Shown here: piece after piece, positions 1 through 30,802 of the stretch | How positions within the stretch are numbered: position 1 is the stretch's first letter | Layout of the letters: the number at the start of each line of letters is the position of its first letter | IMG/VR virus record: IMGVR_UViG_3300024529_000009 | Location: 1 to 30,802 of that record | Source: a virus | Taxonomy: Duplodnaviria > Caudoviricetes | Length of the DNA: 30,802 nt | Direction: 5' to 3' (one strand) | Notes under the pieces: generated by a model | Databases searched by the model: none | What the model saw: the letters and a program-made list of their open reading frames with translations, nothing else | Told to the model about the DNA's origin: nothing | Position numbers and translations under genes: made by a program

Positions 1-3000
1 CACTTCTCTGTAACCTCAAGGATTTGGCGGCGATATCTCTAACCTGTTGTTCTGCCTCCGCTCTGTTTTTAACTTGTGCGTTGAGCTTTTTCTGCTCTGG
101 TGATGCCTTGTCCAGCTCATCATTGGCAGCTTTATTTGCGGCAATAACCTCTGCATAGATTTTGCTAGTTTGCTGTAGGTAGTCGTTTAACTGAGCTGCT
201 GCTATATTTAGACCTTCTTGGACACTCGCCCCCTCGCTGGTGGCATCAATATAAAGACTCTCGGCAATAGCTCTTGCATTACCATCTCCACCAGAAATGG
301 CATCTAGTCCGCGACTTTCAACGGTTCCAGCTCCCCCTCCCCTCAGTTTAACAACAGGTTTACCAAATCTCGTTGGCCCAACGGCTCCACCAGTAGCAAA
401 GCCCTCGACTCCCTTCTTGTTCATTTTATTTAGTCTACCATAACCGATAGACTCAGCAGCTTTCCTGCTGAACACAAACTCGCCCGGAGTGAGCATTGCA
501 GGAACAGTGTCAGATGGTGCTGGACCTTTAGCAGAGCCTCCGCTATTAAGGTAGTTTGTTCCGCCTGATTTTGTAAAACCTAGTTCTTTAAGCTCAGAAG
601 CTTTATACTTTCTACCTGTGGCAGTTTGAAAATCTGATAAAGAATATCCAGCTTGATCTGGACGTTTAGGGAATCTGGCTTTAAGAGCCTTTTGAAGACC
701 GGCCTTGTCGCCACTTCCGGTGTCGGCAGCCAAGTTCTTGTATGTGGCACTACCTTTGTATTCTGCGGCAATCTCTTGAGCGATTTTGCCCTTGATTCCT
801 TCTGTTTCCGCCGCTGCATAGCTAGATTTAGCATCAATGTAAGAACCGGGAAGGTTGTTATAATTATCTTTTACAGCACCATTAAGACCGTCTGGAAAAT
901 CAAAAGGAGCATTGGCAGGAGATGGTTTGAACTTACCTTTATTAGATAAGATATTAAGAGCGTTTTCAAAAGGTCCGCCTAACGCACCTGATGATCTAAT
1001 CTTTTCTTTTAGATTTCCTATATCATTTGGATCAGGCTTAACACTACCAAGACCTAGGTCTGAACCTAGACTACTAACGGCGTCGTTTACACCTTTAGCA
1101 GCACCGTCAAGAAGAGTGTCCTTGAACCCATCGGAGGTTTTTTGATTCAAGCCCTGCTTGACAACAGAATACTTTTGTGCAGCATATTCCTTATTAATTC
1201 CGTCTCGCTGTTCTTGTGTGGACTTTGTAATAAACGGTTTTACGTCTTTTATTCCAACATTTACACCTTCGGCAGCCAATCCTTGGTCTGGGTCAAGAAT
1301 AGCGGCCCCGACCTTTTTCTTGGTAGCGATTCCTCCAAGAGCCAATTTTAATGCAAGGTCTGGACCCCTACTATTTAGATCGAACATCTTGTCAAGGTCA
1401 TACTTTTCTCTTCTGGACTGACCGCCTTTATCGAGCATAAGTTGAATCTGACGCCTAGATCTATTTCCAGTTTTCAACTTTTGACTAATCGTTTCCCCGC
1501 TAGAAAGAACATCTCCAATTCTCAACTGGTCGGCACGAACTTTTCCTCCACCAGCGAGTTTTAACGATCTATCTTCCCCTCTCGATGTAAGGTCAAACAT
1601 TTTATCAAGATCGTATTTTTCTCTTCTGGACTGATCCCCTTTATCGAGCATAAGCTGGATTTGACGCCTAGCTTTATTTCCCGTTTTCAGCTTTTGACTA
1701 ACCGTTTCTCCACTAGATAAAACATCGCCAATTCTCAACTGGTCGGCACGAACTTTACCTCCACCGGCAAGCTTTAACGCCCTGTCTTCACCTCTCGATG
1801 TAAGATCAAACATCTTATCAAGATCGTATTTTTCTCTTCTGCTTACCTCACCCTTTGAGAGCATAAGTTGAATCTGACGCCTAGATCTATTTCCCGTTTT
1901 TAATTTCTGGTCAACAGTTTCTCCACTAGATAAAACATCTCCAATCCTAAGCTGGTCAGCTCGAATTTTTCCGCCAGCAGCCTTATATTGATAAGCACCG
2001 GATTTTAGAGAATTGCGTGAAAAGTCTGACTTCATTATGGGTGCATCAACCTTTCCATCAATTTCGTTCCAGTATTTCATTACCTTTCTTTTGTTTCCAG
2101 AAATCCGAACGTCGCCGCCCGATACAACTTGCAGTTGTCCGTTTTTGCGAAGCAGGTCGTACTTGAAACCGGTAAAAGTTGTTTTGCTTTCTATTAGCTT
2201 GTCTTGATTAGGAATCTGACCACCACCAGCAAATTTTTGAATCAAACCACCCAAAGCTCGGTCTTCTGGGCTGGGTGCCGCTGCGTTTTTTCTTCTTGTT
2301 CCATCTTTTTTTGTTACTCTATCTAATTCTTTAATATTGGTAGTGTCTTGAATAAGAGAGATTCTACCAAGGTTGATATTGTCTCCCTCTTTTTTGTCAG
2401 TAAGTTTCTGTCGCGTAAATTGTTTCTTAACTCGCTCGTCGGTTTTAGTGATCGGATCAATAGCGGCACCAACCAACTTCTCTCCCAGCACCTTATTGGA
2501 AACTGATGCAGTTTTACCTGCTCTAGTTAAACTTTTTATTTCGTAACGCTGTCCACCGGGGCCGGTTGCGTCAAGTCGAGAGTTGGCAGCATCTTTCTCC
2601 AAAGTAAGATTTTTCTGGTTTGCCACCACCTTTTCAAACGCAAGACCCCTTGCGGAAGCGTTGTTATCTTTAATTGCTTGCTTGTACTCTAGAACCCCTT
2701 TTGCCCTTTGGTCTAAATCGGCAACGTCAACCAGTTGGTCTTTCTGACGATTAAACGAAAACTCATCTGACGCATTAAAACGGGTAGCCTTTTTGTTGCC
2801 GCTACCAGATTGGTCAAACTCCTGATTTTCTGGCTTTCTATAGGTAGTATTGATATCAGCCACAAACTGCCTAGATTTTGTAAACTTCTTAACGTTATCC
2901 GTAACTTCAGCTGGACCACCAGCATTAAATTTTTGAGCCTCTGGTTCAGGATTTGCTTGAGTGGGCTTAATCAACGATATGTCAGTTGCTTTCTTTTTAA

Positions 3001-5077
3001 AGCTCTTAAAAATCTGGAGTATTTCCTGTGACTCTTTCTCATTTGCAGCATAACGAGATGCTTTTAATTGACCAACGCTTCTAGTGTCTCCACCGGCCTG
3101 AGTTTCCTCTGCCATCTCGACTCTTTTTTCTCTTCTAGCAGTTAGAGTCTCTTGGTCTGGGATAACGCCTACTATAGACTTAGCCGCCCTTACCAAGTCC
3201 ACAGTTGTTTGAGAAAGTGGAACCTCCTTGCCACCGACCTTTGTATTTTTCTTTGTGGTTTGTGCCCCGCTTAATACGATGAAATCCTCGTACTTCTCTA
3301 AGTCCGATTTAGACTTTACAAAATTTTCACCATAGATTTTTCTTGAAAGCGTTGTCTTACCTGAACCGGCTGGACCCCATACAAGTTGCTTGAGTTTTTT
3401 ACCGTCAACAATTGCCTGCCTGATCGCAATGGCTTCTTTTTTATCCTTGATCTGATCTGTGTCAAGAATACCCGTTTTACCACCCGCTGCAAATTTTTGT
3501 GCATTTGGGATACTTCCACCCTTAGCTCTTTTTACACCAGATCCTCCAGAGTTCATAGCCTGTAGACTGCTTGGACCTATAGCCTTAGCACTAGATTTTC
3601 TTATTACAAACTCGCCCGGTTCCAGCATGGCGGGAACAGTGTCTCCGTTCCCTTGGCCGGGAACAAATCCTCCGCGATTAAATCCAAGAATCTTGCCACC
3701 AGCGTTCCTTCTTTGAGAACCTCTACCAAAAAGCTGGGCTAATCCGGGTGCCAAGCTTCTGCCGAGTTTAATAGCAGCAAATTGAGTCAATAAAGGTAAA
3801 ACAGTCTCAAGAGACTCTGCAAATTTCAAAAAAGTGTTAGCAAGTTTAAGAACAAATTGGGCAGAATCTTGGAAAGTAGAACTGTCCGTAAATTTACGAA
3901 TAAGAGCGTCAAAAGATTCTCTAGTCTTTGCAAACTGAACAGACAAAGCTTTCTGTGCTTCTTGAGCATCCTTAGAGGTGGAGCCGACAGAGCGGTTAGC
4001 TACCGCTAATGCCTGTTGGGTAACCTGAAACTGCTTAATAAGAGGAATAACCTTACCAATCTGACGGAAACCACCAAGCTGTTCAACAATTTCATTAAAT
4101 CGAACATCTTTAGTATCCAATCCAGAAAGACCAATAGCCAATTTTTCAATAGCTTTTAGCGGTCCTACAAACTTACCCTCTGCGTCTTGAAGACTAATTC
4201 CAAGTTCATTAAGGGCTTCAATTGTGTCTTTCCTCTGCAACCTAGTAAAGATTGTACGGAATCCAGTTGCGATTGTTTCGGCACCTTCACGGGTAGTTTG
4301 ACGAACACTTGTGAACAGTGCTATCAATTCTTTGAGATTACCACCAGCGGCCTCGAACACACCACCAGTTCTACGAACTGTCGCGATGAGGTCGGAAGAT
4401 TCTACAGCAAAATTCTTAGAAACAGCGTTAATTGCATCCAAGGACTGCTCTAGGAATTTAATATCTTGACCAGTTTTAGCAGCCTCTCTACCGAACTGAT
4501 TAAGAATAGCAATTGCACCTTCCGTGGTGTCAATAATTGTATCAAAGGTAGGAGCTAAAGTTGTTTGTGCCAAAACTTCCAACGCCTGTCTGGTCTTTAA
4601 CGCAGAAAGGCCCGCTTGAGCTAACACTCTAGAAGTTTGAAGAAGTTCAGAATTGGCAACACCTAAGCTAGTAGAAAGCCTAGTAACCTCTTGCTCCAAA
4701 CCCTTTAACTGATCTAGACTTTTACCGGTAACCTGAGAAATTTTTACAAGCTCTCTTTGAAACTCAATAGCACTACTGATAGAAGTCTTGATACCTCTAG
4801 CAAGGGCAATAAAACTTCCCGTGGCTACAGTGATAACACTGAATCTACGAGCGGCCTCTGCAACATTTCGGCTCAAAAGATTAAAACTTTTAGAAGCTCT
4901 GTCTCCTTGTTTTGCAACACCACCCAAATTCTGCTGAACGGCAGCTAAATTCTTTGCGTTTTTCCCAATATCTAGATTGATTTTAATCCCACTCAGATCA
5001 CGCTGAATCTGGCTAGCAACCCTTTTTGTGTTAGGAGCTTGTAATTGAATTTCTGCCGTTAAGTTGAAAGCTGCCAT
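1..5077 (-). CDS. Tape measure protein, 3'-partial (>1690 aa), with internal multi-domain cargo cassette
   Basis: Manual translation from ATG at 5077 (MAAFNLTAEIQLQAPNTKR...) stays open to the window edge. The N-terminal ~455 aa resemble TP901-type TMP cores (AIEFQRELVKISQVTG, LAQAG, LDAINAVSKNFAVESSDL, ETIATGFRTIFTRL). It lies directly after the tail tube and chaperone genes. Confidence 0.93.
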   Translation of the reverse strand, partial: MAAFNLTAEIQLQAPNTKRVASQIQRDLSGIKINLDIGKNAKNLAAVQQNLGGVAKQGDRASKSFNLLSRNVAEAARRFSVITVATGSFIALARGIKTSISSAIEFQRELVKISQVTGKSLDQLKGLEQEVTRLSTSLGVANSELLQTSRVLAQAGLSALKTRQALEVLAQTTLAPTFDTIIDTTEGAIAILNQFGREAAKTGQDIKFLEQSLDAINAVSKNFAVESSDLIATVRRTGGVFEAAGGNLKELIALFTSVRQTTREGAETIATGFRTIFTRLQRKDTIEALNELGISLQDAEGKFVGPLKAIEKLAIGLSGLDTKDVRFNEIVEQLGGFRQIGKVIPLIKQFQVTQQALAVANRSVGSTSKDAQEAQKALSVQFAKTRESFDALIRKFTDSSTFQDSAQFVLKLANTFLKFAESLETVLPLLTQFAAIKLGRSLAPGLAQLFGRGSQRRNAGGKILGFNRGGFVPGQGNGDTVPAMLEPGEFVIRKSSAKAIGPSSLQAMNSGGSGVKRAKGGSIPNAQKFAAGGKTGILDTDQIKDKKEAIAIRQAIVDGKKLKQLVWGPAGSGKTTLSRKIYGENFVKSKSDLEKYEDFIVLSGAQTTKKNTKVGGKEVPLSQTTVDLVRAAKSIVGVIPDQETLTARREKRVEMAEETQAGGDTRSVGQLKASRYAANEKESQEILQIFKSFKKKATDISLIKPTQANPEPEAQKFNAGGPAEVTDNVKKFTKSRQFVADINTTYRKPENQEFDQSGSGNKKATRFNASDEFSFNRQKDQLVDVADLDQRAKGVLEYKQAIKDNNASARGLAFEKVVANQKNLTLEKDAANSRLDATGPGGQRYEIKSLTRAGKTASVSNKVLGEKLVGAAIDPITKTDERVKKQFTRQKLTDKKEGDNINLGRISLIQDTTNIKELDRVTKKDGTRRKNAAAPSPEDRALGGLIQKFAGGGQIPNQDKLIESKTTFTGFKYDLLRKNGQLQVVSGGDVRISGNKRKVMKYWNEIDGKVDAPIMKSDFSRNSLKSGAYQYKAAGGKIRADQLRIGDVLSSGETVDQKLKTGNRSRRQIQLMLSKGEVSRREKYDLDKMFDLTSRGEDRALKLAGGGKVRADQLRIGDVLSSGETVSQKLKTGNKARRQIQLMLDKGDQSRREKYDLDKMFDLTSRGEDRSLKLAGGGKVRADQLRIGDVLSSGETISQKLKTGNRSRRQIQLMLDKGGQSRREKYDLDKMFDLNSRGPDLALKLALGGIATKKKVGAAILDPDQGLAAEGVNVGIKDVKPFITKSTQEQRDGINKEYAAQKYSVVKQGLNQKTSDGFKDTLLDGAAKGVNDAVSSLGSDLGLGSVKPDPNDIGNLKEKIRSSGALGGPFENALNILSNKGKFKPSPANAPFDFPDGLNGAVKDNYNNLPGSYIDAKSSYAAAETEGIKGKIAQEIAAEYKGSATYKNLAADTGSGDKAGLQKALKARFPKRPDQAGYSLSDFQTATGRKYKASELKELGFTKSGGTNYLNSGGSAKGPAPSDTVPAMLTPGEFVFSRKAAESIGYGRLNKMNKKGVEGFATGGAVGPTRFGKPVVKLRGGGAGTVESRGLDAISGGDGNARAIAESLYIDATSEGASVQEGLNIAAAQLNDYLQQTSKIYAEVIAANKAANDELDKASPEQKKLNAQVKNRAEAEQQVRDIAAKSLRLQRS
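386..550 (-). repeat. Second copy of the TMP 'xNxGG...DTVPAMLxPGEFV...MN...FAxGG' box
   Basis: Translation LNSGGSAKGPAPSDTVPAMLTPGEFVFSRKAAESIGYGRLNKMNKKGVEGFATGG; the core shares 32/39 nt with the copy at 3605-3643. Confidence 0.9.
536..1330 (-). other. TMP cargo module (~265 aa): PD-(D/E)XK nuclease-like domain 2
   Basis: GGPFENAL (E codon at 967) ... NAPFDFPDG (D at 901) ... YIDAKSS (D 835, K 829); bounded by LALGG and LNSGG. Confidence 0.6.
1331..1969 (-). repeat. Three tandem 213-nt (71-aa) repeats within the TMP
   Basis: Units 1757-1969, 1544-1756, 1331-1543; unit K(I/V)RADQLRIGDVLSSGETxxQKLKTGNxxRRQIQLMLxKGxxSRREKYDLDKMFDLxSRGxDxxLKLAxGG. Confidence 0.97.
2246..2914 (-). other. TMP cargo module (~223 aa): PD-(D/E)XK nuclease-like domain 1
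   Basis: RGLAFEKVV (E at 2635) ... SRLDATGPGGQRYEIKS (D 2572, E 2542, K 2536); bounded by FNAGG and RALGG. Confidence 0.68.
2915..3478 (-). other. TMP cargo module (~188 aa): P-loop kinase-like domain
   Basis: Walker A LVWGPAGSGKTTLSR (GPAGSGKTT at 3350-3376) and lid-like PDQETLTARREKR (RxxxR); bounded by FAAGG and FNAGG. Confidence 0.72.
3479..3709 (-). repeat. First copy of the TMP 'xNxGG...DTVPAMLxPGEFV...MN...FAxGG' box
   Basis: Translation RNAGGKILGFNRGGFVPGQGNGDTVPAMLEPGEFVIRKSSAKAIGPSSLQAMNSGGSGVKRAKGGSIPNAQKFAAGG. Confidence 0.9.
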
Positions 5078-5094
5078 TTTTACCTTCTTATGCT

Positions 5095-5121
5095 AAAACT
5101 AACGGGGCAGAATATGCCCCG
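5095..5121 (-). terminator. GC-rich hairpin with imperfect U tract upstream of the TMP gene (terminator/attenuator candidate)
   Basis: Minus strand CGGGGCA-TATTC-TGCCCCG followed by TTAGTTTT. Confidence 0.55.
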
Positions 5122-5141
5122 CTACTATTTTCCCATAATCC

Positions 5142-5150
5142 TATACACAA
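5142..5150 (-). promoter_or_regulatory. TTGTGTATA motif, candidate late promoter for TMP
   Basis: Exact copy of a motif found in six intergenic gaps; 65 nt before the TMP ATG. Confidence 0.6.
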
Positions 5151-6113
5151 TTATTCTTTACTAGACGTTTTTTTTGATCTAGTAGATTTCTTTTTAGCCG
5201 TCTTTCCTTTAGACGCTGGAGCAACAAGATCTGCTTCATCTTCCAAGTCTTCTTTTTTAGCAGAAACGATGGGGTTTCCCTCTTCGTCTAGGAATGGCTG
5301 TCTAACTTCCTTGCCCTTCTCGACCCAAGTAACCTCTCCGTCTTCATCAGTAATAGCAACAACTTCGTTACCAGACCTGTTGACAAAATACTTATTTTCT
5401 TCTGTCTGTTTATCATTTCGATAGGCGACGTACCTGCCGTCTTCGTCAATAAGGTTTCCATCAAGGTCAACAAGATGCCCATCGGAGTTGACAAGTCTAA
5501 GTTCTTCATTTACATAATTAAACTCTTTGAGAAACTTGTTCTCTGCCAACTTATTATCGTAGTCAGGATCAAGGCCGTAAATCATACTAGCAAGCTCAGA
5601 AGAAGCTAGTGCCACCCAAGGCTGATCTCCGCTTGCATCGTAATCCTTTTGAGTTTGGAAGTACGGTTTTTTAGTCTTTGGATTCAGCATACAAAGTCTT
5701 ACTAACTCAGAGAACCTAGCGTTGTCGGCCTGCCCTTCGACAGAGTTTTGATCTAGTGAGTTTTTCTCTGCAATAAACTCTCTAAACTCATACCTTAGAC
5801 CTCTTAGTTCTAGTGCTATCTGTTTAGCTTCTGACAACTTGATGCCTCCACTATTAATAACAAGCTCTTTTGCATTGATCTCATCAACGAACCGGTCGTT
5901 CTCTGCTTGTTTGGCCTCATTCCAAATACCCTGCTCTGTCATGTAGTCAGTAAGTTTTTGACGCAGCAAAGCCCCTGAGTCCAAAGCTTTTCTAAAAGCC
6001 TTGTTGTACTCAATTTGAGAATCTCTGTATTCCTGTGGTCCCGGCGTTTTTAACATTACATTAACAGTATTGCCGTTCAAGTCCTGACCTTCGATGGTTT
6101 TGTTATTTTCCAT
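5151..6113 (-). CDS. Putative tail assembly chaperone (320 aa); paralog of 6489-7541
   Basis: Lies between tail tube and TMP; helical N-terminal half aligns by eye with the 350-aa protein; acidic then Lys-rich C-terminal tail. Confidence 0.6.
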   Translation of the reverse strand: MENNKTIEGQDLNGNTVNVMLKTPGPQEYRDSQIEYNKAFRKALDSGALLRQKLTDYMTEQGIWNEAKQAENDRFVDEINAKELVINSGGIKLSEAKQIALELRGLRYEFREFIAEKNSLDQNSVEGQADNARFSELVRLCMLNPKTKKPYFQTQKDYDASGDQPWVALASSELASMIYGLDPDYDNKLAENKFLKEFNYVNEELRLVNSDGHLVDLDGNLIDEDGRYVAYRNDKQTEENKYFVNRSGNEVVAITDEDGEVTWVEKGKEVRQPFLDEEGNPIVSAKKEDLEDEADLVAPASKGKTAKKKSTRSKKTSSKE

Positions 6114-6115
6114 TC

Positions 6116-6487
6116 TTACTCTCCTGAGTTACTTAGTGGTAAATTAATTTTATGTCTTTTTTTGGTAACTTCGTAATTTGAAAACTCGGATTCTAAATTT
6201 CTTATCTGATTATTGCCTTTGTCAAGTATATCTGCTCTGGCTTCATCATACATGTCCTTTAGCTGTTTCTGTTCCTGTGACAAATCTTCCAAATTGTCGT
6301 GCGACCACAAAAAACCAAAGCGTTTTTCTAAAACGTCTAACGCTCCTATCATTGTGGTTTGAATTTTCTTTTTGCAGGATTTAAAAAGCTCGTCTTTGGA
6401 AACCTCTTTTTTTCTCTGCTCTCTAACGTTCCTCAAGTCAATAGACTTTTTTAAGAACTTGTTGTACTCTGGACCTTCTGAACTCAT
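6116..6487 (-). CDS. Hypothetical helical protein in tail chaperone cluster (123 aa)
   Basis: ORF packed 1-2 nt from both neighbours; charged helical composition. Confidence 0.7.
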   Translation of the reverse strand: MSSEGPEYNKFLKKSIDLRNVREQRKKEVSKDELFKSCKKKIQTTMIGALDVLEKRFGFLWSHDNLEDLSQEQKQLKDMYDEARADILDKGNNQIRNLESEFSNYEVTKKRHKINLPLSNSGE

Positions 6488-6488
6488 G

Positions 6489-7541
6489 TTAGCTTCTTCC
6501 TTTCACCGACTGGATTCCTGATTGAACTGCGTTAATTGACCTGTCCGACTGAACATCTTCAAAGTCCTTAAAGTGAACTAATTCGCCGTCACTTCTTTTG
6601 AGTTGTTCCTGTCTTGCTTGAATCTTTGACCTAGACCTGCCGTCATTTAGGCCGTAAATATCGGAGGCGTCATCATTATTTTTCGCCATAAGCATAACTT
6701 CCTGAGCGTTTGCATTTTTTGAGCCTGCAAGGATACCTTCTGCTTCTGCTGCCTTCTTGTCTTTTTCATATTTTCTCTTTTGAACGATGAACCAACCATC
6801 TAAAGCGTAATCATCGTTTATGATAGCCTCTGCTGGAGACTCCGAGTTTTCATAAACATTGTCATACATCATCGCATAAGACACTAAAGAAAGCTGCTGA
6901 CCATCCATCTGGGTTGCACATTTGCCAAATATATCACCTCTTTTTTTAGAGCTTGCCCACATAGTTCTGAACGGTGAAGATCTAGCCACCCTTCTAAAAT
7001 CAGAAGGGGAAATGGTTTTTTCGCTGTATACGTCTAAGATCCTATTAGAAGAAATCTCTACAAAATCGTAAGGGTTTCCATCAATTGTTTTGGTTGTATT
7101 GGAAAGAATCCAAGACTTTCTTGTGAACCCGGCAACACCTTCGCACGTAAGGTGATCAAATTGCTTCTCTTTGGCAAGTGTTTTATTTATCAATTTTTCT
7201 GTCATTTTAATGTTATTCCTTATCCCGGCAGCTTCCTTCTTCTTAAAAAAGTTCATGAATAATTGAACTTTTAAATCTTCGTTATTACTTTCTAGTTCTT
7301 TTACGGCTTTCTTATCTAAAGGATTCCACAAATCCATTTCGCAAAGCAGATTTACAGCGTCATCTTTTAAATAGCAACCTGAGAAGTATGCTTTTCTTTT
7401 AGCTTCTTCATAAACCTCGTAAGATTCCTCTAAAACAAAGCTATCTGGCTCATAAATAAACAGAACAAGGTCGTCCACTTTGATTCGCAGACGACCTTGG
7501 ATAATTCTGTTTAAAATTTGCTCATAGTAAATATCATCCAA
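6489..7541 (-). CDS. Putative tail assembly chaperone (350 aa)
   Basis: Immediately after tail tube; shares an N-terminal domain with the 320-aa protein; distinct C-terminal YDNVYENSESP...DDYALDGWF segment. Confidence 0.6.
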   Translation of the reverse strand: MDDIYYEQILNRIIQGRLRIKVDDLVLFIYEPDSFVLEESYEVYEEAKRKAYFSGCYLKDDAVNLLCEMDLWNPLDKKAVKELESNNEDLKVQLFMNFFKKKEAAGIRNNIKMTEKLINKTLAKEKQFDHLTCEGVAGFTRKSWILSNTTKTIDGNPYDFVEISSNRILDVYSEKTISPSDFRRVARSSPFRTMWASSKKRGDIFGKCATQMDGQQLSLVSYAMMYDNVYENSESPAEAIINDDYALDGWFIVQKRKYEKDKKAAEAEGILAGSKNANAQEVMLMAKNNDDASDIYGLNDGRSRSKIQARQEQLKRSDGELVHFKDFEDVQSDRSINAVQSGIQSVKGRS

Positions 7542-7563
7542 GTCCTAGTCCTTTACTAATTAC

Positions 7564-8595
7564 CTACAAAGTTACATAACTTGAGCCATCGTCAACAAGC
7601 AGATCGTTAAAGTTAGTGTAAGAATAACTAACGGTAGCGTTTCCTCCACCTGTGTCACCGCCCGAGTAGGAGATCGAAGAAAGCAAATTCTTGTCCCCAA
7701 GTGAAATTACGGTTCCGGCGTCATCTTTGATCTCGATTGTTTGCTTATACAAGTTTGTATTGATCCCTGAAACACTTTTCAGATCACCAGAGGTTGCGAT
7801 AACCTCAAACTCGGTACTAATCTCAATCGGGAAGGTTACGAACTTGGCATAAGGACCAAACCGTCCCAGCTCAAGAATGTTCTCTTGTCCGAAATCTGCA
7901 CTAACAGAAATGCTCTGTATGTGATAATTCCCACGATCATCTCCACCCGCATCAGGATTAGCGAGGTCACCCTCTTGCCCCTTAACGAGATCGGGAATCG
8001 TGGAGCTGAACAGATCAACATTCACTCTACGCTGAACACCGGATTCCGGTTCGTCGTCACCAAACTCGCCGTTGGTGATTTGAGCGAATCGGGCAGTGGC
8101 ATCCACACCGGCTTGCGTGTTTCCTTGAGCGTTCCAGTATCGGTCATTTCCGACCAAACTCATCGACTCAGTTGCATTTCCGTCAACGCTGTACGAATAG
8201 GAAACGCTAGATATGTAGCAACCCGAGTTCCAACATACGTTACGAGCTTCACCAGTAGCGTTTGATTGACTGTCATCGAAAACCGCAAGCCAAACGTCTG
8301 CTCGGCTTTTAACAGCGGCAACCAAGTCAGTCTTAGCTTTACCGTTCGACGCCAATGTAAACAGCAGACTTTCTCCGTCGATAACCTTTTCAAGTGACAC
8401 TTCGATATCTGCGACATCTTCAACGTTTTCATAAAGTCCAAGCTGTCCGATTTCAAAAATCTGATCCAGCGAAAAATTGGAATTCATTCCAACACTTTGA
8501 AGACCTCTGGCGATGTTTACCGCTAGGGGTGTATATCCAGTAGGAACGATTGCCACAGCTTGACAAGCGTAGAAAATTCTGTCATTTCTAGCCAT
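7564..8595 (-). CDS. Major tail tube protein (343 aa)
   Basis: Beta-rich and acidic, with tail-tube-like segments (GLQSVGMNSNFSLDQIFEIGQLGLYE; ISSVSYSYSVDGNATESMSLVG); strong AGGAG RBS; placed before chaperones and TMP. Confidence 0.75.
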   Translation of the reverse strand: MARNDRIFYACQAVAIVPTGYTPLAVNIARGLQSVGMNSNFSLDQIFEIGQLGLYENVEDVADIEVSLEKVIDGESLLFTLASNGKAKTDLVAAVKSRADVWLAVFDDSQSNATGEARNVCWNSGCYISSVSYSYSVDGNATESMSLVGNDRYWNAQGNTQAGVDATARFAQITNGEFGDDEPESGVQRRVNVDLFSSTIPDLVKGQEGDLANPDAGGDDRGNYHIQSISVSADFGQENILELGRFGPYAKFVTFPIEISTEFEVIATSGDLKSVSGINTNLYKQTIEIKDDAGTVISLGDKNLLSSISYSGGDTGGGNATVSYSYTNFNDLLVDDGSSYVTL

Positions 8596-8645
8596 TTTAT
8601 TCTCCTTAGAATGTATTTAAGTCCTCTGGTAAAAGACTAATACTA

Positions 8646-8656
8646 TATACGCACAA
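8646..8656 (-). promoter_or_regulatory. Variant motif TTGTGCGTATA upstream of tail tube
   Basis: Degenerate copy of the recurrent intergenic motif. Confidence 0.45.
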
Positions 8657-8661
8657 AAAAA

Positions 8662-9648
8662 TTAAACGGGACCAATTTCGGTAGAACAGCGAGCAACCCC
8701 CATATAAAGATCAACAGAAAGTTGTGTTACACCGGCCCCTTTAGAGTTATGAATCCAGCACTTTCTGTACGGATAATTTTCTACCAAGCTAGGATATATT
8801 CCGCTTGCTCTAGCGTGACCTCTTAACTCCCTTTGCCTACCATTTTCAAAAGTATAAGGAGAGACACCAGAAGCCGCAACATCGGTAGAGTCGAATAATT
8901 TTATGCTTCGGTCATTCTGAGAAATTACAGTATCCATTAAATTTACCGTTTCCCAGTGATTTTCGCTCATAATATAGAACACAACATCTGGCCTTACCCA
9001 CTGACCGCCACCAAGCTGGTAGCCCTGAGTGCTTTGAGCAGGCACGACCTCTACAGCTATAGCAGGAAGTTGTACCCTTGTCTGTCCGAGATGAACCCAT
9101 CCACCAGAACCATAAACCTGAAAATTTGACTCATTTCTAAAAGAATTAGTTTGCAATTGCTGAAACCAAGATATGCCCTTGGCCGGAACAACCTGAACCC
9201 TTTTATGACTATAAGATATGGTAACATCGCTAGTAGTAGATTGGGCAGAATCGAAAACAACCCTGCCTAAGTCATAATCTATGTAAAAAGGCTTTGAAAC
9301 ATTGTCAATTGCATAAAAGGAACCATCAACAAAAACGCCCGATGGACTAATTGGCTGTTCTGTTGTTCCGTCTACACTGCCACTACCTTCCCATACCCAG
9401 TTCTGTCTGTATCCTTCCCAGACCTGACCATCGTTGTAGTTAGGGGAATCTACAAGTCTTAATTTGTGACGATCACCGCCATATATACCACTCTGAGGAA
9501 TCTCTATGTTGTAGAAACCTCCCTTATCTAGCAGACCCCAGTCGTAGAAATTTATAAAATTATCCAAAACCAACTCGGAAAGGGTGGCATCAGTAGCCTT
9601 GTCTTGTCCCCAAGCTAGATTTAGTTTAGTTGTATTGTCTCCGGGCAT
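8662..9648 (-). CDS. Putative tail terminator/completion protein (328 aa)
   Basis: Directly before the tail tube; C-terminal half has a terminator-like pattern (QLPAIAVEVV...GYQLGGG...DVVFYIMSE). Confidence 0.55.
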   Translation of the reverse strand: MPGDNTTKLNLAWGQDKATDATLSELVLDNFINFYDWGLLDKGGFYNIEIPQSGIYGGDRHKLRLVDSPNYNDGQVWEGYRQNWVWEGSGSVDGTTEQPISPSGVFVDGSFYAIDNVSKPFYIDYDLGRVVFDSAQSTTSDVTISYSHKRVQVVPAKGISWFQQLQTNSFRNESNFQVYGSGGWVHLGQTRVQLPAIAVEVVPAQSTQGYQLGGGQWVRPDVVFYIMSENHWETVNLMDTVISQNDRSIKLFDSTDVAASGVSPYTFENGRQRELRGHARASGIYPSLVENYPYRKCWIHNSKGAGVTQLSVDLYMGVARCSTEIGPV

Positions 9649-10268
9649 TAGAACGCTCCTTTTAGTATCTTAGTGATCTGTGACTCTATGCCAGAAACAG
9701 CCTTGGTTATAAAGTTATCATCTCTAGTTCCAGCAAAAGCACTATTTACCTTGTATGGAGCAAATTTACTGCTCATTCTAGCTTCACCAGATCTAGAGTT
9801 TGAATAGGCTCCAAACTGAACGCCGAAATCAAAAATTATAACAGAGTCACCTAAAGTTAACAACCACTCTAACCAAGGAAGGCTACCTCCTTCTATCGGC
9901 TGATTGGCAACATTCAACGACAAAAGATTTTCAAAACTCGCTGGCTGCATTATGATCCTGAGTCCACCAGTCAAGTTTTTTGAAGTTATAGGAAAATACT
10001 GAACTTTTATAGTGGAAAGTATGGCCTGAACTATGGCATCGGTAGGGTCTGAATCAAGGCCAAACTCAGCACGAAGCACTCCGCTTTGCAAAGATAGAAT
10101 TTCTGGACTAGACATAAGTGCCCCAGCAATCAACGGCTTGAGTTGTGACCTTACCTTTGGAATGTTTTTAGGAACATTTTTATTGGCACTGTCTGCTATG
10201 GCCTTATTTACCTTTTTCTTGAACTGGTTTTCAGTCTCTATCAGTTTTACGCTTGCCTTCCTAACCAT
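9648..10268 (-). CDS. Putative neck/tail completion protein (206 aa)
   Basis: Basic N-terminal helix, LPWLEWLL..G segment and GT..NFITKAV end, reminiscent of HK97 gp10-like neck proteins; synteny. Confidence 0.5.
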   Translation of the reverse strand: MVRKASVKLIETENQFKKKVNKAIADSANKNVPKNIPKVRSQLKPLIAGALMSSPEILSLQSGVLRAEFGLDSDPTDAIVQAILSTIKVQYFPITSKNLTGGLRIIMQPASFENLLSLNVANQPIEGGSLPWLEWLLTLGDSVIIFDFGVQFGAYSNSRSGEARMSSKFAPYKVNSAFAGTRDDNFITKAVSGIESQITKILKGAF

Positions 10269-10783
10269 TATGAATTAGCTCTTTTCCAAAAGGTTACAAC
10301 GTACTTAGTCTCGTTCTGCTTGAATCCTTGTGGAAAAGAAGTTCCAGCTTTTTCATATCTAGCATTAGCTTCATAGTTTTCTATTCCATCATAGGAAGGA
10401 ATCATGTACTTACACTTTTCTATCTTTTCAAGATCTGTCATAAAACCAATAGTCTGAACCCCTCCGTTTGGAACATTTATCTCAGCACCGGTTTTGACCC
10501 AGTTTTTTCTGTCCCAATAAATTCTTAATGTAATTGTGTCACTAGACTCTACAGCTTTGTAACCCTTTCCGCCACAGTAGGGACAGGGCATACCCCTTTC
10601 AAAAGGGTAGGGACCGCCAACCTGATAAATGCTGGCAGACCTATTTCTTGTACCCATTGCCCCAAGAATACAGTTGGGACAATCCTCTTTAAATTCAGGA
10701 TATACCAACCTAGCAGTTCTTGTGAAAAGCAAAAGTGCTTCATTGAACTTATCGAAAGCACACTTAGGTATATTGAAAGCCAT
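10268..10783 (-). CDS. Putative head closure protein with Zn-finger insertion (171 aa)
   Basis: CPNC...CPYCGGKG; position in the head-tail joining cluster. Confidence 0.5.
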   Translation of the reverse strand: MAFNIPKCAFDKFNEALLLFTRTARLVYPEFKEDCPNCILGAMGTRNRSASIYQVGGPYPFERGMPCPYCGGKGYKAVESSDTITLRIYWDRKNWVKTGAEINVPNGGVQTIGFMTDLEKIEKCKYMIPSYDGIENYEANARYEKAGTSFPQGFKQNETKYVVTFWKRANS

Positions 10784-11220
10784 TAGATAATCCTGTATGT
10801 TAAATGCCCGCCCAAGTTTCCAGCAGAATTTGTAATATTTAGAGCTTCGCCTTTACTTGTTAGCATTAGCCCGTTGTCGTCGCCGTTTGACGAAACCCCA
10901 CCATTTGCAGCAATAGCCATTGCCCCAGACATGGCTGTTGTATCGCTCTTGAAAGTTACAGTAGAAGCTGCGTCGGCAACAAATACATAACTAAGAACCT
11001 CAATCTGCCTGCCCGCAATAGCAGCTACCACCTCTTGAGTTTCGACAGCAGCACTGATCTCAGCGTACAAAGTAATTCCATACATATTGTAGTCGTGAGG
11101 CAGGTTTTGTCGATTCAGGGCGGGATTTGGCAGTTCTGAAACAACGCCGGTTGGAGTTGTAAACGTTACAGCCCCACCTTCATTAAACCCATTTCCGCCG
11201 ATAATTTTTACAGAAGTCAT
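10783..11220 (-). CDS. Hypothetical beta-rich virion protein (145 aa)
   Basis: GGAG RBS; 1-nt overlap with next gene; Ala/Gly/Thr-rich. Confidence 0.65.
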   Translation of the reverse strand: MTSVKIIGGNGFNEGGAVTFTTPTGVVSELPNPALNRQNLPHDYNMYGITLYAEISAAVETQEVVAAIAGRQIEVLSYVFVADAASTVTFKSDTTAMSGAMAIAANGGVSSNGDDNGLMLTSKGEALNITNSAGNLGGHLTYRII

Positions 11221-11245
11221 ATTTCTTTCTCCGGGTAACTAAATG

Positions 11246-11746
11246 TTAATAAAAGCCGCCATTGTTGCGGTTCTGAGCAACGCCCCAACTTCCGGGACTA
11301 TAAGGACCAAGAACGGCGGTCCCGATAGGAGATCCACCATCGCCCTTTTCGTATTGGTATTTTGTTATCAGTTCTTCGTACTTTGAACACAACGTCTGCT
11401 GTAGACCAGACAGGCTTGCTGCAATTCCACGAAGATCAACGGCACTGGGACCATCTCTCATAGAAATGGCATTACAGGATTCCGTCTTTACTTCGCTGCC
11501 TATAAGGATGCAGGCACTTTTGTATACTGTTAAAACGGCAAAGTCAGAATCTCCTGTGGAAATAGGATCAGGAGTCAAGGAAACCTGACCAACGCTGACT
11601 ATATATGTGTTCACAAAAACCGCTTCATTCTGAACGTTATAGGCTCCAATTACCAAAACCTGTTTTAGTCGCTCGTCTGTGTAACTTGAACTGTCAAGAT
11701 CTCCAATAATAGATCTTAACATCAATACCATATCTACTTGCCACAT
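11246..11746 (-). CDS. Putative head-tail adaptor (166 aa)
   Basis: LRSIIGDLDSSSYTDERL N-terminus and helix/beta-hairpin/helix pattern typical of head-tail adaptor proteins. Confidence 0.6.
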   Translation of the reverse strand: MWQVDMVLMLRSIIGDLDSSSYTDERLKQVLVIGAYNVQNEAVFVNTYIVSVGQVSLTPDPISTGDSDFAVLTVYKSACILIGSEVKTESCNAISMRDGPSAVDLRGIAASLSGLQQTLCSKYEELITKYQYEKGDGGSPIGTAVLGPYSPGSWGVAQNRNNGGFY

Positions 11747-11755
11747 AATTATACC

Positions 11756-12085
11756 CTACAGATTTTCGTAAACTTTAAATGAACCCACGTCTGATCGAAA
11801 AACCCCTCCACCTATTCCTATTTTTGCCTGTAGTCGCCAAGTTCCGATTTCGTTGAGGTCACCGTCAACAGTTGTGTATTTGATTTTTCCGTCTGAACCA
11901 TCCGTGACCAGACCCGCACTCTTGGTAGTTGATACACCAGAAGGTGACTTAAAAATAAGCTCCAAGGTTGACGCCCCGGAAACATCAAGCACTGTAGGAG
12001 TTCCAGAAACACAATCCTTGATAGTTACCAAAAATTCAGTTCCTATATCGTTGTAATGTACTTCTTCTTCTGAGCAAGTTGCCAT
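11756..12085 (-). CDS. BppU N-terminal-like (Ig-like) virion protein (109 aa)
   Basis: NDIGTEFLVTIKD...LDVSGA...FKSPSG...DGKIKYT...GDLNEIGTWRLQ...FKVYENL matches the BppU_N pattern as I recall it. Confidence 0.65.
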   Translation of the reverse strand: MATCSEEEVHYNDIGTEFLVTIKDCVSGTPTVLDVSGASTLELIFKSPSGVSTTKSAGLVTDGSDGKIKYTTVDGDLNEIGTWRLQAKIGIGGGVFRSDVGSFKVYENL

Positions 12086-12087
12086 AA

Positions 12088-12297
12088 TTATCTCTCTACT
12101 GTGAATTCTAATTGGCGATTAATTTCTAGTTCATCATCCACCTGTCTATTTATACTCAATTCTTGTTCTATTTGCGTTTGAATTTCCAATGTAAACTCTA
12201 GACCCGTATCCACACCGACAGAAAATTCAATCTGATCCGGTCTAAAATACGAATTAGCCTCTTGAAACCAGAGCGGCAATAATGAACCATCTATCAT
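12088..12297 (-). CDS. Small acidic protein with 10-aa periodic repeats (69 aa)
   Basis: Fills the gap with 1-2 nt spacing; decamer repeats visible. Confidence 0.7.
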   Translation of the reverse strand: MIDGSLLPLWFQEANSYFRPDQIEFSVGVDTGLEFTLEIQTQIEQELSINRQVDDELEINRQLEFTVER

Positions 12298-12298
12298 C

Positions 12299-13180
12299 TT
12301 AATTATCCACTAAAATTATGTCTGCGTTGGCGGTAATAGCTGCTGTAGTTGACGCTTCTCCAACCATCCAAATATCAGTTTTTTCATTGAATGGTCCGAG
12401 AGTGGTAGGCTCTGGTTGTGTAGCCTGACCAGAAACTTCCGAAAAGGACAAGACAACACGCCTAGCCGAGTAAGGAGCGACAGTCTCATCTGCATTATCT
12501 TTTCTATACAAAACTACAGAAGCGTCCTGATTTGAAGAAACGTAAACATTTGTCTGTGTGATATATGCAGTTTTTCCAGCAGGAACAGTATAGATCATTT
12601 GCTCTGATTGTCCTTGCTGTACGTCGATATGAGCAACCGTGACACTCCCCGCAGTAGATTCAATCGTTATTTCTCCAACGTTTCCAGAATGAGATGTGCC
12701 CATCTGAGATACGAAAACTCTATTAACCCTTATGAAACTATTGGTCGTGGGATCACTAGCGAAGGTGCCATTTAAGCTGACGGTTTCAGTTATCTCATTA
12801 AAGCTTGAATCCAAACCTGAAATTGTAATTTGCCTAGCCCCACTTCCAGCGGAATCATCATTAGCATTTCCTGCTGCAACCCGCAAAGTTGACGCAGCGG
12901 ATAAAAATGTATAATTTCCTCCTAGGGTCCAAATGAATTCAGGACTATTGCCGACCGTAAGGTTCGCACCAAACTTATGCTCGCAAGAAAATTTAGGGAC
13001 AATGCCGCGACGAATAGCCACATGGTCAACCATAGGCACAGGATTATCAACACTGACATCCCCATCGTTGTTACCATCGGCACCCAGAACCATCTTAGAA
13101 CGTGGATACTTCACGCCCAGAATTTCATCTGCTGCAATATTTGCACCCGCTCCGGGGGTAATTGGTACATTGTCTGCCAT
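12299..13180 (-). CDS. Putative virion structural protein (293 aa)
   Basis: Beta-rich, Gly/Ser/Thr-rich; short N-terminal module (MADNVPITPGAG...DVSVDNPVP) plus KFG.N...GAR.I.I.GLD domain. Confidence 0.65.
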   Translation of the reverse strand: MADNVPITPGAGANIAADEILGVKYPRSKMVLGADGNNDGDVSVDNPVPMVDHVAIRRGIVPKFSCEHKFGANLTVGNSPEFIWTLGGNYTFLSAASTLRVAAGNANDDSAGSGARQITISGLDSSFNEITETVSLNGTFASDPTTNSFIRVNRVFVSQMGTSHSGNVGEITIESTAGSVTVAHIDVQQGQSEQMIYTVPAGKTAYITQTNVYVSSNQDASVVLYRKDNADETVAPYSARRVVLSFSEVSGQATQPEPTTLGPFNEKTDIWMVGEASTTAAITANADIILVDN

Positions 13181-13191
13181 TTTTTTTAATC

Positions 13192-13374
13192 CTATCTATA
13201 TAGTTCTAATTCTAACATTCTGTTTACATGCAACATAAACTGAATGATGTCTGGGTTTGTTACAAGTTCTTCAAAGCCGTACCAGCCAAAGGTTGATATC
13301 AGCGTAAGATCGTCTGCGACCGGGGTTGAAGGAAACCAGCCAAAAGTGGAAACCGCTTGTAGGTCTACAGCCAT
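13192..13374 (-). CDS. Small protein with duplicated STFGW motif (60 aa)
   Basis: TAATG coupling with the upstream gene; DLQAVSTFGWF / DLTLISTFGWY. Confidence 0.7.
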   Translation of the reverse strand: MAVDLQAVSTFGWFPSTPVADDLTLISTFGWYGFEELVTNPDIIQFMLHVNRMLELELYR

Positions 13375-16304
13375 TAACTTCGCGTCCTTTCGTTACCGGT
13401 TTTGGTGAGAACAAATCTTGGAGTTACATTATCTCTATCATAAAAAGTAAATGTTCCAACAGGACTTTCTACTATTTTTCCATTAGCCATACTCCATAGG
13501 TCATTCATAACGCTGCCCATAGAATCAGCCGCATCGAGATCTGACGCCAATGCCGACCAAACATCTTCCATAATATACTCAGGAGCCACAAGCTCGTCTC
13601 TATCTACAACAGCAGTTCCGCCACTATTGTCTATAAGTTCACCCACTCCAAATACACGAATACTGCCATCAGTAACAGTGCTGTCTAGTTCTACTCTGGC
13701 TCCATTCAAAGCAAGAGACATAGGTTCTGGACCTGTTTTGTTAATGATTTTAATTTCGCCACAAAACTCTCTAAAGGCTACACCTTGCCCACTTCCAGCA
13801 CAATCTAAAATTGGAATGTCTGTACCGGGATTTGGGGCAGAGACGGCGACACATTTGTTAAACATGCCGATTCCTGCCCCGCCCAAAGTGTTGGTTCCTT
13901 CACGGATAACGCATTGCTCAAAGTGACCAATCAATCCAGTCACATTTTTAAGTGCCACTTGTGTGATGTAAGTATTTCCTGTGAGTGTGCCTGTAAGTAG
14001 CATGTTTTGGAATTCGCAGTTATTAGTGCTTACGCCACTACCAACAGTAAGGGTTGTAGTTCTTGGGCTTCTGCCAAAGAATTTGATATCGTCATGGTCT
14101 ACTGTAAGGGTTACATGACTCTCTATTTCTACTTTTCTGATATTATTGGCTTGATAAACCACCTTAGCATCTGCATCATTATTACATGGAAGTCGAACTG
14201 TACCATGAGGGAAGAACGTTCCGGTCGTTGCCTCATTAGCATCAATATAAACTCTACCATCAATAAACTCAGAAAACTGAACGCCATCTGGATTGATGAG
14301 TCTGTTTTCAATAGTAGCACCGCCCGAAAACTCTGGATTTAGCCAGTCGGCAGTACCATTCATAATAATTGTACCAGCGGTACATGAATTTTCTATGGTT
14401 ATTTTACCAGACAAAAAGTTGATCTCAAAAATCTGGGATGGATCAATCATATTTCTAATAACGTAATCACCATGAGCATTTTCAAAGTCAACCTCGCAAG
14501 GATCGCCAGCATGACTTGCAAAGTCTATAACAATATCCGTATTTGGGAAGATAGGGGTAACATTATTGAACAAAATATTACAACCTCCTCCAACTGATAT
14601 AGTACCCCCCAAAGCGACTACGTTAGCCTGACCATCAACCCCTGATGCGTTTTGTATACCGCAGCTTTCAAGAAAAAAGTAACCACCATTTTGCGTACCA
14701 GTCAAAATCGTCTTAATAAAGTTTGTAGAACCAACACTAAAGTTATTCATATCAAACACCGGAAGGTTTTGACCAGTAATAGTGTAGCCATCAATATTTC
14801 TATCTAACGTCACATTACCTAAGATTTGAATATGCGTAAGACTTCTATCATCAAGTGCCCCAATAGCGTCTGGGAAGTTGTTGAATGGAGAACCTTGGTA
14901 GCCGTTTCCATTTGTTGCAGCAGTCCCTTTGAGAAACACGCTACGAATAACCTGACCATGAGTTTCATCAACGCGAGTAAAGATGGTTTCATCAATGATC
15001 GTCGCACCGCCAGCATATGAGAATTTATTATCCCACTTTCCCACACCCCGAAGAGTAATAGTTCCATCTGTCACATCATTGTCTATCTCAATATCGCCAG
15101 AGGCCAAGTCAAGAAAAGCCGCTTCTGGGCCTGTTTTATTTTTAAGACAAATCGCACCATTCCAGTTGGTTACAATTAAACCAGTACCCGCTCCACCAAA
15201 ATCGAGACATGGCCTAACCTGCGAACCCTCATAACAGTCTAGCAGTTGCAAGGTGCTTGCACCACTAAGCGTTATATCACCAACCAAACCGCTATTTCTA
15301 ACAACACCATCAACAAAATTAAGATCTTGTGCTACGGCGTTTTCGATAACAGAATTGCCATCCAGAACACCTGTAACAGTACAGTTTGTAAATTCACTAG
15401 AGATTACGCTTGCACTGCTATCAATGGTGATTGTTGATCTAGCGGTAGACTGACCTTCAAAAACAAAATTATCAAAAGTGTCAGTGGATAATGTGATATT
15501 ACCACTTATGAAAAATTTTGAAAGACCCCTTGTTTGGGCAATCAACAAAGCGTCTGCCATATTGTTTACAGGCTGTCTGGATGTGCCAGTTGGAAACGCT
15601 GTGCCAGTATTAGCACACAGAACGTCAACCGTCACACCGCCATTGAAACTAGAATACTGAATATCTTGAGATTCTGAAAGTGTGGCAGATGAAGAAGCAG
15701 TTCGGACGATTTGGGTAAAAGCTGTTGGTACAACAGAAGAAATCTGAACATCGTTTTCATCTTCTGCTACTAGGTTTCCGCCCGCGATGTTACACTGAAC
15801 GATATTAAAAACTTGATAAGAATCGCCAAGTTCAAATTCGTTATCAGAGCCATTAACAAGAGATCTTGTAATTATAGTATTAGCGTCTATAACATCGTAA
15901 ACGTCTGCGATGCTATTATCCGTAAAGTTAATTACCAAAGAACCCCTAGCAATTCCAGCAGTTACAAAATCAGCAGAAGAGTCCGCGAAGGTTTGTAAAC
16001 CGTTTACCTCAGTACCACTGGCTGTAGTAACAGTTCCGATCTCCGCAGGCGTCCTTCTTGCTTCAAAAGACACTTGAGCATCTTGTAGGTTGGCCGTGAT
16101 ACCGACCAGAACGCCACCGCCGAGGTCTTCTTTACCGGCAGCATCAATAAGTTTATCAAAGGCTAAACCTTCTGCAAAACCTTCTTCTGATATTCTTAAT
16201 GTATCAATGAGATCCTGCAATACTAGCTCAGTAGACGGAGAAGCAACCTCCACAACTCTTGGAGACGGTTGGTAGTCTACATTAATATCTTCTCTTGTAG
16301 TCAT
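13374..16304 (-). CDS. Large acidic putative fibre/spike protein with three internal ~230-aa beta-helix-like repeats (976 aa)
   Basis: Long ORF rich in Asn/Gly/Thr/Ile; repeated cap motif GTSRQPVNNMADA / GYQGSPFNNFPDA / GTVRLPCNNDADA. Confidence 0.7.
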   Translation of the reverse strand: MTTREDINVDYQPSPRVVEVASPSTELVLQDLIDTLRISEEGFAEGLAFDKLIDAAGKEDLGGGVLVGITANLQDAQVSFEARRTPAEIGTVTTASGTEVNGLQTFADSSADFVTAGIARGSLVINFTDNSIADVYDVIDANTIITRSLVNGSDNEFELGDSYQVFNIVQCNIAGGNLVAEDENDVQISSVVPTAFTQIVRTASSSATLSESQDIQYSSFNGGVTVDVLCANTGTAFPTGTSRQPVNNMADALLIAQTRGLSKFFISGNITLSTDTFDNFVFEGQSTARSTITIDSSASVISSEFTNCTVTGVLDGNSVIENAVAQDLNFVDGVVRNSGLVGDITLSGASTLQLLDCYEGSQVRPCLDFGGAGTGLIVTNWNGAICLKNKTGPEAAFLDLASGDIEIDNDVTDGTITLRGVGKWDNKFSYAGGATIIDETIFTRVDETHGQVIRSVFLKGTAATNGNGYQGSPFNNFPDAIGALDDRSLTHIQILGNVTLDRNIDGYTITGQNLPVFDMNNFSVGSTNFIKTILTGTQNGGYFFLESCGIQNASGVDGQANVVALGGTISVGGGCNILFNNVTPIFPNTDIVIDFASHAGDPCEVDFENAHGDYVIRNMIDPSQIFEINFLSGKITIENSCTAGTIIMNGTADWLNPEFSGGATIENRLINPDGVQFSEFIDGRVYIDANEATTGTFFPHGTVRLPCNNDADAKVVYQANNIRKVEIESHVTLTVDHDDIKFFGRSPRTTTLTVGSGVSTNNCEFQNMLLTGTLTGNTYITQVALKNVTGLIGHFEQCVIREGTNTLGGAGIGMFNKCVAVSAPNPGTDIPILDCAGSGQGVAFREFCGEIKIINKTGPEPMSLALNGARVELDSTVTDGSIRVFGVGELIDNSGGTAVVDRDELVAPEYIMEDVWSALASDLDAADSMGSVMNDLWSMANGKIVESPVGTFTFYDRDNVTPRFVLTKTGNERTRS

Positions 16305-16308
16305 AGTC

Positions 16309-16851
16309 CTACCTTATTGCTTTAAGCTCACGATCTCTTTGTTGAACAAGTGCTAGGTTTCTAGTAAATTCTGCGATAGAGTTCCATTCTTGTTCTATTA
16401 CACTGCCGCATCTCTCAATAGATTCTTCAAATTGAAAGATCTGATCCTCAAGAGCTTGTATGTTGTATGGTGGAAACTGTTTCAACAGTTCTTTGATTTT
16501 TTTTGCGTCTTCTGGATTTTCATTGTTTAGCTGCTCTATCTGAGCATCTCTAACTTTAGACTGAGTGATTAGCACAGAATACTCAGCCTTATCGTTTTTA
16601 AGGGTTGCCATTGTTTGCTTGACACGTTCAATGTTTCCCTTAGACTCTTTAATAACCCCTTTAACATAATCTTCGCTTACATCGGGGTACTTAGCCTTAA
16701 CATTATTCTCCTTGGTTTCCTTGTCCGTTTTAATAAAATCTGCCAAGCCCTGCCTAGCTACTTCGCCTTGACCGAGTGGTAGATTGTCTATTTTGGAACC
16801 GTTTACTCTTATGGAGTCGTACCCGTCTTTTCCTTTGTTACTATCTCTCAT
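16309..16851 (-). CDS. Hypothetical coiled-coil protein (180 aa)
   Basis: AAGGA RBS; heptad-like Lys/Glu/Gln-rich sequence. Confidence 0.75.
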   Translation of the reverse strand: MRDSNKGKDGYDSIRVNGSKIDNLPLGQGEVARQGLADFIKTDKETKENNVKAKYPDVSEDYVKGVIKESKGNIERVKQTMATLKNDKAEYSVLITQSKVRDAQIEQLNNENPEDAKKIKELLKQFPPYNIQALEDQIFQFEESIERCGSVIEQEWNSIAEFTRNLALVQQRDRELKAIR

Positions 16852-16871
16852 ATTTCCTTATCCTTTTTCTT

Positions 16872-16911
16872 AAATAAAACAAAGTGCTATGGAGACTTTC
16901 CCCATAGCACT
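16872..16911 (-). terminator. Intrinsic terminator after the 868-aa gene
   Basis: 10-bp stem AGTGCTATGG...CCATAGCACT followed on the minus strand by TTGTTTTATTT. Confidence 0.75.
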
Positions 16912-16929
16912 AAAACTAAACAACTAAAA

Positions 16930-19536
16930 TTAAGTAGCGATGTTGTCAGGCTGACGAACAACCGTGACACTGGTGCTTCCATCTCCCTGAGTCTGATTCA
17001 GAGTAAATGGTAGAATTATCTTACCTTGACGAACATTAACAACTACGCCAAAGTTAGATGATAAGGTTTTCGTGAAACTATTAGTAACAGAAGATCCAGT
17101 AGCCTCGATATCTAGAATCAAGTCATATATATCGTCGTCAGTGGTGTAGGCGGTAATCACTCTGTTGATTTCGTAACCATCTAAGTTAGCGAAATCCCCA
17201 CCAGCAGTACCGTAAAGTTGTTGCACAGCCAAGGTTGTATCGCTTGTAACCTCGGTGACTTCAAAAATCCCACCATCGGTAGTATTTCTAACAAGCATAC
17301 CAACCTTAACTGGAACCGTTCCTTGGAATCCACCGCCACTATCAACCAGAGTCGTAGTTGATCCACCAGTAGCAGTACCAGTAGCATTATCAACAGCAGT
17401 CAAAGTAAAGACGCCAGTACCACCAGCCCTTGAGCTATATTCATACTTATGCTCTTGTTGAGTGTCAGTATTTCCAAGTCTACTTAAAAGGGGATCAGTA
17501 TCAACAACTCTAACGAATCCAACAGGAGGAATCTGCTCATTGAAACTTCCATCGCCAACTGTAATAGTGCTATCACCGGCTGATGCGGCTGTCATTCCAC
17601 CAAACTGATCCTTGTCGATGATACCAGACGTTCCAGTATCTCTTGCAACAAGAATTCTGTCCAAGGCGGCAGTATTGGAAACCGTGAAACTAACCGTGTT
17701 CGGAGGAGTATTAAGAGTTCCAATATCATCGGTCAGAATATAAGCCTGAACATCAGCACCGTCAGGATTGATAAACGCAACACCACGGGCACCGAAAATC
17801 TGAGAACCCGTAAACGTACCGAATGGAGACGCTTTAGGAGACGTAAAGGAAACAATATTATAAGTACCGCCAGTACCAATAGCATCAACAGAACCGCCTG
17901 AAGTAACACCAGTGATTGTGTTTCCATCAGCAACCGAGTCCAAGGATGTTTGACTATCCGAAAGCGTAATATAATCTACCGGAGACGCCCAAGCAGAGCT
18001 TGTCGAATAACCAGCCAGTCGTGCAGTATATCCACTAGCACCAGTAACGTTCTCTCCATCGGTCATAGCACCACCAAGAGGATTATCCCACTCTACGAAG
18101 GTATCAAGACCTCGATAAGTTTCTCCGGGCATGTTTGAAGAGTTGGTATCCCAAAAGCTATTATCCTGACCACGGCGACAAACATACTTGATATTCTCAT
18201 AAACTTTAGCGATTGGAACATCGCCTTGGCAGTCAACCGTAACAGAGTAAGGTTCTGGAGTTCCGTTACCGTCATGGTCAACATCTGAGTGTTCCAAGGT
18301 AATCGTAAGCGATCCACCTTCGCCAGCTCCGGTATCGGCTGGACCACCACTGGTATTGCTAGGAGCAAGAATACCAGAACCAGCGATATCCGCATCTCCA
18401 TCCAAGCCGGTACTGTAATCGTATTCCTGAATGGTGTCAGAAACGACAAAATCCGTCAAATCACCAACCAAGTAATACTCAATCACTGGCTCAGTAGCAG
18501 TTCCGCTAACAGCGGTGATAACGCCCTTTTTGGTAGCATTTGCAAAACTACCGGCAGAAGCGTCATAAATGCCATTTCCAACAGTAAATGTTCCAGATCC
18601 AGTTAAAGTATCACCAGTAAAGGTTCTATAACCAGTTGTATTGTTAATATCTGGAGCAGAAGCAAGAGGCAGAGCAGAGAAACCACCACCAGCAACGTTA
18701 AGACGGAAGTTGTCATACAGGGCTGTGTATCGTCGAGCAAAAACCTCAACATCACCGTCCGCAACCAAAGTTCCGCTATCTTTAACCTGAATCAGAATCG
18801 AGATAATACCAAGAGAGGCATCTGCATCAGTTGCCCACCACTGGAAGCTATCATCCCAGCTTGAAATCTTTTGACGATCTTGAATAAGATAAACCTCGGT
18901 AGCAGTAGGAACACTACCAATAGCCTGAATAGCGGAGAAAATATGCTCGCCATTAACACCCGCCGTAGACGAGGTAGAAGAACCTGTTCCGCCACCGTCT
19001 GCGGTAACAGAAATCGAACCTGTTCCAGAAAAGGTGTCAGTTGCCGGATCGTCTGGACGAATCCATGCAGCGAGAGAACCGTCTTGATCTATGTCGAAGT
19101 CGAGCAGGGTTCCCGTATCGCCTGAATCGGATTGTGTAACCTGACGACCAATGTCGCCAGAAACAAAGCTGACGCTATCTACATAATTAACCTTAGCAAC
19201 ACCATCGCCAGCTACGGTTCCAGTCAACGACCAATCTGCTGTGATAGCACCTTCTTTAAGGTATTGGGTTGAGCTACGAGGAATAAAGTATTGATTTTCC
19301 ATCGTGTAAGCGTTTGGCGTAACGGGAAGCATGGGGTTTCTAAAACCCATAGCAACAAACTCATCAGCCGCATCTGCGACGGCAGAATAAAGCTGGTTTG
19401 TTGTGTAAACAGTTTCACTAGCTCCTGTGTGCTGGATGGTTCTCATCCCAGCAACGGCTGCCGTTCCACCATTTTGGTTTTTCTCATCGTCAAAGAGGAT
19501 CTCAAAATCCCCCCCAAGAATAGTAATAGAACTCAT
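16930..19536 (-). CDS. Large acidic Gly/Thr/Asp-rich putative virion protein (868 aa)
   Basis: Long ORF with AGGAG RBS, its own candidate promoter and terminator; all-beta composition. Confidence 0.7.
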   Translation of the reverse strand: MSSITILGGDFEILFDDEKNQNGGTAAVAGMRTIQHTGASETVYTTNQLYSAVADAADEFVAMGFRNPMLPVTPNAYTMENQYFIPRSSTQYLKEGAITADWSLTGTVAGDGVAKVNYVDSVSFVSGDIGRQVTQSDSGDTGTLLDFDIDQDGSLAAWIRPDDPATDTFSGTGSISVTADGGGTGSSTSSTAGVNGEHIFSAIQAIGSVPTATEVYLIQDRQKISSWDDSFQWWATDADASLGIISILIQVKDSGTLVADGDVEVFARRYTALYDNFRLNVAGGGFSALPLASAPDINNTTGYRTFTGDTLTGSGTFTVGNGIYDASAGSFANATKKGVITAVSGTATEPVIEYYLVGDLTDFVVSDTIQEYDYSTGLDGDADIAGSGILAPSNTSGGPADTGAGEGGSLTITLEHSDVDHDGNGTPEPYSVTVDCQGDVPIAKVYENIKYVCRRGQDNSFWDTNSSNMPGETYRGLDTFVEWDNPLGGAMTDGENVTGASGYTARLAGYSTSSAWASPVDYITLSDSQTSLDSVADGNTITGVTSGGSVDAIGTGGTYNIVSFTSPKASPFGTFTGSQIFGARGVAFINPDGADVQAYILTDDIGTLNTPPNTVSFTVSNTAALDRILVARDTGTSGIIDKDQFGGMTAASAGDSTITVGDGSFNEQIPPVGFVRVVDTDPLLSRLGNTDTQQEHKYEYSSRAGGTGVFTLTAVDNATGTATGGSTTTLVDSGGGFQGTVPVKVGMLVRNTTDGGIFEVTEVTSDTTLAVQQLYGTAGGDFANLDGYEINRVITAYTTDDDIYDLILDIEATGSSVTNSFTKTLSSNFGVVVNVRQGKIILPFTLNQTQGDGSTSVTVVRQPDNIAT

Positions 19537-19571
19537 TTTGAACTCCTAAGAAGTATGGTTGGTTTGCTTAT

Positions 19572-19584
19572 TTGTTATACACAA
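19572..19584 (-). promoter_or_regulatory. TTGTGTATAACAA motif
   Basis: 13 nt identical to 27498-27510; about 40 nt before the ATG at 19536. Confidence 0.62.
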
Positions 19585-19590
19585 AAAAGC

Positions 19591-21594
19591 CTAAAAAATT
19601 GAAATTGTATCTTCGATCCAAACGGCCACAACGTTGAGTCCACTATTAGTTATAGTGTTATTCTGCGTAAATGGCAAATATCTTGTCACATCTAATTTAA
19701 CCTTCCTTCCCAGTGGTTGTGTTCCGGCTTGAGGAAGTCCTGTGTTTCTGGCCCTAACGTAATAATACGGACCCTGAGAATTAACGCTGGTCGTGGCCCA
19801 TCCTGTAGGCTCGTCCCAAGAAACCACGTTTAAGCCAGAAGTTTCAAATTCATCGGTATTGTCTACCACGTTAGATAGTGCAGTCCATACGCTACCGTTC
19901 CAATACTCCCAGTCAAGTATGCAATAACCTGTAGAGGCCGCTTGACTAACCTCTAACTTTAGCTGATTAAACTTCTCTCCATGTCCCCAGTAGTAGGCGT
20001 CGTTTGTTGCAGCGGAACCCGAAGGCATTAGAGTGATATCATTTTCCACAGCACTATTGTTTGCAGTAGTCTCGTCTGTGAAAACGCCTCCGTCATCAGC
20101 AATACCAGCATTTGGAAATCCTTGATTGCGGCAGCGGATAATAACATCAAGCCCCGCACCGAAAGCACCTTCATAGTTAATACTAAAACTAAATTCCCCA
20201 CTTGCATCGGCTAACCCAAACCCTAGTACATCGCCCTTTGTGACCGTCCCTGCCGTTTCATTTGCAAGCACTTGCACAGAGGTTCCTTCACTAACACCAG
20301 TTACACTCACGGTAACAGCATCAACAACGGTAGTAGTGGCTCCAGCCCCGTTTCTTACAGTAATTCCTGAATTATTGCTAGAGTTGATTGTAACCAAGCC
20401 GCCTGAATTGTTGTAAATAGCAGCATCATTTGTTCCGTCTGCACCATAACCAGTAAAAGTATTACCGCTAAAAGAATAAGTTCCAGCGGTGGTAATCTCT
20501 ATGGCATGACCATCAGAAAAAGTAAAGTTGCAATTAGATATATTCGCTAGATTGTCGGACTGTATTAGTGCAACACCGTCTGCGGTGTTTGCATTTGATA
20601 TACTGCAATTTGTTATTGTTGCACCGTTTTGAATTATGCTATTGCCATTATCTAAAGTTGTACCATCTAAAGTTGAACCAGCCTGCAACGTGATTACATC
20701 AAAACCCTTGAAAAGCGATGCCGAATCATCAAACGTCGGAATAGAAGTGCCATCCAAAGTAAGATTCCATCTTGCGATTGCGGGGTCTTCCGAACTAATA
20801 ACATGCTGCGTAAAAGTTATTGTAGTATTAGCACCCCTGATGTTAATATCATAAAAGCCGGTAGCGACATTTTCGGCAGCGAAGGTGACAACCTGACCAG
20901 TATCAGTAAAGCTAGATGTCGCTGTACCTGTGGATGGGCCTAAATAAACACCACCTCTCCAAATATATGCACCAAGCTGCTCAACCTGCCATCCCCAAAC
21001 ATTTGAAGCTTCTGCTGTTTCTATTGTGCTCCAAGTATTGCTAGTACCATCAACCCTAAGTCCAGTACCGATGGTGAACTGGTCAATCAACACGTTTGCG
21101 AAGTTACCAGAAATCATCGTAATAGTAGTGAACCCACCACCAACTTCATCTACAGCGTTTAGCTGTGCAGGATTTCCTGTCGTGGTGAAACTGCCTGTGA
21201 CCGAGGTAAAATCTGCGGCAGTGTCAATAACTCTAGGAATAAAGCCACCTGTGTAGTTAGATGCTGGAGCAAGCCCCCATACGCCAGTACCAACGCTGTT
21301 ATCATCCATACACAGTCTAATACCCGTAGTGGCATTGATAGGCGTTAGAGCATTAATCCAGCAAAGAAGATGATCTCCTTCGTTAGCACCACCGCTACTA
21401 AAATCAAAAGAAAAAGTACCACCCCCACCGCTCAACTGGGTCGTTTTAAAGTCTGTCGTGCTATTAGAAACCTTTTCACCAATAGCAGCGGTTCCTTGAA
21501 TAAAACTAGGCTCAGTCTGAGTAGAACCGGAAGAAAAGCCACTGGCATTATCGCAGTCATTAACTACTTGTCCAGAATTTAAAGAAACAGCCAT
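19591..21594 (-). CDS. Putative virion protein with central parallel beta-helix (667 aa)
   Basis: ITNCSISN / ISNCNFTF / FSGNTFTG rungs typical of right-handed beta-helices. Confidence 0.65.
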   Translation of the reverse strand: MAVSLNSGQVVNDCDNASGFSSGSTQTEPSFIQGTAAIGEKVSNSTTDFKTTQLSGGGGTFSFDFSSGGANEGDHLLCWINALTPINATTGIRLCMDDNSVGTGVWGLAPASNYTGGFIPRVIDTAADFTSVTGSFTTTGNPAQLNAVDEVGGGFTTITMISGNFANVLIDQFTIGTGLRVDGTSNTWSTIETAEASNVWGWQVEQLGAYIWRGGVYLGPSTGTATSSFTDTGQVVTFAAENVATGFYDINIRGANTTITFTQHVISSEDPAIARWNLTLDGTSIPTFDDSASLFKGFDVITLQAGSTLDGTTLDNGNSIIQNGATITNCSISNANTADGVALIQSDNLANISNCNFTFSDGHAIEITTAGTYSFSGNTFTGYGADGTNDAAIYNNSGGLVTINSSNNSGITVRNGAGATTTVVDAVTVSVTGVSEGTSVQVLANETAGTVTKGDVLGFGLADASGEFSFSINYEGAFGAGLDVIIRCRNQGFPNAGIADDGGVFTDETTANNSAVENDITLMPSGSAATNDAYYWGHGEKFNQLKLEVSQAASTGYCILDWEYWNGSVWTALSNVVDNTDEFETSGLNVVSWDEPTGWATTSVNSQGPYYYVRARNTGLPQAGTQPLGRKVKLDVTRYLPFTQNNTITNSGLNVVAVWIEDTISIF

Positions 21595-22061
21595 TATTTA
21601 TCCACCTCTAATAATTCTTCCCATCTACGGAGCATTACAGCAGATGCGGCGTGTACTGGATGTAAACCCGCCTGATCTGCAATAGGCATGTAAACATATT
21701 GAGCGTCAAGATTAAATGGAGCGTTTGCACCATGTCCAAAAACATACCAATCAACCTTAGTGTGATCCAACTCTCTTAGGGAAATAGCGTCCTCTGGACA
21801 ACTCCATTCACACTGAAAGACAACCACATTTTCCTTATCTGTGAGCCAGTTTTTAAAATCTACTTCACTGCTTCCAATTATTTCAAAATCAAAAGCACCG
21901 TCAAATTTTAAATCTTCTTCCGTTTCGTTAATACATCTGGCTTTGTCACAACCGCCAGCTTTTATAGCATATCTCCAAGCGTCAAGATCTATAGGGCGGC
22001 TAGAGAAAACATCAGTATCCTCTTGCTGAAACCAAAATACTACGCCAGCAGGTTTTTTCAT
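21594..22061 (-). CDS. SPOUT (SpoU/TrmL-like) methyltransferase-fold protein, possibly degenerate (155 aa)
   Basis: SLRELDH...WYVFG...YVYMPI...GLHPVHAASAVMLRR parallels SPOUT motifs 2/3 (hhFGxE; hxIP...SLN...A). Confidence 0.55.
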   Translation of the reverse strand: MKKPAGVVFWFQQEDTDVFSSRPIDLDAWRYAIKAGGCDKARCINETEEDLKFDGAFDFEIIGSSEVDFKNWLTDKENVVVFQCEWSCPEDAISLRELDHTKVDWYVFGHGANAPFNLDAQYVYMPIADQAGLHPVHAASAVMLRRWEELLEVDK

Positions 22062-22102
22062 GACAACAAGTTCCTAAATATTGATATGTATACTTACCCT
22101 AG

Positions 22103-22111
22103 TATACACAA
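22103..22111 (-). promoter_or_regulatory. TTGTGTATA motif directly after the capsid terminator
   Basis: Exact motif; overlaps an 8-bp inverted repeat TGTATACT-n6-AGTATACA (22087-22108). Confidence 0.62.
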
Positions 22112-22117
22112 TTAACG

Positions 22118-22147
22118 AAAAAAAGCCGCCTCTTCCGAAGCGGCTTT
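22118..22147 (-). terminator. Intrinsic terminator after the major capsid gene
   Basis: Minus strand AAAGCCGC-TTCGGAAGAG-GCGGCTTT followed by a further T run. Confidence 0.85.
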
Positions 22148-22172
22148 CCTAAATAACCTATCGCAGTCGTTC

Positions 22173-23174
22173 TTAGAACGAGCCAGCGATGATTCTTCGG
22201 TTGTCAAGAACACCAAAGCCCATCTCGGCCCAGCCGTAATAACCTTGACGCTGGTGACGATGAAGTGCAGGATCTTCAAAGATCTCAACTTCTTTCTTGA
22301 CAGGCATAACAAAGCTGTCATTAGCACTTTGGTCAATACCAACCACCAACTCAACGTCTGCTGCCTCGATGCTGCCACCAAGGTCATTCAGGAAGTAATC
22401 CTGATACTCTTGACCGTCACCAAACTCAAACAAGTCGTGAAGGTTTACACCAAACACGCGAGTAAGTTGAGGACCATTATCGCTCGCAACGTAGATTTCT
22501 CTGCGAGAAACGTCATCAAGCTGGTCGATACCCCAGTTTCGGATATCTTCGATAGCCTCTGGTGACATGTAAAGGTCAGTCAAACGACCCGGAGCAGTAA
22601 CACTGTTACCACCACCGTTTCTACGCATGACAGTCTTCATCAAGCTAACAAGCCGCTTGGTGAACTGACCAGCACCGGCGTCACCATCGTAAACCAAGAT
22701 GTTACGATCAACGGCAGCAGCAAGCAGTGTGTGCCAACCGTCGTCGTTCATTTTCTTTACGAAAGACGACTCAAGAACCTGCATGGCACGACCAACAACA
22801 TTCCAGTTAGCTTCGCGAGCGTAACGAAGAAGGAAGTCAATCGAACTGGTAACGCCATAAGTATTGATCATGACGTAATCACTTTCAACATGCTTCTCAG
22901 GAATACGACCGTTGCCGGGATTCGTGAAAGCAATGTGATCAATCTCAGTTCCCGGAGCAAGAAGATCCAATGGGAACTCAGGTGAAGCACCCGGCTCAAG
23001 AGGCATAGCCTCGTAAATACCGCGAACAACGTCTCCAAACAAAACACCTTTACGAAGAGGGGTTTCTAATGCTTTAGCGATTTCTCGCTGTGCTTGAATA
23101 GCAACAGTTTTGTCGCTATCGCCGGATCTGCGAAGCAGTTCCAAAAATTCGCCAGAAGGTCTTTCTTTTGACAT
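22173..23174 (-). CDS. Major capsid protein (HK97 fold, 333 aa)
   Basis: Follows protease/scaffold and decoration genes; strong AAGGAG RBS and downstream terminator; C-terminal QGYYGWAEMGFGVLD strand typical of HK97-fold capsids. Confidence 0.88.
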   Translation of the reverse strand: MSKERPSGEFLELLRRSGDSDKTVAIQAQREIAKALETPLRKGVLFGDVVRGIYEAMPLEPGASPEFPLDLLAPGTEIDHIAFTNPGNGRIPEKHVESDYVMINTYGVTSSIDFLLRYAREANWNVVGRAMQVLESSFVKKMNDDGWHTLLAAAVDRNILVYDGDAGAGQFTKRLVSLMKTVMRRNGGGNSVTAPGRLTDLYMSPEAIEDIRNWGIDQLDDVSRREIYVASDNGPQLTRVFGVNLHDLFEFGDGQEYQDYFLNDLGGSIEAADVELVVGIDQSANDSFVMPVKKEVEIFEDPALHRHQRQGYYGWAEMGFGVLDNRRIIAGSF

Positions 23175-23201
23175 AGTTAATGTTCTCCTTAAAAGAATTT
23201 A

Positions 23202-23678
23202 TTAGTTGTTAGGCAAGTCAATGTAGACTTTAGCGTAACCGTACTGGTCAACGCCACCAAGGAATCGTCCTACGGCATTATCCTTTGCACCGGAAATGTT
23301 ATCAGCCGCAGTAGGCGTAGCAACATTTCCACTGTGACCCAAGTAGGCCAAGTCTCCACCCGCAGGTGTTCCTTCCAATGAGTTGGTAACAACCCATCCT
23401 TTGTTAAGAAGGGTGACTTTTCCACCCTTCTGAACTTCGTCTTTGTACTGGTTCAAGTGCTGACGAGTAAGGTCAAGGTTGACCATATCGTTAACCAAAA
23501 GTCCCAGTGGAGCAACGCCAGAAGGATCGGCAGCATATGTAACAACGGCGTTACCGTTGTCCATTGAAGCACCTGAACCGGCAGTTGAAAGAGCGGCAAC
23601 ACCGCCTCTTGTAGCAACTTCATTCATGAAGAAGCTGATGTCTGTTTGCAGAGTTGATCTGTCTTGCTTTAGAGCCAT
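23202..23678 (-). CDS. Putative capsid decoration/cement protein (158 aa)
   Basis: Between scaffold and MCP; Gly/Ala-rich (PLGLL...GGKVTLL.KG.VVTN...GDLAY...VGRFL); strong RBS. Confidence 0.7.
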   Translation of the reverse strand: MALKQDRSTLQTDISFFMNEVATRGGVAALSTAGSGASMDNGNAVVTYAADPSGVAPLGLLVNDMVNLDLTRQHLNQYKDEVQKGGKVTLLNKGWVVTNSLEGTPAGGDLAYLGHSGNVATPTAADNISGAKDNAVGRFLGGVDQYGYAKVYIDLPNN

Positions 23679-23716
23679 TTGTACTCTCCTTTAAGGATTT
23701 TATTTATGTTTGGGAA

Positions 23717-24415
23717 TTATTTGTTGGACTTCAAAAGAGATCCAATCCATTCTTGAGCCGAGGCACGAAGAGTTTCCTGCTCGGACTCTTGCTCGGAGTT
23801 GATTTGTGCAACAGCAGCCTCTTGTGGAGTTTCTGCGTTCTCAAGAAGCTCAACGCTTGCTTCTGCTGGGTCCAGCTCTGGGCTAACCTCTGCCTTAGCA
23901 TCGTCACCTTCTTTTTCTTTTTTCTTCTTTTCGATAGCTTCCTTCAAGGCAGGAGGCAAACCCGCTTCTGATTCTTCTTTGTCCTTTTTAGCGGACTTTT
24001 TGAGAAGAGCAATAACTCTATCAAAGTCTTCGTCTGCAAGGTTCTCAAACTCAGAAACAGTAGCTTCGGCTTCTTCTGCTTCAAACCCTGCTTCTGCAAG
24101 CTGGGCTTTACGCTTCATCATAGCCTCTTTCTTCTTCATCTTATCAACTTCTTCTTTCATAGCAACGGCAGCTTCTTCAAGCTCTGTTTTTGCTACGTTA
24201 AGAGCGTCGAAAGCCTTTGACTTGAGGTCAAAGCTAACGCCCGCCTGTTCAAGTTCTTCCGCTTGTGTTGAAATTTGTGCCTCTAGTTCTGCAATCTGGG
24301 TTTCATAACCAGCCTTTGCTTCTTTCTCGGCCTTTTCTTTCAGAGCTTCGTTAGCAGCTTTTGATTCTGCCAATTCCGCTTTCAGGGTTTGAACCTGATT
24401 GTCTTGATCGGACAT
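23717..24415 (-). CDS. Nested in-frame scaffold protein (232 aa, MSDQDNQ...)
   Basis: AAGGAG-AAGAATAGT-ATG exactly at the protease/coiled-coil boundary. Confidence 0.6.
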   Translation of the reverse strand: MSDQDNQVQTLKAELAESKAANEALKEKAEKEAKAGYETQIAELEAQISTQAEELEQAGVSFDLKSKAFDALNVAKTELEEAAVAMKEEVDKMKKKEAMMKRKAQLAEAGFEAEEAEATVSEFENLADEDFDRVIALLKKSAKKDKEESEAGLPPALKEAIEKKKKEKEGDDAKAEVSPELDPAEASVELLENAETPQEAAVAQINSEQESEQETLRASAQEWIGSLLKSNK

Positions 24416-25255
24416 ACTATTCTTCTCCTTTAGTGAAGATAATGTTAACAATTTAGATTGTGATTCGTCGAAAAAATCATTTCCTTCCAGAATTATACTT
24501 CGCGGGTTTGCGGGTTTTGAAACCAAGCCTTTACCAGAGAACGATAAGTTTCTTAACAGTCTTCCCACTTGGTAATCATCATATTTTCCAGTTCCTCCGT
24601 ATGATCTTAAATGCTTTGTTAAAAATGCAGAAGCTTCATTCCTTGAAACGACTTTAGTTTCACCCTTAGAATTTTTAAGAGCGTAGTCGAAATTAGGAAA
24701 GAGGCACTCCATAGAAACGAACCATTTGTTATCTTCGATTTCTGCAACAATTTGATTTAATCTTTGCTTCTGTTCGATGTCAGACCATTCTGTATAGATA
24801 ACAGCGGAGGTAAGAATATTAAACTCCTTTGGGGCAACCGGCGAATCAACGTCAATCGACCCACCGTTAAAATCAACAACCTCGTTAGCCGTTATATGTC
24901 CGATAATATCTTTTTCATCGTGCATAAAGTTAAACGGCTTGTCTTCGGGAGTGTTTCTAGCGTCCCAGAGTTCTTGAGGATCAAAAACGTCATCGTTCTT
25001 GTTCCAGCCTGTGCTTACCAAAACAGACTTAATGTAATATAGATCAATCTGATCCTTATTCTCAGCGATAGTCCGTAAAGAAACGGGCAACTTATTATCG
25101 CTAATTTTTTGTGCTAATAGTTTTTGGAGATCTTTGTCTTCGCATACTTGAGGCACCTTGCCGGGACTTGCCACAGCAACGTAGGCTACAGAATTATTTT
25201 TAATCTGTTCACCCAGACCATCGTTGATCTCAGATTGATAAATAGGTATGTTCAT
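23717..25255 (-). CDS. Prohead maturation protease fused to coiled-coil scaffold
   Basis: NKNDDVF...PFNFMHD..IIGHI...VSMEC...FSGKGLVSKPANPRS (HK97/assemblin-like His and Ser candidates) followed by a Glu/Lys/Ala coiled coil. Start moved from 25285 to the ATG at 25255, which has a GGAG RBS. Confidence 0.8.
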   Translation of the reverse strand: MNIPIYQSEINDGLGEQIKNNSVAYVAVASPGKVPQVCEDKDLQKLLAQKISDNKLPVSLRTIAENKDQIDLYYIKSVLVSTGWNKNDDVFDPQELWDARNTPEDKPFNFMHDEKDIIGHITANEVVDFNGGSIDVDSPVAPKEFNILTSAVIYTEWSDIEQKQRLNQIVAEIEDNKWFVSMECLFPNFDYALKNSKGETKVVSRNEASAFLTKHLRSYGGTGKYDDYQVGRLLRNLSFSGKGLVSKPANPRSIILEGNDFFDESQSKLLTLSSLKEKNSMSDQDNQVQTLKAELAESKAANEALKEKAEKEAKAGYETQIAELEAQISTQAEELEQAGVSFDLKSKAFDALNVAKTELEEAAVAMKEEVDKMKKKEAMMKRKAQLAEAGFEAEEAEATVSEFENLADEDFDRVIALLKKSAKKDKEESEAGLPPALKEAIEKKKKEKEGDDAKAEVSPELDPAEASVELLENAETPQEAAVAQINSEQESEQETLRASAQEWIGSLLKSNK

Positions 25256-25276
25256 ATTTGTTTCTCCATAACTGAT

Positions 25277-25285
25277 AATACACAA
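25277..25285 (-). promoter_or_regulatory. TTGTGTATT variant upstream of the protease/capsid genes
   Basis: 8/9 match to the recurrent motif. Confidence 0.55.
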
Positions 25286-25314
25286 AACTATAGATATAGG
25301 GTTTTGTTTTGGTA

Positions 25315-27450
25315 TTATTCAACGCGACTGCAAAAAATCTCAGCAAAAGCAGAGGCATAAATATGACGCATATCCGACGAGTTTGGCTTTCTATGCATAA
25401 CAGTGTTGAAGGTAATAGCCTTACCTTCTGACAGTTTTAGAAAAGCTATGCTCGGTTTAGTATTTAGTGCTAAAACGTCCTTTATTATATCTGGAGTCAC
25501 TTCAATCATAGGGTCAAGACCTGTAAAAATGCAAAGTTTTAGATACTCTAATTGGTCAACCTCTGCTTTGTTTAATTCTCTAGCTGTTGATTTTCCAAAA
25601 TTCTTGCAGGCAAAGGCGTTCATATGCTTGGCTATCTTCTCCTGTGCCTCAATTCCCCAAAGAGTGGCTGATGTAGGCTCTGAACTTCTAGGAAGTACCC
25701 TTCTTTGCTTTCTGGGGTTAGTGTCTGTAGAGTTCTTTGGTCGCCCTGCATCCTGTGGTGGAGAACTTTTATCACTCGGCCCACTCTGCTCTTTTTGTGG
25801 AGCGACAGGAGGTGCTGGCGGCTCTTTGTATGGTAGCCCAAGACCTTCTTGCAAATACTCTTCCGAGTCCAAAACATCTTTTGTCATAGCAATCTTAGCC
25901 ATATCCTCTTTATGTTGAGGATTGTGGTATGGGCCCGCCTTATTAGGAACTGCCTGATTAGACCTTTCTGCCTGCTCCCTTTTCGTGCGAACCTTTTCGA
26001 TACTGGGAATCTCTCTCATTCTTTCCAAAAGAGTTTCGTCAGACATAATACCACGATCAACCAAATCCAAAAGTAGCTTTTTCTGTGCAGATTCATCAGA
26101 AAGAATAATGGAGTCGAAATGTATTTCGGCAGGAAGTCTAAAGCCCATAGCTTTTCTGACATACTCTATCTCCTGCCTCCAAAAACCAGCAACAACCTCT
26201 CTTCCATACTCTAATCTTTCAATAAGAGTCTTCAAGGAAACATAGTTATTAGTATATCCACCACTAGATCCAGAAGCACCTGTCAAAGTGGGAGGAATAC
26301 CCAGACCGGCATAAATACTGGTAAGTACAGGTTGGTACTTTTCCGCCCCTAAGAATCTATATGCCTGAGAATTGCTTTCTGTGAATTTAAGCTCTGGACC
26401 CCAAACCAAATCCATAGTACCGCCACCAACGTTACTGGCGATAATGTTTCTAATTTTTTCCAAACCGGCTTTTGTCGGAACGATTTTATTATCAAAATCA
26501 CCAACGGTCCATAGTCTAACCTGACTAATTGTCCCATCTAAAGCGGCAAGGTCGGCAAGTTTCATCTTCTCCAACATGTTAACGTCATCTAGGATAGCGT
26601 AAATCATTGGATTGGCCCAGAGTAGCCAGTCATCTTTCTTGTAGTGGTAAAAGAAAGTTCTGTTCATATCTAGTGGTAACTTTCTTTCTCCTGCTGCCAA
26701 CCGTTTTTGAACATCCAAAGGTAACGTCTTAACGGGACTTGTTTCGTTAGAGATGTCGTTCATCAAAGAATTATATGTATACTTTGAAATGTTTAGCAAA
26801 AACTCTGGACGACCAAGGCTTGCCTGACTGCCCTCTCTAACATCAATCGCAACAGGGTTAATAAAGTCGTAAACCCAAGGGATTTCCCTCTTAGCCTGTT
26901 TTTTTATTTCAAGAAGAACATCCGCTCCAGCCGCCCTTCTCAAATTTTCTTCATGTTTCTTGTTTAGCTTTGCGGTTCTTCTTTGAACTACAACATTTCC
27001 CTGTCTGTAAAGATAGTTAAGAAAACGCTCAGTCCTGTCATATCCCTTTACCTGACGAAACCATTTACGGTAAAACTTTTCGATTTGCTTGTTCGGATGA
27101 ACAAGAACCAAACCCTGACTAGCAAAGTCGCTCATTAGGTCAATAACATTGCGGATAATTCCCACTTTATCATAGGCTGTACTACAGGCGGCCATGATTC
27201 TTTTTTGTCTATAGGGAACCGCTTCGCCCGGACGAAAAGCATCATAATCAGAACGATTAAAAGAAGGACGAACACTTCGGTCAGGCTCAATATCTAAATA
27301 GGTCTGCCTATTTCCCCCGTAGTCTCCCCTATGTGCCTCAGTGCGATGTATAACGCCATCATAACCCCCAGTTTCGGTCTGGTAGCTATTTATAACCTCG
27401 GTTTGCTGCTGATCGTTTGCCCAAGATTGATAGAGGGGTTTATCTGACAT
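25315..27450 (-). CDS. Portal protein (711 aa)
   Basis: Between terminase and protease; portal-like segments (IIRNVIDLMSDF; YLYRQGNVVV; IYAGLGIPPTL); Pro-rich C-terminal linker. Confidence 0.85.
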   Translation of the reverse strand: MSDKPLYQSWANDQQQTEVINSYQTETGGYDGVIHRTEAHRGDYGGNRQTYLDIEPDRSVRPSFNRSDYDAFRPGEAVPYRQKRIMAACSTAYDKVGIIRNVIDLMSDFASQGLVLVHPNKQIEKFYRKWFRQVKGYDRTERFLNYLYRQGNVVVQRRTAKLNKKHEENLRRAAGADVLLEIKKQAKREIPWVYDFINPVAIDVREGSQASLGRPEFLLNISKYTYNSLMNDISNETSPVKTLPLDVQKRLAAGERKLPLDMNRTFFYHYKKDDWLLWANPMIYAILDDVNMLEKMKLADLAALDGTISQVRLWTVGDFDNKIVPTKAGLEKIRNIIASNVGGGTMDLVWGPELKFTESNSQAYRFLGAEKYQPVLTSIYAGLGIPPTLTGASGSSGGYTNNYVSLKTLIERLEYGREVVAGFWRQEIEYVRKAMGFRLPAEIHFDSIILSDESAQKKLLLDLVDRGIMSDETLLERMREIPSIEKVRTKREQAERSNQAVPNKAGPYHNPQHKEDMAKIAMTKDVLDSEEYLQEGLGLPYKEPPAPPVAPQKEQSGPSDKSSPPQDAGRPKNSTDTNPRKQRRVLPRSSEPTSATLWGIEAQEKIAKHMNAFACKNFGKSTARELNKAEVDQLEYLKLCIFTGLDPMIEVTPDIIKDVLALNTKPSIAFLKLSEGKAITFNTVMHRKPNSSDMRHIYASAFAEIFCSRVE

Positions 27451-27497
27451 TTAATGCGTTTCCTTTAATGCGATTAACAATAGTATTGTCGGTTGCA

Positions 27498-27510
27498 TTG
27501 TTATACACAA
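27498..27510 (-). promoter_or_regulatory. TTGTGTATAACAA motif upstream of portal
   Basis: Identical to 19572-19584. Confidence 0.62.
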
Positions 27511-27521
27511 TAAACAAACTT

Positions 27522-29504
27522 CTAGTACAAACCTTCTGTTTTTTCAGTAAACCAAGACGGACCCTGAAAAAGCTTCTCATCCTTCGCACCAAAGTGGGGC
27601 GTTCCATCAGCGAATCCGCCGATAGCACCAACGTCTAAAGTGGTCTTTTCGACGTTAAGGTATCTGGCAGACATATTTGCCATTATCAGTGACGAGTAAC
27701 GGTCTTTTCTTAGTCTGCTTTTTCTTCCTGCTCCAGTCTTAACCTCTGGAGTGTCCCATCGCTCCCGACCATTTGAGGTCACTGTCATAACAATCATAGA
27801 AAGTTCGTCCTTTAACTCTTCTATTTCCATGACGCAATCTTCCAACGTGTCATACTTTCTTCCTACTGACTTGTCAACCTCTAGGGCAACACCTAAGCTG
27901 ACTGAATCAAAGTAAGGGAACAGAACAGACTTGTCTTCAAAGTCCTTTCTAAGACCGTGGTTAGCCTCCGCAAGCCAGTCGTATTTGGCAAATTGGCACA
28001 TTCTAAGGATGTGAAGTCCGGCATGGTCGTCTGTGTCCTTTGCCTTATCTTCATCTATAACGGGCCAAATAGCAACCTCGCCCGGTGGAATCTTATCTCT
28101 GTCATGAAGTGCTTCCATAACGGCGATACCTCCACCCTGAGCATCCATAGCTATTTCTGCACAAGGAAACACTTTCATAAGTTGTCTGATCTTTTTAGCA
28201 CAAAAAGAATAGAAGTCATCTTCGTCAACAATCCTAGACTTTAACAACTCTTTGTGCGACTTTCTGGTAGTGGTCCAGCAATGAACAACCTTTCTATGGT
28301 CCTCCTCGACCTCCATTACTATAATACTAAAGTTGTCAACCTCGGAAGCTGGGTCAACTCCAAACACATATTTCTTTCCAGAGTCGCCCTTTAAAGAAGC
28401 TTCAAACCAAACCTCTCCAGAAACCAGCTTTGCGGGATTTGTAGGGGATGTAGTAACCCCCTCGATGAGACTACGTTTAAAAAACCCTTGGCTATCGGTA
28501 GTAAAAACTGCACCATATTCCATTTGGTAAATACCTGTATGAACAGTAGCCTTTGCTCTGCCAACCTGACCAGCATCCATAAAGCCCAAAGGTAACTTCG
28601 TAACGGGAATTCGAGTAACTGAATAATTAGTCCAATCAAAGTCTGCTGGTATAGAGCCGTTAAAAACCTCTTCCAGCTTTCTGATACTTCCACCACTATT
28701 GACAATCTGTCTGTACCTTTTCCAGTATTCAGAAAAATGATTAAAATCGTAGTAGGCAGTACCGCTTAGGATTATTTGGTTTGACATATCAACAGGGTTG
28801 TCAACCCTTTGAGTAGGAATAGAAACTCCTAACTTCTTAGCCATTGCCTCTTTGGATTTTTGTTTAACTTTTTCGATAGGAGAAGATGCTACAGCGGCAA
28901 AACCAGCAACAACGTTTTCAAAAATATCACGGGGGATCGACGCGAATTCGTCGGCAATAATGTCGTTGGCTCTTTGACCCCTGATCTTGCTTCCGTCGCC
29001 CAGCGGAAGTGCGGTTATTGTACTATGACCTATATGCATCACACAGCGGTCTACGTCCCTTCTAGGGCCACTATTGCTTGCACAAAGATCTCTTAAAACC
29101 GGTGCGTTTTTCCAAATAGTGTCCATGTATTCAAAAAGAACTTTTGACTGACGGAAGGCTGCACCAACAATAATGATCTTTCGTCGCGGCATGAATAATG
29201 CACGTATAATAGCATATAAAGCAAGGATAAAGGATTTACCCATACCACGACTACCGATCAGCATAGGGAACTTCCTATTCCACATTTCTTGCAGTAAAAC
29301 TGCTTGGAACGGGCCAAGTTCAATGTTTAGAACGTGCTTGCAGGTAAAGCTAAAATATTCCGGCCTCATCATTAACCATGAGAGCCTCTTTACTAATTCT
29401 TCGTTGTCTTCGCCCATTACAAAATCCATAGGATTAAATAACGTACTTTCGTCAACGTCAATACCTAACCAAGCATCGTCTAACTGCTTTTGAATATCTC
29501 TCAT
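27522..29504 (-). CDS. terL: Terminase large subunit (660 aa)
   Basis: Walker A GSRGMGKS, Walker B IIADEF, RNase H-like nuclease FGVDPAS ... MDAQGGG ... KDRYSS. Confidence 0.95.
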   Translation of the reverse strand: MRDIQKQLDDAWLGIDVDESTLFNPMDFVMGEDNEELVKRLSWLMMRPEYFSFTCKHVLNIELGPFQAVLLQEMWNRKFPMLIGSRGMGKSFILALYAIIRALFMPRRKIIIVGAAFRQSKVLFEYMDTIWKNAPVLRDLCASNSGPRRDVDRCVMHIGHSTITALPLGDGSKIRGQRANDIIADEFASIPRDIFENVVAGFAAVASSPIEKVKQKSKEAMAKKLGVSIPTQRVDNPVDMSNQIILSGTAYYDFNHFSEYWKRYRQIVNSGGSIRKLEEVFNGSIPADFDWTNYSVTRIPVTKLPLGFMDAGQVGRAKATVHTGIYQMEYGAVFTTDSQGFFKRSLIEGVTTSPTNPAKLVSGEVWFEASLKGDSGKKYVFGVDPASEVDNFSIIVMEVEEDHRKVVHCWTTTRKSHKELLKSRIVDEDDFYSFCAKKIRQLMKVFPCAEIAMDAQGGGIAVMEALHDRDKIPPGEVAIWPVIDEDKAKDTDDHAGLHILRMCQFAKYDWLAEANHGLRKDFEDKSVLFPYFDSVSLGVALEVDKSVGRKYDTLEDCVMEIEELKDELSMIVMTVTSNGRERWDTPEVKTGAGRKSRLRKDRYSSLIMANMSARYLNVEKTTLDVGAIGGFADGTPHFGAKDEKLFQGPSWFTEKTEGLY

Positions 29505-30139
29505 GTCAATATCCTATCGGCAAATCCATAATAAACAGCCTCTTCTGCGTTCATGTACCAATCTCCCTTTTCCATCTTTCTTTTTATAAAGGATTTAACC
29601 TTTGACAAGTTATATCCCTTTTCTTTGGCAAATTCGCCTTCAACAACCCTGTTGGCATAAATACCAATCATTAAATTCTTTTCATAATCTTGATAGGACG
29701 CATAGTTTTGCATACTTTGCACATCTCCACTGACATCTGTTGAGCCAAAGTGAACCATGAACATGCAATGCTCAGAAAGAACTCTTTCTCTAGCGGCCTG
29801 CATGATAACAGTACCCATAGAGCAGATCATACCGAATCCAAAAATGGTACACTTAAACCTGCAATTGTTTTGCCAGTTAGTTATAGAGTCGTATATAGCC
29901 ATACCAGAATACCAACAGCCACCACCGGTCTGTAGATATATCTCTATGTTGCAAATATCTCGTAGTATGTGCAGATTCTTTATAAATGTTTGATACGTTC
30001 TATAATCTACACCGGGATTCTCTCCCGCATCATCCTTTTCCTGTAGATAGATCCTTCTTCTTTCGATATCCAAATTGTGAAGGTGGATATCAGAAATCAA
30101 AATCTCCTGTTTCCTGCTGCCCATATTCAGACCTCTCAT
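29501..30139 (-). CDS. clpP: ClpP-like serine protease (start may be 30124)
   Basis: RRIYL, IEIYLQTGGG..YSGMAIYD, CSMG (Ser), FMVH (His), DWYMNAEEAVYYGFAD (Asp); ATGA overlap with terL. Confidence 0.88.
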   Translation of the reverse strand: MRGLNMGSRKQEILISDIHLHNLDIERRRIYLQEKDDAGENPGVDYRTYQTFIKNLHILRDICNIEIYLQTGGGCWYSGMAIYDSITNWQNNCRFKCTIFGFGMICSMGTVIMQAARERVLSEHCMFMVHFGSTDVSGDVQSMQNYASYQDYEKNLMIGIYANRVVEGEFAKEKGYNLSKVKSFIKRKMEKGDWYMNAEEAVYYGFADRILT

Positions 30140-30680
30140 CGAATAGTTCTGCTAGTCTCTTAAATATGCTATTACAAATTGTAAAAGCGTTTTTCTTGTT
30201 GTCAGCAAACAGTATTTGCACCTCGTATTTAATACCGATCTCCAAAAGTGCTTTTAGCAAATACTTGCCCGTTATCCTAGTTCCTTTTACAACCTGAAAG
30301 CGTTTAAACTTTGGAAGCGGTATCTGTCCAAGGCTGTATCTTCTCCACAACTCCTTATCGCTATCATCTAAGAGACTAAGTGGATAATCTATTAGATCAG
30401 AAGCAGAAAACTCCAAAACAATATAACGAAACGGAAAGTCTCTCATTCTTTCAATTTCGTTGTAAAATGTTTTCTTTTTCTTGCCTAAGTTCTGTGCTAT
30501 CTCGGAAGGTGAAGCCTTGCGTTCCACGCAAACAACTTCTTCGTAACCCTTTAAGGTGTAGTCGCCTGTTTGAAGCGTTCCGATCTCCATTCCGTCACAT
30601 CTGTCGTAAGGGGTGAAAAACCACCCCTCTTGCTCTCTAGTGTCCTGTATTACCGTATACTTAGTCTTCTTTTTTGGCAT
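30090..30680 (-). CDS. ERCC4/XPF-type nuclease (start 30680 or 30698)
   Basis: IQDTREQ...LQTGDY...VERKAS motif set. Confidence 0.85.
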   Translation of the reverse strand: MPKKKTKYTVIQDTREQEGWFFTPYDRCDGMEIGTLQTGDYTLKGYEEVVCVERKASPSEIAQNLGKKKKTFYNEIERMRDFPFRYIVLEFSASDLIDYPLSLLDDSDKELWRRYSLGQIPLPKFKRFQVVKGTRITGKYLLKALLEIGIKYEVQILFADNKKNAFTICNSIFKRLAELFDERSEYGQQETGDFDF

Positions 30681-30802
30681 CCTTATTCCATTCTGCAAAA
30701 AGAGTCGGACCTTTTTCTTCTGGGGCTGGTTCCGGTTCCGGTTCCGACACTGGTGCTGGTGCTGGTGCTGGTGCTGGTGCTGGTGCTGGTTTACCCTTAC
30801 AC
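30661..30802 (-). CDS. 5'-partial ORF ending in Pro-Ala/Glu-Pro repeats
   Basis: Translation ...CKGKPAPAPAPAPAPAPVSEPEPEPAPEEKGPTLFAEWNKDAKKED*; stop at 30661-30663. Confidence 0.65.
   Translation of the reverse strand, partial: CKGKPAPAPAPAPAPAPVSEPEPEPAPEEKGPTLFAEWNKDAKKED
30751..30789 (+). repeat. (TGGTGC)6.5 perfect hexamer microsatellite
   Basis: Read directly; encodes (PA)n on the minus strand. Confidence 0.95.

Follow-up and report, generated by a model that had tools for sequence, protein, structure and literature searches.

Organization of the tape measure locus

The window, i.e. the whole stretch of 30,802 nucleotides analysed here, displayed a phage head-tail gene block on a single strand, coding for an ERCC4-type nuclease, a ClpP-like protein, terminase, portal and cement-like proteins as well as many unassigned genes. 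The genome is known from this 30.8-kb contig alone, of which 26 ORFs were scanned. Terminase, portal and cement-like genes were located upstream of the tape measure gene on the same strand, and no family match was obtained for tail tube and chaperone genes. The tape measure gene was the last of the block (5077 to past base 2) and its product was of the TP901 type: TIGR01760 matched aa 90-435 (E value 1.8e-28, 99.6 bits for a cut-off of 28.8) and PF10145 matched with 93.3 bits (cut-off 33.2). No membrane segment was found in the 1692 visible residues. The features of this ORF are the following:

2..5077, minus strand: tape measure gene, TP901 type; 1692 aa visible, 3' end past the contig edge
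3710..5077, minus strand: conserved N-terminal tape domain, TP901 type (TIGR01760), aa 1-456; matched in all 120 homologs listed
3479..3709, minus strand: opening fence; first module copy (aa 466-512), VPG.G type, with five motifs around it (at aa 457, 466, 508, 517 and 529)
2927..3490, minus strand: M1, aa 530-717, P-loop NTPase-like with weak P-loop matches; Walker A at aa 568-575
2258..2926, minus strand: M2, aa 718-940, PD-(D/E)XK nuclease-like; E815, D836, E846, K848
2231..2257, minus strand: spacer of nine residues in a motif doublet, aa 941-949
1982..2230, minus strand: M3, aa 950-1032, small module, missing exactly at a motif in near relatives
1343..1981, minus strand: R1-R3, aa 1033-1245, three modules of 71 aa, predicted to be helical and with one motif each
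548..1342, minus strand: M4, aa 1246-1510, most frequent cargo family in the clade, with a nuclease-like motif
386..550, minus strand: closing fence; second module copy, of the short type (aa 1510-1564), flanked by LNSGG and FATGG
2..385, minus strand: beginning of the backbone that follows the cassette, aa 1565-1692; variable close to the fence

A search with aa 1-520 recovered 1953 relatives among 8000 scored candidates (at least 1953 in all), 120 of which are listed. Residues 1565-1692 were matched in one of these 120 homologs, and a 13%-divergent variant occurred in run X13. Contigs matching the window came from four runs of marine, seawater or sediment metagenomes, belonging to four studies, an RNA run (X20, share 0.09) being left out. 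An assembly artefact or chimera was ruled out, since the frame was open over 1692 aa, the repeats differed synonymously and contigs of runs X5, X6 and X11, from separate studies, matched the window with few or zero differences, no contig covering the whole stretch.

Di-glycine motifs punctuate the protein

Fourteen motifs of the form [FLMKR][AN]xGG were present, each exactly where the sequence-only reading of this DNA had placed it. They were confined to aa 457-1564, and aa 1-456 were free of them. Shuffled tape measures displayed a mean of 0.73 motifs and a maximum of five, 14 being reached in none of 5000 shuffles, and the other 25 ORFs of the window contained three motifs in 8352 aa. Because the pattern was derived from the very sites counted, an independent profile was trained on 575 GG sites from homologs, which were picked by their position upstream of a conserved module with the query excluded. 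The 14 sites and a looser LRGGG scored between -1.9 and 14.3, all other GG windows of the tape measure scoring -4.6 or less. A chance motif was ruled out by the shuffles and by this profile, alongside which stands its false-positive control: 9 of 85 GG sites in the other ORFs of the window also scored above -2, so that low-scoring motif sites are not significant singly. Breakpoints in homologs or repeat units gave further support to the sites at 2929, 2260/2233, 1771, 1558 and 1345, but not to LRGGG at 346.

Modelled motif blocks lay in low-confidence linkers (pLDDT 32-57) between better-predicted cores, in agreement with the earlier view that motifs fall outside predicted domains. The related claim of a motif at every module boundary held for the junctions, but 14 motifs do not stand for 14 modules, as five belong to the opening cluster and two flank the closing module. 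Among relatives, 233 of 1143 motif intervals measured 8 or 9 aa, i.e. motifs frequently came as doublets.

Third positions of the Gly codons varied at the motif, which is thus kept as protein, with selection acting on the peptide; a DNA-level recombination site as the conserved feature was ruled out on the same ground. Adenovirus and ASFV proteases cut after GG, and cleavage of that type had been proposed here. The GG pair was indeed the invariant part of the motif, as a protease of this kind would have it. Against it, conservation was found on both sides of GG, with V or I at the second residue after it in 77% of the 575 sites.

Cargo modules of the cassette

M1 had been read as kinase-like. 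The Walker A motif was confirmed, but the kinase class was not, this motif being all that carries it: sequence matches were mixed and did not reach cut-offs, and M1 may be a kinase or an ATPase. A single M1 homolog was recorded among the 120 relatives listed (P0064), at a different cassette position and with Walker A kept, and none of 234 candidates was a free-standing M1 of 101-324 aa.

M2 is predicted from its sequence to be a PD-(D/E)XK-like nuclease. Its catalytic-type residues E815, D836, E846 and K848 were kept in 10, 10, 11 and 11 of 11 rows, respectively. Fold matches were weak; the best score in ESM Atlas was 0.85, and Tox-REase-7 at 0.83 is to be taken as a lead only. M4 is likewise predicted to be a nuclease-like domain: E1371, D1393, D1415 and K1417 were the majority residue in 96, 100, 76 and 89% of 133 rows, in a single-linkage cluster that also took in a few unrelated P-loop segments. 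Its core was modelled with pLDDT 86-97, and three fold searches inside a 631-residue model returned generic helical hairpins only and no nuclease fold, a result that does not count against such a fold. Hence, of the two nuclease-like domains announced earlier, the catalytic-type motifs stood in both M2 and M4, but at the fold level M2 matches were weak and M4 had none. Comparison of the M2 and M4 profiles gave no real match.

M3, formerly considered an orphan, turned out to have a homolog in P0127, a 71-aa protein called as free-standing (48% identity, E value 4.6e-7). The three 71-aa repeats with one motif per unit were recovered as described, 61-63 of 71 aa being identical between copies. 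At the DNA level, pairs of repeats shared 159-171 of 213 nt and displayed 25-27 synonymous codon differences per pair. Their model cores reached pLDDT 52-73. No family was found for R1-R3 in Pfam, PHROGs or NCBIfam, nor a usable match in ESM Atlas. Related loci for R1-R3 were absent from viral contigs, and those for the stretch from M2 to the repeats were limited, in metagenome contigs, to the window's own record.

The modules were basic (pI 9.2-10.2), as previously noticed. Nothing useful was obtained for M2, M3 and M4 from Pfam, PHROGs and NCBIfam, nor from PDB sequence searches with the M2 and M4 profiles. When 139 of the 153 cargo segments of related loci were compared with Pfam, 20 displayed a family at E <= 0.01, and only two of them were above the family cut-off (SLT_3 lysozyme-like and DUF2786); SNase and ADP-ribosyltransferase remained below it.

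Modules are exchanged at the motifs

Cutting 173 tape measures in silico at the motifs produced 669 segments that formed 155 clusters. The anticipated variation of cargo between stable motifs was clearly observed, with 55 first-cassette architectures among these 173 proteins. Blocks shared with the query began at motifs (at 715-766 for M2 and at 1220-1303 for M4). Of 35 shared blocks, none extended past a motif by more than 30 aa in both directions, versus 69% expected under random placement; under a looser rule, three of the 35 crossed one. These blocks (36 found, one in the tail dropped) are not independent and are mostly relatives of M2 and M4.

Near relatives displayed gains and losses of single modules. 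In P0122 and P0123, M3 was absent exactly at the motif, which was joined straight to the repeat, present there in two and one copies, respectively. A single repeat with other neighbours occurred in P0124-P0126, and the neighbour domain of P0125 matched a polynucleotide-kinase PHROG. Overall, repeat copy number was one in four relatives, and two in another relative and in a population variant, the contig from run X13, where exactly 213 nt (one repeat unit) were skipped. Another relative, L001, was 92% identical to the query over aa 1-456, yet had a single-module cassette of about 350 aa, the module being a distant member of the M4 family (31% identity to M4 over 157 aa). The motifs therefore mark true module junctions, at which relatives gain, lose and reorder modules. 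Recombination between similar motif-coding stretches is the likely explanation for the in-frame arrival of new modules at the fences.

The spread of cassette lengths raises an alternative. Cassettes measured 226-597 aa in 85 relatives (see below) and more than 1000 aa in the query, for about 350 aa in L001, which is shorter by about 700 residues. Excision of the cassette during assembly in the producer cell would hold tail length constant in spite of such differences, the excised part being discarded or acting in that cell or in the head and not being injected as a tail payload, and the fences would then mainly let foreign or selfish domains hitch-hike in an essential gene that stays intact. 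M3, with its resemblance to a captured small gene, would suit this scenario, as would the possible loss of half of the C-terminal fragments in lambda, mentioned in the available part of the lambda account (PMC12617516). We nevertheless hold it improbable: the M4-family module constitutes the entire first cassette in 95 of the 173 tape measures and has conserved acidic and Lys residues, which indicates a needed function, and the T5 and lambda fragments remain in the tail according to the available parts of the literature.

The fence module

A duplicated, conserved module that went unrecognised in the earlier reading brackets the cassette. It is about 50 residues long, has DTVPAML.PGEFV as its core and ends in Asn, and its two copies covered aa 466-512 and 1510-1564. 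The query and all 120 relatives listed contained two to seven copies per protein, and 85 of the relatives had four. Their layout was fixed: a tape of about 465 aa preceded two cassettes, with medians of 331 aa for the first and 348 aa for the second, which were separated by a backbone (median 1184 aa); a short C-terminus followed the second cassette. In 81 of these 85 proteins, membrane segments occurred in the backbone, which separates modules 2 and 3. Copy types also followed a fixed order, the first being VPG.G (76/76), the third P[KRQ]G (72/76) and the second and fourth short (74/76 each). The window shows the first cassette only, in an unusual expansion to seven modules, and the median segment lengths in the 85 four-module relatives suggest that about 1500 residues of the tape measure are missing, comprising the membrane backbone, the second cassette and the C-terminus.

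Asp, Glu and Asn were invariant in the fence module (Asp479, Glu489 and Asn509 in the first copy of the query, with equivalents at 1523, 1533 and 1553 in the second), a His preceded the Glu in none of 589 modules, and the visible 1692 aa of the tape measure contained neither His nor Cys. Zinc or cysteine self-cleavage is thus unlikely, and the module is more likely to hold or present the site structurally than to be a zinc peptidase. The invariant residues would be compatible with a metal-free or with a site-presenting role.

The same composition would also suit motifs and modules acting as uncut structural joints, forming hook or clasp pairs that stow the cassette or anchor the chain, with the enzymes being ejected while tethered to the ruler. 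The occurrence of opening and closing copies as distinct types in fixed order is in line with this. So is, weakly, their predicted pairing, which scored 0.36 against 0.00 for the best of three controls; of 157 solved complexes, 116 reached the mark for pairing, as did 2 of 215 mismatches, and the range at or below 0.60 held 18 of the 157 and both mismatches. Runs agreed in at least 83% of contacts, with partner pLDDT of at least 54. Such joints are less easily reconciled with the internal junctions, where a five-residue motif stands without a module and often as a doublet spaced by 8-9 aa, an arrangement better suited to a recognition site. Moreover, a tail lumen can hardly accommodate three to six copies of folded domains of 200 aa.

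Relationship with known tape measures and polyvalent proteins

Searching the PDB with the module profile returned tape measures as the top three matches, namely those of Douge (E value 1e-10), lambda (0.007) and JBD30 (0.034), which shows, at the sequence level, homology of the fence module to modules of these three proteins. The shared pattern is [FY]AxGG...GE[FY]V...L..[ML]N. Single or double copies were found in cultured phages, including lambda, JBD30, Douge and many Gordonia phages.

In lambda gpH (PDB 8IYK), one copy was located at 733-781 between FATGG and YATGG (E value 9e-8 among two sequences). It lies in the region that is cut, and unlike in the query it is single and without cargo. 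The available text on gpH reports maturation to gpH* and gpHC, with a loss of about 14 kDa from the Gly-rich C-terminal region by a catalyst and at a site that are both unknown (PMC12617516). A cut between F733 and A734 would yield a piece computed at 12.5 kDa, versus the reported value of about 14 kDa. The size of gpH* (about 78 kDa) corresponds to about residues 1-710, ending 23 residues short of F733; a weaker G-A-V-G-G is found at about residue 710.

T5 pb2 was reported to be cut after R1127 (PMC10038345, available part), a site that is disputed, since V1148 +/- 1 was the position given in an earlier study and trypsin too has a site at R1127 (PMC11937520, likewise). R1127 followed by A-E-G-G was the best of the five GG sites of pb2 under the clade-only profile (2.6 versus -4.3). 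R-A-x-G-G recurred in four of five distant T5-like phages, and R-A-V-G-N in the fifth. The module profile did not detect pb2 (E value 0.044 among two sequences); T5 is linked through the motif, together with a Glu after it that was matched by eye. The released piece of pb2, pb2C, resembles the query in carrying an enzyme-like motif. Unlike the query, pb2 has one motif site, near the C-terminus, and this site is followed by a His-x-x-Glu 'zinc carboxypeptidase' motif, whose His is lacking in the modules of the query clade (0/589).

These two phages speak against uncut joints, since the reported T5 cut maps on the motif and the lambda cut is nearby, as far as the available accounts go. JBD30 points the other way. 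Its tape measure copy was predicted as a 'hook' in which the authors found no peptidase motif (PMC11445458, available part); our results identify this hook (PDB 8RK3) as a single fence module at aa 1022-1066, between FASGG 1019 and HATGG 1081. Douge gp16 (PDB 8ZDO; PMC13033339) displayed two copies about 450 aa apart. The structures resolve neither the JBD30 copy nor those of Douge, whose map covers 1658-1699 only according to the available text. Neither account, in its available part, describes a motif-fenced, exchangeable cassette (PMC11445458, PMC13033339).

Enzyme-fused tape measures are already known. The giant P23-45 gp96, with a fused virion RNA polymerase, is full-size in virions, which also favours uncut joints, and the N-terminal enzyme of this tape measure can reach phage DNA inside the cell (PMC10770324, available part). 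As the polymerase stays in the full-size chain, fused enzymes need not be released. In contrast to the query, gp96 has a single N-terminal enzyme and no fence module in aa 239-5002.

A second parallel is found in the polyvalent proteins (Iyer et al., PMC5512222), described in the available text as strings of conflict-type enzyme domains that are virion-delivered, with processing proposed via a zincin-like MPTase. Like them, the query assembles several unrelated conflict-type domains in one chain. It differs from the MPTase type by the lack of HExxH in its visible 1692 aa, the protein end being missing; the bare HExxH pattern occurred in 14 of 199 relatives. The word 'tape' is absent from the main text of that paper. 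By analogy, the query would work like an enzyme-fused tape measure of the P23-45 kind crossed with a polyvalent protein.

Proposed cleavage and delivery

The reading that we favour, although at about even odds (a probability of roughly one half), is that the chain is cut before A-x-G-G in tail maturation and that the pieces, ejected together with the ruler, exert their activity in the cell being infected. The analogy runs as follows. A unit of motif and module, of which the rulers of lambda, JBD30 and T5 have one close to their cut end (as a distant variant in the latter), would have been multiplied into fences that enclose a swappable cassette. During tail maturation, this cassette would be cut at x/A-x-G-G (the slash marking the cut), a register taken from T5 alone. 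The resulting pieces of 8-28 kDa (computed at 20.5, 24.6, 9.3, 8.0, 8.0, 7.9 and 27.7 kDa) would leave the tail with the ruler, may reach the cytoplasm and would there act on host nucleic acids or nucleotides. The opposite view, that of motifs and modules as uncut joints with tethered enzymes, is a possible but less probable reading.

Since the reported T5 cut precedes A-x-G-G, any cut in the query is likely to fall there and not after GG. The adenovirus/ASFV type of cleavage, on which the sequence-only reading had relied, is thereby left without support, and we regard a protease of that type as very unlikely here: the only mapped cut, that of T5 in the available accounts, lies three residues before GG, and no cysteine protease candidate was found among the 26 ORFs of the 30.8-kb contig, a partial genome. 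The only peptidase family match among these ORFs was the ClpP-like gene at 29501-30139, which was considered as a candidate cutter. Under a T5-like cut, the P1 residues would be mixed (five F, four L, three R, one M and one K), which is unusual for one protease.

Any model of delivery meets a topological difficulty, the cassette being N-terminal to the membrane block. A lambda model, in its available description, tentatively sets the tape measure's N-terminal portion in the outer membrane.

More speculatively, and with less confidence than in cutting and delivery as such, the hook module together with x/A-x-G-G could be the signal, long sought, for the processing of tape measures in siphophages (lambda, T5), multiplied in this clade of large phages into a reloadable injection magazine. 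Any gene recombined between two motifs would be packed in the tail, released by cutting and delivered before the DNA, and the module with its invariant Asp, Glu and Asn would do or direct the cut.

Significance for tape measure biology

No description of a motif-fenced cassette with cargo exchange in tape measures was found in the literature searched, which included few subscription papers and no supplements. The present analysis adds the exact gain and loss of single modules at a motif among near relatives as well as a corrected cut register. The cutting of lambda gpH and T5 pb2 has been an open question for decades, both site and catalyst in lambda and the disputed site in T5. With 14 candidate sites in one protein and cultured phages that carry the module, a definite prediction can be made, i.e. 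new N-termini at A-x-G-G. If the pieces are delivered, the cassette would provide uncultured phages of a large family, with at least 1953 related proteins, with a way of bringing in anti-host enzymes by the virion, and would also be a source of new nuclease-like families.

Cassette organization among related tape measures

The cassette of the tape measure gene is bracketed by opening and closing copies of a module of about 50 residues, and other layouts of this arrangement occurred among its relatives. In P0064, a closing module was directly followed by a second opening module (aa ~827-933), so that two complete cassettes stand in tandem. The sole relative of M1 among the 120 homologues listed (M1 being the P-loop NTPase-like domain that forms the first cargo of the window's cassette) was found in the second of these two. 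A further family of P-loop modules (G..GSGK[ST]) occupied the first cassettes of the longer relatives L017, L020, L022, L024, L026, L030, L041, L045, L047 and L049, and displayed only faint likeness to M1.

Directly past the closing module, a variant from the metagenome run X13 differed from the window at 48 of 370 bases (positions 1-370), as compared with 8 of 880 over M1. The contig carrying this variant reaches ~535 bases beyond the window end.

The module search also recovered proteins from large cyanophages (P-TIM68, S-SM2, S-SCSM1), annotated not as tape measures but as hypothetical, transmembrane or lysozyme/endolysin proteins.

Head-tail gene block

The following genes were recorded in the window:
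29501-30139, minus strand, stand-alone ClpP-like gene (PF00574, E 4e-19)
12299-19536, minus strand, several long genes without assignment (293, 976 and 868 aa), between head and tail genes
19591-21594, beta-helix-like gene, between head and tail genes

Against NCBIfam, the ClpP-like gene gave a head-maturation-protease-like match under the cut-off. It lies immediately upstream of the terminase and not between portal and capsid genes. Among the long genes, only the 293-aa one had a PHROG match, whose function is unassigned.

Residue composition and GG motifs

Neither His nor Cys occurred in the 1692 visible residues of the tape measure (2-5077, minus strand); in its relatives, cargo enzymes included, they amounted to 0.36% and 0.007%, respectively.

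Junction GG motifs formed doublets with fixed spacing in P0002-P0121 and L001-L080, where 183 of 1143 intervals measured 9 aa and 50 measured 8 aa; a single one measured 10 aa and none 5-7 aa. At residue 710 of lambda gpH, a weak site (G-A-V-G-G, score 0.1) matches the extent of gpH* estimated in print, about 1-710.
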